Position numbers and translations under genes: made by a program. Source: a candidate division WOR-3 bacterium (GTDB taxonomy: Bacteria; Hydrothermota; Tepidihabitantia; Tepidihabitantales; Tepidihabitantaceae). Taken from it: a stretch of DNA of 64,000 nt. The notes beneath the pieces are model-generated. The model was given only the letters and a program-made list of their open reading frames with translations. It was not told the DNA's origin and did no database searches. How positions within the stretch are numbered: the first letter of the stretch is position 1; every line of letters begins with the position of its first letter. Shown here piece by piece: positions 1 to 64,000 of this stretch. The stretch is from positions 44,090 to 108,089 of the forward strand of contig CBFGIT010000009.1 of NCBI GenBank assembly GCA_965648905.1. Direction: 5' to 3'.

Positions 1-337
1 GCTCACGCAGTGCAGCCTCAATGGTCTCGACCTGCTGCTCGCGGCCGAAAGTGAACGACTCGACGTCCTGATGCGGCACGATGCCGAGCCGGAACGCCTC
101 AATCATCCGACGCGCCTGTATCCGGTCAATCGCGGCAAATCCGGGCTTGCCGCCCGAAGGCATCAGGTCGTCAATGCGCGCCAGCAGCCGAACCCGCTGG
201 GTTGGAAGCCAGAGCCGCAGCCCGGTCTGAAACTGAACCAACAGCTCGGTGCCGCGCCAGCGGGTATCGAGAATCTCGCCCTCGCCGAACACCGGATGGG
301 ATACGAGACGAGGACGGTGCTGGTCAGAACTCTTCAC
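1..337 (-). CDS. DUF2791/BrxD-like P-loop ATPase, N-terminal part (runs off window), with an N-terminal Tudor-like segment
   Basis: Manual translation from GTG at 337: MKSSDQHRPRLVSHPVFGEGEILDTRW...ARRMIEAFRLGIVPHQDVESFTFGREQQVETIEAAL. AFRLGIVP..GRE resembles the BrxD/DUF2791 N-terminus. The start overlaps the stop of the upstream ATPase. Not in the ORF track because it has no stop in the window. Confidence 0.7.
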   Translation of the reverse strand, partial: MKSSDQHRPRLVSHPVFGEGEILDTRWRGTELLVQFQTGLRLWLPTQRVRLLARIDDLMPSGGKPGFAAIDRIQARRMIEAFRLGIVPHQDVESFTFGREQQVETIEAALRE

Positions 338-1595
338 TCTCGACCTCGGCCTTCTGCGCCTGCTCCAGCTTCTGGGTCGTCACGCGCAGGAGCTTCTCTG
401 CCTCCTTGCGACCGAACTCGAGCGCAGGGTTGGCTCGGAGCTGATGCAGCGCCTCAACCGCGGCGACAACAAACAGGCGGCGATAGCCGACGTCGAACGC
501 GAAAGCCGAAACCGCAAGCTGGGCGAGCTCCCGGATGGCTGCCTCGCTCCGGGCCGGCACCAGGGTGACTTCATAAGCGGCCTGGAACAACTCGGTCAGT
601 CGGCTGCCCAGTTGTCTTAGCAGCTCGACCGGCTCGATACCAAGGTCTTCAAGGTTGATTCGCACGCCGACCGGGTTGGTTTCAGACAGGGCGCTGCGCA
701 GCCGCTGCTTCAGAGCTTCGTACACCCCGCTCGAACCCTCGAGCAGCAGATTCTCATCGGGGACGGCGTAAAAGAACATCGCACCGGGCAGGCGTGAGTT
801 GCCGCATTCGTCCACGAGTTGACGCAGATTGTCGAGTGCCCGACGCTTGTCGCGCGACGAGGCGATCGACATGCCGCGCTCAGCCTCATCGAAGAGCAGG
901 ACCAGCCCGGAATAGCCGATGCCGTGCACCCACTGAATCAGTGAACGAAGCATCCGGAACGCGGTCGCCTTGTCAATTCGCTCTGATATCCGATGCTGGG
1001 CGCGGATGTCCTTGGATACGTCCTCACCCTTCAACCACTGGCAGACCTCGCTGAATCCGGCTCCGTCCTCGGCCAAGAGGCACGAGAACGCGCCCCGCAC
1101 CGCGTTGACAAAGCTCGTGCTCTCGGTCGTCGGCAGAGTCTCAAGGTAGCGGTGCAGGTTCTCAACCCGGTCATGCCGGCCACGCTGTTCTGCGACCCAC
1201 TTCTTCACCAGTGACTCGATGCCCTTGTCCCAGACCGCGGACGGCTGGTCCGTGGCAACCGGCGCGGTGACATTGGCTGCAATGCCCTTGTACACGAGTT
1301 CGAGCTTGTCGAACGGGCATTCGGTCGGATTCAGGCTGACATAGGCCACGCAGTAGTTGTGCCGAAACGCCAGGTTGCGCACCGAGTAGAGGAAATGGGT
1401 CTTGCCGCCGCCATAGTTGCCGGTAATCAGCTTGAAGCTTGAGAGGTTCGACTTCAGGATGCCGTCAAGGTACTCCTCCTCGATGACCTTCAAGTAAGTG
1501 TCAAGCCCGACCGTGAACGCCTCGATGCCAAACTCGGGCGGAGTCCCGGTCGAACCCAGCTTGTTCACGATCGCCTTGGCAAGCTGCTTATCCAT
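324..1595 (-). CDS. DUF2791 family (BREX BrxD-like) P-loop ATPase
   Basis: Walker A GNYGGGKTH, Walker B LVLLFDEAE, ECPFDKLELVY and WLKGE motifs. Start MDKQ at 1595 overlaps the upstream stop. Confidence 0.8.
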   Translation of the reverse strand: MDKQLAKAIVNKLGSTGTPPEFGIEAFTVGLDTYLKVIEEEYLDGILKSNLSSFKLITGNYGGGKTHFLYSVRNLAFRHNYCVAYVSLNPTECPFDKLELVYKGIAANVTAPVATDQPSAVWDKGIESLVKKWVAEQRGRHDRVENLHRYLETLPTTESTSFVNAVRGAFSCLLAEDGAGFSEVCQWLKGEDVSKDIRAQHRISERIDKATAFRMLRSLIQWVHGIGYSGLVLLFDEAERGMSIASSRDKRRALDNLRQLVDECGNSRLPGAMFFYAVPDENLLLEGSSGVYEALKQRLRSALSETNPVGVRINLEDLGIEPVELLRQLGSRLTELFQAAYEVTLVPARSEAAIRELAQLAVSAFAFDVGYRRLFVVAAVEALHQLRANPALEFGRKEAEKLLRVTTQKLEQAQKAEVESEEF

Positions 1596-2472
1596 CGGTG
1601 CGGGTCGCGGCTGACTGCTGTTGGCTGACGGCTGACGTGAACGAAACGTATGAGTAATGCGTGCCTTCCCCTTCTTCGTTGTCCGGCACCCACAGCGCCC
1701 TTGCCTTCTCAGTGGTCGCGTCGAAATTCGCGACATGCAGCTTCATCCGGTCCTCACCGGTCTGGAAGTGCCCGGCCTGTCGCAGCCGGAACAGGTCAAA
1801 GCTGAATCGCACCCGGGGATACTCGACGAACTTGTCCTGCACCGGGTTGAGCCGAAAAGCCGGTGGCTGAATCAGCATCGTGATTTCAGCCAGCAGGTCA
1901 AGCAGAAAGACACGCGTACCCGGGACCAGGTTGTTGAATGCCACGACCCGCCGGTATGCCGAGTGCATCAGCTCGGCAAGCCGGGCCGGCTCGACCGACT
2001 TGTCCTTGAGCGCGTCCTGGTAAGCTCGGAGCGTACGCGCCAGTTCAGCCGGGACCAGCTTGAGTCCGGACTTCAGCTTCTCGACCTCCGGACCCCAGAA
2101 CACGGTTGCGGTCCCGGCATCGAAGTCAGTGCGCAGCGTGAAACACCCGATTCTGAGCATCGGCAACTGACCCCGAACCGTAAGCCCCGAACCGTCGAGA
2201 CCGGCCACGAGTTTCCGGCCGAACTCAAACCTGAACTCATCGCGGCTCTTCTCCACGGCTGCAGACTCTTCCTTCAGCCAATCCAGCACTCGGTTCCTTG
2301 CCTCGGACTCAGGGAACGCCTGCACCAGTCGACCGATCTCCTCCACGGCCTTGGCACGGACGCTGGCGTTACTGACCGGGTCGGAGAGCAGCGGACGATA
2401 GGCGCTGAGCCGCTTGACCAGCTTCTCGGCCTGGCGCGAGAGGCTCTCGAGCAATTCGACAAGCCCTTCCAT
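1588..2472 (-). CDS. hypothetical protein, first gene of the ATPase operon
   Basis: Long ORF; ATG at 2472 lies 8 nt after TTGACT-N16-TATACT; coupled to the downstream ATPase. Confidence 0.7.
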   Translation of the reverse strand: MEGLVELLESLSRQAEKLVKRLSAYRPLLSDPVSNASVRAKAVEEIGRLVQAFPESEARNRVLDWLKEESAAVEKSRDEFRFEFGRKLVAGLDGSGLTVRGQLPMLRIGCFTLRTDFDAGTATVFWGPEVEKLKSGLKLVPAELARTLRAYQDALKDKSVEPARLAELMHSAYRRVVAFNNLVPGTRVFLLDLLAEITMLIQPPAFRLNPVQDKFVEYPRVRFSFDLFRLRQAGHFQTGEDRMKLHVANFDATTEKARALWVPDNEEGEGTHYSYVSFTSAVSQQQSAATRTDG

Positions 2473-2615
2473 AATCAATGAGTATAAGCGTGAGGAGATA
2501 GAAGTCAATCAGGCTGGAACCGACCATGACCCGGCTCGGGTTCAGGCGCTACGAATGAACTAGGCAGGTACTGGTCTGCGAGCACCCGACCAAGCCGGGC
2601 CGGTGATGTGCGAAA

Positions 2616-3014
2616 CTACCGGTTCGGCGCAGAGGTCAGGGCGCGGTGGACTGCGGCCATCAGACACCGGCTGCTTCCGGTCGCACCGGTAACAACCTCC
2701 ACGTCCGGACTCTGGGCTGCGACGATGCGGGCCAGGACTTCTTTGGCTTCATAGCCGGGCCCGGCATGCTGGTCGAGCACCTCAACCGACGTGATGCGGC
2801 CGCCGGCGACCGACACTCTCACCTTGGCCGATACCAGAAAATCGCCGAACATTCCGGTGTATGTTCCATCGGCGAGCTTCGACACATCAACGCCCGCCTT
2901 GGGCGCACTGAGCATGACTCTCCGCATTCGGTTGAATCTCACGACGAACCATCCGGCAAAGCCGAGGACGATAACGATAAGCACCAACAGGACAACAAGC
3001 AGTCTCTTCTTCAC
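2616..3014 (-). CDS. FMN-binding domain protein, membrane anchored
   Basis: N-terminal TM; DGTYTG...VRVSVAGGRITSVEVL and DVEVVTGATGSS flavinylation-type motif. Confidence 0.85.
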   Translation of the reverse strand: MKKRLLVVLLVLIVIVLGFAGWFVVRFNRMRRVMLSAPKAGVDVSKLADGTYTGMFGDFLVSAKVRVSVAGGRITSVEVLDQHAGPGYEAKEVLARIVAAQSPDVEVVTGATGSSRCLMAAVHRALTSAPNR

Positions 3015-3113
3015 GACGCAGTCTATCGAGTGCCAGGACGTGGGTCAAGCCGACGGTGTTCGTGACCTGGTACTGACTGGTGGAACCGTTCGAGGAGAAA
3101 CCAGCCGGTCGGG

Positions 3114-4271
3114 CTACACCAGCCTGATACGGTGTCGCGCCAGTGCTCGGCCTTTCCAAGTAGTCTGGCCCAAGACCGTCAGCACGATTGAGCGCAGGCC
3201 AATGTAGGCGCATACAAGAATCGTCAACGGATAGAGCAGGGCCAGGCGTCTGGGCAGGCTGTACTTGAGTGCAAGAAGCAGCCAGAGCAGCCCGGCAAGG
3301 AGCACAGTCGCAATCGCGGCTGCGAATTGACCATCGTACTGTGCCAGCGCGATACTTGCGCCAACTGCCAAGAGCGGGTGCCAGGTGATTAGCAGCATCC
3401 AGAACCAGACAAACAAGGCGGGCAAGAGCCGGTACCCGAACAAGGCAAAGAAGTTCTTGCTGAACCCCTCGATTGCCTCGCTGAAACCAGAGTACATTCG
3501 TGCCGACACCTCGCCCGACGCGTCGAGCAGACGCCAGCGCAGGCCGTGCCGCTTTACCCGGCGGCACAGGGCCAGGTCTTCGGTCGCGTCGTCCCGCACC
3601 GCAGCGTGGCCGCCGATGTGGTCGTAGGCCGCGCGCCGGAAGAGCATGAACTTGCCGTTGGCCGCAGAAAGAAAGCTCGACCTACGCAGTAGATAGGCAA
3701 TGCCGAGCGGCAGGATGGTGCCGATGCTCCAGACCAGGAACGGAACCGTCATTTGTTCGCCCAGTGTGAGCACCTGGTTACGCGTGACCGCGGTGAGGAA
3801 ATCGGCCCGGGTGGCTCCAAACGCGTCTACGGCATGCCGCAGGGCTTCAGGGGAGAACACCGTATCTGCGTCGGTGAAGAGCAGTAGCTCGCCGGTCGCG
3901 GCATCGGCAAGCTGCTGGCAGGCCCAGCTCTTGCCGACCCATCCTTCGGGCAGGGGCTGGCCCGAAAGCACACGCAGGCGTGCGTCAGCCATGCGAGTGA
4001 GAATCGCAGCAGTGTTGTCGGTCGAGCCATCATCGAGCACAAGCAGTTCGAAGTTTTCGTAGTCCTGCGCCAAGAGCGAGGAGATACAGGCTTCGATATG
4101 CTCTGCCTCGTTTCGTACTGGCACCAGTACTGAGACGCGGGGATGGTATTGCGATGGGCCAAAGGCGGAGAGCCGTTTCATCAGCAGCGCATTGGTCACT
4201 GCTATTACGGCCTGCACCCCGACAAAGATAAGGACGCGGTAGGAGTCAATGAACACAGTCCAGCCGTTCAC
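3114..4271 (-). CDS. GT2 glycosyltransferase (CrtQ/HpnB/CruC-like)
   Basis: VSVLVPVRNE, DDGSTD, GWVGKSWACQQL, FTDAD, TEDLAL motifs; C-terminal TMs. Confidence 0.85.
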   Translation of the reverse strand: MNGWTVFIDSYRVLIFVGVQAVIAVTNALLMKRLSAFGPSQYHPRVSVLVPVRNEAEHIEACISSLLAQDYENFELLVLDDGSTDNTAAILTRMADARLRVLSGQPLPEGWVGKSWACQQLADAATGELLLFTDADTVFSPEALRHAVDAFGATRADFLTAVTRNQVLTLGEQMTVPFLVWSIGTILPLGIAYLLRRSSFLSAANGKFMLFRRAAYDHIGGHAAVRDDATEDLALCRRVKRHGLRWRLLDASGEVSARMYSGFSEAIEGFSKNFFALFGYRLLPALFVWFWMLLITWHPLLAVGASIALAQYDGQFAAAIATVLLAGLLWLLLALKYSLPRRLALLYPLTILVCAYIGLRSIVLTVLGQTTWKGRALARHRIRLV

Positions 4272-4272
4272 G

Positions 4273-4836
4273 CTAGCGGGGCCTCAGTTTCCGACCATGG
4301 GTCCAGGCGAGCACGAGGATATTGAGCAGGCACAGGACAACGGCCGGCGACTGGCGCAGCCGCAGCACGACATAAGCGAACAGCGCTGTCATTCCGAGAA
4401 TCACGACCCAGGCGTCGTTTCTGATACGCAGCAGGAACTTCCCGACCAAGAATGCCGCACCGAGCAGGCAGGGCGCTTCCCAGAGCGTGATACCAGACCA
4501 TACGCCAAAGGTCACGGCAATCGCCTTGCCCCCACGGAACTCAAGGAACGGTGAGAAGGCATGACCCAGCACCGGTGCAATGGCAACCGGTACCAAGGCC
4601 CAACTGCTGACTTGGAGAAACCAGACCGCACAGGCGACCGGGACCGCACCTTTGAGAAAGTCGAACAGGAGCGCCGGGATGCCGATTGCTGGTCCGGCTG
4701 CCTTGAACGCGTTGACTGCACCGGGATTGCCGTCACCAACCTGCTGTATGTCCTTGCCGGCCAGGCGCGCAAGCCAGCAGGAGAACGGCAGTGCGCCGGA
4801 AACAAAGGACACGAGAGTCAGGCCAGCCACGGTCAT
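4273..4836 (-). CDS. PlsY-family acyltransferase
   Basis: GDGNPGAVN, DFLKG, GHAFSPFLEFRGGKAIA motifs. Confidence 0.85.
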   Translation of the reverse strand: MTVAGLTLVSFVSGALPFSCWLARLAGKDIQQVGDGNPGAVNAFKAAGPAIGIPALLFDFLKGAVPVACAVWFLQVSSWALVPVAIAPVLGHAFSPFLEFRGGKAIAVTFGVWSGITLWEAPCLLGAAFLVGKFLLRIRNDAWVVILGMTALFAYVVLRLRQSPAVVLCLLNILVLAWTHGRKLRPR

Positions 4837-5570
4837 GGTGGCAGCACAATCCTCTCTCGAAAAAGGGAATCGTCAAACCCGGAGTTCAACCTGTAGTTGG
4901 AGTACCGGTCTTCGATTTCGATGTGACGGTCGAGCATAGTGAGGATGACCTTGAACCTCAGGTCCAGCATCATCCTGAATCGCACCGGCAGCCAGACGTT
5001 CTGCACACGTTCGTAGTCCAGGGTCATGCCAATGTCGCGGACAACAAAGGGCACCCGGGCCGGTGCGAACTGCATGCCGACAATGTCGAAGCTGTCCTTG
5101 AGCACAAGCGCCCGGCCGCGCACATGGCGGCTGGACTTCTGCCGCGGCTCAAAACCCAGTACCCAAACCGGCATGTCGGGAAACGAGTCGGTTCCCAGAA
5201 GAGAGTACCGATACTCGTCCTTGGTCTCAAGCATCAGGGGCATCCGTGTGTTGCCTGCCACCAGTCCCTTTGACCTGAGATCGTTCACCTCGCGCTCCAG
5301 TTGCCGGCCGAGAAGCTTGTGTCCATCAACTTTCACAGAAAGAATGTCGTGGCGCTGCCGTTCATAGCCTTTCATCGAGACGCGACGGAGGCAGTTCACC
5401 TGCCGCGAGCGGCCCTGCCGCAGGTCGGTCTCAGTGTAGCGGTAGTCAGCGTTATAGCTTATATCCCGGATGCGCTCGCTGAGCACCTGCTGACGGCAAG
5501 ACACGGCCTGGCTGACCGATTCAGCAGTGACCGGCAACTGACCGCGGACCGCGCCGGCTAATAGCAACAT
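4833..5570 (-). CDS. secreted hypothetical protein (beta-rich, LolA-like possible)
   Basis: 245-aa ORF with signal-like start; ATGA overlap with the plsY-like gene; WLPVRF...YSNY tail. Confidence 0.6.
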   Translation of the reverse strand: MLLLAGAVRGQLPVTAESVSQAVSCRQQVLSERIRDISYNADYRYTETDLRQGRSRQVNCLRRVSMKGYERQRHDILSVKVDGHKLLGRQLEREVNDLRSKGLVAGNTRMPLMLETKDEYRYSLLGTDSFPDMPVWVLGFEPRQKSSRHVRGRALVLKDSFDIVGMQFAPARVPFVVRDIGMTLDYERVQNVWLPVRFRMMLDLRFKVILTMLDRHIEIEDRYSNYRLNSGFDDSLFRERIVLPP

Positions 5571-5664
5571 GCTGAGCAGTCTGCGTGGTGTGTAGAACGT
5601 ACTCCACTATGCACCAGGAAACTCCAGATGTCAACTGGGCCGTGATAGATGACGCAGAAGACGT

Positions 5665-6050
5665 CATGATAGTAATTACTATCATGGGCGATGTGGGACG
5701 GCAGCGTGCTAACTAACAATCAGTCAGTAAGTTATGCGGCTGGGACTTCGTCTACCTCCCCGGTCTCCCAAGCCGTATTGTCAGCCATGTTTCAATGAGC
5801 ATGTGGCAGAGTGTTGCCCGGCGTAGCTCTGCATCTCTGTTGCGTGGCCGCACCTCAGGTCTAACCCTGAGCAGTGCCGCACGTAGTTTCACACGCAGCA
5901 GCTCCAGCCCAAACTAGAGCAGAAGCCTATGCTGTTCTGCCCGCAGTTGGGCGTGCACTCAGGTGTCCGTCTGCGTTGGCGGCAAACACGGCTGTTGTGG
6001 CGGTGCTGGTTGCGGCAAGGGCTGTCGCGATGTCGGCAGCGAAGGTCATG
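5665..6050 (+). repeat. Periodic intergenic element copy 1: 22-bp palindrome leader plus 24 x 12-nt array
   Basis: CATGATAGTAATTACTATCATG (5665-5686). Units at 5763+12n start with G in 21/24 and have a pyrimidine second in 24/24. Confidence 0.8.
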
Positions 6051-6074
6051 CGAAGTGACAGCAGCCGCACGCGC

Positions 6075-6102
6075 TTGACTCACCTTGCTCGATTCCTATA
6101 CT
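6075..6102 (+). promoter_or_regulatory. sigma70-like promoter of accD, leaderless
   Basis: TTGACT-N16-TATACT, GTG start 6 nt downstream. Confidence 0.65.
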
Positions 6103-6108
6103 AGCTCC

Positions 6109-6927
6109 GTGCCTGCTCCCACTCGGCCGGTTGGCTCGTCCCAGACGCCGGACGGCATGTGGCTGCGCTGCAACGGCTGCGGCGAGATTCTTTATCGCAA
6201 GACCCTCGAGTCGAACTCGTTTGTCTGTAACCGCTGTAACTACCACTTCCGAATCACGCCCGAGCGCTACATCAAGATACTGCTCGACAACGGCCAGTTG
6301 GGCGAGCTTGACTCTGACCTCGCGCCGGCTGACCCGCTTGGTTTCCCGGACTATCCCAAGAAGCTGAAAGAGGCCCGGGAGAAACTCGGCCGTCCAGACG
6401 GGTTTGTCTACGGCCGCGGTACGATTGGCGGCTGTCCGGTCGTTTTCGGTGCGATGGACTTCAACTTTATCGGCGGCAGCATGGGCTCGGTCGTGGGCGA
6501 GAAGGTGGCGCGCGCCATCCGCCTGGCCCGCACCGAGCGAAGGCCTCTGGTGATTGTCGCCACCTCGGGCGGTGCCCGCATGCACGAAGGTATCTTCTCA
6601 CTCATGCAGATGGCCAAGACCTCAGCCGAGCTCGGCCTATTGCGCCAGGCCCGGGTTCCTTTTATCTCTTTGCCGGTTGACCCGTGTACCGGCGGCGTAT
6701 CGGCATCGTTTGCCATGCTCGGGGATATCAACATATCAGAACCGGGCGCACTCATCGGCTTTGCCGGACGCAGGACCATCGAGGGCACGATCGGCGAGAA
6801 GCTGCCTGAGGGGTTCCAGACCGCGGAGTTCTGCCTGAAGCACGGTGTGCTCGACCTGGTTGTCCACCGGCGCGACCTGCGCGACGCGATTATCAGGCTG
6901 CTCGCGCTGCTCTGGCCCTGGTCCTGA
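6109..6927 (+). CDS. accD: acetyl-CoA carboxylase carboxyltransferase beta subunit
   Basis: W-x-x-CxxC...CxxC zinc finger; FIGGSMGSVVGEK; SGGARMHEG; GGVSASFAMLGD; GFAG; FQTAEF. Confidence 0.93.
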   Translation: MPAPTRPVGSSQTPDGMWLRCNGCGEILYRKTLESNSFVCNRCNYHFRITPERYIKILLDNGQLGELDSDLAPADPLGFPDYPKKLKEAREKLGRPDGFVYGRGTIGGCPVVFGAMDFNFIGGSMGSVVGEKVARAIRLARTERRPLVIVATSGGARMHEGIFSLMQMAKTSAELGLLRQARVPFISLPVDPCTGGVSASFAMLGDINISEPGALIGFAGRRTIEGTIGEKLPEGFQTAEFCLKHGVLDLVVHRRDLRDAIIRLLALLWPWS

Positions 6928-6939
6928 CCGCATCCTGCC

Positions 6940-8007
<1,068 letters not shown>

Positions 8008-8294
8008 GCGTGCCGAAGAACGCCAGCCCGCGGCCTCAGCCGAAGTTCTACCTGTAGTGAACGACCAGCCCCGCAATATCATCCTGACCGGGCAGAATTC
8101 CCTGCGTGCCGACGCCGCGAATTCGCTGGTTGCCCGGCCGGGCCGGTGTCTGTGCGTGTCGGCTGAAGACTTCGAAACCTGTCAGCGTCTGCTCAGCGCC
8201 TTCGAGCGGCTGGCCGAAGCCCAACGACCACAGCCGCGGCCGAGGCGGACCGGCCGCGTCATCCGGGTGAGAGCCGACGAGCGGCCAGCCTAGC

Positions 8295-8681
8295 ATGGAA
8301 GAACGCGTCATTCAAGTATTCTGCGACATCTGCTCGCGCGGCGTGCTGGTCTGGCGCGAGTCGATGTACAAGTGCCCGGACTGCGGCAAGCAGGTCTGTT
8401 CGACCTGCTTTGACAGCGCTCATCGTCAGTGCATGGACTGCAGCCGCCCGAAGCGCGAGGCCGAGGAACTGAATCGCATCCTGGTTCGTCAGGCTGCTGA
8501 AGAGCAGGAACGGGAAGCAGAGCGAATTCGTCGGGCCAATCGGCTCTGGATCGGCATCCTATCGGTTGTTGCCCTGGTTGCGGCCGCCAGTATCGTCACT
8601 TACTTCCTGCTGACCAGCAACTTTCGCCTGAGCGTGCCCGATATCGTGCCGAAGAAGTCGGCTGAGGTCGAGGCCCCCTAG
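8295..8681 (+). CDS. zinc-finger membrane protein, hypothetical
   Basis: CDIC, CPDC, CSTC, CMDC motifs, a coiled-coil segment and a C-terminal TM. Confidence 0.65.
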   Translation: MEERVIQVFCDICSRGVLVWRESMYKCPDCGKQVCSTCFDSAHRQCMDCSRPKREAEELNRILVRQAAEEQEREAERIRRANRLWIGILSVVALVAAASIVTYFLLTSNFRLSVPDIVPKKSAEVEAP

Positions 8682-9169
8682 GACCCGAAACCCGCGCGCC
8701 CGCCGACCCGGACAAGAAACGTCAGGTACGAGCCGAACGCGGTCATCAGCACCTGTATTGCCGGGCCGGTGAACACCATGAGCATGAGCCAGCCCACCAG
8801 GCTCCAGCGGGTATCGTAGAGATTGAGCGGCAGGCCCAGGCTGCCTGGATTGACGCGCGGATTGAGTAGAATCGGCACGAGCCTAGCCCAGATTATGGCC
8901 ATCAGGACCATGGTCACAGCCGAGGTCAGGAACGCATAGCGCAGCGCCCGTTTCATTGCGCCCTGGACACTGGGAGCAAAGAACTCGGCCCGGCGGGCAG
9001 AAAACCACCCAACCCCGAACCCGAACACGATGCAGAAGACCGGTGTGCCCAACCCGAGCCCGGCAAGCAGCAGGTCCATAACGATGTAGGCAATGAACGC
9101 ACCGGCCCAGTGCTGGCCGAACGTCTTTGCCAAGCTGACCGTGGGCGGGTACGGACGTATCATCCGCAT
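8678..9169 (-). CDS. hypothetical membrane protein
   Basis: About four hydrophobic segments; TTGCGC-N17-TAGTAT upstream. Confidence 0.65.
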   Translation of the reverse strand: MRMIRPYPPTVSLAKTFGQHWAGAFIAYIVMDLLLAGLGLGTPVFCIVFGFGVGWFSARRAEFFAPSVQGAMKRALRYAFLTSAVTMVLMAIIWARLVPILLNPRVNPGSLGLPLNLYDTRWSLVGWLMLMVFTGPAIQVLMTAFGSYLTFLVRVGGRAGFGS

Positions 9170-9265
9170 ACCCAGATACTAGCCGGGCCAGCCCGGCTGC
9201 GCAACAAACTCCTGACCTGGTGCCGGTCCGGTCGAATCGCGCGCGAAGACTAGAAGGGCGACTGA

Positions 9266-10579
9266 CTAATGCGCTACGACCACCTTCTGTTTAAGCACAC
9301 CTTCTTTGGTCTGGGCACGCAGGACGTACGTCCCGGCTGCCAGACCGGCCAGTCTTACCTCACCGGAAACCAGGCCACTCCACACGGTCTTGCCCAGAAC
9401 ATCGAATACTTCCACCCGTGCCTCGTTGCTGCCCGAGAGCCGGACACGGAACGTGCCGCGGTTCAGGCTGGGCGCGACCGCGAGCTGCGCTGACCGGACC
9501 TTCTGTTCGGCGACTCCGACCGGACTGAGATAGTACTCGCTGACCCGCAGGCAATTGGTGTCAGAATTCTGGCGACCGCCAAACACCCAGATGCCAGGCA
9601 CGCCTGTACCGCCAGCCTCAGCCGGAATGTAGACGCCGGCGTGGTTGCGCCGCCGCTGGTTCAGTTGTGGGAACTGGGCCCACGAGTCGCGTGCCACGTC
9701 GTAGATGTAGCAGTGGGCCGACTCACTCGACCAGGTTCCCCGGCCCGCGATGATCACCTTGCCGGCGAACTCGCCCGGGTAGTCGCTGTCAAACCCAAAC
9801 CCGCGCGACTCGCCGTTCGCCCCAGGCATACTGGCAACCGTGGTCCAGCCTGCGGCAGTATCCGCCAGGTTCAGGCGGAAACACTGGGCCTTGGCGGTAA
9901 GGGCGCTCGCCGAATATGTGTCGCCACCGCAGGCAAACAGGAACGAATCAACGATAGCAAGGATGGGATAGGCACGAGCCAGCGGCATGTCCGCCAGTCT
10001 GGACCAGCGTGAGCCGGCTGGAGCCAGTGGGTCAAAGCTCCAGACTTCCCGGGTCGTGACGCTTGAGACCTGGCTGAATCCGCCCATTGCGAATATCAGG
10101 TTCCGGAAAACGATTGAGGACTGCGCCACGGTAATCTGACCGCCAGAGCGGCCGGGAAACGGGTCGGTCGGCAGCGTTATCGCAGTATTGCTTATCGGAT
10201 AGTAGACCTGAAGCGAGTCGGTGTAGTTAGGCGATATGTCGTACCGGCCGCCAACGACGTAGAGCCCGAATGTATCGCCGACCGGCAGGTTGTGGTCGTC
10301 CTCAAGCAGACAGACATCGTAGTTAGACACGGCCCGAGCCATCGTAACGCCGACGTCGGCATACGTGCCGGTCGCGGGCGTGTAGCTGTAGATGTTGCCG
10401 AGGGTTGTTGAATTACCGATGCGGCCGCCGAGGAAATAGACCTTGGCGGTCGGTGGAAAGTACTCCCCGTCAAAACGGGTGTAGCCGAACGGGGACTGGG
10501 GACCGGTCACCCATGCCTGTCCGGCCGCGATGCCGACCAGCAAGAAAATGCTGGCCAGCGCGAACACGGTGCTGCGCAC
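9266..10579 (-). CDS. secreted kelch-repeat protein with T9SS-like C-terminal domain
   Basis: AAGGAGG RBS and GTG start; signal peptide; repeated YxxGG/W kelch blades; VFDVLGK...GTYVL tail. Confidence 0.8.
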   Translation of the reverse strand: MRSTVFALASIFLLVGIAAGQAWVTGPQSPFGYTRFDGEYFPPTAKVYFLGGRIGNSTTLGNIYSYTPATGTYADVGVTMARAVSNYDVCLLEDDHNLPVGDTFGLYVVGGRYDISPNYTDSLQVYYPISNTAITLPTDPFPGRSGGQITVAQSSIVFRNLIFAMGGFSQVSSVTTREVWSFDPLAPAGSRWSRLADMPLARAYPILAIVDSFLFACGGDTYSASALTAKAQCFRLNLADTAAGWTTVASMPGANGESRGFGFDSDYPGEFAGKVIIAGRGTWSSESAHCYIYDVARDSWAQFPQLNQRRRNHAGVYIPAEAGGTGVPGIWVFGGRQNSDTNCLRVSEYYLSPVGVAEQKVRSAQLAVAPSLNRGTFRVRLSGSNEARVEVFDVLGKTVWSGLVSGEVRLAGLAAGTYVLRAQTKEGVLKQKVVVAH

Positions 10580-10753
10580 GTCATCCTCCTTGGTTGTTTC
10601 TGCCCGCACAGTACAGTTCGCGGGCCGGCGCGGTTGACCAAGAGTCGGGCCCGAGAAAGCCCTGTGCGCGGCATCTAGTTCTACCCGGCGCAGGCCAGTT
10701 TGTCAAGCCAAAAAAAGTACGACCCGGACGTGCGGGTCTTACGAACGGTCTAT

Positions 10754-13700
10754 CTAAGGATGAAGGGTGTCGGCGTTCTGAGTTCTGAGTTCGACGATAA
10801 CCTTACTCGCCCGGCCGCCCTGCTCTGCCCTGAAGAAGTAGACGCCCGGGTTCAGCCTGTCGCCCGCGGTCATCACCCTCCGACCCATGACGTCAAAGAC
10901 TGCGGTCCTGACCGGCGGAACCGAAGTCCGCGTGAATACGGCGGACAGGCCTGATGGCTCCGCTCTGGTCAGATTCCGCTCTGGGACTGCATCAGAACCG
11001 GGATTCCCGGGCCTGATACTCTTGTTCGCAAGACCGCCCGCGTCAAAGCACCAGAACTCGCTGCTGCCCCCACCCTTCAACGCATACACCCGGTTGCCGA
11101 GACAGGCAAGCGAACCGCCGTCGTGGACTCGCTTTCGGCTGTTGCTTGCCGGAATGTCCTCAAGCTGAATCCATGTATCGCGAGCAACCTCATAGCGCCA
11201 GAACTCACTGGTTCGACCGCCCTTGAACGCGTAGATTCCACCGGTGGCGTCCGCGGCCAGCGCTGCACCCTTGCGGCAGCGCGTCAGCCGTCCGCCACTG
11301 CCTGACAGGAGTAGCGGATGGCGCGCCAGCCACGAGTCGCCGCCTGCGACGTACTCATAGAACTCATCGGTTCCGCCCTTGATGCAGAACATCCTGCTGC
11401 CCGAGGCAGCAAGACCAGTGCCGTGTCGCGCCTTGCGGTCCCAGGGCCCGGGTGGCAGGAACCGACGCGCATGCCATTGCTTGGTGACAATCTCATAGAC
11501 CAGGAAGTCGAGCGTACCGCTTGCCTTGACCATGTAGACCCTGTCGCCCTTGCGGTCGGGCCAGAAGACTAGCCCGGTGCCGTGCCTGGGCTTCGGCGTA
11601 TGCTCAGGAAGCGACACCATCTCCTGCCAGGAATCTCCGGCAATATCGTAGCAGTAAAACTCACGAGTCTTGCTCCCTTTCAGCGCATACACCCGGTTGA
11701 CTCCATCCCAGCAGAGCGCCGACCCACCCCAGACGCGACGACGCGAGGGCCCGCGCGGCATGTCCGCGCATCGGTGCCAGGACGAATCAGCCGGGCCGTA
11801 ACTGAACCACTCGGCCGAGCCGCCTCCCTTCAACGCCATCACCCGGTCCGCAACCGAAACCAGCCGTGCTCCGGCTCGCGGTTTTCGCCCCTGTTCGCCG
11901 GCCGGCACCGGAGCAAGCTCAATCCAGCGTCGGCTTGCGAGCGATTCGACCGTCACAACCAGACTAAGAGTGTCATTGGTCGGATTTTCATCATCAACCA
12001 GGAACGCCCGCGCACCCAGCAGAAACATCCCTGCCGCGGCATTCCACTGGCGCAGCGTCACGACAGTGCTGCACATCGGTTCAAGCGCCGGCGCGAGCAC
12101 GGAATCAGCGTACACAACGGTCGAGTCCGAACGTCTGACCACGACCCTGACCGGAATCTGTGCCGCCTCCTCACCCAGATTCGCGACCCGCACCTGTGGA
12201 CTTACCCAGCCCGCCTGAATCACGCTGCGCGGAGACACGATTGCCCGGACTGCGGCGTCAGTCCGGGATACGACAAACGATGCACGCGCCGTGTCGTTCT
12301 CGTGGCGCATGTCACCGGCGAGCACAACCCAGCACTGCTCATCATACCTGCCGCCTACCGCCTCCCACACACGGAACGTAACTGACCTGGTCTGCCCGGG
12401 CTCAAGCTCAACCTCCTCGGAGTCAACGTATACCCTGGCGTCGCATCCGCTCATGGAGACCTCAAACCACACCCAAGCACTGTCCTTCACATTGCCAGGA
12501 TTCGCCACTTCTGCGAGCGGCTCAATCCTGCCCCGACCGATAACCTCCAGCGGTGCCAGTATCCTTGTCACCGCACCATCGCACACGCTGACAAACACCG
12601 ACTCCCGCTGGCAGTCATTCCCCGGATTCCGGTCGCCCTCAACCAGAGTCGAACACGACACAGACTGGACACCACGCACAAGCAAGGTGCAGCAGGCAAA
12701 CACAACCGCGACGCTCTCCCCCGAGGCTAACATCGGGACCTCAACCGTATCATCGTAGAACGTACCGACTCTGAATCGGACTCGGAAGGTCTCAGGTCCG
12801 CTGCCCAGATTCACAGCCATCGCGCACGGCAGACCGACACTACCCGAATCCAGGACCCCGGTCGGCCAGCCGATAGACACTACCCCAACATCGGTACGGA
12901 CCACGCGAAAACTCCGGCGCCGCGCGTTGTTCTCAAGATGCATGTCGCCTTCGAGCACAAGCGAGCAGCAGGAGCTAAACCGACCAACTGTCGTGGGCCA
13001 CGGCCGGAAACCAAGCACCGTATCCTGTCCGGGCCCTAGCTCCGTGCGCAGCGAATCAAAGTAGACCCGTGACTCACCTGCAATCCAGAACTGCGCCTCC
13101 ACACGGGCCGGAACATTGCCACGATTCCGCACCTGAGCACTGGGCCGGACTGAATCTGTCCGCACAACCGAGTCCGGTTCCAGAATCGAATCAACGCACA
13201 CGTCGGCAAGACGCACGAACGCACTGCCGACCCAGACGTCGTTGCGAACGTTCATATCCTCGGCGGTGTAGACAGAGCATCTGACTGCGTTCCAGCCCGG
13301 CGGTCCGGCAGACCACGGTGCGAACTGGAGCAGAGTGTCATGGCCCGGCTCAAGTCCTAGGACCCGCAGTGAGTCGCAATAGTCCGCAACACGCAGCCAG
13401 ACATCAACGTTTGCAGTCCGACTGCCGTGGTTCTGGATAGCAGCCTCGGGGATGACAACGAATCCGGAATCCAAAGTGTCTCGCGGAGCCACAATTGACT
13501 CAGCCGCCACGTCTATCCAGTACAACTCGAACGACGACGATGCAGTATCGTCCTCAGGATGCATGTCACCCGGGCAGGCGACCGAACATCGCGCCTTGTA
13601 GCAGCCGGGAGCACCAAGCCAGGCCCTGAATGTCACGGTCACGCTCGATTCCGGGAGCAGCGACACAAAGATGCTGTCCCGGTACACGGTCGCTGAGTCA

Positions 13701-15283
13701 GACTCGATGGTCAGGGTCGCCTTTGTCGTGCATCGAGCATTCCCCCTATTGCTTAGCACAACCCTCGGCCTTACCGTATCCCAGAGCATCAAGCCGGACG
13801 GTTCGAGAATAGTGTCAACAGCAGCGTCCCGTATGCAGACCAAGAAAGAATCCCTCAGCACATCGTTTTCCGGCCACTCGTCCTGAGCCACGCTGGTCGA
13901 ACACGAGACAGCGTGCCAGCCCGGCTCGCAGGCAATCCAGGGGTCAAAGCGAACCTCGGTCTGCTGACTCGGCTCGAGCTCAGCCAGTATTCGCGTCTGC
14001 ACGGCACTGTCAATCCTCAACTGCACAACCACATCGTGCTCAGTCCACATACCGCAGTTCGCCACTCGGACGACTGGTTCAATTACCGAGCCCGAATCAA
14101 TCGAACCCGCCGGTTGCACGATTCTGATCACGCCGACATCGTGCAGTCGTTCGTAGCGACGGAGACGGACCGCAGGATGTTGGCCGTAGGGGTCTTCAGT
14201 CCATGCCACCTGCACCCTGCCCGAACCAGAAGACACTGAGACGCGCCCCTTGTCCCGAGTGCCCACCGAGACCATCGTCTCCGGCTTCCAGATGTTGCCC
14301 CGAACTCGACAGCGGTAGAACAACTGGCGTTGCTGCGACACCGGTTCGTCCCCAGCCCACGCCACGTGAACGTCACCGGCTTCGTCCACAGCGACAGCCG
14401 GAGATACCCGCGGGCGGTAACGCGGTGCGACGCGGGTGGTCTCACCCCAGCCTGCCTCAGTCAACTCGCGGTGAAGAACCCACTGCCCGGATGACGACAA
14501 CCCACCTACCCAGACAACGTTAAAAGAACCATTCGGCCCCGATGCCACGCATGGGCTGCTGCACTCGGTGCGGTTGTACACGGTGTCAACGCGTTGCCAG
14601 ATGCCGAGTCTTCGCGTCCGCGCCAGTATGCACGACGACGGGATTGACTGCTGCCACACGACCATCACGTCCCCGTCCGGACTTGCGGCAACAGCCGGCC
14701 GAGTCAGGTTGCCATCAGCTTGAGCGAACGACGTATCGTTCAGCCACCTCGCGCCGTCATGCTGGATGTAGCGTACCTGATGGAATGATTGCGGTTGGTA
14801 CTGCCACACAAGGTGCACCAAGCCAGCCCGGTCAACCGACATCGAAAGAAGACTCTCCGCGGATACACCGCGGAGACTGTCAACTTCAAACCACAGACCC
14901 GAACTCGGACTCCGGCGGCACAGCTTCAACATGCGGGGTGTCTTGAGAAACCGCGCAACAAGCAGTTCGCCGCCTGAATCCAGAGCAAGCACGGGGTCCA
15001 TCGTGCCGCGCGGGTCGGGAAAGAGCACCGTGTCCTCGGACCACTGCCTGGTCACTGCGTCGAAGCGTGAATACCACAACTGGGCAACGCCATCGACGCT
15101 GCCCCGCCAGACGACGTGAATGTTACCGGCAGCGTCCGCCACTACCGCACGGGCGTTGTTCTCGCAGGTGAGGTCGTGGTCATTCGGTCGGTTGGTAACA
15201 GTATCAATCGGCAGCCAGCCAGCCGCAACCGGCCGGGCCCATGCCAGCAACAGCACCACCAAGAGAAGGAGGAAAGGTCGCAC
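10754..15283 (-). CDS. large secreted protein: beta-propeller, tandem CARDB/Ig domains, kelch propeller, T9SS-like C-terminal domain
   Basis: GGAGG upstream of GTG at 15283; signal peptide; repeated DxxVxxIxxP...NxG...DxxxxND units; KGGxxxEF kelch blades; VFDVMGR...GVYF tail. Confidence 0.8.
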   Translation of the reverse strand: MRPFLLLLVVLLLAWARPVAAGWLPIDTVTNRPNDHDLTCENNARAVVADAAGNIHVVWRGSVDGVAQLWYSRFDAVTRQWSEDTVLFPDPRGTMDPVLALDSGGELLVARFLKTPRMLKLCRRSPSSGLWFEVDSLRGVSAESLLSMSVDRAGLVHLVWQYQPQSFHQVRYIQHDGARWLNDTSFAQADGNLTRPAVAASPDGDVMVVWQQSIPSSCILARTRRLGIWQRVDTVYNRTECSSPCVASGPNGSFNVVWVGGLSSSGQWVLHRELTEAGWGETTRVAPRYRPRVSPAVAVDEAGDVHVAWAGDEPVSQQRQLFYRCRVRGNIWKPETMVSVGTRDKGRVSVSSGSGRVQVAWTEDPYGQHPAVRLRRYERLHDVGVIRIVQPAGSIDSGSVIEPVVRVANCGMWTEHDVVVQLRIDSAVQTRILAELEPSQQTEVRFDPWIACEPGWHAVSCSTSVAQDEWPENDVLRDSFLVCIRDAAVDTILEPSGLMLWDTVRPRVVLSNRGNARCTTKATLTIESDSATVYRDSIFVSLLPESSVTVTFRAWLGAPGCYKARCSVACPGDMHPEDDTASSSFELYWIDVAAESIVAPRDTLDSGFVVIPEAAIQNHGSRTANVDVWLRVADYCDSLRVLGLEPGHDTLLQFAPWSAGPPGWNAVRCSVYTAEDMNVRNDVWVGSAFVRLADVCVDSILEPDSVVRTDSVRPSAQVRNRGNVPARVEAQFWIAGESRVYFDSLRTELGPGQDTVLGFRPWPTTVGRFSSCCSLVLEGDMHLENNARRRSFRVVRTDVGVVSIGWPTGVLDSGSVGLPCAMAVNLGSGPETFRVRFRVGTFYDDTVEVPMLASGESVAVVFACCTLLVRGVQSVSCSTLVEGDRNPGNDCQRESVFVSVCDGAVTRILAPLEVIGRGRIEPLAEVANPGNVKDSAWVWFEVSMSGCDARVYVDSEEVELEPGQTRSVTFRVWEAVGGRYDEQCWVVLAGDMRHENDTARASFVVSRTDAAVRAIVSPRSVIQAGWVSPQVRVANLGEEAAQIPVRVVVRRSDSTVVYADSVLAPALEPMCSTVVTLRQWNAAAGMFLLGARAFLVDDENPTNDTLSLVVTVESLASRRWIELAPVPAGEQGRKPRAGARLVSVADRVMALKGGGSAEWFSYGPADSSWHRCADMPRGPSRRRVWGGSALCWDGVNRVYALKGSKTREFYCYDIAGDSWQEMVSLPEHTPKPRHGTGLVFWPDRKGDRVYMVKASGTLDFLVYEIVTKQWHARRFLPPGPWDRKARHGTGLAASGSRMFCIKGGTDEFYEYVAGGDSWLARHPLLLSGSGGRLTRCRKGAALAADATGGIYAFKGGRTSEFWRYEVARDTWIQLEDIPASNSRKRVHDGGSLACLGNRVYALKGGGSSEFWCFDAGGLANKSIRPGNPGSDAVPERNLTRAEPSGLSAVFTRTSVPPVRTAVFDVMGRRVMTAGDRLNPGVYFFRAEQGGRASKVIVELRTQNADTLHP

Positions 15284-15547
15284 GGCATGTGACTCCTCCG
15301 TCCTCAGGTCTGCGGCCACATGGTCCGGCCGAGGCGGCTCCATCCGTCGCAGTCCTGTTGACTGGTTTGTGACGGCGCTGACTCCGGACACAGCAGCATG
15401 ATGACGCAATACGCCGCTGGTGTCAAGGGAAGAATCGGACGGCATCGCTGCCAGCCAACGCAACCGACGCTGACCGCAAGAAGAGAGCCGACCCGGACTC
15501 GGCCGGGTCGGCCCTTGACATGCTCTCACAAGAGAGCTGGAGCGCGG

Positions 15548-16525
15548 CTATTCGACCTTCAATACCTTCAGAGTCTCCTGACCGTGGAGACCGACGATTC
15601 GACAGATGTAAGTGCCCGGCCCGACCTGACGCCCAGTCCGGTCGTGACCGTCCCAGACCGGCCGTCCCGGAGCAAGCTCGCGAATCAGACGCCCGTCAGC
15701 GGTGTAGACTGAAACGGCTCGGACCGGTCCGAGCGTTGTCGCAGGCAGGAATAGAACCCGGTCTGAGAACAGGCTGGGAAACACACTGGATGCTGTTCGA
15801 GTCCCCTCCGGCAGTGCGATGACGCCCGCGTCTTCGACCGCGGGCAGGTCGCGCACCGAGACCGCCCACATCGGCGCAAACCAGTCGCTCGTATCCTCGG
15901 CCTCGATGCGGCAGGTCCAGGTGTAACCAATGCCCGGCTCAAGCTCGATCGGCGTGCGCCAGGTCGGAAGGTCGGACCGACCATCTGCAACCAGCGTCTT
16001 GCCGTCCCAGACCTGGAAGTGGCAAGTGGCCCGGAGCGAGGTTGGCGCGACCACGAAGACCGGCCTCCGGTTCGCTAGTACTGCGCCGTTGGCTGGCAGC
16101 TTCGGGTCTGGCGGATTGATTGCTGAACCAACCGTGAAGTACCAGTCCGGGCTGAACCACGGACTCCACCCGTTCTGGTTCCATGCCCGGCAGGACCAGT
16201 GGTAGACATGGCCGCGCTGCAAAGCCCGGCCGGCCGCGGCCACGCTCCACATCGGAACGAGGCTGTACCCCTCGGCCGCAACGCTGGCCTCCTCCATGAC
16301 CCGGAACTGATACCAGTGACCCGGCTCGCCTGTGTCCACGACAAGTGTCGGGAAAAACGTCAGCACGGTATCACCGTCAAGGGGCGACAGCGGAGTCGGC
16401 GGATGCACGGCCTGACCCGTCGCGTCCAGACTCGGGTCGACGCCAGCCCCCGGCGCAAGAGCCGCCGGACCAGCAACTGGAATGAACCCGATGACGCCGA
16501 AACCGACAAGCAGAGCTTGTAACAT
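15548..16525 (-). CDS. secreted protein with two FN3/Ig-like repeats and an FlgD-like C-terminal domain
   Basis: Two PxPxxPxxG...YxWxCR...WSPWF repeats; VYTADGR...WDGHD...GTY tail. Confidence 0.75.
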   Translation of the reverse strand: MLQALLVGFGVIGFIPVAGPAALAPGAGVDPSLDATGQAVHPPTPLSPLDGDTVLTFFPTLVVDTGEPGHWYQFRVMEEASVAAEGYSLVPMWSVAAAGRALQRGHVYHWSCRAWNQNGWSPWFSPDWYFTVGSAINPPDPKLPANGAVLANRRPVFVVAPTSLRATCHFQVWDGKTLVADGRSDLPTWRTPIELEPGIGYTWTCRIEAEDTSDWFAPMWAVSVRDLPAVEDAGVIALPEGTRTASSVFPSLFSDRVLFLPATTLGPVRAVSVYTADGRLIRELAPGRPVWDGHDRTGRQVGPGTYICRIVGLHGQETLKVLKVE

Positions 16526-17052
16526 GGTAACCCCTTATTGACTCGGAATCTTTCCCCCGGCTCCACCACCCCCAAAATGTCGGGCCATCAGGCGCTCGCG
16601 TGCAGCTTCCTGGGTCAGGATTGCAGGTTAGTAGTCTTGAGCAACCTGATAGCCCAAACCCGACAATACGGAAATTGTATATAGTTGGTGCGTGGCCACC
16701 CAGACCACGCGCACCCCTGCCTTGCTGTTGCAGAGACTGTGCCAAGGCACGACCCGCGCCTCCCCATCGGCTAACCAACGCACACTGCGCACCTTGCCCG
16801 GCAGATAGCTCGCTCTCAACCGAGCCATAGCCCTGACCGCGAGCAACCAACTTCCGGTCGTCATCAGGCTAACCCGCTGAGCCAGGTTGGCTTGTACCCG
16901 TGCGACAGACGCCCGCACCGGACGCGCAAGTCGAAGTCATGACTCACGTATTCGAGACTGAGACGCTGGGCAGCGTCAGGTGGGAGGCGAATGACCGTCG
17001 TCCTGCCAAGCCTCTGGAGAGACAACTCCCGGTTCAGGACGCAACTTTCCAC

Positions 17053-17095
17053 TTGACCGACTCGTCTAATAGGCTATAATGACTGACCGGTCAGT
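17053..17095 (+). promoter_or_regulatory. sigma70 promoter and probable TetR operator
   Basis: TTGACC-N16-TATAAT followed by the perfect palindrome ACTGACCGGTCAGT (17082-17095). Confidence 0.75.
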
Positions 17096-17115
17096 ATATT
17101 CACTATCTTAACATT

Positions 17116-17748
17116 GTGAAAGCCAAGTCAGAAGAGAAGCGTCGGGCCCTGCTTGAGGCGGCGTTCGCCGAGGTCTCGGAACACGGCTACTTCGAGACCA
17201 CGGTCGACGACATCGCCCGGCGGGCCGGTGTGGCCAAGGGCACGCTGTACCTGTACTTCCGAGACAAGCCCGACATCTACATCGGCCTCGTGGGCTGGCT
17301 GTTGGAACAGGCGCTGGCCGTGCTCCGTACGACCGCGGCCCGCCCGATTCCAGCGCGGCAGAAGCTGGTCGAGGTCTTCGAGTCCTGGAGTCATACCGTG
17401 CTCTCGCAGCCGGCTGTCTCCGGACTGCTTTCGGTCGACAGCCTCGAAGCCACATCGCGCATGAAGGAACGGGTCATGCACGATGTCGTCCCACGCGTCC
17501 AGGAGATGGTGGATGAAATCGCAAAGATTATCGAGCAGGGAATGAGAGACGGTGAGTTCCGCCGGGTCGACGCACGGCTGGCCGCACTCACTTACCTGAG
17601 CGGGTTTCGTTCGACGATGTTTGTTGTTGCGCATCAGTGGCCGGTTCAGAACCCGGCCCGGAAGGCGCAGGAGCTTTTCTTTGAGGGTATTCTGGCCCGC
17701 TCCGGGACAGAACGCCCGGTCGGTTCACGCAAGAAGGAGACACAGTAA
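17116..17748 (+). CDS. TetR/AcrR family regulator
   Basis: GYFETTVDDIARRAGVAKGTLYLYFRDK HTH. Confidence 0.92.
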   Translation: MKAKSEEKRRALLEAAFAEVSEHGYFETTVDDIARRAGVAKGTLYLYFRDKPDIYIGLVGWLLEQALAVLRTTAARPIPARQKLVEVFESWSHTVLSQPAVSGLLSVDSLEATSRMKERVMHDVVPRVQEMVDEIAKIIEQGMRDGEFRRVDARLAALTYLSGFRSTMFVVAHQWPVQNPARKAQELFFEGILARSGTERPVGSRKKETQ

Positions 17749-19124
17749 TGAGGTTTGCTCCAGAGGTCGCGATGGTGCTGCTGCTGGCCGCGGTTGGCCG
17801 CGCCGATACGCTGCACCTGAATGCTGACCGTGCGGTTGAGCTCGCCCTGACCAACAACCGTACCTTACAACTGGCCCGGGAGAAAGTGGTCGAAGCCGCG
17901 GCCGGCCGTGACGCCGCGTTCGGCTCATTCCTGCCCCAGGTCTCGGCCACCGGCACCTACACGCGGCTGGGCAATGTCAGCGAGTTTGCCATGGGGTCGC
18001 CGGTGATGGGTAAGTTCCCCATCCCGGTTCGCGACCTTCAAGGCAACATTATCGGGTTCACCGATTCCATCCCGATGATTTCGGGCTACCGATTCGATAC
18101 GATGCAGTTGGGCAGCGCGAACAACTACGCTTTGACCGGCACGGTTCAACAGACAGTTTTCACCTGGGGCAAGCTGATCAACGCCTATCGCATTGCCGGA
18201 CTAAGCCTTGACATGCAGAAGGCGGCCGCTGCCCAGGCGCAGGCCCAGGTGCGCGTGGACGCAACCCAGGCATTTTACCAGGCCCTGCTTGCCCGCAAGA
18301 CCGCAGCGGTGATGACCGACGCCTGCCGCCAGCTTGAACGGCATGTCGGCCAGGTACAGGCACTCTACGACAACGGCCTGGCCGCAAGGCTCGACGTGAT
18401 GAAGGCGACGCTCGGGTTGCAGCAGATGAAGGCCCAGCTTTCTCAGATTGAGAACGGCGCCGAGCTCGCCCTAGCTGCGCTGCTGAACGTCCTAGGCGTG
18501 CCGACCGAGACCCCGGTCGTGCTCGACGAGGACTTGCCGGCTGAGACAACGTTGGTTGAGCTGGCACCAGTGGTCGATTCGGCACTGGCACAACGACCAG
18601 AGCTTGCCCAGTTGCGCGACGCGGTACGGATGGCCGACCTTGCCGAGCGCATCGCCCGCACCGCCAACCTGCCGAACGTCTTCGTTCAGGCCAACGGCAG
18701 CTACCGCAAGCCGGTGGGATTCAGCGACGAATGGGGAAAGGACTGGAACGCGACCGTCGGAGTCTCAATGCCGCTGTTCACCGGTGGAGCCAATCTGAGC
18801 AAGCTGAAGCAGGCCCAGTCACGGAGACGGCAGGCCCAGGTTGGGTTGGCTCTGGCCGAAGAAGGAATCAGACTCGAAGTCCAGGCACAGGTCGCGGCAC
18901 TGAACCAGGAAGCAAAGAACATCAGCTATCAGGCCAGGAACGTCGAAGTTGCCGACGAAGCCCTGAAGCTGGCCGAGACCCGCTATCAGAACGGCTTACT
19001 CACGAATCTTGAGTACATGGACACGCAGTTGGCTCTGACCCAGGCGCGGGTCTCGTACCTGAGCGCGCTGGCCAACTACCAGATTGCCAAAGCCAGACTG
19101 CGCAAGGCTAGCGGAGCGAACTGA
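17748..19124 (+). CDS. TolC family outer membrane efflux protein
   Basis: Signal peptide; ALTNN, LPxV and YxNG duplicated OEP repeats. Confidence 0.9.
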   Translation: MRFAPEVAMVLLLAAVGRADTLHLNADRAVELALTNNRTLQLAREKVVEAAAGRDAAFGSFLPQVSATGTYTRLGNVSEFAMGSPVMGKFPIPVRDLQGNIIGFTDSIPMISGYRFDTMQLGSANNYALTGTVQQTVFTWGKLINAYRIAGLSLDMQKAAAAQAQAQVRVDATQAFYQALLARKTAAVMTDACRQLERHVGQVQALYDNGLAARLDVMKATLGLQQMKAQLSQIENGAELALAALLNVLGVPTETPVVLDEDLPAETTLVELAPVVDSALAQRPELAQLRDAVRMADLAERIARTANLPNVFVQANGSYRKPVGFSDEWGKDWNATVGVSMPLFTGGANLSKLKQAQSRRRQAQVGLALAEEGIRLEVQAQVAALNQEAKNISYQARNVEVADEALKLAETRYQNGLLTNLEYMDTQLALTQARVSYLSALANYQIAKARLRKASGAN

Positions 19125-19131
19125 GGAAGAA

Positions 19132-20046
19132 ATGAACTACGATAAGAGAACATCGGAGACGAACACAGCTACTTTCAGCAGACTGACAGTCCTGGTAGCG
19201 TTGTTGGCGGTCGTTGCCGGTTGCGGGCCGCGGCGGGAAGCACGCGCCCGGTCGCTGCAGACCGTTGCCTACGAGACTGTGAAGCAACAGACCATGACCC
19301 GGACGGTCAAACTTCTCGGCACGGTCCAGGGCGAACAGCAGGCAACCGCCTTGTCGAAGATTGCCGGTCGAGTGACCGAAGTGGTCAAGCCCGAGGGGTC
19401 GTACGTGAATGAGGGCGAGCCGATTGCCTTTGTAGTAAACGATGTCCCGGGCATGGACTACAAGCCTGGGCCGGTGACTGCGCCGGTGTCAGGTTATGTT
19501 GGTAAGGTGTACGTTGAACCGGGCCAGTCGGTCGGACCGGGCGTACCGGTCGCAACTGTCGCCAGTTACACTGACCGGGTGCGCGTCAGAGTGAACGCGA
19601 GTGACCAGGACCTGCGGTTCATCCGTCCGGGTGCACGGGGTGAAGTGAGCGTCGCCGCTTTCCCGGACACACTCTTCATCGGTACGGTAAGCAGGATTAC
19701 GCCGGTCCTCGACCAGGTCTCCCGCACCGCAACGGTCGAGCTGAGCGTCGACAACCGTCGCCGGCAACTGCTGCCGGGCATGGCGTGTGCAGTTCGGCTG
19801 GTACTGGAGCAACGCGACTCGGCTCTCGTCGTTCCCCTGACCGCCCTGTTCACCAACGGCCTTTCCAAGATCGCGGTACTCGATGGGAACAGAGCTCGGT
19901 TCCGGGAGATTCGGGTCGGTCTGGTCGGCGACCGCTCGGCCGAGGTCATCTCCGGCGTTGCGCCGGGCGAGAAGGTAATTACCACCGGCAAGGAGCGCAT
20001 CAAGGACGGCGATGAAGTGAAGCCGGTGGAGTCGGACAAACAATGA
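19132..20046 (+). CDS. RND efflux membrane fusion protein (lipoprotein)
   Basis: Lipobox VAGC; APVSG lipoyl-like half motifs; LLPGM. Confidence 0.88.
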   Translation: MNYDKRTSETNTATFSRLTVLVALLAVVAGCGPRREARARSLQTVAYETVKQQTMTRTVKLLGTVQGEQQATALSKIAGRVTEVVKPEGSYVNEGEPIAFVVNDVPGMDYKPGPVTAPVSGYVGKVYVEPGQSVGPGVPVATVASYTDRVRVRVNASDQDLRFIRPGARGEVSVAAFPDTLFIGTVSRITPVLDQVSRTATVELSVDNRRRQLLPGMACAVRLVLEQRDSALVVPLTALFTNGLSKIAVLDGNRARFREIRVGLVGDRSAEVISGVAPGEKVITTGKERIKDGDEVKPVESDKQ

Positions 20047-23000
20047 AGCTCACCGATTCCGCGATTCGCCGGCCGGTAACGACTGCGATGGTCGTGCTCG
20101 CCTTGGTCGTATTCGGCATCATCAGCGTCACCCGGATGCAGGTAGACTTCTACCCTGACGTCACCTTCCCGATGGTAGTTGTGGCCACGCTCTATCCCGG
20201 GGCCGGGCCGCTCGAGGTCGAATCCGAAGTCACCGACCCGATGGAAGAAAGGCTGGGCACGATTGCCGGCTTGACCGACATCACCTCCCGTTCGACCGAG
20301 AACGTCTCGGCCATCACCCTGATGTTCGACTGGGGCACGAACCTCGACGCGGCCGCGTCCGATATCCGCGACCGGCTCGACATGGTCCAGGCCTCTCTGC
20401 CGGAAGGAGCGCAGAAACCGTTTGTCTTCAAGTTCGACCCTTCGATGATGCCGGTGCTGAACATGGCGCTGTCGGGCAGCATCGACGAGGCAGAGCTGGC
20501 CGACATCGCCGAGGATGTTGCCCAGCAGCTCCAGCGTGTACCCGGAGTTGCTGCGGCCAATTTCGGCGGCCAGTTGACCAAACAGGTACACATCGAACTT
20601 GACCTGCGCGAGCTGGCAGCAAGCGGCGTCACCACCGAGCAGCTCGCCGGAGCACTCAAGGCCCAGAACCTCAACTTCCCGATCGGCTCGGTCTCTACCG
20701 AAGAGCAACGGTTCCTTATCCGTCTGGTCGGTCAGTACGACGACCTCGATGGCATCCGCAACACTGTGGTCGGCGCCCGCCGGGATGGTACGCCGGTGCT
20801 TGTCCGCCAGATCGCCGACGTCCGATGGGCACCAATGGAGCGCACGGCGATGGTCCGGATGGACGGCGCGAACGCCATCTACCTCTGGATTCAGCGCCGG
20901 CCCGATGCCAATACGATTCAGGTCTCCGACGCCTTGCAAAAGGAGATTGAACGCATTCGGCAGAACCTGCCGCCGGCGGTCGACCTGAAGGTTTTCTGGG
21001 ACAGTGCCCAGCCGGTAAGGAACTCGGTCAAGAGCGTCGCCACCAACCTTGTCCTGGGCGGCATCCTCGCCTCGCTCGTGCTGTTTCTTTTCCTGCGCCG
21101 GTTCCGGGCCACGATGTTCGTCGCGTTCGCGATTCCGGTCTCGGTCTTCTTTGCTCTGCTCGGCATGTACCTCTCCGGGTTCACTCTCAACGTTCTATCC
21201 ATGGCCGGACTGGCGATTGCGGTCGGCATGGTTGTCGACAACGGCATCGTGGTGTTTGAGAATATCTTCCGTCGTCGCGAGCACGGCGAAGAACCCTTCA
21301 GCGCGGCCAGCCAGGGGACGACGACGGTTGCGATGGCGATTACTGCTTCCACCCTGACGACGATCGCGGTCTTTCTACCCCTGTTGATGCTGCGCGGTAT
21401 CCTCCAGGTCTTTTTCAAAGAGCTGGCCTTTGCCATTATCTTCGCGCTTCTGGCTTCGCTCGGCATCGCGCTCACCCTTATCCCGATGCTTGCCAGCCGA
21501 TTCCTGAAGATGCCTGCGCCCGGCTCCCAGGAAAAGGGTCTGCGCGGGTGGAGCGAGCGTCTCTACAAGAACATCGAGAACAGCTACAGCCGCCTTATCG
21601 GCTGGGCCATCTGCCGCCGCAAACTCATCATCGTGGCGACGGTCCTGGTGCTTATCGCCAGCCTCGGCCTAATCCCGATTCTCGGCACTGAGTTCATGCC
21701 TAAACAGTTCACTCAGTTCTCAGAAATCCAGGCCGAGATGCCGGTTGGGACCAGCCTGGAGAAAACGAACGAAGCGCTTGCGCGGATTGAGCGGTATGTC
21801 GTCGACAAGTGGGGAGGTGAGCTGAACGCGGTCCTCGTCCAGGTCGGGGGTGGTTCGAGCGTGTTCTCGGCGATTTTCGGCGGCGCGCGCGCGAGCAGCG
21901 GTGAGGTCAGTATGGTGGTGAAGCGCGGGTCAAAGTATTCAGCCCTTGAAATCGAGAACGACATCCGGCAGTTCGCCAGCTCGATTCCGGGGATGAGAAT
22001 CCGGTCTCGCACCGAACCCGGGGTTGCCCGGGTGATGGGCGGCGGCGCTGCGCTCCAGGTCGAGATCATCGGCCACGACATCGAAGTCGCCGACTCGCTC
22101 ACCCGCCTGGTCATCGCTGCGGTCGAGACTCTACCCGGGGTGGTCGACGTCAAAGCAAGCCGGGAAGAAGGCGACCCGGAAATCCAGTTACTCGTGGATC
22201 GGGAGAAAGCTGCGCTCTACGGCCTGACGCCCTACCAGGTCGGCAGCGCACTCCGAACCCAACTGGAAGGCAACGTTGCCACCCGCTACCGGCTGGGCGG
22301 CAGGGAGTATGACATCATCGTCCGGCTCAGAAAAGACCAGCGCACCGAGGTCAGTGACATCCTCGCGACGTCAGTTAACAGCCCTACCGGCCCGGTGCTG
22401 CTCAAGAACTTAGTCGTCACGCGGCCGGGAACTAGCCCGCTGACCATCGAGCACAAGAACACCGAGCGCATCGTCAAGGTCGAAGGCAATGTCATCGGCC
22501 AGGCCGCGGGTCGGGTCGGCGGGCTTGCCAAACAGGCCGTATCGAAAATCGTTTCGCCGCCCGGGTTCACCATCAAGGTTGCCGGCTCGTTCGAAGACAT
22601 GATGAAGTCATTCCGTGACCTGGGCTTTGCTGCGCTGCTTGCCATTCTGCTCGTGTTCATGGTCATGGCCGCGCAGTTCGAGAGCTTCCGCGACCCGTTC
22701 GTTATCCTGTTCACGATTCCCTTTGCGCTCATCGGCGTAGTCTGGGCCCTGGCCCTTACCGGCACAACGCTCTCAATCGTCTCTGGTGTTGGCGTGCTCG
22801 TCCTGGTCGGCGTCGTCGTGAACAACGGGATTGTCTATGTCGACTATGTCAACCAGTTGCGGCGCAACCAGGGCATGGGGCTCGAAGAAGCGGTGTGCGA
22901 AGGCGGCCGAGTCCGGCTCCGGCCGATTCTGATGACCGCGTTCACGACGATTTTCGGGTTGCTGCCCCTGGCCTTGCAGATTGGCGAAGGCTCGGAGTTC

Positions 23001-23144
23001 TGGTCGCCGCTGGGCCGGGCCGTTATCGGTGGCATGGTCGTGTCGACATTCCTGACCCTGATCTTCATCCCGGTGCTCTACACCTCGTTCGAAAGAGGTG
23101 CTGAGCGCCGCCGCCAGGCCCGGGCTGGCCGAACCGTCGAATAG
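20043..23144 (+). CDS. RND efflux permease (AcrB/MdtC family)
   Basis: RRPV start, VGMVVDNGIVV, RLRPILMT; 1033 aa. Confidence 0.93.
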   Translation: MKLTDSAIRRPVTTAMVVLALVVFGIISVTRMQVDFYPDVTFPMVVVATLYPGAGPLEVESEVTDPMEERLGTIAGLTDITSRSTENVSAITLMFDWGTNLDAAASDIRDRLDMVQASLPEGAQKPFVFKFDPSMMPVLNMALSGSIDEAELADIAEDVAQQLQRVPGVAAANFGGQLTKQVHIELDLRELAASGVTTEQLAGALKAQNLNFPIGSVSTEEQRFLIRLVGQYDDLDGIRNTVVGARRDGTPVLVRQIADVRWAPMERTAMVRMDGANAIYLWIQRRPDANTIQVSDALQKEIERIRQNLPPAVDLKVFWDSAQPVRNSVKSVATNLVLGGILASLVLFLFLRRFRATMFVAFAIPVSVFFALLGMYLSGFTLNVLSMAGLAIAVGMVVDNGIVVFENIFRRREHGEEPFSAASQGTTTVAMAITASTLTTIAVFLPLLMLRGILQVFFKELAFAIIFALLASLGIALTLIPMLASRFLKMPAPGSQEKGLRGWSERLYKNIENSYSRLIGWAICRRKLIIVATVLVLIASLGLIPILGTEFMPKQFTQFSEIQAEMPVGTSLEKTNEALARIERYVVDKWGGELNAVLVQVGGGSSVFSAIFGGARASSGEVSMVVKRGSKYSALEIENDIRQFASSIPGMRIRSRTEPGVARVMGGGAALQVEIIGHDIEVADSLTRLVIAAVETLPGVVDVKASREEGDPEIQLLVDREKAALYGLTPYQVGSALRTQLEGNVATRYRLGGREYDIIVRLRKDQRTEVSDILATSVNSPTGPVLLKNLVVTRPGTSPLTIEHKNTERIVKVEGNVIGQAAGRVGGLAKQAVSKIVSPPGFTIKVAGSFEDMMKSFRDLGFAALLAILLVFMVMAAQFESFRDPFVILFTIPFALIGVVWALALTGTTLSIVSGVGVLVLVGVVVNNGIVYVDYVNQLRRNQGMGLEEAVCEGGRVRLRPILMTAFTTIFGLLPLALQIGEGSEFWSPLGRAVIGGMVVSTFLTLIFIPVLYTSFERGAERRRQARAGRTVE

Positions 23145-23160
23145 ATTCTGCTGCCTCCTC

Positions 23161-23195
23161 GCCGCCGGGGCAGGTGCTCTGCCCGCCCCGGCGGC
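23161..23195. terminator. GC-rich hairpin between convergent genes
   Basis: GCCGCCGGGGC...GCCCCGGCGGC inverted repeat. Confidence 0.55.
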
Positions 23196-23206
23196 TGCCT
23201 TTCTCG

Positions 23207-24913
23207 CTAGGCGTACGCCGGCAGCGTCAGCCTGACCCAGTCGTCGTCATGATACCCGAACAGGCTCGTCATCGTCTGGTCGGTCAGATTGCAGAGCGTG
23301 ACGCTGCCCTCGACCACCGGGTTATCACCGTAGTATGCCTTGTGCTTACCCTTCGGTGACAGGAAGTTTATCAGTTCCCGCGCCTTAGTTTCGTCGATGC
23401 TGCCGTAGGCAGCAAGGCACTGGCTGACAAGTTCGTCGTAGCGCCAGAGGATATCAGCCATCTTAGTTGTGCCGACGATATTGGTCCATTCCCTCATCGC
23501 GCAGAGTCGCATCTCGGGCACAAGCGCGTGGTTGCCGACAACAACAAGGTCCGGCCTGGCTTCGCGCTGCGGGGCAAAGAAGTAGCTCTGGTTCGGCCCG
23601 CTCTTCCAGTCCGGGTTCAGATACCCGCGCTCGCCGAACTGGGCCGGGTCATACGTGTACCCCATCTTCTGAAACAGACGCTGGTTGTACTGCTGATACT
23701 CGACCGGGTACTGCCAGTCGGTTCCGCGCACGAACAGGCCACGGCGCGAGGGCTGGAAAGGCCCGGTCGGCAAGAGCGGCCTGAGCCAGGCCGGTGGGTA
23801 AGAAAGGTAGTCCAGGTTGTCGGTCGTCATGCCGCTTTCGACAATCATCGCCCGATTGTCCTTGCCGTCAGCCAGCGGGTAAATCCATGACGCACCGCGC
23901 TGAGCCGCGACCATTGCATCAACCGCCTTGTCGGCGCCGTGGCCGGCCCCGGCTGCATGGCGCACCATCAGAAGCGAATTGAGCCCGGGCCGGAGCGGGT
24001 TGCAGTTGGCTGACGGCAGCATGTCCACACCGATGCCGACACCGGCGCGGTTCATGGCGGTCACGCTGCCGACAAACCCGGGCGCGGTCTGACTGACCAG
24101 CGGCAAAGCCGGTCGGCCGTCGTCCAGGGTGTAGCTCGGGTTGTAGACCACCAGACCGGCCGTGTCCTGGAACACTCCGGCCGCAGGAAACTGGAAGTCG
24201 CGCCCGAAGTAGCATTTCCGGTCTCGGGTCGCGTTGCCGAACGCGGCGAAAGCATTACACGCCAGGGGCACGCGAAAGAACTCCGGCTTCAAACTGGGCA
24301 AGAACGACTTGGCCAGAGGAATCAACCATTTGTACTTTGCCAGAAACGCGAACTTGCCGCCGAGCCGGTCGAGAATCGGCTCAATCCGCTCGTGCAGCCC
24401 GAGTCCGGTGTAGATTGCCGCGACCAGTGCATCCACGCCGACGTTCAGAGTCAAGAGGTTCTCATAGGTCACGGTCGTATTCGGGTCTTGCGCCTTGCAC
24501 CCGGCCACCAGTCCGAGCATCTCCTGCTTCAGCGGCTCAGGAATGTCGTTCGGGTGAGCAGCGTACACACCCTGGCACCAGACCTTGACGATGTAGAGAA
24601 GAATCTGGAACGCGAGCTGCCGGCTCAGGCCGGCAAGTTCCGGCGCGATGAACGCCGGAATGACATTGTTGACGTAGTCGACCGTCATCCGTCGCACATC
24701 CTTCTCGGCCAACAGCCCGAGCAGGTAGCCCATCTGGTATCCGCTGCCTTCGACATAGTACGCCCGCTTCGGGACGCCGGTTCGGCTGTTCCGCGCGGTC
24801 CGGTGCTCGGCAAGCATCCCCCGCATGTTCTGAAAGGTCACGGCCTGTTTGACCTCAAAGCCATCAGCGGCAAAGGCCTGGGTCAGTTGCGCCGTGGTCT
24901 TGACATTCATCAT
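23207..24913 (-). CDS. C45-family/Ntn-hydrolase-like peptidase
   Basis: GSGYQMGYLLG, EMLGLVAG, internal ACNAFAAFG nucleophile, GRDFQF, MNRAGVGI. Confidence 0.7.
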   Translation of the reverse strand: MMNVKTTAQLTQAFAADGFEVKQAVTFQNMRGMLAEHRTARNSRTGVPKRAYYVEGSGYQMGYLLGLLAEKDVRRMTVDYVNNVIPAFIAPELAGLSRQLAFQILLYIVKVWCQGVYAAHPNDIPEPLKQEMLGLVAGCKAQDPNTTVTYENLLTLNVGVDALVAAIYTGLGLHERIEPILDRLGGKFAFLAKYKWLIPLAKSFLPSLKPEFFRVPLACNAFAAFGNATRDRKCYFGRDFQFPAAGVFQDTAGLVVYNPSYTLDDGRPALPLVSQTAPGFVGSVTAMNRAGVGIGVDMLPSANCNPLRPGLNSLLMVRHAAGAGHGADKAVDAMVAAQRGASWIYPLADGKDNRAMIVESGMTTDNLDYLSYPPAWLRPLLPTGPFQPSRRGLFVRGTDWQYPVEYQQYNQRLFQKMGYTYDPAQFGERGYLNPDWKSGPNQSYFFAPQREARPDLVVVGNHALVPEMRLCAMREWTNIVGTTKMADILWRYDELVSQCLAAYGSIDETKARELINFLSPKGKHKAYYGDNPVVEGSVTLCNLTDQTMTSLFGYHDDDWVRLTLPAYA

Positions 24914-24939
24914 TCCTCCCTAAGACTGGTTTTCACGGA

Positions 24940-27120
24940 CTATCTGATTCTGACGATTCTCGTGCAGCGCTCCTGCCCGCGGGCGAGCGTGAGCCGCACA
25001 AAGTAAACACCCGGCCCAAGGCGCGAAACGTCGTTCTCACCCGACGCAAGCGTCAGCACCCGACGGCCGGAAATGTCAAGCAGAACGCCCTTCGCCTCCC
25101 GCCCTTCGCCGCTCGCATCGAGCAAGAGCACGTTACGCACGATGCCCGGCCCGATTGCCGGAGTGGGAGCAATCTCGGTTCCGGATTGGGCGAGACCGGT
25201 CACAAACTGCCAGCCAAAGCACGCGCTGTTCGTGGTTCCGGCAACAAGGAACGGGCCGCCCCGCTCGGCAAACCCGACCAGCGTAACCGAACGGCCCTCA
25301 AGACCAGAGTTCATACTGGTCCAGCTTGCGCCCCGGTCGCGCGAAATCATGACCCCAAAGTCACCACCGGTAACAACCGTGTCCTCTCCGCCCGGATAGA
25401 AAACGACCGACCTGCTGCCTGAAGTTCCGGTCAGAACTGTCCAGCTCGTGCCGCCATTGGTCGTAAGAAAGATACCGGCTCCAGTCGCGGCCAGGACCCG
25501 GTCCGGGTCGAGCGGGTGAACCGCAAGGCTCTGGACCGTGCCGCCCGGCGACCCGGCAGTGCGATTCCACGTTGCACCGAAGTCGGTCGAGCGATACACC
25601 GCGCCCGCATTCGAAACCTCGCCCCCGGCATAGATTATGCTCCGCTCGGACGGCGCAACTGCCAGAGAGTAGCAGTATCCTGACGCCGTACCGGAGAGAA
25701 CGTGTCTGGTCCAGGTTGCGCCCGAGTTGCGCGAACGCGACACCACGAACGACCAGTTGGTCTGGGTAATCGGCCCTTTGCCCCCGGTCAGGATGATATG
25801 CGCTGAATCCGGATGGACGATGCAGCAGCCGCCATCGTCGTAGTAAGAGTCTTTCTGTTCCCAGACGGCCCCGCCGTCTGTGCTCAAAAAGAGCTCGGCT
25901 GAACCTCAGCCGCGGCCCTCAAGCGCCCAGACCATATCCTCAGAAGGCCCGCGTGCCAGCCCGATGCCGCAGATATTGCCGCAGGAAAGAAAGTAGGAAC
26001 AACTCTGCCAGCTCGCGCCGGCGTCGAGCGTCCGATACACTCCTGCCCCTTCAGCCGCAACATAGACCCGGGTTCGGTCCCAGTCTGCCACGCTCATTGC
26101 CGCAATCGCCGCGGTCCGGATGCCGGAGCTGGCCTGGGCCCAGTGCTGACCGCAGTCGGTCGAGAACATCATCCCGGACGCAGTCGCACACCAGACCCCG
26201 TTGTCAAGTCCCCGGTCGGCAACAATCGCACCCAGACGTGCCGAAGGCTGAACCGGTGCAGTCGTCTGCCAGGTCAAACCGGTGTCGGTCGAATAGTAGC
26301 AGACCGGCTCAGCCTCATAGCCATAGGCATACGCCTTGGCCGGGTCAGCCGGACTGAAGTCAACGCTCATCACCGACTGGGCCGTGCCGGCTCGGTGCCA
26401 TGACTCACCGGCATCGGTCGAGCGAAACAGACCATAGATGCCGCAGCAGAGCAGCACCCGCGAATCGGCGCAGTTGGCCGCGATGCCGAACAACAAGTCG
26501 TCCGGTGACAGACCGTTCGACCGCTCGTGCCAGGTCTGTCCGGCATCAGTCGAACGGAAAACCGTGCCGTAATCGCCGGCAAGATAGATTACCCCCGAGT
26601 CAAGCGGACTCGGTGCGATACCGTAGATGCTGCCGGTATCATCCTTGACCAGCCGGCCCGACCAGGTCGCGCCGTGGTCGGTTGAGACAGCAAACCAGGG
26701 CCGGCTCATAGTGTCGTAGTACATCCCGGCCGCGTACGCGCGGCCCGGCACAAACTGGTCCCACGCCGCAGCCGACGCATAGAACGGCAGACCGACCTGA
26801 CGCCAGCTCGCGCCATGGTCGGTTGAACGCTGAATGAAAGTATTGCCGGTCGGTCCGAGAATCGTGTTCGGCAGAAAAGGGTCAATAACCAGACTCATTG
26901 CCCCATCGCGGCTCAGAAAGCCGGCCAGCGACCAGTTTGTACCGTGGTCGGTCGTGCGATAGACCCCGAACGAGTCAGTTGAGTTAACCAGACAATAGAG
27001 CGTATCTGGTCGAACCGGGTCCAGACCCAGGGCGGAAACATAACCGCCGTCCGGGCCGATTGGCTGCCATTCGGCACGAACCACGGTGAAAAGGACCAGC
27101 AGCAGAACGACTCTCTTCAT
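24940..27120 (-). CDS. secreted BNR/YCF48-like beta-propeller protein with T9SS-like tail; in-frame UGA at 25906-25908 (putative selenocysteine)
   Basis: ORFs 25906-27201 and 24940-25887 are in the same frame; the SxDxGxTW repeats continue across ...ALEGRG*GSAELFLSTDGG...; AAGGAG RBS before MKRVVLLL. Confidence 0.7.
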
Positions 27121-27177
27121 CTTTGCTCCTTTGAGGACACAACAGTCTACTGTCAAGTATCCGGTGATGTCAAACCG

Positions 27178-27438
27178 TGTGGCGCGCTGCGCGCAGGTCA
27201 AAAGTCAAACTGCAAAGTGCAAAGGTCAAAGTGTCGGACAGCCCGACATTCTGACTTCTGCATTCTGCAATCTGCCTTCTGCCTTCGCGCCGTCAGGCGC
27301 GGCAAATCCCTTTTTCATCAGGACGAGGACTGTGGCGCGCTGCGCGCGCAGGTCAAAGGTCAAGTCGTCGGACAGCCCGACATTCTGACTTCTGCATTCT
27401 GCAATCTGCCTTCTGCCTTCGCGCCGTCAGGCGCGGCA
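27178..27438. repeat. tandem REP-like hairpin repeat with heptamer arms (2 copies)
   Basis: Identical 72-bp cores at 27233-27304 and 27367-27438; GTCAAAR/TGCAAAG heptamers oppose TTCTGMH heptamers. Confidence 0.85.
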
Positions 27439-27495
27439 GAATCACTCCTGTCGTGGTCACGACTCCGGCAGCGGGCACAGCCGTCGCACGTCTTC

Positions 27496-27733
27496 ACTCA
27501 CCACTGCCGACGCAAACACTGCCGGACGCGGCTTCGGCTCCGGCCTTGTGCGCGGGAACCAGCCTGCCCCAAGGCCAGCCTTGGCGCCCGCAACTGCAAC
27601 CGGCAGGACCGATGTTACCCATCGTGCAACCACACACGCAACCACAACCGGCATCGCACCTTACTCCAGCTTCGACCCGGCAACTGCCGGCACAGCCGGC
27701 TTCTCGCCTGACTTTGGGTTCGGCAAGGGGAGC
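27496..27733 (-). repeat. Periodic intergenic element copy 3 (12-nt array)
   Basis: 19 minus-strand units from 27723 have C second in 17/19 and a purine third in 18/19; preceded by CTCCCC...CCCAA. Confidence 0.65.
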
Positions 27734-27976
27734 CACTCCCCCACTCGCCCCCAGAGCCACCCGAAAGACCCGGCGCGAAACTAGAAACTAAGCTCCAAGC
27801 CTCGCAAATGCGAAACTTATCTCCATAGGCCGTTCTCACGCAAGACATGGCCCGAGTCCACGTCGGCCTGACTCCGTTCCGCCTGCGGTCTACCCTCTCG
27901 CCTCTGCCTTGCGCGCCCTGCGCGCCGCCCTGGCGTCTCGATGGTCCATCCTCGTGCCGCTCCGCCTCAGGAACTT

Positions 27977-28119
27977 CGTGCTCTTGGTGAGCTTGGTGGT
28001 TAGGTTCCGGACAATAGAGTCGAAATGCCCGGACCGCCCCACGCTTTGATCTTCAACTTCTGCACTTTGACCTTTGCCCTTTTCCCACTTCCCGTGCTCT
28101 TGGTGAGCTTGGTGGTTAG
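27977..28119. repeat. 27-bp direct repeat made of 9-nt units
   Basis: CGTGCTCTTGGTGAGCTTGGTGGTTAG at 27977-28003 and 28093-28119. Confidence 0.8.
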
Positions 28120-28208
28120 ACCTCGGACTCTCAGAGTCTTCAGGTGATGCTTGACGAAAGACGCAGAACAGCGAAGATTAGTCTATCGTCAGGTCTCGAC
28201 TTCTCTTC

Positions 28209-29540
28209 TTGTTCGCCCTGGTCGCACTGACCAGGGCCGGGTTTCTTGCTCCGCCGTATCTTCAGAATCTCACCGACAGCTCGGTGGTTGTGCGCTGGGT
28301 AACCGCGAGCGCAGAGTCAGGCCGGGTCGATTACGGACTGACGAGCGGCTATGGTCTGAGCGTGGCTCAGCCAGGGCCGTCTCTCGACCACGAGCTTGAA
28401 CTGCCCGGGCTCGAACCGGACACGGTCTACCATTACCGTGTGCGGTCCGGGCCGGATTCAACTTCGGATGCTCTGTTCCCGAGTGCGGTGCGTGACCGGC
28501 CGGGTTTCCGCCTGCTGGTCTGTGGCGACACGCACGGTGACAGTGCCGCGAACCAGGCGGTGGTCAACCGGATGGAGCAGGTCGAACCCCGCCCCGGCCT
28601 GTTCATTCACACCGGCGATGTCAGCGCGGCCGGACAGGCGGCTCAGCTCTGCGCGTTCTTCAGACAGGAACGGAACATCCTGAACCGGACATGTCTTTTC
28701 CCGGCAATCGGCAACCACGATGCCGACAGCATGAACAACTGGTACCGTTTCTTTGCCCTGCCGGGCAACGAGCGCTACTACTCCTTTCGTTGCGGGAGTG
28801 TCTCTTGCTACATGCTGAATTCCTACGAGTCGGTCGGCCCGGGCACAAGTCAGTACGAATGGCTGCTCGCCGGGCTCAGGCAGGACAGTGCCAATCCGTC
28901 AGTCCGGCACATCATGGTCGTGCTGCACACGCCGCCCTATACGACCAACACGAGCTACTCAGGCAACGCCGAGGTCCGGCAGTACCTCTGTCCGCTGTTT
29001 GAGCGGTTCCGGGTTGCCGTCGTCTTCTGCGGTCATGTTCATGCCTACGAGCACAGCCTTGTGAACGGCGTGCACTACATCACGACCGGCGGCGGCGGTG
29101 CGTCGCTCTCGCGGAACTGGAACTCGGCCCAGCCTTACACCGTGTTTCGCGAGGCGAGCTACGGATTCGTGCTCGTGGACGTGTACGGCGACACCTTGCG
29201 CACGCGCGGGGTCAGGCTCGACGGAACCGAATACGACCCGCTGGTGATTGTCGCCGGCACGGTCGGAACAACCGAGGACTGTCCGACGTTCCGCACCGGC
29301 AGTCAACTGCGGCCAACCGGCCGGGCCGGAGTCAGGTTCAGCCTGAAAGAACCCGGGCTGGTCCGTGCCGCGCTGTTCGACGTCTCAGGCCGGAAGCGTG
29401 CTTCGACCCCGGCCCGGATGCTCGGCCCGGGTGAGCATGTGCTCACTTGGGACACAGCCCGGCTTGCGGCCGGAGTCTACGTCTGTCTGATTCAGGCCGG
29501 AGAGGAGTCCCTGACGGTGCGGCTCGCCATCGCCCGCTGA
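28209..29540 (+). CDS. secreted purple acid phosphatase-like metallophosphoesterase with FN3 and C-terminal sorting domain
   Basis: GDTH, HTGD, GNHD, GHVHAYE motifs; FDVSGR...GVY tail; start codon uncertain. Confidence 0.85.
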   Translation: MFALVALTRAGFLAPPYLQNLTDSSVVVRWVTASAESGRVDYGLTSGYGLSVAQPGPSLDHELELPGLEPDTVYHYRVRSGPDSTSDALFPSAVRDRPGFRLLVCGDTHGDSAANQAVVNRMEQVEPRPGLFIHTGDVSAAGQAAQLCAFFRQERNILNRTCLFPAIGNHDADSMNNWYRFFALPGNERYYSFRCGSVSCYMLNSYESVGPGTSQYEWLLAGLRQDSANPSVRHIMVVLHTPPYTTNTSYSGNAEVRQYLCPLFERFRVAVVFCGHVHAYEHSLVNGVHYITTGGGGASLSRNWNSAQPYTVFREASYGFVLVDVYGDTLRTRGVRLDGTEYDPLVIVAGTVGTTEDCPTFRTGSQLRPTGRAGVRFSLKEPGLVRAALFDVSGRKRASTPARMLGPGEHVLTWDTARLAAGVYVCLIQAGEESLTVRLAIAR

Positions 29541-29810
29541 CCAGCGGGGTTCGAGTCCAAGAGCCGGCGCCACGCCGACCAGCCGAAACCGTTCCGAATT
29601 CAAGAAAGAAGGCCGCGATGCGACACACGGCCGGGTGTTGCTAGTATGCAGGTCAACTTGGCGCCTTGGGTCCGGCACCCGGGGCGCCGCTGTCGACCCG
29701 GCAGAACGTAATACGCTCGCGGCTGGGGGGACAGCGCCGAATGCGCAAGGCACGGCGAGGGAAACTGCCGGAAACAAAGTTCTCTGAGACCGACAGAGAG
29801 GAGTGGCCGC

Positions 29811-32800
29811 ATGAACAGGACCGTAATTCTGCTAGTGGGTTTGACGACTGCGCTCTTCGCGCAGGTTGACACGACGCGCGTGGACACTGCGTGGGTCAGA
29901 AGCTGGCCCCGGAGCGGCAACGACAATGACTATCTGGTGGACATGGTGCTAGATTCGTCCGGCACCGTCTACGCCACTGGTCACCACTATGACAACTCCC
30001 AGATTGTCACCTTGAGCTACAACTCCGCGGGCACGCGGCGATGGGTGCAGACCTTCGACAGTATGCCCACCGGAGAGGATATCGCCAACGCGATAGCTAT
30101 TGACCGTCGGACCGGCAGCGTATACGTCACCGGCAAGACCTACAGTCCTGTCCATACCAGTAAGGATCTTCTGCTGGTCAAATACAGCAACGACGGCGTG
30201 CGGCAGTGGGCGGTGCTGCATGACAACATCACAGGCGACGATGAGGGCTACGACGTCGAGGTCGACCAGTCTGGGTACATCTACATCGCCGGTGGCCTGG
30301 GCTGCAACAGACCAGACCTGGAGTGGAGGATGGATGGCGGGGTCGTGAAGTACGACTCGATGGGGAATTTGGTTTGGGCTCGACACCACGAAGCACCGTT
30401 TGCCGGCTTCTTCTACGGGCTTGTGCTCGACGCGAACTCGAACATCTACGTCTGCGGTATCGCCACACAACGCGGTTATCAAGAAGTACAACGCCAACGG
30501 TGACTCGCTCTGGTGCCAGGTCTACGATGGTGGGTACGGTGACGACTTGTTCAACAACATCAAGTTCGACCGGGCCGGCAACCTGCTCGTCACCGGTGCC
30601 AGCGTGGGCAGTGGGTCGGGCTTCGATATCGTGACCGCGAAGTACGACACTGCGGGCAACCGACTATGGCTCACGCGCTGGAACGGGTCGGCAAGCACCG
30701 AGGATTGGCCCTACGGTATGGCGGTGGACTCGGACAACAACGTCATCGTCGCCGGCTACTACAACAACGGGGCAGGCTGGGTGATACTGAAGTACGACTC
30801 CGGCGGCACACGCAAGTGGGACCGGTACCCATCAAGCAATACGGCTCGGGCCGTTGCGGTTGACCTCGCTGGCAACATCTATGCGACCGGGTCCACCTGG
30901 CGCCCCTACTACGGCTGGGAGGTACTGACTCTGAAATACACGGCTTCGGGCGTACCGGTCTGGCGTCACACCTACAACGCGGCTGGCAATGGCGGCGACG
31001 GCGGTAGGGCGATTGCGGTGGACAACTCAGGCTTCGTCTACGTTGCCGGAGTAGACGTACCGGACAACCGCGCTGACTGCGTAGTCCTGAAGTACGTGCA
31101 GAAGACCGACGTCGAGCTGAAGCGACTGCTTGCGCCGCTGGGACGCATCGCGCCCGGAACGGTCGTGACGCCTGCCTGTTCGGTGAGTAACAACGGCGGT
31201 TCGGCCGTGACCTATCAGGTGCGGATGCGGATAGGCTCGTCTTATGACCAGACCGTGACCGTAACGGCGCAGCCGCCGATTTCAACCCGGCGGGTGACGT
31301 TCCCGAACTGGACCGCAAACCCGCCCGGGAGCTGGGCAGTAAGCTGCAGCACGGTGCTCGCTGCGGACTACAACCACGCCAATGATAAGGCCACCGGCCG
31401 CGTTGCGGTGGCCAGCGGGTCCGGCCCGGCAGTGACCGAGGTTTGGCCGGACAATGGCGGCAACAATGGCTCGATACAGGTCGGCATCGCGGGCGAGAAC
31501 TTCGACCCGGACACTCGGGGCTGCGTTGAAGTACGCCTGCGCAAGTCTGGGGTTCCGGACCTCTCGTTTGTCGCGGCCGTGGTCAACAGCCGCTATGCCG
31601 TTGGCACACTGAACCTGCGCGATGCCGAGACCGGGCTCTATGACCTGGTGCTGCGGGATGGAACCGGCGATTCAACTGTCGCCAACAGCGCGTTCTTGGT
31701 TCAGTCGGTGAGACGCAGCGCGGTCTGTCAGGTCGTCGGGCAGCCCACAATACGTCGGGGCCGGGTGGTGACCTACCGCCTGACGTTTGTAAACGCTGGG
31801 AACGTGGACTACGAAGACCCGTGCATGTTGCTGATATGCCCGGCGTTTCTCCATATCCTAGCGCTGACCGACGAAGCGGGCAACAACATATCATGGGACC
31901 GCCTGAATATCGGCAACAACCTCGCCAATGGCCTTGCGAACTATCCGCAGTTCTGGCAGGGCGCAGACTCCGGACTCTGCACGCTGGCCCTGAAGCCGCC
32001 GGTGCTGACGCGGGGCAAGCTGCTGCGCGGGTGCAAGGTGATAGTCGACATGACAGTCGAGGCGGTGTTCGACGGCATCGGCTGGATTGGGTTCCGCGCG
32101 CTGGTGCGCGAGGCAGCAGCGCCGCCCAGCCCGGACGGCGGCACTACCGTGCTGCACGCCCTGCATCACCGGGCGTTCGGCAACGAACCGTGGTGCCCGC
32201 GCTCGAATGACTCGCTCGACGTGCTCTGGCGTCAGGCCTATGACGGCGCGGTCTGGATGATGGGTGATTCCACTTCGGTCATGATGCCGCCGAACCGCGG
32301 TGGCCGCGAGCCGGTCTCCGTACCACTCCGGCCGGCTTCGGACTTCATGGGTCAGTTCTACAGCCGACTGATGCAACCCGACTCCGGTCGTTTCCGGGGC
32401 TTCTTCAACGCCCATACCGGCGGCCGCGCTCTGCCCGGCAGGCCAGACCCGGTGACAGGAACCCGGCGGCAGGTCGAAGGCAATGGACTGCCCGCAATGG
32501 TGCCGCACTGGCCCATGACCAGCGCGTTCTACAACCTCGGACACCAGATGGTGCAGATTGCCAAAGAGCACTGCGACACGCTGCCCAACCCCGAGCTCGA
32601 CCTGGGCGAGGTCGTGCTGCTGCAGGACCCGCCCGGCGCAATCGAGCACATCGCCGTGGTCAGTTCGTGGGACCCCAACGACAAGTACGGTGCATCGGGC
32701 AGCGACACGCTGCGGCACTATGTGCCCGTGACCGAACGGCTGGACTACACGATTCACTTCGAGAACCTCGACTCGGCAACCGCGCCGGCCGAGACAGTGG

Positions 32801-35292
32801 TGGTAACAGACCAGATAGATTCGGACCTCAACTGGGAAACGCTCGTGCTCGACTCGGTGAGCCATCCGTTGGTCTGCCACGCGGTCGCGGACTCAAACAC
32901 CAACACCATCACGTGGCACTTCGACGACATCAATCTACCGCCGAACCGCAACCCACCTGAAGGCGAAGGCTGGGTCAAGTTCCATATCTGGCCCAAGTCG
33001 TGGCGCGCGTCCGGCACCGAGGTGAAGAACGCGGCGACCATAGTGTTTGACAATAACGCGCCGATGACGACCGACACGGTCTTGAACACGCTCGATGCCG
33101 GCTGGCCTTCGAGTTCGGTGCGGCCGATGCCCGACACCACCGCCAGCGCCCAAGTAACCGTCCGCTGGAACGGCAGCGACGAGGCCCAGGGTTCGGGCAT
33201 CGGGTACTACAACGTCTACGCCCGAACCGGCAGTACGCCCTGGCGCCTGGTCTTCGGCCCGACGCGGGACACAATGGGCCAGTTCACTGCCGAGAACGAA
33301 ACCCGCTACTACTTCTACTCGGTCGCGGTTGACCGGGTCGGCCATGTCGAGGCCGCCCCAAGCCTGCCCGACGACTCAACGTTTGTCATCGGCATCGCCC
33401 CACCGGTCCTCATCACGCCGCCGGACACGCTCTATGCGCCGGGCGGGGTGCTTGCCGACTCTACGCCCCAGTTTGTCTGGACATCGACCGCGGGCAATGA
33501 CGGCACCTATACGCTCCAGTACTCCGCAGACAGCGCCTTTGTCTCCGGCGTGGTGACACGCTCCGGTCTTGCTGCGACAACCTACACTGTGCCGGATACA
33601 TCTGCCCTGCGCGATACGACCTGGTTCTGGCGGGTAGAGGCAGTGGGCCCGCGCGGTGCGCACAGCGGCTATGCTGCCCCGCGGCGGTTCCGCGTCGACG
33701 TCCGGCCTCCGGCTGCGCCGCGACTGCTCTTACCCTCGGACGGCGCGGTCATTGACTCCACTTTCACATTCTACTGGTCCGCGATTCGGGGCGAAGCGGT
33801 CGACTACCTGCTCTGCTTCAGTGCCGACAGCATCTTCGACCCGAACATCAGCCACGGCGTCCGCACCGGCGACACCAGCTATCGGGTGCCGGACTGGGTC
33901 GCGTTCAACGATACAACCTACTACTGGGTCGTCCGCGCCCGGGACCGCGGCGGCAACTACAGCCCGCTTCAGGTACGTCCGTTCCGCTTCACCGTGGACC
34001 GCCAGCCGGCGATATCCGGCGTGGCACGGTACTATGCCGGCACGAATCCGCCAGTGCCGAACGCGAAGCTGGTCATGACCGGCGCACGCAATGACACCGT
34101 ACTCAGCGATGTGCGGGGCAGCTACGCTTTCACCGGTCTCACGCGCGGCCAGAACTACTCGACGCGGCCCGAACGGGTCAGCCCGTCGCGCGAGCCCGCG
34201 GTCTCCTCGTTCGATGCGGCCATGGCCCTGCAGCACTCGGTGCGGCGCGACACGCTTGACTCGCTCCAGTTCCGCGCTGCGGACGTAAGCGGCGACAGCA
34301 CGGTCTCGTCCTTTGACGCCGGGCTGATACTGCAGTACGCGGTCAGCCGCATCCGCCACTTCCCGGTCGGACGCCGGCCCGGGCTTGATACGGTCGACTG
34401 GGCGTTCCGCCCGCCGCTGCGCAGCTACAGCTCGCTGCCCGGACACCAGATCGGCCAGGACTTCCGCTCGATTCTGTACGGCGACCCGTCCGGCAACTGG
34501 CCCGCGGCCGAGTTCTTCTGCGCATGGGAGGACCCGTCCGCGGACAAACGCTTCTTCAGCGCCAACCTGCCCGACGAACAGACGGTGAGCCTGCCGGCCG
34601 GCGCAGTCAACGCACCCCCGGCCCTCAACGCCCAGGATGACGTCGATGCGCGAGGTGAAGTCGTGTTCCCGGTTGTTGTACCGGACGCACGCGGCGCGGT
34701 GTCGGCCGACATGCTGGTCCGCTACGATGCCGAGGCGCTGACTCTCACCGGTGTGCGTACGACCAAAGCAACAACCGGCTTCCTCGTTGCCGCGGTAGAG
34801 CAGAACGGCCTTGTCCGAGTAGGCATGGCCGGAACGTCTCCGCTCCGTGGTGAAGTGCCGCTCGTCGAGCTCCACTTCGCCGCACGCATCGTGGAGAACG
34901 AATACAACCGGGCGTCTCGCCCGACCGAGGTCATCTGGCTCGTTCTCGACGAAGGCCGACTGCCCGAGAGCGAATCCGAAGGCGCGATGGGTGGCAGGAG
35001 TCGGCTGCCGGCCGCCTTCTTCCTGAGTCAGCCGGTTCCCAATCCGTTCCAGCACGGCGCACGCATCAACTTCGGCCTGCCCCGCTCAGCACGGGTGCAA
35101 CTGGCGGTCTTTGATGCGGTCGGCCGTCAGGTTCGTACGCTCGCCTCAGGCCCGCGTGCAGCCGGCTATCACACGGTAACATGGGATGGCCGGGACCAGC
35201 GCGGCCGACAACTTGCCAACGGCGTCTACTTCGTGCGCCTGACCGCAGATAAACAGCGGTTCGGACGCCGCGTAACCCTGCTGCACCAGTAA
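29811..35292 (+). CDS. very large secreted protein (SBBP propeller, CARDB, IPT-like, DUF7619-like, FN3, dockerin-like, cohesin-like, FlgD-like); frameshift near 30465
   Basis: ORFs 29811-30503 and 30400-35292 join as NIYVCGIA/HNAVIKKYNANGDSLW; SWDPNDK motif; duplicated VSSFDA dockerin-like motif; PNPF...WDGRD...GVYF tail. Confidence 0.75.
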
Positions 35293-35305
35293 GAAAGGAA
35301 CCGCC

Positions 35306-36049
35306 ATGCAAATGACAACACAGGCCACCACGGACAAGAAGGCCGGGCTCGCGATGCTCGCTCTGCTGCTCGCCATCGGGTTCGCTCAGGCAGTGCAGGT
35401 CTGGATTCCGGACTCGGTGCCCGGCGCTTCCGGCGACACGGTCGCCGTGCCCCTGCTCGTGTCCGGCTACCAGGGGATGAACGTCATCTCCGCGGACATC
35501 ACCGTGCTGTTCGGCGACAACGTGTTGACCGCCACCGGCTCCTACCGACTGGGCAACGCGACCAGCGGCTGGATGGTAGCTACCAACCCGTTCCCTTGCA
35601 GCCTGCTCGTGGGCATGGCCAGCGCCGACCCGCTGGCCTCAGGTGATACGCTCATCTTCCTCGACTTCGCGGTCGACGCGGCCGACACAACAACCATCAC
35701 CCTGCTGCGCTGCCGGCTCAACGAAGGACAGGTGCCGTGCACGACCCGGGCCGGCAGGTTCTTCGGATATGTGCCGGGTGTCGAAGAAGCGCACCGCCGG
35801 CAGGTCGCGGCCGAGTTCGCACTCGCCCCTAACCCGGCGCACGGAGCGGTCTGCCTGCGCGCTGCCCAGACCGGTCGCATCGAAATCACCGACGCGGCCG
35901 GGAACCTGGTACGGCAGTTCACGAGTCAACCTGCGGTCACGTGGGACGGCTGCGACGAATCGGGCCGGCCCGTGCCCGACGGCATATACTTCTGCACCCT
36001 GCAGAGCGGCAGAGTATCAACCTGCCGCAAGCTCGTCTTGGCACGATAG
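35306..36049 (+). CDS. secreted cohesin-like domain protein with FlgD-like C-terminal domain
   Basis: Signal peptide; GDTVAVPL...ISADITVLF...LLVGMAS; WDGCDESG...GIYF tail. Confidence 0.7.
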   Translation: MQMTTQATTDKKAGLAMLALLLAIGFAQAVQVWIPDSVPGASGDTVAVPLLVSGYQGMNVISADITVLFGDNVLTATGSYRLGNATSGWMVATNPFPCSLLVGMASADPLASGDTLIFLDFAVDAADTTTITLLRCRLNEGQVPCTTRAGRFFGYVPGVEEAHRRQVAAEFALAPNPAHGAVCLRAAQTGRIEITDAAGNLVRQFTSQPAVTWDGCDESGRPVPDGIYFCTLQSGRVSTCRKLVLAR

Positions 36050-36064
36050 CGCAACGCTGCAACT

Positions 36065-36100
36065 GGGGCCTGCCGGCGACAGATGCGCCCGGCAGGCCCC
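36065..36100 (+). terminator. inverted repeat after the cohesin gene
   Basis: GGGGCCTGCCGG...CCGGCAGGCCCC. Confidence 0.55.
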
Positions 36101-36184
36101 AGGCTTTGTCAGGAGAAGCACCTGCCGGAAGTGAAGACCCTGTTCGCCGGTTGCATTCGGTCAGGCGCGTTTCTATACTGATTC

Positions 36185-37657
36185 ATGCCCAACTGGAACG
36201 GACCGCTGGAGAAGCTGGACGACAACCGGCTGAGAATTCCGAAGAGCTACCACCCGAAGATGCGGGTGGACGGAATCATCTATGCTGACGCGAACCTGAT
36301 TGACGACATCAAGGCTGACCAAGCACCGGAGCAGGTCGCAAACGTCGCAACCCTGCCCGGCATCGTCGGCCATTCCATGGCCATGCCTGATATCCACTGG
36401 GGCTACGGGTTTCCCATTGGCGGCGTGGCCGCATTCACCGTCTCTGAAGGCGTAGTCTCACCCGGCGGCGTAGGCTATGACATCAACTGCGGCGTGCGCC
36501 TGCTGCGTACCAAGCTTGGACGTGAGGATTTGAAACCGCAGCTACTCGAACGTCTGGTCCGCGCCATCTACGACAACGTGCCTTCAGGCGTTGGCTCCAA
36601 GGGCAAGATTCGCATCTCCCAGTCCGAGGTGGCTCAGGTGCTGACCCGTGGTGCACGCTGGGCTGTTGACTCAGGCTACGGCACTGAAGAGGACCTTGAG
36701 TACACCGAGGAACACGGCCAGATGGCCGGCGCTGACCTGGCCGGTGTGTCCGAGCGGGCGTTGGAGCGCGGTATGCCGCAACTCGGCACGCTCGGCGCGG
36801 GCAACCATTTTCTTGAAATCCAGGAAGTGGCCGAGGTGTTCGACCCCAAGGCAGCCGAGACCCTAGGTATCAGCCTGGGCCAGATTACCGTGATGATTCA
36901 CACCGGCTCGCGCGGACTCGGGTATCAGATATGCGACGACAACGTCAAAGTACTCGGCGCAGTATCGAAGAAGTACGGCATCGAGCTGGTGGACCGGCAG
37001 CTTGCCTGTGCGCCGATTGAGTCGCCCGAAGGCCGGAGGTACTTCGGGGCCATGGTCTGCGCGGCCAATTACGCTTGGGCAAACCGGCAGGCGATTGCCC
37101 ACTGGGTGCGCGAGGCATTCAGTCAGGTGCTCGGGCTGTCGATGGAGCAACTCGGCATGGGCCAGGTCTACGACGTCGCGCACAACATCGCCAAGTTCGA
37201 GCAGCACACCGTGCTCAAGACGAACGGCGAGAGGCGAACGGCGAATCTCTGCGTGCACCGTAAGGGTGCGACCCGCGCGTTCGGCCCGGGCGACCCAACA
37301 ATCCCCGCGCGCTACCGGCATCTTGGCCAGCCGGTGCTGATTCCCGGCGACATGGGCACAAGCTCGTATCTCCTGCTCGGCACGGCCCAGGCTGAGCAGG
37401 AGACATTCGGCTCAGCCTGTCACGGCGCGGGCCGGGTCTGGTCACGCACCCGGGCGCTGAAAGAGACCGAACGCCGCAACGTCGCAACTGAACTGCGTTC
37501 CAAGGGCATCATGGTTATGGCAGCAAGCCGCGAGGTTCTGCGCGAAGAAGTGCCGGACGCGTACAAGGACGTGGACAAGGTCGTCGACGTCTGCCATCGT
37601 GCCGGCATCGCGAGAAAGGTAGCGAGGATGAGGCCGCTCGGGGTGGTTAAAGGATGA
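36185..37657 (+). CDS. rtcB: RtcB RNA ligase
   Basis: MPDIHWGYGFPIGG, GYDINCGVR, GTLGAGNHFLE, HTGSRG, DVAHN, HRKGAT, HGAGR. Confidence 0.95.
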   Translation: MPNWNGPLEKLDDNRLRIPKSYHPKMRVDGIIYADANLIDDIKADQAPEQVANVATLPGIVGHSMAMPDIHWGYGFPIGGVAAFTVSEGVVSPGGVGYDINCGVRLLRTKLGREDLKPQLLERLVRAIYDNVPSGVGSKGKIRISQSEVAQVLTRGARWAVDSGYGTEEDLEYTEEHGQMAGADLAGVSERALERGMPQLGTLGAGNHFLEIQEVAEVFDPKAAETLGISLGQITVMIHTGSRGLGYQICDDNVKVLGAVSKKYGIELVDRQLACAPIESPEGRRYFGAMVCAANYAWANRQAIAHWVREAFSQVLGLSMEQLGMGQVYDVAHNIAKFEQHTVLKTNGERRTANLCVHRKGATRAFGPGDPTIPARYRHLGQPVLIPGDMGTSSYLLLGTAQAEQETFGSACHGAGRVWSRTRALKETERRNVATELRSKGIMVMAASREVLREEVPDAYKDVDKVVDVCHRAGIARKVARMRPLGVVKG

Positions 37658-37701
37658 GCCGCGCCCGGGGCGCAGAATGATGAATCCTCGGATTGTTTGC
37701 C

Positions 37702-39606
37702 ATGACCTTCGCCGATAGGGTAGCGGCCGCGCCCGAGTCACCCGGCGTCTACCTGCTCAAGGACGCGCGCGGCCGCGTGCTATATGTCGGCAAAGCGCGC
37801 GTCCTGCGCGAGCGACTGAAGAGCTACATCCAGCCCCAGGATGACCCACGCCTGCGCGCGCTCGTGAGCCGGGTCAAGGACCTGGAGACAATCGTCACGC
37901 GCACCGAAGTCGAGGCGCTGATTCTTGAAGAGAATCTGGTCAAGTTCAAGAAGCCGCGGTATAACGTGCGGATGCGGGACGACAAGAAGTACCCCTACTT
38001 GAAGATAACCACGGCCGAGCCGTTTCCCCGTATCTTCGTGACCCGAAATCTGAAACAGGACGGCTCGGTCTTTTTCGGGCCGTACACTTCGGCCCGCGAG
38101 CTGCGCAAGGCGCTGCGGGCGGTGAAGCGCATCTTCAGGCTGAGAACCTGCAAACGCGAACTGCCTGATGCTCGGCTTGGGACACGATCCGAAACGTCGG
38201 ACGTTTCGGTCATGTCCCGCGCGGCCCGGCCATGCCTCAACTTCGAGCTGAACCGCTGCACCGGGCCATGTGCTGGCCGGCTCACTCAGGAGCAGTACGG
38301 CGAGCAGGTCAAGTATGTGATTGCGTTTCTTTCCGGCCGCTCTGACGAGCTGACCGAGCAGGTCGAGCAGCGGATGTGGGCCGCCTCCAAAGCGCAGGAG
38401 TTCGAGGTCGCGGCGTGCCTGCGCGACCAGCTCATGGCCTTGCGCGAAATCCGCAAGGACCAGCAGGCCGTGCTTCAGGACAAGACCAGCCGGGACGTCA
38501 TCGGCCTGGCCCGGGGCGACAAGGCTGCGGTTGCCGTCCTGTTCCGCGTCCGCGAGGGCAAGATTGTCGCCCGCGAGGAGTATCCGCTCACTGCCGGCAG
38601 AGACGTGCCTGATGCCGAGGTACTTTCGACCGTGGTCCGGTCGGTGCACACGCATACGCACGACATCCCTGAGGAGATTGTCCTGCCCGCTGTCATCGAT
38701 GACGCGGACGTGCTCGAGGCGCTGTTTGCCGAACGCCGGGGCAGGAAGGTAGTTATCCGCGTACCCGAGCGCGGGGAAAAGGTGCGGCTCGTCGAGCTGG
38801 CTCGTGCCAATGCCGAGAAGGCGCTTGTCGAACTTGCGCCTGAGGAGAAGGTGCCGCAGGCCAACCGCGAACTGGCCAAGATTCTCGGGCTTGCTACTGT
38901 GCCGAGGCTGATTGAAGGTGTGGACATCTCAAACACACAGGGCACGAACGCGGTCGGCTCTATCGTCGTGTTCCGCGACGACCGGCCCACCAGGCAGCAG
39001 TACCGGCTGTTCAAGATTCGCGGCGCGAGACCACGCCGCGAAAACGGGGACTGTACCGGATTGCGGCCGCGTCCTCGCGGCCGGGGACTGTCCCCGTTTT
39101 CGTCAAGTCCGGACGATTGCGCGATGATTGAAGAAGTGCTCATGCGGCGCGTGCGCGGTCTGCTGGAGAAGAATCGGCCTCTGCCTGACCTCGTACTTGT
39201 CGACGGAGGCAAAGGCCAGCTCTCCTCTGCAGTCAAGGCCTACGGCCGGTTTGATGCCGACATCCCGATTCTTGGGCTGGCCAAGCGCACTGACACGCTC
39301 TACTACGTTGACGGCCGCGAGATAGCCATCCCTGCTACGTCGCCGGCGCTCAAGCTCCTGAAGCGCATCCGCGACGAGTCGCACCGCTTCGCCATCACCT
39401 TTCACCGCAAGCTGCGCGGCAAGAAGATGGTTGAATCCGAACTTGACACGATTCCCGGACTCGGGCCCGTGCGCAGGAAAGCGCTCATCCAGCACTTCGG
39501 TTCGCTTGACAAGGTACGCCTTGCCTCAGCCGCAGAGATTGCCCGGGTCAAAGGCTTTGGCCCGGCCCTGGCCGATAAGGTATTTCGCGGGTTGCACCCC
39601 GGATAA
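37702..39606 (+). CDS. uvrC: excinuclease ABC subunit C
   Basis: GIY-YIG PGVYL...YVGKA, DDKKYPY, Cys cluster, DISN, DGGKGQ, RDESHRFA, HhH tail. Confidence 0.95.
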   Translation: MTFADRVAAAPESPGVYLLKDARGRVLYVGKARVLRERLKSYIQPQDDPRLRALVSRVKDLETIVTRTEVEALILEENLVKFKKPRYNVRMRDDKKYPYLKITTAEPFPRIFVTRNLKQDGSVFFGPYTSARELRKALRAVKRIFRLRTCKRELPDARLGTRSETSDVSVMSRAARPCLNFELNRCTGPCAGRLTQEQYGEQVKYVIAFLSGRSDELTEQVEQRMWAASKAQEFEVAACLRDQLMALREIRKDQQAVLQDKTSRDVIGLARGDKAAVAVLFRVREGKIVAREEYPLTAGRDVPDAEVLSTVVRSVHTHTHDIPEEIVLPAVIDDADVLEALFAERRGRKVVIRVPERGEKVRLVELARANAEKALVELAPEEKVPQANRELAKILGLATVPRLIEGVDISNTQGTNAVGSIVVFRDDRPTRQQYRLFKIRGARPRRENGDCTGLRPRPRGRGLSPFSSSPDDCAMIEEVLMRRVRGLLEKNRPLPDLVLVDGGKGQLSSAVKAYGRFDADIPILGLAKRTDTLYYVDGREIAIPATSPALKLLKRIRDESHRFAITFHRKLRGKKMVESELDTIPGLGPVRRKALIQHFGSLDKVRLASAAEIARVKGFGPALADKVFRGLHPG

Positions 39607-39642
39607 CCTTGACTTGTGGGCCTCGTGTGGTTAAATCGAGTT

Positions 39643-39984
39643 ATGACTGCCGCAAAGAAGCTTGACCGCGCCGCAATCGAACCGGTGCTGACCGAGTTTC
39701 GCCGCCGCGCCGAGGAGATGTACGGAACACGGCTCAGAGGCATAGTGCTGTACGGTTCGTGGTCGAGAGACGAGGCGCGTCCTGATTCCGACATCGACCT
39801 TGCGGTTATCCTTTCCGGGCCGGTCTCACCAGGGGTTGAGATCGACCGTATGCTTGACCTGACCGTAGAACTGGACCTTAAGTACGGAGTACTGCTCTCC
39901 GTCTATCCGGTTTCCGACAGCGATTACAATACCCGGCGAAGCCCGCTTCTGCTCAACCTGAAGCGCGAGGGTTTGCCGACATGA
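39643..39984 (+). CDS. minimal nucleotidyltransferase (MNT antitoxin)
   Basis: LYGSWSRDEARPDSDIDL motif. Confidence 0.88.
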   Translation: MTAAKKLDRAAIEPVLTEFRRRAEEMYGTRLRGIVLYGSWSRDEARPDSDIDLAVILSGPVSPGVEIDRMLDLTVELDLKYGVLLSVYPVSDSDYNTRRSPLLLNLKREGLPT

Positions 39985-40367
39985 GCGAAGTCGCGTCCCT
40001 GATTGAGCGAGCGCGAAAGTACCTCTCAAGCGCCGAGACTCTCCTCGGCGTTCAGGACTTCGAGTCGAGCGTTTCCCGGACCTACTACGCCATGTTCTAC
40101 GTTGCTGAGGCGCTGCTACTGACCAAAGGGCTGTCGTTCTCATCACACCAAGGTGTGCTGACTGCGTTCGGCCGGGAGTTCGTGAAGACGGGACTGCTGC
40201 CGGGCGAGCTGGGGCGAGAGCTGAAGCGAGCTTTCTCCAAGCGGCAACTGGGTGACTACGAGTACACCTTTGTCGTCTCGCGGGCAGACGCCGAGCAGCT
40301 TCTTGAGGCCGGCCGCAAGTTCGTGGCGATTGCCGCCGACTACCTTAGACGGAACAACTTCCTGTAG
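39981..40367 (+). CDS. HEPN domain protein (UPF0332-like)
   Basis: SRTYYAMF, SSHQGV, RQLGDY; ATGA overlap with the MNT gene. Confidence 0.88.
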   Translation: MSEVASLIERARKYLSSAETLLGVQDFESSVSRTYYAMFYVAEALLLTKGLSFSSHQGVLTAFGREFVKTGLLPGELGRELKRAFSKRQLGDYEYTFVVSRADAEQLLEAGRKFVAIAADYLRRNNFL

Positions 40368-40578
40368 GGAGGCTCGACCAACTCTGGTCTGATGGCGGCC
40401 GGGAAGTGTGCCTTGTTTCATTTGGTATTTCGGCGAATTCATTCATAGAGCGGCAGAACCGACCGGCCAGACTGGCAGTCCGGATTTGGTCGGAATGCTC
40501 TGGCTGCGGCGCGGGTAGGTGTTCTTTGACAGAGCCGGAAATCAGGCTAACTTCAGAGGCAACATCAAAGGAGCAACC

Positions 40579-41793
40579 ATGAGAAAGCACTTGTCGCAGG
40601 TCGTTCTAGCGTCTGTGATACTTGCCGGCTGGGTCGTGGCCTCGGCCCAGCAACAGCCGGTGATGAAGTCGGAACTGGTGTCGGCTCAGAACCGGTTTGG
40701 CCTGAACCTTCTGTCCCGACTCACCGAGGCCGACTACGGCAAGAACGTCTTCATCTCGCCTGTGAGTGTCGCGATGTGCCTTTCCATGGTCTACAACGGT
40801 GCGTCGGGCAAGACCCAGACCGACATGGCCCGCGCGCTTGAGCTTTCCGGCATAAGCCTGGGAACGCTCAACCAGACCAGTGCAGCACTGATGCAGGACC
40901 TGCTCGCCGCCGACCCCAAAGTCAAGCTGCAGATTGCCAATTCGCTCTGGGCAAGGAAGGGTATCGAGTTTCAGAAGCCGTTCCTGAGCGCGAACCAGCA
41001 GTACTTCAAGGCGAAAGCGACAACCCTCGACTTTGCTTCACCAGATGCGGCCAGGACCATCAACACCTGGGTCAGCGACAATACCAAAGGTCTTATCCGC
41101 TCGATTGTCGACCGCATCGACCCTCTGGATATCCTGTTTCTTATCAACGCCATCTACTTCAAAGGCACCTGGACCGAGCAGTTCGACAAGGCCCTGACCT
41201 ATGAGCGGGACTTCCACCGACTGGACGGCTCCACGGTGAAGCGTTGGATGATGAACCAGGACGGCAAGTACAACTACCTTGCTGCTGAAGGGTTTCAGGC
41301 AGTCAGCCTGCCTTATGGCTCAGGACGGCTGAGCATGTACCTGTTCGTGCCGGAGAAGAAAGACGGCCTGCCCCAACTGCTTGAGCAGTTGACTGCCTCG
41401 AACTGGGAAAAGTGGCTTTCTGGGTTCTATCGGATGAGCGGCGATGTGGTTCTGCCGCGCTTCAAGCTCGAATACGAGGCGTCGCTGAATCAGGCGCTCA
41501 AGGCACTGGGTATGGCCGATGCGTTCAACCCGAGTCAGGCCGACTTCTCGAAGATGGTGAAGCCGCCGATTCAGGCCTACATCAGCGAAGTGAAGCACAA
41601 GACGTTCGTCGAGGTCAACGAAGAAGGCACTGAGGCGGCGGCTGTGACCTCGACCCGAGTTGCCATGACCGCCATGCCCCCACGGCAGGAGAGGTTCTCG
41701 CTCGTCGCGGACCGGCCTTTCCTCTGTGCCATCAGAGACAACACCACTGGCGCGATTCTTTTCATCGGCGCTATCTACGACCCGGAGCAGTAG
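40579..41793 (+). CDS. secreted serpin
   Basis: NVFISPVS, NAIYFKGTW, VNEEGTEAAA hinge, ADRPF; AAGGAG RBS; signal peptide. Confidence 0.93.
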   Translation: MRKHLSQVVLASVILAGWVVASAQQQPVMKSELVSAQNRFGLNLLSRLTEADYGKNVFISPVSVAMCLSMVYNGASGKTQTDMARALELSGISLGTLNQTSAALMQDLLAADPKVKLQIANSLWARKGIEFQKPFLSANQQYFKAKATTLDFASPDAARTINTWVSDNTKGLIRSIVDRIDPLDILFLINAIYFKGTWTEQFDKALTYERDFHRLDGSTVKRWMMNQDGKYNYLAAEGFQAVSLPYGSGRLSMYLFVPEKKDGLPQLLEQLTASNWEKWLSGFYRMSGDVVLPRFKLEYEASLNQALKALGMADAFNPSQADFSKMVKPPIQAYISEVKHKTFVEVNEEGTEAAAVTSTRVAMTAMPPRQERFSLVADRPFLCAIRDNTTGAILFIGAIYDPEQ

Positions 41794-41940
41794 GCCGGTA
41801 CTGCGGCGCGGCTGCGCGCGTCAGCAGCGCGCCAGCAGCCCGGCCCGGCGCAGAATCTCGGCATTCATCCGGTACGAATCAGCGTGCCGTGTGTGTCCAA
41901 ACCAGGCGGCTGGAGACGCGCGCACCTAGCTGTCAGGACA

Positions 41941-42000
41941 TGGTTCGTTCCTGTTCCGATTGGCGCAGCGCAGGTTCCTGGGGTTGTTGTTCCGGGAACC
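41941..42000 (-). mobile_element. DGR template repeat fragment (relic)
   Basis: GGTTCCCGGAACAACAACCCCAGGAACCTGCGCTGCGCCAATCGGAACAGGAACGAACCA aligns ungapped to 42511-42570; 13 of 17 mismatches are at TR adenines. Confidence 0.8.
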
Positions 42001-42017
42001 GCGGCGCAGACACCGGC

Positions 42018-42319
42018 CGACGCCACTGTTCGATTGGCTGTCCTGACTGCTGCTTGCACGACTGTTTGAGTTTCGGCGCACGACATCGCACGCGGCACGA
42101 CTCGAAACAAGACTCCGGGTGGTTCGTGAACAGACACGTGCGACACCATGTCAAGCAAGGCCACATGGCACGCCTGCTCAACATCATCCCCAAGTGGGCG
42201 TCCGACTACTGCCTGGGAAGCCGGGGAGTCTTGCCGCCATCGTTATTTCTATCGCTTTGACCTGCCGTCACTTAGTTCGATTTCAGCGTATCTGGAGCGT
42301 GATAGTTATTACTGTCATG
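42018..42319 (-). repeat. Periodic intergenic element copy 2: palindrome leader plus 17 x 12-nt array
   Basis: Palindrome variant at 42298-42319, 69-nt gap, CTCCCCGG motif; units start with a purine in 16/17 and have a pyrimidine second in 15/17. Confidence 0.75.
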
Positions 42320-42390
42320 GGCCCAGTCACCGACCAAAAGCTGCAGGCTGGCGGCTGTCGGCTGCAGGCTGCCCGCCGTTTTTGCGGCCG

Positions 42391-42411
42391 AGCGGCGGCT
42401 TCGCCGCCGCT
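42391..42411. other. perfect hairpin about 50 nt downstream of the DGR target gene
   Basis: AGCGGCGGC-TTC-GCCGCCGCT. Confidence 0.6.
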
Positions 42412-42462
42412 AGAGGAAGACCAGATACTCAGATTTCCAGATTACCAGATTCACAGATAAGA

Positions 42463-43581
42463 CTACTGACGCAAGGAACAACGGAAGCCCAGACCGCCGT
42501 CCCGGTACGAAGGGCCGCCCCCGGCCCGATTAGCGCAGCGCAGGTACCTGGCACCGTAGTACCAGGAACCGCCACGGTTGACGCGGAACGAGCCAGACGA
42601 CGGCCCTTCCGGGTTGTTGCTCGGGCTTGTGCTGTAGTAGTTCTCGCCATACCAGTCATTGCACCACTCCCAGACATTGCCTGCCATGTCCAGACAGCCA
42701 TAGGGCGAAGCACCGGCAGGATACGTGCCAACCGGCGCAGTGTACAGATAGCCGTCATCATAGCCACTGATAACCGTCCAGTTCGGAAACTGCCGTTTTG
42801 CCGCTTCGTCGACAAAGTTGCCGTTGCGGCTGGAACCGGGCGCGCTGTTGCCCCAAGGATACTGCCGAGCGTCAGTGCCACGGGCTGCTTTCTCCCATTC
42901 GGCCTCGGTCGGCAGCCGCTTGCCCGCCCAGTCACAGTAGGCCTTGGCATCGTTCCACGACACGAGCACAACCGGGTGGTTTCTCGTGGCGTAACTGTAG
43001 TAAGTGCGCCAGCTCACTCCTTTCTTGTCTATCCACTTTGATGAATCCTTGTCGCAGACATAGCCTGAGCCGAGCCGCTCAGCATCAGTCTGGTGGCCGG
43101 TCGCCTTCACAAACCGCTCGAACTGCTCGTTCGTCACCTCGTACTTGTCGATGTAGTACTCGCTCAAGTAGACCTTGTGTTGCGGCCGCTCGTCGTTATC
43201 GCCCTCGCCCTCCGGACTGCCCATCCAGAATTCACCGGCCGGGATTCGTATCATCATCGACGAGTCTCTGAGCCAGAGGATTTCGTCATAGCCCTGGGCG
43301 TTGCGGCCCCGCGAGACATACTTTGCCCCGGCCAGAGCTGCTGGCTGTGAGCTCGTGGCTGTTGGCGCCTTGGGTTTGGGCTTGGGCTTCTCGACCGGCT
43401 TGAGCCGGACCGGGCCGCCCGCGGAGTCCTCGCACTCGGCGCAGAAGTTCTGGTCGTCGTCGTACTCCCTGCCGCACTTCGGACACTTCTTCGCGCCAAG
43501 GAACACGAGGGCAAGAGCGAAGAGGAGAATGACGAACGCCAACCGCTGCCCGGCCGTCAAGATAACTCTTTGCCTCGGCAT
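42463..43581 (-). CDS. FGE-sulfatase/CLec-fold protein with N-terminal TM and zinc ribbon; DGR target with C-terminal VR
   Basis: PAGEFWMGS, EVTN, HPVVLVSWNDA, RLPTEAEWEKAARG, DMAGNVWEW, RGGSW...GFRC. Confidence 0.9.
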   Translation of the reverse strand: MPRQRVILTAGQRLAFVILLFALALVFLGAKKCPKCGREYDDDQNFCAECEDSAGGPVRLKPVEKPKPKPKAPTATSSQPAALAGAKYVSRGRNAQGYDEILWLRDSSMMIRIPAGEFWMGSPEGEGDNDERPQHKVYLSEYYIDKYEVTNEQFERFVKATGHQTDAERLGSGYVCDKDSSKWIDKKGVSWRTYYSYATRNHPVVLVSWNDAKAYCDWAGKRLPTEAEWEKAARGTDARQYPWGNSAPGSSRNGNFVDEAAKRQFPNWTVISGYDDGYLYTAPVGTYPAGASPYGCLDMAGNVWEWCNDWYGENYYSTSPSNNPEGPSSGSFRVNRGGSWYYGARYLRCANRAGGGPSYRDGGLGFRCSLRQ

Positions 43582-43696
43582 GCACCAAATCTAGCTGGCG
43601 GGCGGGATTTGTCAATACACTTAGGCAGCTTCGTCTTGCGGACAGAAATCATACGGGGCAGCGCAGATGCGCTGCCCCGTAGAGTGAACGTCACAA

Positions 43697-46591
43697 TTAG
43701 TCGGACAGAACCACTTTGCCCCAGGCCTCGGCTCCGGCTGAGCGAACCCGGTAGAAGTAGATACCGGGCGCAACACTCCGGCCTGAGCCGTCACGGCCAT
43801 CCCAGGGGAAACTGGCCTGTGCCGAAACCTGCCGTGCCGAAGCCAGCTCGCGCACTGCCCGACCGTTGTTGTCAAAGACCTTCAGGTCAACATTGCCCGG
43901 CTGCGCCAGCCTGACCGAGAGCACTGTGCCGCGCGTGAACGGGTTGGGCCACGCGCTGACAATGATTCGGCTGTTCTCGCTTCGGGGCGCGGGTCGGCTC
44001 TCCTCGATGCCGACACCGTAGTTGAACCCGACGACCTTGAAGATGCGGTTGTTGCCGCCGGTCTGGTCCTCCATGATCGATATCCAGTAGGAACCGTCGC
44101 GCGGGTCGTATTCGATGCCGCGCACGTTCCAGGAGCTGTTGGAGAACTTGAACCGGTTACGCAGGGTGAAGCTGACCCGGTCAATCTCAAGCATTCCGAT
44201 TGAGTCAATCGCGGTGCCGCCGGTGTTGAACCACGTGAAGATGTTCAGCACCGAAGGTGTGTTGACCGGGCAGCGGTCGTCAAGCGCGAGGCAGCGTGAG
44301 CCGTAGTAGCCGCTGACCGGGTGGATTATGGTATCCAGAATCGCGCCGGTCGTATCGTAGACAAAGACGCGCTGCTGGGTCTGACCCGACAGGCGCCGGT
44401 CGGTGAGGTAGATGAGATGCTCGTCGTCGTGCTCGACGATGCCGCAAGGGTAATCGGCCTGCGGCACGTTGAACTGACGCACGACCGAGCCGGTCGGTGT
44501 TATCTTGTAGACCCGCTTGCTTGAGTTCGCCACCACCCAGAAAGTATTGTCATACGCGCAGTAGTCGAGGTCGGTACAGGAGTCCTCAGGCAAGGTCACC
44601 GTGCCCTGCGGGGTCAGCAGGCTGTCGGACGAGTACTTGTAGATGGTCGGCTGCATGAAGTACATCGCATAGAGCAGGTTGTCGTTCGTGTTGTACGCCA
44701 TGCCATAAAGACCCCAGTCGGTCGGCATGTTCGAACAGACCCGCGGACCCCAGATAATCTCGCCGGGCTGGGGCGGGGGCGTACCGACGCGCAGCGCAAT
44801 CGGCAGCCGGGCAGTGTAGTCGGCGCTGTCGCCGGTGACAACCAGAGTACAGGAGATGACCGTACCCGGTGGAATCGTGCCGCCAGCCCGGACCTCAAGC
44901 CGGTCCAGCGTGTTTGTCGCCTCACCGCCTGAGGCGATGTTGCCCCAGGTACCGGTCGAGTCGGTCACGGTCAGGCGTGCATCGGTTGAACGGAATACGC
45001 CGGTGACGTTGTTGCATGCCGAGCCGCCTGAGTTGCGCAGGGTCATCTGCAGCCGGGCAACTTCACCCGGGTCAACCTGGCCGTTGTTGTTGCCGCCGGG
45101 CGGCGAGTCGAGGACCGTGGTCGCCCGGAGAATCAGCATCGGCCCGCCCGAGCCGGTCACGTAGTTCACCGCCGCAAGCGCATCAATCCGGCCCGCGCCG
45201 TAGTCGTTGTCCTTGCCCGACGGCCCACGGTCAACCGCGGTAATCTCAAGGATTGAGTCAACCACTGCCGGGGTCAGGGCCGGGTTCTTAGACAGCATCA
45301 AGCAGACCGCACCGGCAACGTGCGGGGTTGCCATCGAGGTTCCGGACATGGTCGTGTAGCCGCCGGTTCGCGCACAAGACTTAATGTTATCACCCGGTGC
45401 TGAGACATCAGGCCGGGTCAAGCCGGGTGGATAAGGATAGTCGTTATACGGCGGGACGTTCGCCCAAGTAACTGGTCCGCGGCTCGAAAACGACGCATAG
45501 TTGTCGCTCGCATCGGTCGCACCGATCGACATAATGCCGGACAGGGTGCCGGTACCTGTGTTCTGGGGATTCCACCATGGCGGCGGCACGTTGCCCGGAC
45601 ACCGGCATGAGTTCGGCGGCGACAACGAACGCTCGTTGCCCGCGGCGACAATCTGGCACAGACCCGCAGCATTGACGTTGTCTGCGGTCTGACGCCAGGT
45701 TGCCTGGTGCGGGTTCCAGGAAATCTGCCAGCCGAGCGACATCGTGTACAGGTCAGCACCGTTTGCCGGCGAAAGCGGCGGCGCAACACAGAACTGCATC
45801 GCCTGCCAGCACTGGCTCTCAGCCACTGAGTCCGCAGTCGTCCGCACCCGGCAAACCATGATCTGGGCGTCGGGCGCAACACCACACTGGCTGCCCGATG
45901 TCCCGTCGCTTGCCACGCTGCCGGCTGTGTGCGTACCATGGCCCTGGGCGTCGTTCGGGTCGTTGTTGTTGTTCTCGAAGTTCCACCCGTGGTTCGGATA
46001 GTTCGGGTCGGTCCACATGTGGTCGGCCAGGTCAGGATGGGTGTAGTTGCAGCCGGTGTCAATGTGGCCGCAGATGATTCCCTGGCCGGTGTAGCCCTGA
46101 GACCAGACCGCGGGCGCGTTCACCCGCTCCACACCCCAGGCAATTTCGTCCTGTCCGTCGGTCGGCTCTTCCGGTTCCAATAGGTCGGGCGCATATGCCA
46201 GGTCGTAGTTGACGTAGTTCACCTCGGCCCGTTGAGAAAGAGCCTCGATGACCTCTGGTGTCGCCTCGCAGTAGACCGCATTGATAATCCAGAGCGGCCG
46301 CACGTCCGCAACCGTTCCCTGTGCCTGCTCCGCCTCAAGCCAGGCAAGCAGCGCCTGCTGTTGCCCGGCCGAGAAGTCCTGCAGGATACGCGCCACTTCG
46401 ACCCGGCGTTGAGCACGGGGCATGCCGTCAACCAGTTGGTTGAGCAGTCCGGCATCAAACTGCTCTTTCAATACAACGTGCACCGGCAAACGGGCGCCGG
46501 TCTGCGCCGTTGCCATGTGCCGCTCAAGCTCGGGCGTGATGGTCGCAAAACCCGCCGCCACGAGCAGCAGTAAGAGCATCAGTCTCTTCAC
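43697..46591 (-). CDS. secreted S8 subtilase with FlgD-like C-terminal domain
   Basis: IDTG, GHGTHTAG, AAGNE and SGTSMATPHVAG catalytic motifs; PNPF...WDGRD...GIYF tail. Confidence 0.92.
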   Translation of the reverse strand: MKRLMLLLLLVAAGFATITPELERHMATAQTGARLPVHVVLKEQFDAGLLNQLVDGMPRAQRRVEVARILQDFSAGQQQALLAWLEAEQAQGTVADVRPLWIINAVYCEATPEVIEALSQRAEVNYVNYDLAYAPDLLEPEEPTDGQDEIAWGVERVNAPAVWSQGYTGQGIICGHIDTGCNYTHPDLADHMWTDPNYPNHGWNFENNNNDPNDAQGHGTHTAGSVASDGTSGSQCGVAPDAQIMVCRVRTTADSVAESQCWQAMQFCVAPPLSPANGADLYTMSLGWQISWNPHQATWRQTADNVNAAGLCQIVAAGNERSLSPPNSCRCPGNVPPPWWNPQNTGTGTLSGIMSIGATDASDNYASFSSRGPVTWANVPPYNDYPYPPGLTRPDVSAPGDNIKSCARTGGYTTMSGTSMATPHVAGAVCLMLSKNPALTPAVVDSILEITAVDRGPSGKDNDYGAGRIDALAAVNYVTGSGGPMLILRATTVLDSPPGGNNNGQVDPGEVARLQMTLRNSGGSACNNVTGVFRSTDARLTVTDSTGTWGNIASGGEATNTLDRLEVRAGGTIPPGTVISCTLVVTGDSADYTARLPIALRVGTPPPQPGEIIWGPRVCSNMPTDWGLYGMAYNTNDNLLYAMYFMQPTIYKYSSDSLLTPQGTVTLPEDSCTDLDYCAYDNTFWVVANSSKRVYKITPTGSVVRQFNVPQADYPCGIVEHDDEHLIYLTDRRLSGQTQQRVFVYDTTGAILDTIIHPVSGYYGSRCLALDDRCPVNTPSVLNIFTWFNTGGTAIDSIGMLEIDRVSFTLRNRFKFSNSSWNVRGIEYDPRDGSYWISIMEDQTGGNNRIFKVVGFNYGVGIEESRPAPRSENSRIIVSAWPNPFTRGTVLSVRLAQPGNVDLKVFDNNGRAVRELASARQVSAQASFPWDGRDGSGRSVAPGIYFYRVRSAGAEAWGKVVLSD

Positions 46592-46740
46592 TATGGTCCT
46601 CCATCAGGCTTTCTCACGGCTGGCATCCGGGCCAACGTCCGCCCGCGGCCGTCGTCCAGCCGGGTAGCTCGACAACGATTGTAGCCATACCGGGCCTCTA
46701 GTCAAACCGGCGCGCCGGTTGCTCGGCGCGCGCCTGCCGG

Positions 46741-47589
46741 TCAGGTCGCTTCGAAGTCGAGCGCGATGTCCACGGCCGGCGCTGAGTGGGTGACGGCCCC
46801 GACCGAAATGAAGTCAACGCCGGTCTCGGCAATCCTTCTGACCCGCTCCAGCGTCACGCCACCGGAAGCCTCGGTCCGGGCACGACCTCGACAGAGCTGA
46901 ACTGCCCGCCGCAACTGAGCAAGGCTCATATTGTCCAGCAGCAGCCGTCTCGCACCAGCAGCAAGAGCTTCCTTCACCTGGTCGATGTTCGTGACTTCAA
47001 CCTCAACTTCCAGCCTGGAACGGCGACACGCGGCCAGCGCCGAGCTGACCGAACCGGCAACGGCGATGTGATTGTCTTTGATGAGCACCATGTCGTAGAG
47101 CCCCATTCGGTGATTGCCGCCACCGCCGCACCGAACCGCGTACTTCTCAAGCGCGCGCCAGCCTGGCGTTGTCTTGCGGGTATCGAGGATGACCGCACCG
47201 GTTCCAAGTACCGCTCGGACGTAGCGGTGCGTCAGAGTCGCGATGCCGGACAGACGCTGGACGAAGTTGAGCGCGGTCCGCTCCGCGGACAGGAGCGAGC
47301 GGGCGCGGCCCCGAACCTCGGCCAGCACGGTGCCCGGCCCAAACACCGTGCCGTCCTTGAGCCGACGACAAAACCGGACCGATGGGTCAATTGCTGAGAA
47401 GACCTGGCGACAGATGTCCATGCCGCAGAGCACACCCGGCTCCCGGGCCACGATGCGCGCCCGCGCGCTCCGCTGGGCCGGCACGACCAATCGGGAAGTG
47501 ACGTCACCCGGGCCCAGGTCCTCAGCCAGCGCGCTCTGGATCAGGCGTCGGACAGCTCTGCTGGCTGGCGGCCGACCGCCGACAGTCAT
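46741..47589 (-). CDS. nadC: quinolinate phosphoribosyltransferase
   Basis: AERTALN, DTRKTTPG, HRMGL.D..LIKDNH, LLDN, EASGG. Confidence 0.95.
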   Translation of the reverse strand: MTVGGRPPASRAVRRLIQSALAEDLGPGDVTSRLVVPAQRSARARIVAREPGVLCGMDICRQVFSAIDPSVRFCRRLKDGTVFGPGTVLAEVRGRARSLLSAERTALNFVQRLSGIATLTHRYVRAVLGTGAVILDTRKTTPGWRALEKYAVRCGGGGNHRMGLYDMVLIKDNHIAVAGSVSSALAACRRSRLEVEVEVTNIDQVKEALAAGARRLLLDNMSLAQLRRAVQLCRGRARTEASGGVTLERVRRIAETGVDFISVGAVTHSAPAVDIALDFEAT

Positions 47590-47595
47590 GCGGCT

Positions 47596-48015
47596 TTAGG
47601 CAGGTTTGGCTTCTGGAGCGGCAGGCTCGGGCGGAGACGTGGCAGCCGGTTGCTTGGGGCCGAGCAGTTCGTTGATCTTGGCCTGAAGCACTTCTGGCTC
47701 AAACGGCTTGGTGACATAAGCATCGGCGCCCATGTCCACGCCTCGGCGCATGTCATCGGGTGACGAACGGGCACTGAAGATGATTATCGGAATCTCGGCC
47801 ATGCCGCTCGACTTGAGCAGCCGGCAGACCGTGTAGCCGTCCATTTTCGGTATCATCAGGTCAAGGATAATAAGTTCCGGATGAAACGCCCGCGCCTTGG
47901 CCACCGCGGTGAACCCGTCTGCCGCAGTCTCAATCTTGTGCCCCCATTGCTCGAGCCGGCCCGAAACCAGCTCGCGCAGGTTGGCTTCGTCCTCAACCAG
48001 CAGAATCCTGGCCAT
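47596..48015 (-). CDS. single-domain response regulator
   Basis: LLVED, ILDLMIPKMDG, SAR, YVTKPF. Confidence 0.9.
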   Translation of the reverse strand: MARILLVEDEANLRELVSGRLEQWGHKIETAADGFTAVAKARAFHPELIILDLMIPKMDGYTVCRLLKSSGMAEIPIIIFSARSSPDDMRRGVDMGADAYVTKPFEPEVLQAKINELLGPKQPAATSPPEPAAPEAKPA

Positions 48016-48020
48016 CGACT

Positions 48021-49481
48021 CTACAGGTTCTCCTTGATTGGCAGGATGAAACTGAAGCTGGCACCCTCACCCAGTTTGCTGTGCGCCCAGACCCGACCAT
48101 GGTGCAGCTCAACAATCGAGCGGACAATCGCCAGGCCGAGCCCGATGCCCGGGCCGTGCGGGTCCACCCGCTCGAACTTGCCGAATATCCGGTCGAGGAA
48201 CTCGGCGGGAATGCCCGGGCCCGAGTCGGATATCGTGACCTGAACGTAGCCGGTGTTGGTCAGCGTGCCGCTGTGGGCAAGGAGGGGCGAAGTGGGGTCA
48301 ACGAAACTGATGTCCACCTTGATTGTGCCGCCGACCGGCGAGTACTTGATCGCGTTGTCCAGCAGATTGTTGAACACCCGCAGCAGCCGGTCGCGGTCGC
48401 CGAGTATCGGCGGCATGCGCGGCGGGATCGTGCGTTCGATGCTCAGATTGCGCTTGTTGATGAGCAGCGACATGCTCTCGATCGCGGTCGAGAGCAGCTC
48501 GGCCAGGTCGACGCCGTCGAGCCGGAGCACGGTCTTGCCTGCCTCCATGCGTGAGACCTCAATCAGATTATCAATCATCCGGTTGAGTCGGTCAATCTCC
48601 TCGCGGGCAATGGTCAGGTATCGGCGCTGCCGCTCCTCAAGCCGCATCGCCGCGGTCTCGGACAGAAGCGACATCGCTTCCTTGATGGCGGCCAAGGGCG
48701 TCCTCAGGTCATGCGACAGCATCGCGATGAAATCGGTTCGGGCACGCTCGGCCTGCTTCAGGGCCGATACGTCGCGCAGGAAACAAAGCAGAATCGGCTT
48801 GCCGTCGGACTTGATCGGTACAATCCGCAGCTCACACTCAATCTCGTGTCCGGTGCGGTTGACCAGCCGCACCTCGTGGTGAACCGGCATCAGCACGCTG
48901 CCCGGTTCGGCAACGATCTGAGCAACGTTCTTTCGGTCTCGGGCCGATATCAGTCGGTCCAAGCCGAGCCGTGCAACCTGGGACGAGGAGTAACCGGCCA
49001 GCTCCTCAAAACGACGGTTGACGTAGACGATACGACCATTCTCAACAATGCAGATGCCGTCCACCGAGTTCTCCATCACCTCTCGACTGGTCGCATCGGC
49101 CACGTTTGTACTGGTACGCGTGCCCACGGCCCGGATTGCGGTCCCGACGAACCAGGCAGAGTCTCCGGTCTTACGGCGGGCAATGGCAACGCTGACCGGG
49201 ACATGCTCGTTGTTTCGGTTGACAATGAAGGAATCGCCCAAGCCGCGCATCTCGGCATCGAACTTCGTACGGGTCAGTCGGGCAACCTCGCCCGCAGGAA
49301 ACAGCTCACGCCAGCTCTTGCCGACGAGAATGTCGGCACTCTCAAAGCCGGCAAGCCGGGCGAGCGCCCGGTTGGCAAAGACAATCCGGCCGTTTCCGTC
49401 TGCGACCCAGATACCCTCCTGGAGGTCGTTCAAGAACTCGCGACCGCCAGTGAGCGCATCAAGGTTCAATTTTTCAGGCAC
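48021..49481 (-). CDS. cytoplasmic PAS-PAS histidine kinase
   Basis: Two PAS-like segments; SHDLRTPL, NLLDNAIKY, DSGPGI, GIGLGL boxes. Confidence 0.92.
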   Translation of the reverse strand: MPEKLNLDALTGGREFLNDLQEGIWVADGNGRIVFANRALARLAGFESADILVGKSWRELFPAGEVARLTRTKFDAEMRGLGDSFIVNRNNEHVPVSVAIARRKTGDSAWFVGTAIRAVGTRTSTNVADATSREVMENSVDGICIVENGRIVYVNRRFEELAGYSSSQVARLGLDRLISARDRKNVAQIVAEPGSVLMPVHHEVRLVNRTGHEIECELRIVPIKSDGKPILLCFLRDVSALKQAERARTDFIAMLSHDLRTPLAAIKEAMSLLSETAAMRLEERQRRYLTIAREEIDRLNRMIDNLIEVSRMEAGKTVLRLDGVDLAELLSTAIESMSLLINKRNLSIERTIPPRMPPILGDRDRLLRVFNNLLDNAIKYSPVGGTIKVDISFVDPTSPLLAHSGTLTNTGYVQVTISDSGPGIPAEFLDRIFGKFERVDPHGPGIGLGLAIVRSIVELHHGRVWAHSKLGEGASFSFILPIKENL

Positions 49482-49702
49482 TTATGCGTCTCCTGGTAGC
49501 TTTCATGAGTTTTGAGCGCGACCCAATGGTATCGCGCTGTCCTGTAACTCGAGGACAGAGAGACTGCCACGAACATCACAGTTTACCGCGCTCAGACGGC
49601 AAGTCAACCACGAGTGTTGCCCGTACTCATAACGACTGAGTTCCCAGGTCAGCGCCTTGGATTGTTTGACGGAACCCGGCTCGGCGCTTAGAATCACCCT
49701 CC

Positions 49703-50329
49703 ATGAAGCTCGACGTCGGCGCGACGCGCATGAACCTGATGCGGCTGAAGAAGCGGCTCCTCTTGGCTCGCCGTGGGCACAAGCTGCTCAAGGACAAGCA
49801 GGAAGAACTGATGCGCCAGATTCTCGCTCTGATTGAAGAAACCCGGACTCATCGTGCCCGGGTCGAACAGGAGATGCGGCGTATCCTCGGACGTTTTGCC
49901 GTGGCCCGCAGCGCGTTCCCAACCGAGTACCTGGACGAGGCCGTGATGCTGCCGTCAAAGCGGGTGTCAGTCACGGTAACAACCCGCAATATCATGAACG
50001 TCAAGGTGCCGGTGTTTCACAAAGAGGTATCAGGCCGGACCCGCTGCTACGGCATGGCGACGACCTCCAGCGAACTCGACTTCGCCCTGCTTGCGCTCGA
50101 TGACCTGCTCGACCCGCTCCTGACCCTTGCTGAACAGGAAAAGGCGCTCGAGCTCCTGGCTGACGAAATGGAGAAAACTCGGCGCCGGGTGAACGCCTTG
50201 GAGTTCGTCCTCATCCCGAGCATCGAAGAGACGGTCAAGTTCATCAACCTCAAACTGGCCGAGACCGAGCGCGGCGAGCTGACCCGGCTGATGCGGGTCA
50301 AGGAAATCATCCGGGGGGAAGAGAGATGA
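49703..50329 (+). CDS. V/A-type ATP synthase subunit D
   Basis: TRMNL...RRGHKLLKDK, EKTRRRVNALE motifs. Confidence 0.92.
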   Translation: MKLDVGATRMNLMRLKKRLLLARRGHKLLKDKQEELMRQILALIEETRTHRARVEQEMRRILGRFAVARSAFPTEYLDEAVMLPSKRVSVTVTTRNIMNVKVPVFHKEVSGRTRCYGMATTSSELDFALLALDDLLDPLLTLAEQEKALELLADEMEKTRRRVNALEFVLIPSIEETVKFINLKLAETERGELTRLMRVKEIIRGEER

Positions 50330-50667
50330 GAAAGCCGCGTCACGGCCGGGCCTGGGTGTTTCTGGTCTGCTGGATACTGCTCACCTCGGTCGTGCTGACG
50401 ATTCCGGTTCGGCGCCAGCCACGCATTGTCGAACGGGGCTATGACAAAGTCGTCCACACCGCGCTCTTCACGGTCATGGGCATTGCCGCGCAGGCCGCCG
50501 CACCTTGGGTATCGCTGCTCGTCACGACACCGGTTGCCGTCGGCCTGGAGCTCGTTCAGCAGCGCCTTCCCTATCGCACCTACAGCGTCGTTGACCTGCT
50601 GGCCAACCTGACCGGCATCCTGCTTGGTCTTGGGGCATTCGAGCTTTCGACCCGCCTGATGACATGA
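50326..50667 (+). CDS. VanZ family membrane protein
   Basis: DKVVH, ELVQ..LPYR.YS..DLLAN..G. Confidence 0.8.
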   Translation: MRKPRHGRAWVFLVCWILLTSVVLTIPVRRQPRIVERGYDKVVHTALFTVMGIAAQAAAPWVSLLVTTPVAVGLELVQQRLPYRTYSVVDLLANLTGILLGLGAFELSTRLMT

Positions 50668-51962
50668 ACGAAACCGACCCCGGCCCGCGTGGCCGACAGT
50701 CCCGGCCCAAAGGAACCAACGACCTGCTCCCGCCTGAGTCCGGTCGCTTGCGTCAGGTCGAAGCGACTTTCCGCGCGCTGGTCGAGTCGTTCGGATTTGA
50801 CGAGGTAATCACGCCGGTGTTCGAGCATACCGAGGTTTTTGTCAAATCCGCGGGCGCGGTCTCAGACATCGTCACCAAAGAGATGTACCGCTTCACCGAC
50901 CGGTCCGAACGGGACCTAACCCTGCGGCCTGAGGGCACACCGGGTGTGGTTCGGGCCGTGCTCGAAAACCGATTCCGAATTCCCTGCCGGCTCTACTACG
51001 TCGGCCCGTTCTTCCGCTACAGCCGGCCGCAGAAAGGCCGCTACCGCGAGTTCCGCCAGGTCGGCATCGAGGCCTTGGGCGAGGCCGCATCTGAGACCGA
51101 TGCCGAGGTCATCTTCATCGGTGCCGAGTTCTTTCGGCGGGTGGGCATTGCCGACTGTACGGTCCAACTCAACACCATCGGCTGCCGCACCTGTCGGCCC
51201 GAGTTCCGGACTCTGCTGGTCGAGTTCCTCGCTGCCAAGCAGGACCGGCTCTGCGCCGAGTGCCAGACCCGGGCCGACATCAATCCCCTCCGGGTCTTCG
51301 ACTGCAAGAACGAAAGCTGTCAGGCCGTGCTCGCCCTTGCCCCGAAGCCGCGCGAACACGTCTGCACCCGGTGTGCCGGCCATTTCATCGGCGTGCAACA
51401 GGGTCTGGAGCGCCGCGGCCTTGCCTTCAAGCTCAATGACCGGCTGGTGCGCGGGCTTGACTACTACAACCGAACCACGTTTGAATATACCTCGACCGCG
51501 CTCGGTGCGCAGGACAGCCTTGGCGGCGGCGGCCGCTACGACTATCTGGTCGCCGAGTTCGGCGGCCCGGACACAGCCGCGGTCGGATTTGCGCTCGGCC
51601 TGGAGCGCACCATGCTCGCCCTGCCGCCGGCCGAAGACCGGCCGCGTCGCGCGCTGGTCTTCATTGTCTGGCTCGGTGCGACTGAGTTTCCGGCCGCGCT
51701 CAAGGTCGCGAGTGACCTGCGCGCCGCGGGCATTGCCGCCCAGATTGACTACAGCGGGCGCCGCGCCAAGGCTCAGTTCAAGGCGGCAGACGCAGCCGGT
51801 GCCGCGGCCTGCGTCATAATCGGCCCGGACGAACTGGCAAAAGGAGTCTGCGCAGTCAAGAACCTTGCCGACGGCGCCCAGACCGAAGTCCCGGCCGACC
51901 GTCTTATTGACGAGCTCCGTCCGCTGCTCCAGCCGGCTGACAGCCCACCACCAACTCACTAA
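50664..51962 (+). CDS. hisS: histidine--tRNA ligase
   Basis: LRPEGT, RPQKGRYREF, LVRGLDYY, GGGGRYD, GFALGLER. Confidence 0.96.
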   Translation: MNETDPGPRGRQSRPKGTNDLLPPESGRLRQVEATFRALVESFGFDEVITPVFEHTEVFVKSAGAVSDIVTKEMYRFTDRSERDLTLRPEGTPGVVRAVLENRFRIPCRLYYVGPFFRYSRPQKGRYREFRQVGIEALGEAASETDAEVIFIGAEFFRRVGIADCTVQLNTIGCRTCRPEFRTLLVEFLAAKQDRLCAECQTRADINPLRVFDCKNESCQAVLALAPKPREHVCTRCAGHFIGVQQGLERRGLAFKLNDRLVRGLDYYNRTTFEYTSTALGAQDSLGGGGRYDYLVAEFGGPDTAAVGFALGLERTMLALPPAEDRPRRALVFIVWLGATEFPAALKVASDLRAAGIAAQIDYSGRRAKAQFKAADAAGAAACVIIGPDELAKGVCAVKNLADGAQTEVPADRLIDELRPLLQPADSPPPTH

Positions 51963-52001
51963 TGACTTGGCGCGACTCGCCGGCAAGAAGCCAACGTCGT
52001 G

Positions 52002-54152
52002 CTAGAACGAGAACCGGACTCCTGCGGAAACCGCCCGGCCGCGCGATGGGCCCCAGAGCGGCACGTCCTCGACAAACCAGCCGGACTGGACATAGTTGAA
52101 GATGTTGTCGATCCCGGCCGAGAGTTCAAGCGCTGTCCCAATCTGCTTTGTCGCCTTGACGTTCCAGAGCGTGTAGTTCGGCGAACGGGGCCCGGACACA
52201 AGTTCGCCTGCCTCGCGCTGCTGCGTCGGCATGCTGCCGACCAGTTCACCGACCAGCACCAGCCGAGCAGCAAGCAGCGCATGGTCATACGCCAACAGCC
52301 AGTTGGCCGTGTGCCGCGACCGGTAGACAAGCTCTTCACCGGTCGCGCGGTCGCGGGCATCGGTGAACGTGTAGCCGGTCCGGAATGAGAAGCCGGCCCA
52401 GGGCCGCGTCTGGGCGTTCAGTTCAAACCCCTGGCTCGCAATCGCGCCGATGTTGCGGTACTGGTACGTGCGCAGGCGCTGCAGCGTGTCGTAGCTGATT
52501 AGCCGTTCCTCAATCATGTCTTCTAGGTCGGTTCGGAACAGACCGGCAGTCAGGACGATGTCGCCCGGGTGATACTCGGCAATCAGGTTACTGCTTACCG
52601 AACGCTCGGGCCGCAGGTCCGGGTTCTGGGTGAAGTCGTACATGCCCGAACCAGGGCAGAAGTGGACCAGTTTCGAGAAGGTCGGCGGGGTCTTGTTTCC
52701 CAGCCCGGCTGAAGCGCGGATTGTTGCCTGGTGAAGCGGTCGCCACTGGACAGCAAGTCCCGGCGTCAGGGAAGACCCGTAGTCCGAATGCCGCTCAAAG
52801 CGCAGGTGGGGCGCAAGCGTCACCGGACCAAACGCGATGTCGTCCTGGAGCGTTGCGCCGCTGACCCGGACCGTGCGAGTGCTGGTGCGCACGTTCTCGA
52901 CCAGACGCTCGGCCCGGTGCGAAAGCGACGCCTGCACCTGCTGGCGCGAGCCAATCCGGGCGCGACCGACCGCCTCGACGAAGACCGCGTCCTCGAACGC
53001 AGTGAACCAGGTTTCAGCAACAAACACCCGCTGGCGGTAATCCGAGTAGTTACCGCGTAGTGCCACGCTCGCAGCCTCTGATGGCTGCCACTCCAGCACC
53101 GCACTCGGCCCCCACTGCAGGATATTCGGGTTCTGGTACAGGCCTTCGCCCGAACGGCCCGCAATCCGCTCCAGCGAGCCGCCGTGTCGTTCCTCCACGC
53201 CGACGCTTGCGCCCGCGACCAGCGTCAGTCGGTCCGCCAGCTTCTGGTCGAGCTTGAGCGCCAGTGAGGTCCGGTCGGCCTTGACATAGTCGGAGTTGCC
53301 GTCGCCGTCGAGGTCAACCGGGTCAGTGCTGCTGTGACTCAGGCTCGCGGTCGCGCCGGTGTTCTCCGACCGGATACTCGTTGTTGCTGCCAGTGCCAGA
53401 GCTCCGAAACTTCCGGCACTGAGGCTTACCGTGCCGCCGGTGCGGTCGGCCGACTTAGTGACGATGTTTATCGCGCCGGCGATGGCGTCACCCGAGTACT
53501 GCAACCCACCCGCACCCTTCACGACCTCCAGCCGCTCGACATTCTCCGACGCGAACGCGGTCAGGCCATAGGTGCTGCCGACGTCGGTGACGGTCGGTGC
53601 GCCGTCAACCAGAACCTGGGTGTACTTGCCGGCCATTCCCTGGATTTGGACCTCGGCAGCATGACTGCACGGGCATTTGGTCTTGACACTCACGCCCGGC
53701 TGCCAGCGCAGCGCCTCCTGGACATTCGCCGCCCCCTTCTCAGCAATCGCAGCGCTCGAGACTACTTCCTTTGCCACCGGCCCGGATTCGAGAATATGCT
53801 CCGGCGCCCGGATTTCAACCGGCGCAATCTCGACCGGCCGCATGACCAGCCGGAAACTGAGCTCGGCCTGAGCGAACGTCGGCACGACCACGGACCGCGT
53901 CAGCGGATCGTGCCCGACCGCGGATGCGGTTACCTCCTGCATCCCGGTCGGCACATTCCGGATCATAAACCGGCCCGACTCATCGGTCGCCGCGCCCAGC
54001 TTCGTCCCTTCGACCACGACATGTGCGCCGGCCATCGGCTCGCCGCTTGCATCACAAACCACCGTGCCGGTGATAGCACCGACCTGACCTGCGGCCGTTG
54101 CGGTCATGACCAGCAGCAGAGCCGCCATTTGTAACTTCAGAAAAGACCACAT
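52002..54152 (-). CDS. TonB-dependent receptor with N-terminal carboxypeptidase-like domain
   Basis: GGAGG RBS; plug ERLEVVKG...GAINIVTK; NPDLRPE; C-terminal Phe. Confidence 0.9.
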   Translation of the reverse strand: MWSFLKLQMAALLLVMTATAAGQVGAITGTVVCDASGEPMAGAHVVVEGTKLGAATDESGRFMIRNVPTGMQEVTASAVGHDPLTRSVVVPTFAQAELSFRLVMRPVEIAPVEIRAPEHILESGPVAKEVVSSAAIAEKGAANVQEALRWQPGVSVKTKCPCSHAAEVQIQGMAGKYTQVLVDGAPTVTDVGSTYGLTAFASENVERLEVVKGAGGLQYSGDAIAGAINIVTKSADRTGGTVSLSAGSFGALALAATTSIRSENTGATASLSHSSTDPVDLDGDGNSDYVKADRTSLALKLDQKLADRLTLVAGASVGVEERHGGSLERIAGRSGEGLYQNPNILQWGPSAVLEWQPSEAASVALRGNYSDYRQRVFVAETWFTAFEDAVFVEAVGRARIGSRQQVQASLSHRAERLVENVRTSTRTVRVSGATLQDDIAFGPVTLAPHLRFERHSDYGSSLTPGLAVQWRPLHQATIRASAGLGNKTPPTFSKLVHFCPGSGMYDFTQNPDLRPERSVSSNLIAEYHPGDIVLTAGLFRTDLEDMIEERLISYDTLQRLRTYQYRNIGAIASQGFELNAQTRPWAGFSFRTGYTFTDARDRATGEELVYRSRHTANWLLAYDHALLAARLVLVGELVGSMPTQQREAGELVSGPRSPNYTLWNVKATKQIGTALELSAGIDNIFNYVQSGWFVEDVPLWGPSRGRAVSAGVRFSF

Positions 54153-54230
54153 TGACAACCTCCATCTAGTCTAGATTCAGACCCGACAACCATTGCCCGC
54201 AGTACGCGGGCCCTGACCGAATGTGGGTTG

Positions 54231-54626
54231 CTAACTGAGGGGCGGGCTGCGCGGGCCGAGCGTCGTCACACCGGACAGACGCAGCAGGCGCTCGGTGGGA
54301 CCGGCCGGCAACTGAGGCGTGGCCTCAAGGACCGGGCCGGTGATGCTGACTGGCGGCAGAAGCAGCAGCAGGCGCGGTTCAGGCTGGCGTCTGGGCTCAG
54401 GCCGAATCGGCTTGCCGATGCAGGTGCATGCGTCGGACGAATACTGCGGCTCGGAGGAGAAGCGGCAAGAGGCATGCTCGTCAGTCTCAGGCACAGGTGC
54501 GCAGCAACAGCATACTGGTGCGGACAACTCGGTCGCGCGGCAGCCGCAGACCTGCGCCTGCAGGGGCTGCCACACGACCAGCAGCACGAACAGCAGGATG
54601 CGGGTGCGCCTGAGACTGCGAGTCAT
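54231..54626 (-). CDS. Cys-rich secreted/membrane small protein ending in RSPP (DUF2946-like uORF)
   Basis: Signal-like N-terminus; CGC, CCCC, CTC; C-terminal GPRSPPLS; directly upstream of the TonB receptor. Confidence 0.6.
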   Translation of the reverse strand: MTRSLRRTRILLFVLLVVWQPLQAQVCGCRATELSAPVCCCCAPVPETDEHASCRFSSEPQYSSDACTCIGKPIRPEPRRQPEPRLLLLLPPVSITGPVLEATPQLPAGPTERLLRLSGVTTLGPRSPPLS

Positions 54627-54696
54627 CGCTTCAATTCTACCTCAGCCTGCTCTCAGGGTCAACGCCTGGCCGCCTGTCCCTTGAAGGACGTACTGG

Positions 54697-55125
54697 TCAG
54701 GCCAGGGGCTGGTGATTGTCTTGTGGGTTGTGTTTCAGCAGGTCGAGCGAGTCGAGCAGCTCCTGCACCTGACGGCGGATCAGGTCGCGCACACGACGAT
54801 ACTCGTGGATGCCCTTGCCAAAGGGGTCAGGGACCTGCCACGGCACAACCTTTGCTCCGGGCAGAAACGGGCAGTCAACCTCACAGCCCATGGTGACAAG
54901 ATAGTCGAACTTCAGACTCGGCAGATCAGAGAATCCCTTGGGCCGAGCCGAGGAGATGTCGATGCCGATTTCCTTCATTACGGCAATCGTGTCGGGCTGG
55001 ACGTGCGCAGCCGGTGCCGACCCGGCGCTGGCACAATCGACCTCGCGGCCGAGCTCGCGGCAGAACGCCTCGGCCATCTGGCTGCGGCACGAGTTGCCGA
55101 CGCAGGCGAAGAGGATTCGGGTCAA
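54697..55125 (-). CDS. arsC: arsenate reductase (LMW-PTP family)
   Basis: CVGNSCRSQMAE P-loop; MGCEVDCP; PDP. Confidence 0.85.
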   Translation of the reverse strand: MTRILFACVGNSCRSQMAEAFCRELGREVDCASAGSAPAAHVQPDTIAVMKEIGIDISSARPKGFSDLPSLKFDYLVTMGCEVDCPFLPGAKVVPWQVPDPFGKGIHEYRRVRDLIRRQVQELLDSLDLLKHNPQDNHQPLA

Positions 55126-55203
55126 AACGCTGCCTCCATCGACACTCCCGGCAGGCGCGTCCTGGTGGTCATCTAGACTACTCTACTGATCTCGTCGGTC
55201 TGG

Positions 55204-56643
55204 TCAAGGCGCGTGACGAATCAGCGGAATGCCGAGCCGGCGGAACATCGCGGCGAGCCAGATGATTGAGGCTGCGGCCGACAGGAGGTCGGCTACCGGC
55301 AGGGCGAACCAGAAGCCTTCGGCGCCGAAGAGCCGCGCCAGCAGGAGCAACGCCGGCAAGTAGAAGATGAACTGCCGGGCAAGAGAAAGGAACATCGCCG
55401 GCAGGGCACGGCCGACCGCCTGGAAGAAAGAGAAGGAGACGACCGCGACGCCAACTAAGGAGAAGGCGAGGGCGGCGATGCGCAGGCCGTGCGCGGTCAG
55501 CCGGAGAAATTCGGGTTCCCGGTTGAAGACCGCGGCGAAGGACGCCGGGAACGCGATGAAGAGAAGACCGAGGCTGGTGGTGATGACAGTGGCGGCAAGC
55601 ATCCCTTCGAGCACAACTTCGCGTACCCGGTCAAGCCGGCTCGCGCCATAGTTGTACGCGGCGAGCGGAAGCACGCCCTGGCCGATACCAAGGCAGGGCA
55701 TCACTCCGAGCGCAAAGAGCCGGAACGCCACACCGTAAGCCGCAAGCGGGAGCGAGCCGAACCGGGCGATGACATTGTTGGCGACGAGCGATGCGACGCT
55801 GCCCGAGAGCTGGATTGCCATCGACGGCGCGCCGACAGCGTAGATTCGGCCCCAGACCCGCGGCCAGGGAAGGAAGTCGCGCAGCCGGAAGTGGAAGCCG
55901 CTTCTTGGCCCGGCAAAGTAGGCGACGTAGAGGACGAAGGCGACCCCACTGGCAAGAACCGTGGCGATGGCAGCGCCGCGCACGCCCATGGCCGGGAAAG
56001 GCCCGATGCCGTAGATGAGCAGCGGGTCAAGCACGATGTTGGTCAGAGCCGATACTATCATCACGACCATTGACTGCACCGGGTTGCCTTCGGCACGGAT
56101 GAGGTTGTTGGCGACCATCGGGAAGAAGACAACCGGCGCAAACCAGACGATGACGCGGAAGTAGGCCCGGGCGAGCGGCAGAGTGTCGGGCCGGGCCCCC
56201 AGCAGTTTCAGCACCGGGTCGGTCCAGAGCAGGAGCACGACCATTATCACCACCGCGGACAGGAACGCGAGGAGCAGGGCCTGGGCGCCGGCGTGGTTCG
56301 CCTCGCTTTCGTCTCCGGCGCCGAGCAGACGGGCAATAAGCGAGTTCGCGCCCACACCGACCCCGACCGAGAGCGAAAGCATCACGAGCTGCACCGGCCA
56401 GACTAGGGTGAGTGCGGCGATCGCCTCGTGCCCGAGCCGACCGACGAACGCGGCGTCGACCACGTTGTAGGTTGCCTGGACGACCATGCCCACAAGCGCG
56501 GGCAGGGAGAACGAGAGCAGCAGCCGGCCGACCGGCTGCTCGCCCATCCGGGCCGAACGGATGAAGTGGTTCCTGTTAGGCGGGAAGGGCGGCTGCGCCG
56601 GAACCGGCTGCTGGGCATCGGGATTGGGACCGGGGCTGCTCAA
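55204..56643 (-). CDS. MATE family efflux transporter
   Basis: YNVVDAAFVG, RAEGN, NIVLDPLLI, GVRGAAIAT, YNYGA. Confidence 0.92.
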   Translation of the reverse strand: MSSPGPNPDAQQPVPAQPPFPPNRNHFIRSARMGEQPVGRLLLSFSLPALVGMVVQATYNVVDAAFVGRLGHEAIAALTLVWPVQLVMLSLSVGVGVGANSLIARLLGAGDESEANHAGAQALLLAFLSAVVIMVVLLLWTDPVLKLLGARPDTLPLARAYFRVIVWFAPVVFFPMVANNLIRAEGNPVQSMVVMIVSALTNIVLDPLLIYGIGPFPAMGVRGAAIATVLASGVAFVLYVAYFAGPRSGFHFRLRDFLPWPRVWGRIYAVGAPSMAIQLSGSVASLVANNVIARFGSLPLAAYGVAFRLFALGVMPCLGIGQGVLPLAAYNYGASRLDRVREVVLEGMLAATVITTSLGLLFIAFPASFAAVFNREPEFLRLTAHGLRIAALAFSLVGVAVVSFSFFQAVGRALPAMFLSLARQFIFYLPALLLLARLFGAEGFWFALPVADLLSAAASIIWLAAMFRRLGIPLIRHAP

Positions 56644-56736
56644 GCGAACATACTACTATGTGAACCGCGAGTTTCAATCGGCACAGACGCCCAGTCCTGC
56701 CGGGTCAACCCCGCGTCGGTGCCGGAGGCGTCAGTC

Positions 56737-57171
56737 TCAGTCCAGTGCCGCGGGCCACTCGGCGATGCGGACCTCAAGTTCGTCGCGCACGCGGCGGAAG
56801 GCTGCAAGACGCTGCTCTTCCGTACCCTCAACAGTTGCTGGGTCGTCAAGCGGCCAGTAGAGTCGTTCCGACAGGTCGGGCCAGGCAACCGGACAGGCCT
56901 CAGCCGCGCGCGAGCAGACGAATACTGCCCAGCGGACACGGACAAACCCGAGGAACTCGCGCACGGTCTTGGGCCTGAGTCCGGCGGTACTCACGCCCTT
57001 CTCTTCCAGGACACGCAGTGCGAACGGATGCACTTCTGGGCCGGGTTCAAGCCCGGCGCTGGCCGCCTCGAATCGGTCGCCGGCGCGATGGCGGAGCAAC
57101 GCCTCGGCCATCTGGCTGCGACAGGTATTTGCCGTGCAGAGGAACAGAACAACCGGTCTGGTATCAGACAT
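56737..57171 (-). CDS. arsC: arsenate reductase (LMW-PTP family)
   Basis: CTANTCRSQMAE; VCSRAAEACP; WPLDDP; FRRVRDE. Confidence 0.88.
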   Translation of the reverse strand: MSDTRPVVLFLCTANTCRSQMAEALLRHRAGDRFEAASAGLEPGPEVHPFALRVLEEKGVSTAGLRPKTVREFLGFVRVRWAVFVCSRAAEACPVAWPDLSERLYWPLDDPATVEGTEEQRLAAFRRVRDELEVRIAEWPAALD

Positions 57172-57320
57172 TGGCTCTCCAGTTATGAACCAAACGTTAA
57201 CACGCGACTGCTAGGCGCATATGAAGAGCGGGTTAGGCCTCGGTCAACGCTCGGCCGAACACCGTTTTGCCATGCGAGGAAGTTGAGCGTAGTCTGACGA
57301 ACCCGTGTCCTGCGCCCCAC

Positions 57321-57349
57321 TTGACTTGTTATGAGCATATGCTTATAAT
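57321..57349 (+). promoter_or_regulatory. promoter with overlapping palindromic operator
   Basis: TTGACT-N17-TATAAT overlapped by TTATGAGCATATGCTTATAA (57329-57348, one mismatch). Confidence 0.75.
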
Positions 57350-57355
57350 GGACTG

Positions 57356-57859
57356 ATGCCCAGACCGCCGAACTGCCGCCGTGTCGCCGGCGTGCCCGGC
57401 GTGACCGTGTTCAAGCCGGCCAGCGTCCGTGCCTGCGGCCTGGAGTGGGTGACGCTGACGGTTGACGAGTTCGAAGCACTCCGGCTCGCCGACCTCGAGG
57501 GTCTATACCAGGAAGCCGCGGCCGAGCAAATGCACGTGTCGCGCGCGACTTTCGGTCGAATCGTCGAGAGCGCACGGCGCAAAGTCGCCCGGGCTCTGTC
57601 AGAAGGCCTGGCGCTTGCCATCACCGGCGGTAACATCCATGTCTGCCCGGGTCGGCGCTGTCGCCATGGTCGCGCCTGGCAGCGGGTCGGGCGACCGACC
57701 GCGCCACCTCCAGCTGAGCTGAATGGGACCGTGGGCCGCGGCGCGAACAGACGTCCAGAGCGGTCTGGCATGCAATACAGCGATAATACGAGAGTAGACG
57801 AAAGGAGTACGAAATGCCAAGAGGAGACGGGACCGGACCGACCGGAATGGGCCCGATGA
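57356..57859 (+). CDS. DUF134 (UPF0251) HTH protein
   Basis: MPRPPNCRRV...FKP...DEFEALRLAD.EGL.QE.AA..M.VSR.TF; C-terminal extent uncertain. Confidence 0.85.
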   Translation: MPRPPNCRRVAGVPGVTVFKPASVRACGLEWVTLTVDEFEALRLADLEGLYQEAAAEQMHVSRATFGRIVESARRKVARALSEGLALAITGGNIHVCPGRRCRHGRAWQRVGRPTAPPPAELNGTVGRGANRRPERSGMQYSDNTRVDERSTKCQEETGPDRPEWAR

Positions 57860-58159
57860 CCGGACAGGCCGCCGGGTTCTGCGCCGGATACGGAATGCCC
57901 GGTTATGCGAACCCGGCTTTCAGACGCGGCTTGGGCCGAAACCGTAGTTTCCGGGCTGGTGGCCGCGGCTGGCGCAACTGCTACTATGCAACCGGGATGC
58001 CGGGCTGGATGAGGTTCGGCGGCTGTGCCGCCCCCTCTGCCAGGCCTGACCCTGATGCCGAGAAGCAGGCGCTGAAGAGTCGCCGACGCGATCCGCTCAG
58101 AACTCGAAGCCATCGAAAGGAGGCTTGCAGAACTCGAGGCCGGTTCTGCGTCTAAGTAG
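57814..58159 (+). CDS. DUF5320-like protein, frameshifted near 58081
   Basis: MPRGDGTGPTGMGPMTG...FCAGY; the expected coiled-coil tail ADAIRSELEAIERRLAELE is in another frame ending at TAG 58157-58159. Confidence 0.75.
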
Positions 58160-58237
58160 AAGACAAGCGACCGCGCTGCCGGCCTCAGGCGGGAGCGGTC
58201 GTCGTCTGACAGACCATAGACCAAGAGGAGACATACG

Positions 58238-58912
58238 ATGGAACAGACCACAAGACTGCCGCTGATCGGCGAGAAGGCCCCGTCCTTCAGAGCCGAAACC
58301 ACCCAGTGTCCGGTGAACTTCCCGGACGACTACAAAGGCAAGTGGGTCGTCTTCTTCTCGCACCCGGCCGACTTCACGCCGGTGTGCACCACCGAGTTCA
58401 TGACCTTTGCCACGATGGCGCCCGAGTTCGAGAAGCTCAACTGCAAGCTGCTCGGGCTTTCAATTGACAGCACCTACAGCCATATCGCCTGGCTGCGAAC
58501 TATCAAAGAGAAGATCGAGTACAAAGGGATGAAGTCGGTCGAGGTGAACTTCCCGGTCATCAGCGACCTGACCATGGAAGTATCCAGGGCGTTCGGCATG
58601 CTTCAGCCGGCAGCGAGCACGACCCAGGCAGTACGGGCCGTGTTCATCATCGACCCCGAGTCCAAGGTTCGGGCCATCCTCTACTACCCGATGAGCAACG
58701 GCCGGAACATGGAGGAGGTGAAACGTCTCCTCATCGCTATGCAGCTTTCGGACAAGCACAAGGTCGCTACCCCGGCCAATTGGCAGCCGAGCGAGGATGT
58801 CATCGTTCCGCCGCCCGGTTCCTGCGGTGCGGCCAAGGAGCGGATGGAAAAGCCGGGCGAGGACGTCCGCTGCCTCGACTGGTTCCTGTGTCTGAAGAAG
58901 TGCCCAAAGTAA
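58238..58912 (+). CDS. peroxiredoxin (Prx6-type)
   Basis: FSHPADFTPVCTTE, SHIAW, GRN, TPANW, CLDWFLC. Confidence 0.93.
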   Translation: MEQTTRLPLIGEKAPSFRAETTQCPVNFPDDYKGKWVVFFSHPADFTPVCTTEFMTFATMAPEFEKLNCKLLGLSIDSTYSHIAWLRTIKEKIEYKGMKSVEVNFPVISDLTMEVSRAFGMLQPAASTTQAVRAVFIIDPESKVRAILYYPMSNGRNMEEVKRLLIAMQLSDKHKVATPANWQPSEDVIVPPPGSCGAAKERMEKPGEDVRCLDWFLCLKKCPK

Positions 58913-58934
58913 CGGCAGGCAGAAGGAGAGCCAT

Positions 58935-59297
58935 TTGAAGGTAGCTTTCACGGCATCGGGCAAGAACCTGGACTCGCCGCTTGATACCCGGTTCGGCCGG
59001 GCACCGGGGTTTCTCGTCTACGACACCGACAGCGGTGCGGCGGAGTTCATTGATAACCAGCAAAGCCTGAACGCGGCACAGGGCGCAGGCATTCAGGCAG
59101 CGGAAACTGTGATTCGGACCGGTGCCAGGGCGCTCGTGACTGGCCATTGTGGACCCAAAGCCTTCCGTGTACTCTCTGCGGCCGGTGTCAAGGTGTACAA
59201 CACCGACCAGACCACGGTCGCGGCCGCGCTCGAGGCGTTCAAGGCCGGCAGGCTCAAGCCTGCACAATCAGCCGACGTCGAAGGCCATTGGGCGTGA
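58935..59297 (+). CDS. NifB/NifX family protein
   Basis: RFGRA, GAGIQAA, TGHCGPKA. Confidence 0.88.
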   Translation: MKVAFTASGKNLDSPLDTRFGRAPGFLVYDTDSGAAEFIDNQQSLNAAQGAGIQAAETVIRTGARALVTGHCGPKAFRVLSAAGVKVYNTDQTTVAAALEAFKAGRLKPAQSADVEGHWA

Positions 59298-59347
59298 GGC
59301 CGACTGGCGAACAGACAACAGACTGCTGGTCTTTCCGAGGGTACGCG

Positions 59348-59839
59348 ATGCCTGGCAAGAGCACTTACCGAACCGGCGAAGAATGGGTCGCTGAGCTTCA
59401 GGACCGGATCATCCAGGACATGGAGAAGGTATACTCGCCTAAAGTAATGGAGCTCTGGAAAAGCCCGCAGAACGCCGGGTCGCTCGACCATCCAGACGGG
59501 TACGGCCAGGTGACTGGCCCGTGCGGCGACACGATGCAAATCTGGCTTAGAGTACTGAAAGACATGATTACCGAAGCAACCTTCTGGACCGACGGTTGCG
59601 GTACGTCGGTCGCCTGCGCGAGCATGGTGACCATCATGGCGAAGGGCAAGACCCTTGAACAGGCAGCCCGAATCGACCAGCAGTCGGTCATTGACGAGCT
59701 GGGAGGACTGCCTGAAGAGGACCGCCACTGCGCGTTGCTGGCCGCGACCACCCTTCGTGAGGCAATCGGCTGTGTCCGACCAGAGCTGACAAAGGACAGG
59801 ACTGCCTCAGGCTCAGCTCTGCATGGGAATCAAGGATAG
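59348..59839 (+). CDS. IscU/NifU-like Fe-S scaffold protein
   Basis: TGPCGDTM, TDGCGTSVACAS, HCALLA. Confidence 0.85.
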   Translation: MPGKSTYRTGEEWVAELQDRIIQDMEKVYSPKVMELWKSPQNAGSLDHPDGYGQVTGPCGDTMQIWLRVLKDMITEATFWTDGCGTSVACASMVTIMAKGKTLEQAARIDQQSVIDELGGLPEEDRHCALLAATTLREAIGCVRPELTKDRTASGSALHGNQG

Positions 59840-59951
59840 TGAGCTGCTGGCCGGGCAGGAAAGCTGGGCCGACGCTTGGTGGTCTTTTGGTCGGCAGCAG
59901 CCGAACCGCGGCGCGGCCGAACCGGTGCGGGTTCCGCGGCAAGGGCAGAAC

Positions 59952-60806
59952 ATGACCGTTGCCATCGCCTCGGGCAAAGGCGGAACCGGTAAGACCACGG
60001 TCGCGGTCAACCTTGCCCGCGTGCTCGACGCGCCGGTGCAACTGCTTGACTGCGATGTCGAGGAGCCGAATGCCCACCTGTTCCTGAACGGGTCAGCGCA
60101 GACTCAGGAGGTCGTGACGATTCCGGTGCCGGTAGTGGACGAGAGCATCTGTGACGCCTGCGGCGAGTGCAGCCGATTCTGCCCGTACCACGCCATCGTC
60201 GCGTTCGGCACCAAGCCGCTTGTTTTCCCCGAGATGTGCCACGGGTGCGGCGGGTGCGTGAGGGTCTGTCCGCGCCGGGCAATCACCGAGCAGGGACGCC
60301 GGATTGGGGTGGTTGAAACATCGCGGGTCGGCCGCATCACGCTCGTAACCGGCCGGCTCGATGTCGGTGCGGCGATGGCGCCCCCGCTTATTCGAGCCGT
60401 GAAGTCCTGCCGGCACGGCGATTTAGACATGATACTCGACGCCCCACCCGGAACCTCGTGTCCGGTCATCACCACCCTGGCCGGCGCTGATGCGGTTGTG
60501 CTGGTCACGGAGCCGACACCGTTCGGCTTGAATGACCTCGTGCTGGCTGTTGACATGGTGCGAGAGCTCAGGATTCGGTTCGGCGTGGTGGTCAACCGGG
60601 TCGGTATCGGCGACGACCGGGTGCACCGGTTCTGCCGCGAACAAGACATTCCAATCCTGCTCGAACTGCCGGATGACCGGCGCATCGCCGAAGCCTATTC
60701 GCGCGGCGAGCTTGCGGTCGGAGCCCTGCCCGAGTATCGCGAGCACTTCTTGAAGCTATGGAGCAGCGTATTAACAACCAGGGAGGCGATTGGTGCCCAC
60801 GTATGA
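59952..60806 (+). CDS. MinD-like P-loop ATPase with inserted 2x[4Fe-4S] ferredoxin
   Basis: ASGKGGTGKTT, DCDVEEPN, CxxCxxCxxxCP twice, DAPPGTSCP. Confidence 0.9.
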   Translation: MTVAIASGKGGTGKTTVAVNLARVLDAPVQLLDCDVEEPNAHLFLNGSAQTQEVVTIPVPVVDESICDACGECSRFCPYHAIVAFGTKPLVFPEMCHGCGGCVRVCPRRAITEQGRRIGVVETSRVGRITLVTGRLDVGAAMAPPLIRAVKSCRHGDLDMILDAPPGTSCPVITTLAGADAVVLVTEPTPFGLNDLVLAVDMVRELRIRFGVVVNRVGIGDDRVHRFCREQDIPILLELPDDRRIAEAYSRGELAVGALPEYREHFLKLWSSVLTTREAIGAHV

Positions 60807-61056
60807 GTACGAATGTAAGGCCTGTGGCCGGCGGTTCGAACTGGAGCAGACCATGAAAGACGCTCCGGCCGGGACGTGTCCGCACTGCGGCGGCAGAGTC
60901 CGGCGTCTGATAAGCGGCGGCTCAGGCTTTGTCATCAAAGGCGGCTCGGGCCGGCTCGGACGCACCGGTGGCTGCTCGCTCGAATCCGAAGGACACACCT
61001 GCTGCGGCCGGAACGAACGGTGCGGCAAGCCGGAGTGTGGCGGCAGCAGAGAGTGA
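60793..61056 (+). CDS. FmdB family zinc-ribbon protein
   Basis: MPTYEYECKACG...CPHCGG..RRLIS. Confidence 0.85.
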   Translation: MPTYEYECKACGRRFELEQTMKDAPAGTCPHCGGRVRRLISGGSGFVIKGGSGRLGRTGGCSLESEGHTCCGRNERCGKPECGGSRE

Positions 61057-61069
61057 GCACAGGCAGGAC

Positions 61070-61969
61070 ATGAAGGAACTGACCGTCATCAGCGGCAAGG
61101 GCGGAACCGGCAAGACCAGCATTGCCGCTTCGTTCGCGGTGCTGGCCCGGCCTGCGGTCATCGCCGACTGCGACGTGGACGCGGCCGACCTGCACCTAGT
61201 CTTGTCGCCCGAGGTTCTCGAACGACACCGGTTCCGGAGCGGGCACGAAGCGGTAATCCGTCAGCAGGATTGCATTCGCTGCGGTCTCTGCGCGACCTAC
61301 TGTCGGTTCGACGCCGTGAAGACGACCGAAAAGGTGCCGGGCGAGCCCGGGTTTGCCATTGACCCGGTCGCGTGCGAAGGGTGCGGGGTGTGCGTGCGAT
61401 TCTGCCCGGCAAAGGCGATTGACTTCCCGGAGCGGCTCTGCGGCGAGTGGATGGTGTCGAGGACCCGTTGCGGCCCGATGGTCCATGCCCGGCTCGGCGT
61501 GGCTGCCGAGAACTCAGGCAAGCTCGTATCGACGGTCCGGCGCGAAGCCAGACATATCGCCGAGAAAGAAGGATATTCGCTGGTCATTGTCGACGGCCCG
61601 CCCGGCATCGGCTGCCCGGTTATCGCCTCGGTGACCGGTGCCTCGCAGGTGCTCGTGGTCACCGAGCCGACCGTCTCGGGCGAGCACGACACGGAGCGGG
61701 TACTCGCCCTGGCCCGTCACTTCAACATCCCGGCCGCGTTGTGCGTCAACAAATGGGACATCAACCCGGCGATGACCGAACGAATCGAAGACCATGCCCG
61801 CGCGTCAGGAACTCGAACTACCGGCCGCATCCGCTACGACCGCGGTGTAACCACGGCGCAGCTTGAGCAGCGTGCCGTAGTCGAGACCGCGAGCTCGTCC
61901 GCCGAAGACATCAGGAACATCTGGTACCAACTCGAAGAACAGGAGCGGCAACATGCCAAGTCAAACTGA
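61070..61969 (+). CDS. MinD-like P-loop ATPase with inserted 2x[4Fe-4S] ferredoxin
   Basis: ISGKGGTGKTS, DCDVDAADL, two ferredoxin motifs, ENSGKLV, DGPPGIGCP. Confidence 0.9.
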   Translation: MKELTVISGKGGTGKTSIAASFAVLARPAVIADCDVDAADLHLVLSPEVLERHRFRSGHEAVIRQQDCIRCGLCATYCRFDAVKTTEKVPGEPGFAIDPVACEGCGVCVRFCPAKAIDFPERLCGEWMVSRTRCGPMVHARLGVAAENSGKLVSTVRREARHIAEKEGYSLVIVDGPPGIGCPVIASVTGASQVLVVTEPTVSGEHDTERVLALARHFNIPAALCVNKWDINPAMTERIEDHARASGTRTTGRIRYDRGVTTAQLEQRAVVETASSSAEDIRNIWYQLEEQERQHAKSN

Positions 61970-62891
61970 ACCAGACCCGAAGACCTCCGAAACTCCAACT
62001 GCCTGCGACACCTGTGAGAACAAGGACTGCTCGACGGCCCAGCGCCGGGCCGGGGAAAGCGAGCAGGATTTCGAGGACCGACAGCAACTCGAGTCACGGC
62101 TCTGCCGCATCAAGCACCGGGTCGTCGTGCTGTCGGGCAAGGGCGGTGTCGGCAAGAGCACCATTGCCGTCAACCTCGCGGTCGCCCTGATGCTTGAAGG
62201 AAAGAAAGTAGGCCTGCTCGACGCCGATATTCACGGGCCGAGCATCCCTACCATGCTCGGACTCGAGGGCGCACAACTCGAAGGCAGCCCTGAGGGTCTG
62301 GTTCCGGCCCGGGTCGGCGGGCTCAAGGTCATGTCAATCGGTTTCTTCCTCGGCAACCCGGACGATGCGGTCATCTGGCGCGGGCCTCTGAAGATGGGCG
62401 TCATCCGGCAGTTCCTGAAAGACGTGGCCTGGAGTGACCTTGACTACCTGATAATCGACTCGCCGCCCGGCACCGGCGACGAGCCGCTTTCGGTCTGCCA
62501 ACTGGTCGGCCGGCTCGACGGCGCAATCATCGTCACCACGCCCCAGAAAGTCGCGGCGGTCGACGTGCGCAAGTCCATCACCTTCTGCCGCAAGCTCGGG
62601 GTGCCGGTGCTCGGCGTGGTCGAGAACATGAGCGGCTTTGCCTGCCCGAAGTGCGGCACGGTCACGCCTGTCTTCCGCTCCGGGGCCGGAGCGCAAATCA
62701 GCCGGGACATGCTCGTGCCGTTCCTTGGTGCTGTCCCGCTGGACCCGAAGATTGCCGAAGCCTGCGACAAAGGTGAGGCCTTTCTGCACAACTACTCATC
62801 ATCACCTGCTGCCCAGGCCATGCTGGCAGTGGTCCGGCCATTGCTCGAACTGGATGACAGACACGATACTGAAAGGAAGAACAGACCATGA
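61953..62891 (+). CDS. Mrp/ApbC/NBP35 Fe-S carrier ATPase
   Basis: SGKGGVGKST, DADIHGPS, IWRGP, DSPPGTGD, ENMS..CPKC. Confidence 0.92.
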   Translation: MPSQTEPDPKTSETPTACDTCENKDCSTAQRRAGESEQDFEDRQQLESRLCRIKHRVVVLSGKGGVGKSTIAVNLAVALMLEGKKVGLLDADIHGPSIPTMLGLEGAQLEGSPEGLVPARVGGLKVMSIGFFLGNPDDAVIWRGPLKMGVIRQFLKDVAWSDLDYLIIDSPPGTGDEPLSVCQLVGRLDGAIIVTTPQKVAAVDVRKSITFCRKLGVPVLGVVENMSGFACPKCGTVTPVFRSGAGAQISRDMLVPFLGAVPLDPKIAEACDKGEAFLHNYSSSPAAQAMLAVVRPLLELDDRHDTERKNRP

Positions 62892-63226
62892 GAATCGCCA
62901 TTCCGCTTGCTGATGGAAAGCTGTGTCCCCACTTCGGCCACTGCCAGCAGTTTGCCCTGCTGGACATCGACGAGCAGACCGGCGCAGTCACACGCAAACA
63001 ACTGCTTGTGCCCCCGCCGCACGAACCGGGCGTACTGCCGCGCTGGCTCCACGAGCAGGGCGCGAACGTGATTATTGCCGGCGGCATGGGCAACCGCGCC
63101 CAGCAGTTGTTTGTTCAGAACGGCATCAAGGTCGTGGTCGGCGCACCGGCCGAGCAACCTGAGAAGCTCGTTGCGGACTACGTTGCCGGGACCCTAAAGA
63201 CCGGCTCCAACCTCTGCGACCACTGA
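62888..63226 (+). CDS. NifB/NifX family protein
   Basis: HFGHC, PPPHEPG, AGGMG, N.CDH. Confidence 0.88.
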   Translation: MRIAIPLADGKLCPHFGHCQQFALLDIDEQTGAVTRKQLLVPPPHEPGVLPRWLHEQGANVIIAGGMGNRAQQLFVQNGIKVVVGAPAEQPEKLVADYVAGTLKTGSNLCDH

Positions 63227-63598
63227 ACAGTGAACGAGCGACTTGCCCAACGCTGGCAAGGTCAGCGGAGGGAAGTAGCCAGACCGCAATCGCGGCTGCA
63301 AGCCGTCCCCACAGCGGACTCGTCGACGTCCGATGCCGGTTCTGCCTTCTGTATTCTGGCCTCTGACTTCTGAATTCGCCCGGCTGCTCAACCGGCCCGG
63401 GCATGTTCAGACGGTTCTAGGTCACGGCACTAGTCTACACATATTGTAACCCACTGGCAACCAGTCGCGTTGCCTCAGAAATAATCTACCCGAGACCGAC
63501 CCGTTGCCTCAGGTCCCTAGTTCGTCACGGTCGCGCCAACAATAGCAGCTACCCAGGCGATTCATATACTATCTTCGTTACCGAAAGGAGAAGCGCCC

Positions 63599-64000
63599 GT
63601 GGTAGCTGCAATACCAGATGGAGTCTACTCGATGAAGACTAGAAAGTCCATCGTCCTGGCCAACGCCCCGAAGTTTCGGTCCGGTGACCGAAAGCTTAAG
63701 TCCCAGCTCCTCGATGAACTGACCTGCATCCTCAAGCTCAACCGGAAGTACCTCGCTCTGCTCCTCCGTAACGCCGGCCGCCGCATCTCCACACCCGATG
63801 GCACAACGGTCATCGCTGACCCCGACCTCTCGCTCACCTCACACCGGGGCCGCAAGAAGCGCTACTCGATGAACCTCGTCCCACCGCTGCTCGTACTCTG
63901 GAAGCTGGCCCGCTGCGTCTCTTCACGCCACCTCGTCGCCTTCGTCCGACTCCACCACCAGCAGCTCTTCCTCCACCCCAAGCTCCGTAACCTCCCACCC
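63599..64000 (+). mobile_element. transposase N-terminus (ISNCY-like, integrase-core type), runs off window
   Basis: AAAGGAG RBS and GTG start; MKTRKSIV...KLKSQLLDEL..ILKLNRKYLALLL...RGRKKRYS...LLVLWKLARCVSSRHL resembles the K..ILDE...RKYA..LL...GR...Y...W N-terminus of this family. Confidence 0.65.

Follow-up and report, generated by a model that had tools for sequence, protein, structure and literature searches.

Phased arrays of 12-bp units tied by position to capsid-fold genes in candidate division WOR-3 bacteria

We analysed an intergenic element at positions 5665-6050 of a 64,000-nt stretch of DNA from a candidate division WOR-3 bacterium (the window). The element proved to be real and non-coding, and it is linked by position to capsid-fold genes. 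This copy has lost its gene and keeps a perfect putative operator between two host promoters. We consider it fairly probable that an HTH domain binds the palindrome of this element and phases a capsid-type filament over ~24 x 12 bp, the element itself being the solo, cis-acting half of a cassette.

An earlier note, made from the letters alone, had described a perfect 22-bp palindrome followed after 69 nt by CTCCCCGG and 24 units of 12 nt, and re-measurement returned this layout, with the palindrome at 5665-5686 and CTCCCCGG starting at 5756 (Table 1). Its account of the units also held: position 1 is G in 21/24 units, position 2 is a pyrimidine in 24/24, and the remaining ten positions vary, all 24 units being distinct and 26% identical to one another at positions 3-12. 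The binomial p of 2.8e-11 at the best period was matched by none of 300 dinucleotide shuffles, and the observed 21 GY by none of 20,000 in-frame codon shuffles (maximum 19). Identity within the array amounts to 0.40, 0.38 and 0.42 at lags 12, 24 and 48, compared with 0.20-0.30 at other lags up to 25. The in-register frame contains stops, as the note had stated. Structure folding of the array gave nothing convincing (z of -1.2 as DNA and -2.4 as minus-strand RNA), an Rfam search of the element returned no match, and no RNA run was listed for it among the sequencing runs checked. Contigs from one sequencing run span 5338-5701 and 5868-6419 gap-free, at ~92-93% identity and shallow depth.

Table 1 Features of the element, its flanks and its second copy, in window positions
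Feature	Position	Strand	Remarks
LolA-like / DUF5686-like gene	4833..5570	-	weak Pfam matches, below cut-off; host flank
Promoter of the left gene, sigma70-like TTGACA-17-CATAGT	5606..5634	-	host; similar promoter in G182 without palindrome or array
22-bp perfect palindrome	5665..5686	.	putative operator of an XRE-HTH/SIRV-fold fusion gene; gene deleted at the window copy
69-nt spacer	5687..5755	-	carried the promoter of the cassette gene now missing; its -35 box is degraded in the window copy
C/G-tract boundary motif (CTCCCCGG...CCCA)	5756..5774	+	gene-proximal array end; in 8/8 palindrome copies
Phased non-coding array, 24 x 12 bp	5763..6050	+	GY at unit positions 1-2
accD promoter, sigma70-like TTGACT-16-TATACT	6075..6102	+	24 nt past the last unit; host sequence; kept in G182 without array
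accD, acetyl-CoA carboxylase carboxyltransferase beta	6085..6927	+	Pfam Carboxyl_trans, Zn_ribbon_ACC; host flank
Second window copy	42006..42319	-	palindrome (42298-42319) differing at 3 positions, 69-nt spacer, boundary motif, ~18 units

The element occupies the gap between two back-to-back sigma70-like promoters, those of accD, whose real start is probably the GTG at 6109, and of the LolA-like gene. In the congeneric genome G182 the accD promoter is conserved and the site is empty, and accD and the LolA-like/DUF5686-like gene lie on different contigs. Among 30 family genomes an array is present at accD in only two, the other 28 accD loci lacking one. The second case, locus L100 of genome G187, is an array of ~26 units with a C/G-tract leader that lies 50-350 nt upstream of accD and ends just before its -35 box. 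It has the same orientation as the window array and is unrelated to it in sequence (20-32% identity in any register). The two accD arrays may thus reflect repeated insertion, or an old site that keeps only its phase.

The second window copy lies within a DGR remnant (41793-43581), between an FGE-sulfatase gene (42463-43581) and a 63-nt TR fragment (41940-42002) beyond which lies the 3' end of an RT gene. This fragment is 92% identical to the TR of an intact DGR in the same genome (G000:C3:87170-92431), which comprises an avd-like gene, the TR, the RT and two targets; the variable region of the FGE-sulfatase gene matches this TR as well. Elsewhere in the window, intergenic heptamer-type short repeats with a duplicated 85-nt block occupy 27220-27438 and 42340-42470, a uvrC-like ORF (37693-39606) contains an in-frame insert (RRENGDCTGLRPRPRGRGLSPFS) resembling a palindromic element, and a BrxC/BrxD-type ATPase gene (324-1736; E 4.7e-48) adjoins an unannotated 306-aa ORF. 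All named homologues of the neighbouring and capsid-like proteins belong to candidate division WOR-3 bacteria.

The dispersed family proposed in the note could be confirmed. The genome carrying the window (G000) has eight copies of the palindrome and G182 nine, and the other 270 genomes searched in the phylum have none; within the genome collection, exact copies numbered six, all in one assembly. A metagenome search with the palindrome alone retrieved 32 stretches, one of which (L154) has the boundary motif, and the rest look like chance. In all eight G000 copies the palindrome is spaced 67-70 nt from the motif. Furthermore, a profile search recovered 27 homologous arrays in G000 (family 1; the count leaves out a 28th, weak match that is out of register), which have several leader types and mostly leaders other than the palindromic one. 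A leader-free scan of the same genome yielded 101 strand-level clusters at period 12, compared with 0-10 at non-multiples of three and 5-44 at other multiples of three, and exposed further array families.

Two of these are younger families of ~10-13 copies each, located on C3, C5, C18, C21, C23, C25, C29 and C39 and on C2, C5, C6, C7, C11, C17, C18, C45 and C57. In each of the two, a single array precedes a further HTH fusion gene (C8:39316; C2:68918), and an insertion interrupts one of the copies on C29. Additional 12-periodic tracts, belonging to other families, are found close to family-1 arrays at L021:2520-2800, G000:C43:13454-13645, C49:5785-6022 and C8:7017-7292, and at L021 a capsid-like gene is apparently flanked on both sides by such tracts. 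The unit consensus differs widely between genera, with GY per 12 nt retained. The exact GYx11 pattern occurs in 37/66 genomes of the order, compared with 12/206 others in the phylum, which have at most 30 overlapping matches each, those listed being ordinary repeats. This pattern also catches period-6 repeats, and a reversed-pattern control is high in the same genomes and is not independent.

Small ORFs beside some leaders bore what we took to be a resemblance to the SIRV2 coat protein. A profile of 12 of these small capsid-like proteins returned Adnaviria coat proteins in 7/8 PDB rows (best E 5.7e-5). An AF2 model of a small protein (pLDDT 94) gave Adnaviria coat proteins in all of the top ten Foldseek PDB rows, with an r.m.s.d. 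of 1.3 Å over 76 residues to 3f2e and E-values of 0.23-2.2, none below 0.001, and the viral structure library agreed with this match. For the small proteins Pfam, PHROGs and ESM Atlas yielded nothing useful, and a single-sequence PDB search no matches. The scores are each modest and all top matches agree; these models predict an alpha-helical major capsid protein of the SIRV fold. The family has 13 matches in G000 and 193 representatives at 50% identity. Its genes are found in 65/66 genomes of one order and in 0/206 others in the phylum, and fusions of an XRE-HTH to the SIRV fold in 56 of the same 66.

The gene beyond the palindrome on C1 of G000 (P0001) encodes an XRE HTH (Pfam HTH_31, E 2.6e-10) and is truncated after the first capsid-like domain, and its intact relatives of ~380 aa consist of an XRE HTH and two capsid-like domains. 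With a deeper fusion profile, the capsid-like profile matches each of the two C-terminal domains (91%, E 1e-6; 94%, E 2e-7); a first fusion profile of six sequences had given 6%. A model of the fusion aligns to XRE proteins (Z 11.9) and to AFV1 ORF132 (Z 11.8, 1.5 Å, 80 aa), values below the Z of 13 under which matches can be common and unspecific for helical bundles; for the full-length fusion, all matches listed by Foldseek were HTH proteins. The Pfam and structural matches identify the N-terminal domain as an XRE-type HTH. Moreover, the paired genes and fused tandem domains suggest that the capsid-like proteins dimerise.

P0061, P0110, P0117 and others are head-to-tail fused capsid-like dimers of ~240 aa without HTH, and fused capsid dimers of a similar kind have been reported in archaeal Demeterviridae (10.1101/2025.08.23.671958). 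A further module, which has no clear array, combines capsid-like genes with a neighbouring ECF-sigma-like gene and an ORF judged by eye to be HPr-like; it occurs at G000:C10:73278-75959, C52:13-2838 and C1:182460-184343 and at L059 and L060.

To relate arrays to genes, the best locus of 30 genomes was sampled per gene class, keeping loci whose flank was long enough. On the upstream side, a period-12 array is present at 14/25 fusion genes and at 10/24 capsid-like loci (10/19 paired, 0/5 single), and on the downstream side at none (0/25 and 0/29); periods 9-11 and 13-15 gave one match in all near these genes. Thus, the co-occurring genes that the note had suggested looking for exist, with the arrays specifically upstream of HTH-fusion and capsid-like genes. 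About half of the sampled gene loci show no detected array, and in the reverse direction 3/19 loci picked by array had a profile match. Within G000, 3/27 family-1 arrays adjoin a capsid-like or fusion gene, most arrays being solo. Genes without a GYx11 match are carried by 29/66 genomes of the order, and array and gene counts correlate with a Spearman coefficient of 0.75, some counts being lower bounds and the genomes related. Related G/C tracts ~110 nt upstream of fusion genes were seen by eye in other genera.

The position of the palindrome is best seen in the intact cassette of G182 (L109), where it lies 2 nt after TTGACA and 17 nt before the fusion start codon, so that the promoter (TTGACA, 17 nt, TATCAT) has its -10 hexamer inside the palindrome. 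On C1 of G000 it is found 20 nt before the truncated P0001, with TTGACA 2 nt away; unlike these two, the window copy has no TTGACA at this distance. Pairwise identity of the palindrome among the eight G000 copies is 95%, compared with 32% and 35% in the flanking 22 nt, although seven of the eight have no adjoining fusion gene. Because of the promoter position and this conservation after gene loss, we read the palindrome as a putative operator of the HTH protein. Strong palindromes lie upstream of 14/29 fusion genes, compared with 14% of random windows, with sequences differing between genera, and subgroups with similar HTH recognition helices pair with similar palindromes as judged by eye. The XRE cassette thus appears to have a palindromic operator overlapping its own promoter. 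In the note the palindrome had figured as the leader of the array; it would instead serve as operator for a gene whose transcription leads away from the array.

An intact cassette comprises the array of ~24 x 12 bp, a G/C tract, a promoter with its palindromic putative operator and then the gene or genes, either one fusion of an XRE-HTH with two SIRV-fold domains or a pair of capsid-like genes. In the binding model that we favour, an HTH dimer would bind the palindrome and, because the palindrome overlaps the -10 box, repress its own gene. The HTH would also anchor capsid-like pseudo-dimers, which would polymerise along the array, starting at the G/C tract, with one dimer for every 12 bp. This would produce a short nucleoprotein filament of viral type with a defined start, register and length (~290 bp), possibly in A-form. 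G/C tracts favour A-form, and in SIRV2 a dimer covers 12 bp of DNA. The array period likewise equals the per-dimer footprint of AFV1, whose heterodimer covers 12 bp of A-form DNA (PMC5517147). Of the readings offered in the note, the phased protein-binding platform is therefore strengthened, through the 12 bp per dimer of the viral relatives and the specific location of the arrays upstream of SIRV-fold capsid-like genes. Counting against the binding model, the family-1 unit profile is not two-fold symmetric.

At solo copies the proteins would be supplied in trans, and such arrays could occlude or insulate adjoining host promoters, which for the element studied here belong to accD and the left gene. 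An outward-facing promoter directly follows nine of the 27 family-1 arrays and an inward-facing one none of them, compared with 1.9% of random windows, which were not intergenic-matched. Promoter control by the arrays is therefore plausible, but the accD site is filled in only 2/30 family genomes. We infer the binding, function and mobility of the cassette. A wider reading, which we put forward tentatively as one possibility, is that a domesticated Adnaviria coat serves a bacterial order as addressable chromatin: HTH-capsid fusions with lineage-specific operators would start A-form filaments, fixed in register and length, on dozens of phased 12-bp arrays next to host promoters, and the arrays would also let cassettes spread, possibly in filamentous particles. 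If true, no sequence code for an Adnaviria-type coat would have been known before, nor any system in bacteria derived from Adnaviria.

The main rival is compatible with the binding model and differs in purpose. It takes the arrays as packaging or assembly-origin signals of satellite or transfer-agent-like cassettes, which would be coated into filamentous particles by their own capsid-like proteins or by a WOR-3 adnavirus, solo arrays being by-products. This appears unlikely to us. It would account for the capsid fold with its paired or fused pseudo-dimers as in Adnaviria, for young families in 10-13 places that are mostly 85-95% identical along the whole array, for the patchy presence at orthologous sites, and for several capsid-like loci that sit among defence and toxin-antitoxin genes. 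However, the 119 neighbour ORFs within ~1.5 kb around 60 loci included no gene for an integrase, a transposase, replication or a glycosyltransferase; these ORFs were selected from 218 called, minus the family's own genes and overlapping frames, and many have no Pfam match. Two narrow queries of IMG/VR revealed no relatives, which is weak evidence. An HTH fusion would moreover be unusual for a major coat protein, and genes present in nearly every genome of the order (65/66) look more like a resident family.

Quite improbable, in our judgement, is a selfish or neutral MITE-like repeat, in which a 12-mer minisatellite diverged in the promoter region of a regulator gene and then spread, the match to the capsid footprint being coincidental. 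The lineage does grow many 6- and 7-mer repeats, most copies are solo, and some arrays are more homogeneous, with 64-65% unit identity in L046 and L043 compared with 31% in family 1, which makes tandem duplication a likely origin of the arrays. Yet 12 is the only period found, and the arrays occupy the upstream side alone, at two different classes of capsid-fold gene; the unit number is held near 24; the palindrome stays nearly identical after gene loss; and the G at position 1 is kept while the rest drifts. In one young family of 13 copies, the sole source of the young-family gap, column and codon statistics given here, position 1 changes least (0.05, compared with 0.11-0.29 elsewhere in the unit).

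The transposon-end version of the note's binding platform looks unlikely, as no terminal inverted repeats, fixed ends or target duplications were seen, nor any transposase or integrase among the 119 neighbour ORFs. Two young families aligned with their flanks show ragged ends by eye among the rows listed, and a MITE or transposon end was rejected on this basis. A classical minisatellite was likewise rejected, in agreement with the note, on the 26% identity of the window units at positions 3-12, some relatives reaching 64-65%.

Very improbable and largely refuted is a decayed ORF of a tetrapeptide-repeat protein, which the note had named as an outcome that would overturn its claim. Family 1 has a three-base sub-periodicity with Ala/Val every fourth codon and, in four frames, 42-52 stops, below the forward shuffle expectation of 69 ± 8, and 8/13 copies of the young family are open in register. 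Against this, stop-free family-1 arrays number only 0-6/27 in any of six frames. The ratio of synonymous to non-synonymous changes in register is 641/1590 in the young family, indicating no coding constraint, and those frames in which synonymous changes are more numerous are interrupted by stops in most copies; arrays of other genera translate to unrelated sequences. A tetrapeptide-repeat gene, having neither a conserved open frame nor a synonymous bias, was thus rejected. Gaps measure 12 or 24 nt in 34/119 cases among 42 close family-1 pairs and exactly 12 nt in 28/35 cases in the young family. Given the stops, the lack of synonymous bias and the whole-unit gaps, the constraint is therefore on DNA phase and not on a protein.

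A memory array, in which a machine adds 12-nt micro-spacers next to a leader as the note had envisaged, draws on the differences between all units within an array and on some copies that differ by one leader-adjacent unit in nucleotide alignment, but it is scarcely credible: homology among family-1 arrays runs unit for unit (identity of 0.42 at unit lag 0 versus 0.30 at lag 5; best lag 0 in 171/351 pairs), unit indels are scattered over units 6-24 with only 8/137 in units 2-5 beside the leader (pairs not independent), length is near-constant, and no candidate integrase lies among the 119 neighbour ORFs. Since the homology is by position and the indels are not leader-polar, spacer acquisition is unsupported, and these copies show no sign of polar unit addition.

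A literature search found no description of the system; subscription journals and supplements outside that search could list these proteins. Capsid-fold genes across a bacterial order extend the SIRV fold to bacteria and point to gene control or a selfish element built on a viral coat, and in our framing the phased arrays offer a handle on what sequence starts and phases an A-form DNA coat.

Among known systems, MITEs, REP/BIME and ERIC are non-autonomous dispersed repeats, and the WOR-3 arrays are likewise intergenic, multi-copy and patchy between relatives; unlike those, they have no terminal inverted repeats, fixed ends or target duplications and no Rfam match. With CRISPR arrays they share a leader followed by fixed-length units. 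However, their units have no conserved repeat and show no polar growth, which together with the absence of an Rfam match led us to reject a CRISPR-like adaptive array, as the note had done. ParB/parS and H-NS silencing are nucleate-and-spread DNA coats, and the WOR-3 system would share their logic of a specific site recruiting a protein that spreads over neighbouring DNA. Its fold is unrelated to theirs, and its path carries a 12-bp phase code and a fixed length. Autoregulated XRE repressors such as restriction-modification C proteins, HipB and phage cI have in common with the WOR-3 fusion the N-terminal XRE fold and a palindrome over their own promoter. Unlike them, the fusion has two capsid-fold domains as its C-terminal part, and the cassette has a 290-bp phased array ~70 nt upstream of the operator.

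The Adnaviria nucleocapsid, in which the major capsid proteins of SIRV2, SSRV1, AFV1, SFV1 and SIFV lie on A-form DNA, shares the SIRV fold with the WOR-3 proteins, whose paired or fused paralogues resemble the AFV1 heterodimer just as the array period matches its footprint. Viral Adnaviria coats cover the whole genome and are not known to depend on sequence, whereas the WOR-3 genes are linked to phased sequence. In further contrast to the viral coats, the WOR-3 protein is fused to an XRE-HTH, and its genes are multi-copy on a bacterial chromosome without a viral gene context, as no replication, glycosyltransferase or minor structural genes were found among the 119 neighbour ORFs of 60 loci and the G000 loci are flanked by host genes. 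Adnavirians have been described as unconnected to bacterial viruses (PMC10848233) and as archaea-specific (PMC13700489), whereas the WOR-3 family is confined, among the phylum genomes surveyed, to one order of a bacterial phylum. Taken together, the system would combine the working of an Adnaviria nucleocapsid with that of an autoregulated XRE repressor.

Follow-up and report, generated by a model that had tools for sequence, protein, structure and literature searches.

The stop codon that splits a gene in the window, i.e. the whole stretch of 64,000 nucleotides of DNA from a candidate division WOR-3 bacterium that was analysed here, almost certainly encodes selenocysteine (Sec), and the two pieces are almost certainly one exported propeller selenoprotein. 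The gene (24940..27120, minus strand) comprises 726 codons and a TAG stop with one UGA read through at codon 405 (Sec405), and its homologues align full-length across the TGA. We are highly confident that the protein is a selenoprotein, and the best explanation overall, i.e. one gene for a 726-residue exported selenoprotein in which Sec is inserted at codon 405, is in our judgement very probable.

Conservation of the in-frame UGA

The gene begins with an ATG (27120-27118, minus strand), has AAGGAG 7 nt upstream of this start codon and ends with a TAG (24942-24940, minus strand). In agreement with the original prediction, the two ORFs 25906..27201 and 24940..25887 are in the same frame with only the TGA at 25908..25906 (minus strand) between them; this codon is the sole in-frame TGA of the 726-codon gene. 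The BNR repeats indeed run past the stop, with eight Asp-boxes before the TGA and five after it, and the cysteines said to flank the TGA are C374, C380 and C384 before it and C432 and C433 after it. The neighbouring genes, which encode an RND efflux set, further proteins with sorting domains and a phosphoesterase, give no clue to function; no Pfam family matches the product of the 568-residue gene downstream.

The homologue alignment that had been proposed as a check placed the TGA in the identical column in 31 of 31 TGA-bearing homologues from relatives (29-67% identity), in which it lies in the context ALEG-x-G-U-G-x-AELF-x-STDGG-x-VW. In a search of 41 genomes, exactly one in-frame TGA is present in 43 of the best 44 matches (E <= 9.3e-74), and the exception covers residues 412-722 only. 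When one genome per species was scanned with a DNA pattern, 70 matches were obtained, i.e. 67 in-frame TGA codons in homologues aligned on both sides and three chance matches; because these 67 members were found through the sequence of the hairpin, they are not independent evidence for the hairpin described below. The Sec column holds TGA in 85/85 distinct members. In public protein sets, the family is present only as fragments that end at residue 404 or start at residues 408-443.

The original prediction had also named an observation that would speak against it, namely homologues with Trp, Arg or Gly at this position and without Cys or TGA. This is not what we find in close relatives, in which none of these three residues takes the place of the TGA. 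It holds in part for distant ones because TGA-less distant relatives have varied residues or lack the loop. The loop is absent, with a gap in the column, in nine of nine TGA-less distant relatives; among 15 distant full-length TGA-less homologues, two (P0139 and P0140) have Cys in the Sec column and the other 13 have L, Y, G, R, P, S, N or a gap. Among the matches with at least 35% identity within the best 150 of the protein search, none is a full-length Cys form. A Cys-form orthologue is a classical hallmark of a selenoprotein family, and the near lack of such orthologues here counts against the selenoprotein reading.

The genome has the machinery that the original prediction suggested looking for: selA, selB, tRNA-Sec and two selD are all present with scores above curated cut-offs. 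The tRNA-Sec gene (72 bits) is on another contig, and a tRNA scan of the 64-kb window returned 0 genes. Both selD genes have their own in-frame TGA at the known G-U-x-x-K site. Among the relatives, selA was found in 38 of 41. Overall, none of the refutation tests accompanying the original prediction refuted the selenoprotein reading outright.

RNA hairpins past the UGA

Two hairpins lie 3' of the UGA, and both are recovered in the consensus structure of the aligned homologues. H1 (GCUC-UUUUU-GAGC; 25882..25894, minus strand) lies 12-24 nt past the UGA, and its four stem pairs are invariant (31/31). H2 is the hairpin CAGACGGC-GGG-GCCGUCUG of the original prediction; we find it at 25880..25862 (minus strand), with a loop that begins 33 nt past the UGA. 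H2 is made of the Asp-box codons T-D-G-G-A-V-W, and covariation, spacing, model fit and energy identify it as the SECIS apical stem-loop.

The 60 nt past the UGA fold with -25 kcal/mol (z = -3.22), and two of 200 shuffles fold equally well. The hairpin after the UGA is thus beyond chance. Locally, the Asp-box past the TGA has -14.1 kcal/mol compared to -4.2 to -11.8 for the remaining 12 Asp-boxes of the gene; across the family, the median local MFE is -11.5 for this Asp-box (n=31) and -6.3 for the others (n=352). In the alignment, 93.3% of cells are paired compared to 27-46% with the partners slid, three pairs are altered on both sides in a compensatory manner (7 cells), and the covariation score was reached by 0 of 500 shuffles. 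The stem codons are fixed (GAG 27/27; Leu as CTC and Ser as AGC in H1, each 31/31; GAC 27/27; GGC 29/30; GTC 25/25), while the loop codons vary with four codons in use, and codon fixation peaks in the hairpin stretch (0.80-0.84 compared to 0.60 elsewhere in the gene). The divergent paralogues L046 and L047 pair poorly in H2.

The usual Asp-box reads S-x-D-x-G-x-T-W and the one after the TGA reads S-T-D-G-G-x-V-W; this form lets GAC-GGC pair with GCC-GUC and so enclose a loop that contains GG. The GG of the loop and much of the stem double as Gly, Asp and Val codons of the protein motif, and the nucleotide conservation is therefore partly protein-driven.

In the summary given in section 5 of PMC13188914, the bSECIS model has a loop of 3-9 nt, a stem of 4-16 bp, a G in the first two loop positions, a distance of 16-37 nt from the UGA and an MFE <= -7.5 kcal/mol. 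H2 had been predicted to be compatible with the general bacterial SECIS model, and it lies within every one of these limits, with an 8-bp stem, the loop GGG (or C-GGG-G), a spacing of 33 nt and -14.1 kcal/mol locally. In a family set of 83 distinct sequences, about two thirds of which were retrieved with a pattern in which some hairpin positions are set, 80 have <= -7.5 kcal/mol and all 83 have G in loop positions 1-2. By analogy to E. coli fdhF, we suggest that, with the ribosome on the mRNA, SelB with Sec-tRNA(Sec) would bind the stem-loop just 3' of the UGA and deliver selenocysteine to codon 405. In other words, the stem-loop bound by SelB would be the codons of the next Asp-box.

Hairpins past stop codons can also stimulate readthrough, and the same arrangement could therefore be explained by a programmed or leaky stop at which a near-cognate tRNA (Trp, Cys or Arg) decodes the UGA; the hairpins would then aid readthrough or pausing instead of Sec insertion, giving a short N-terminal propeller and some selenium-free full-length protein. 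The scarcity of Cys-form orthologues fits this explanation, as does the fact that selenium in the protein is read from its sequence. However, H2 agrees with all parts of the bacterial SECIS model, and its spacing equals that of the selD SECIS of the same genome, the loop of which likewise lies 33 nt past the UGA. Moreover, the two same-family genomes without selA (G014 and G022) have no TGA-bearing homologue among the matches listed and no match in the pattern scan; the near-invariant Cys partner described below is as expected around a Sec; and in the predicted model the UGA splits a propeller blade between strands B and C, so that termination there would leave a truncated fold. We consider a leaky or programmed stop improbable.

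A predicted double propeller with a probable Cys/Sec site

The predicted selenoprotein has four parts. Residues 1-17 are signal-peptide-like (MKRVVLLLVLFTVVRAE; 27070..27120, minus strand), as read from the translation, and homologues start alike. They are followed by a seven-bladed Asp-box propeller (~residues 18-336; 26113..27069, minus strand) assigned by AlphaFold2, Foldseek and the Asp-boxes, and by a C-terminal seven-bladed propeller (~residues 337-640; 25201..26112, minus strand) assigned by AlphaFold2 and Foldseek, which has the Cys/Sec site in its second blade; both propeller boundaries are approximate. The C-terminus is a beta-sandwich resembling T9SS/FlgD-Ig-like sorting-type domains (~residues 657-726; 24943..25152, minus strand). 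The mean pLDDT of the AlphaFold2 model is 89.5. In line with the original prediction, the only N-terminal signal-peptide-like segment (MKRVVLLLVLFTVVRA) is upstream of the TGA and the only sorting domain is downstream of it, the sole match being to the type A sorting domain TIGR04183 (residues 680-719), which at 17.5 bits (E = 0.0029) is under the cut-off of 23. This segment matches many other proteins of the searched genomes, and some distant homologues carry FlgD_ig (PF13860). The genome has a SprA-like gene (456 bits summed) and two full-length PorU-like genes (357 and 354 bits, under the cut-off of 420). Because a putative signal peptide is followed by a double propeller and then by a C-terminal sorting-type domain, the protein is likely exported by a T9SS to the cell surface. 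The protein also scores 206.8 bits against NF045728 (F510_1955 family glycosylhydrolase; cut-off 175); this score is pieced together from five partial matches to a profile of 246 positions, with the best one at residues 462-632, and seems to reflect similarity between repeats and not an equivalog match.

The part downstream of the TGA is under purifying selection (dN/dS 0.20-0.37 past the TGA compared to 0.15-0.27 before it; five pairs). In terms of protein sequence, the codons directly past the TGA belong to the best conserved of the gene, which argues against a conserved split into two genes, in which a secreted N-terminal propeller would be translated independently of the C-terminal propeller and its sorting domain. 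Gene callers and public databases do annotate two pieces, and a TTG-initiated ORF (24940..25887) exists for the second. However, the two parts are always in one frame with the TGA alone between them (31/31 homologues; 67/70 pattern matches), the second part is without a signal peptide and the TGA divides a blade, and we regard two separate genes as highly improbable. Finally, a lone stop in an otherwise intact gene resembles a fresh nonsense mutation in one sequence, but we see practically no chance for a pseudogene, which we rejected based on the conservation of the TGA in homologues and the dN/dS past it, for a sequencing or assembly error, which is excluded because dozens of independent assemblies from many genera carry the identical TGA, or for TGA as a sense codon (code 4 or 25), which we rejected because TGA ends 478 of 1082 long open frames and thus is an ordinary stop in this genome.

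With UGA read as Sec, the selenoprotein has a conserved site in the C-terminal propeller. Sec405 (25906..25908, minus strand) lies in the loop E401-G-R-G-U-G between model strands 396-401 and 410-413; in the predicted model, this glycine-rich loop connects strands B and C of blade two. Cys380 (codon at 25981..25983, minus strand) is just ahead of strand A of the same blade in this model. Cys380 and Glu401 are each kept in 82 of the 85 distinct TGA-bearing members, and the Cys380 position is Ser or Ala in nine of nine TGA-less relatives. Based on propeller topology, i.e. strand order, the Cys380 and Sec405 loops would face one “top” side. We suggest that Cys380 and Sec405 could form a selenenylsulfide or selenolate-thiolate centre of an extracellular protein in anaerobes; this centre may be catalytic and redox-active, or its two residues may be ligands of a metal or chalcogen. 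As for function, a surface Cys/Sec redox or metal site is the possibility that we favour; that a Cys-Sec redox pair is the working part of the protein we propose only tentatively.

The signature is present in 66 of the 272 genomes sampled from the window's phylum, in one class only, and also in MAGs titled Stahlbacteria, Bacteroidota, Ignavibacteriota and Fibrobacteraceae. fdhA was not found in the source genome. We speculate, with more doubt than confidence, that there is a large family of surface or secreted double-propeller selenoenzymes in which a Cys380-Sec405 selenenylsulfide on the propeller face would perform extracellular redox or metal/chalcogen chemistry in anoxic habitats, and which would be a main reason that the Sec machinery is kept where formate dehydrogenase is not found. 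Most of the bacterial selenoproteins known to date are redox enzymes of the cytoplasm or periplasm that have thioredoxin-like folds, and a secreted, probably surface-anchored Sec beta-propeller would broaden where and how selenium is used. Because public databases contain the family only as two truncated fragments, labelled “hypothetical” or “PSII assembly factor-like”, the size of the selenoproteome and the selenium demand of these uncultured sediment and hot-spring lineages are probably underestimated. The conserved Cys380/Glu401/Sec405 site provides a concrete target for biochemistry.

Comparison with known selenoproteins and propellers

The original prediction that the protein is not from a classical selenoprotein family agrees with what we found. 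Table 1 of a 2026 catalogue of 119 prokaryotic selenoprotein families (PMC13188914) has no propeller, BNR or sortilin family, and the text of this review uses none of the terms BNR, propeller, sortilin, sialidase, secreted and T9SS. Similarly, the BSepDB and deep-Sep papers use none of the terms BNR, propeller, sortilin, sialidase, secreted and glycosyl; an NCBIfam scan of the protein returned no selenoprotein model; and the literature searched for selenoproteins with BNR, beta-propeller, T9SS or Asp-box does not describe the family, which the supplements of the catalogue papers could still include. The catalogue lists outer-membrane or extracytoplasmic selenoproteins, i.e. the TonB-dependent receptor FCYXU type, the MtrB/PioB-like GSU2204 family, the ExtKL cytochrome, UshA-like proteins and DUF1573 (PMC13188914). 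As predicted for the protein described here, their Sec is outside the cytoplasm and often beside a Cys; however, none of them is a beta-propeller or Asp-box protein, and none matched the protein in the NCBIfam scan.

Closer to hand, the same genome encodes Prx/TlpA-like UxxC selenoproteins (contig 21:22688-23032 and contig 3:95739-96077), which are likewise exported and have Sec with a nearby Cys and a SECIS hairpin with a G-containing loop. In these proteins, which have a thioredoxin fold, three residues separate Sec and Cys and the loop of the SECIS (AGUUA) is 17 nt past the UGA, whereas here the two residues are 25 residues apart, on two loops of a propeller blade, and the SECIS loop is 33 nt past the UGA.

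In fold, the closest known proteins are GH74 xyloglucanases (for instance, PDB 5fkq, 2ebs and 6p2o), which also have tandem seven-bladed Asp-box propellers and a similar overall size. The top 24 Foldseek matches are all GH74 structures (E ~1e-25, TM 0.58-0.61), and a profile search finds GH74 xyloglucanases at E = 1e-41 to 1e-25. However, identity is only 14-20%, the propellers here are ~100 residues shorter, and the Cys/Sec site, which GH74 enzymes are without, and the sorting-type C-terminal domain set the protein apart. In GH74 enzymes, the two propellers form a cleft and each provides one of a pair of catalytic aspartates; when the protein is aligned locally to 6p2o and 5jwz with HMMER, the register is off by entire blades, which makes any mapping of these aspartates ambiguous.

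The prototype of a bacterial in-ORF SECIS is that of E. coli fdhF. As in such genes, SelA, SelB, SelD and tRNA-Sec are encoded here; Cys-form orthologues are almost absent here, in which the family differs from them. The stem-loop lies directly past the in-frame UGA, as in the genes covered by the model in PMC13188914; the loop N1-G-G-N-N2 matches the N1-G-[G|U]-N-N2 of that model, and the stem (5-8 bp), the spacing (33 nt, with 16-37 allowed) and the energy (under -7.5 kcal/mol) agree with it. The differences are that the invariant hairpin H1 separates the UGA from the SECIS stem, and that the product is predicted to be not a molybdopterin enzyme or one with a thioredoxin fold but a double beta-propeller that is secreted. 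Moreover, the SECIS here is written in the codons of an Asp-box, i.e. of a structural repeat, and as a consequence amino acids co-vary to keep the RNA pairs (D/V, S/A and T/S). This dual coding makes the Asp-box/SECIS a clean natural test case of RNA against protein constraint. If our interpretation is correct, this SECIS is an unusually clear RNA signal inside a structural protein repeat that forces pairs of amino acids to co-vary.

A single reading frame across a conserved UGA

Based on the data reported here, the window feature is real, and the gene very probably encodes a selenoprotein whose family is widespread but undescribed. It runs on the minus strand from an ATG at 27120, preceded by AAGGAG, to a TAG at 24940. 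The original prediction of two same-frame ORFs split by one TGA is borne out by the ORF list, in which 25906..27201 and 24940..25887 have one frame in common, and by the read-through translation of 726 codons, in which the single TGA is codon 405 (25908..25906; local context VWALEGRG-U-GSAELFLSTDGGAVWEQK). BNR repeats do continue across the stop, with Pfam matches to Sortilin-Vps10 and BNR/Asp-box repeats along the full length. The sorting domain placed in the downstream part is recovered as an NCBIfam match to a T9SS tail at residues 680-719, which is weak and lies below the curated cut-off.

A 568-residue ORF (23207-24913, minus strand) with no Pfam match at E <= 0.001 starts 27 nt past the stop of the gene and, given this short gap on the same strand, may be co-transcribed with it. 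The plus strand carries an RND efflux set (OEP, HlyD-type membrane-fusion protein and AcrB-family pump; 17748-23144), a purple-acid-phosphatase-like metallophosphoesterase (28209-29540) and an SBBP-repeat protein of 1630 residues that contains DUF7619 and has a FlgD-Ig domain at its C-terminus (30400-35292); the products of the latter two are probable sorting-domain cargo. Between the start of the selenoprotein gene and the divergent genes, the intergenic region 27174-27438 contains direct repeats, i.e. two copies of ~85-155 nt that are 96% identical (27220-27304 and 27354-27438) and a further pair at 27174-27208 and 27329-27363, with short inverted matches near 28051-28082.

In a six-frame search of 41 related genomes with the read-through protein as the query, exactly one in-frame TGA is present in 43 of the 44 top-ranking rows (E <= 9.3e-74, 31-67% identity), and the sole exception covers only residues 412-722 and, thus, starts after the site. 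We extracted 40 homologues, comprising 20 tool-returned loci and 20 hand-picked sequences (11 TGA-bearing paralogues and nine TGA-less relatives); the 31 TGA-bearing rows examined are from roughly 46 among the matches listed. The original prediction looked to homologues for a Cys or a conserved TGA at this column. In the MAFFT alignment, the TGA occupies one and the same column in all 31 TGA-bearing homologues, with strongly kept flanks (SCGNICGIG upstream and G-x-AELF-x-STDGG-x-VW downstream), while the nine TGA-less relatives all have a gap at this column and lack the flanking cysteines. Among 15 distant full-length TGA-less homologues, the column holds L, Y, G, R, P, S, N or a gap, and Cys in two (P0139 and P0140); these homologues are without the upstream Cys motif. 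Cys forms are, therefore, at best at the margin, and it is here that the classical case for a selenoprotein is weakest.

In five informative pairs, dN/dS was 0.20-0.37 after the TGA vs 0.15-0.27 before it (the sixth pair offered no more than 22 codons after the TGA, and the seventh was saturated before it), from which it follows that the second half is translated and under selection as a protein. Separately, one relative has a homologue (G001:C27:4730-6865) with the TGA and three in-frame TAG codons, which may be a decaying paralogue.

The RNA signal and the selenocysteine machinery

Folding of the 60 nt 3' of the UGA yields -25 kcal/mol (z = -3.22), a value equalled by two of 200 shuffles. 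The 75-nt stretches around the TGA align without gaps in 31 homologues, and from this alignment RNAalifold predicts two adjacent hairpins. The stem of the first, H1 (GCUC/GAGC, 12-24 nt after the UGA), is invariant in 31/31 sequences. The second, H2 (GACGG/CCGUC around a C-G-G-N-N loop), shows compensatory base changes: in four sequences a G-C pair is replaced by A-U, in two an A-U pair by G-C or C-G, and in one a C-G pair by U-A. For instance, GAC..GUC is replaced by AGC..GCU or ACU..AGU, and so Asp/Val becomes Ser/Ala or Thr/Ser with the pairs retained. Paired cells make up 93.3% on the named structure vs 27-46% with the partners slid, and the covariation score was reached by none of 500 shuffles, a count that is not a probability because the sequences are kin. 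Stem codons are fixed or nearly so (Glu GAG 27/27, Leu CTC 31/31, Ser AGC 31/31, Asp GAC 27/27, Gly GGC 29/30, Val GTC 25/25), and four synonyms are in use in loop and inter-stem codons; codon fixation at the hairpin stretch, at 0.80-0.84 vs 0.60, is the highest of the whole gene. The Asp-box after the TGA is an outlier among Asp-boxes, both in the window gene (-14.1 kcal/mol, with the remaining 12 ranging from -4.2 to -11.8) and in the family (median -11.5, n = 31, vs -6.3 for other Asp-boxes, n = 352).

The predicted hairpin CAGACGGC-GGG-GCCGUCUG is present at 25880..25862, its loop starting 33 nt past the UGA. It fits the published bacterial SECIS model, which section 5 of PMC13188914 gives as a loop of 3-9 nt, a stem of 4-16 bp, a spacing of 16-37 nt, MFE <= -7.5 and a G within the first two positions of the loop, commonly N1-G-[G|U]-N-N2. 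As internal controls, we used three known selenoprotein genes of the same genome, one selD and two Prx/TlpA-like UxxC genes; the selD SECIS has a 9-bp stem and the same loop spacing of 33 nt as the window gene, whereas in the UxxC genes an AGUUA loop lies 17 nt past the UGA. A divergent paralogue type (L046, G005:C1:2893800-2896700, and G206:C259:4276-4323), in which U-D-L replaces U-G-x, is without the CGNIC cysteines, pairs poorly in H2 and has a possible alternative pairing, GGUCG...CGACC, across the region.

The sel machinery presupposed by the original prediction is in place. The genome (3.01 Mb, 99.6% complete) contains selA, selB, tRNA-Sec (72 bits) and two Sec-type selD genes (contig 4:87631-88554 and contig 8:88040-88942), each with its own in-frame TGA, together with two genes for exported Prx/TlpA-like UxxC selenoproteins (contig 21:22688-23032 and contig 3:95739-96077). 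With these few genes, and with no formate dehydrogenase alpha subunit found in this genome, its three TGA-bearing propeller genes account for a large part of the selenoprotein set found. TGA ends 478 of 1082 long open frames and is, thus, an ordinary stop. Among the 41 relatives, selA was detected in 38; G014 and G022, two genomes of the same family without selA, have no TGA-bearing homologue among the matches listed and no match to the DNA signature described below.

Spread of the family

The query gave 54,370 matches at E <= 0.001 in a library of 1.84 billion representatives, because the superfamily of Asp-box propellers to which it belongs is very large. The close matches among the best 150 of these are fragments: 11 stop precisely at query residue 404, and 15 begin at 408-443. 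Similarly, a word-indexed search with region 340-470 gave 14 close matches of 399-408 residues that cover the first half of the region only, named 'hypothetical protein [candidate division WOR-3 bacterium]' or 'photosystem II stability/assembly factor-like'.

We scanned one genome per species for a signature that joins the TGA to the H1 arms, RGCGG and TGG, which yielded 70 matches in 65 stretches. In 67 of them, the TGA is in frame and lies within a homologue that aligns on either side of it (24-67% identity); these come mostly from MAGs titled 'bacterium' but also from Candidatus Stahlbacteria, Bacteroidota, Ignavibacteriota and Fibrobacteraceae; the other three (Gluconobacter, Arthrobacter and one Chloroflexia-labelled MAG) are chance matches. 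In the phylum of the window, 66 of 272 sampled genomes carry the signature, every one in the window's class (families f1 38/43, f2 2/2, f9 1/1, f12 2/2, f13 11/16 and f14 11/31) and none in the other classes sampled; the reversed pattern gave 0 everywhere in these 272 genomes. Members found in this way were chosen by the hairpin itself and lend it no independent support, although they strengthen the case for an in-frame TGA and for the protein context. Tandem members are frequent (loci L083, L101, L120, L122 and L125, and contig JAZDJN010000087.1), with two signatures 2.2-4.3 kb apart or three within 11 kb on one contig, which suggests local gene duplication.

The proposed Cys-Sec site and comparison with known systems

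An AlphaFold2 model based on 33 aligned sequences has a mean pLDDT of 89.5. In this model, the TGA position lies between strands 396-401 and 410-413, which puts it in the B-C loop of blade two in the C-terminal propeller. Cys380 immediately precedes strand A of this blade and Cys384 sits at its start, and strand A of the following blade has Cys432 and Cys433 at its beginning. In the usual propeller topology, D-A and B-C loops are on one face and Asp-boxes on the other, and by this topology the cysteines and Sec405 would lie together on one face. Over 85 distinct TGA-bearing members, with fold-defining Gly/Trp set aside, the conserved residues are Sec405 (85/85), Gly406 (83/85), Cys380, Glu401 and Gly404 (82/85 each), Cys384 (66/85), and Cys432 and Cys433 (22/85 each). 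Residue 380 is Ser or Ala in the nine TGA-less relatives, and the recurrent pair is, therefore, Cys380 and Sec405.

The gene has a conserved in-frame UGA, followed by a stem-loop that is conserved, co-varies and conforms to the SECIS model; the Sec machinery of the genome is complete, and the half past the UGA is translated. In the mechanism that we suggest, SelB would direct Sec insertion at codon 405, and the protein would be exported via the Sec pathway and then the T9SS. An SprA-like translocon and two PorU-like genes are present in the genome, and the C-terminal segment is common to many of its proteins; surface display by type IX secretion is plausible on these grounds, with the tail match below the curated cut-off. 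On the propeller face, Cys380 and Sec405, perhaps helped by Glu401, may form a redox site or a metal or chalcogen ligand pair. Alternatively, the two residues could form a putative selenenylsulfide cross-link, chosen for resisting reduction in anoxic, sulfidic surroundings; this reading draws on general selenium chemistry, in that a selenenylsulfide withstands reduction better than a disulfide.

Compared with known systems, the predicted fold matches that of GH74 xyloglucanases, which have two seven-bladed propellers and supply the top 24 PDB matches in Foldseek (TM 0.58-0.61, 14-20% identity), in agreement with a profile search. The original prediction that the protein is not among the classical selenoprotein families holds for Table 1 of a 2026 review (PMC13188914), whose 119 prokaryotic families include no propeller, BNR or sortilin family. 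The main text of this review has no mention of BNR, propeller, sortilin, sialidase, secreted or T9SS, nor do those of the BSepDB and deep-Sep papers mention BNR, propeller, sortilin, sialidase, secreted or glycosyl; further literature searches gave no relevant description of a propeller selenoprotein family. The proposed insertion of Sec follows the known bacterial mechanism; what is new is the predicted fold, the inferred location, the proposed Cys-Sec geometry and a SECIS encoded within an Asp-box.
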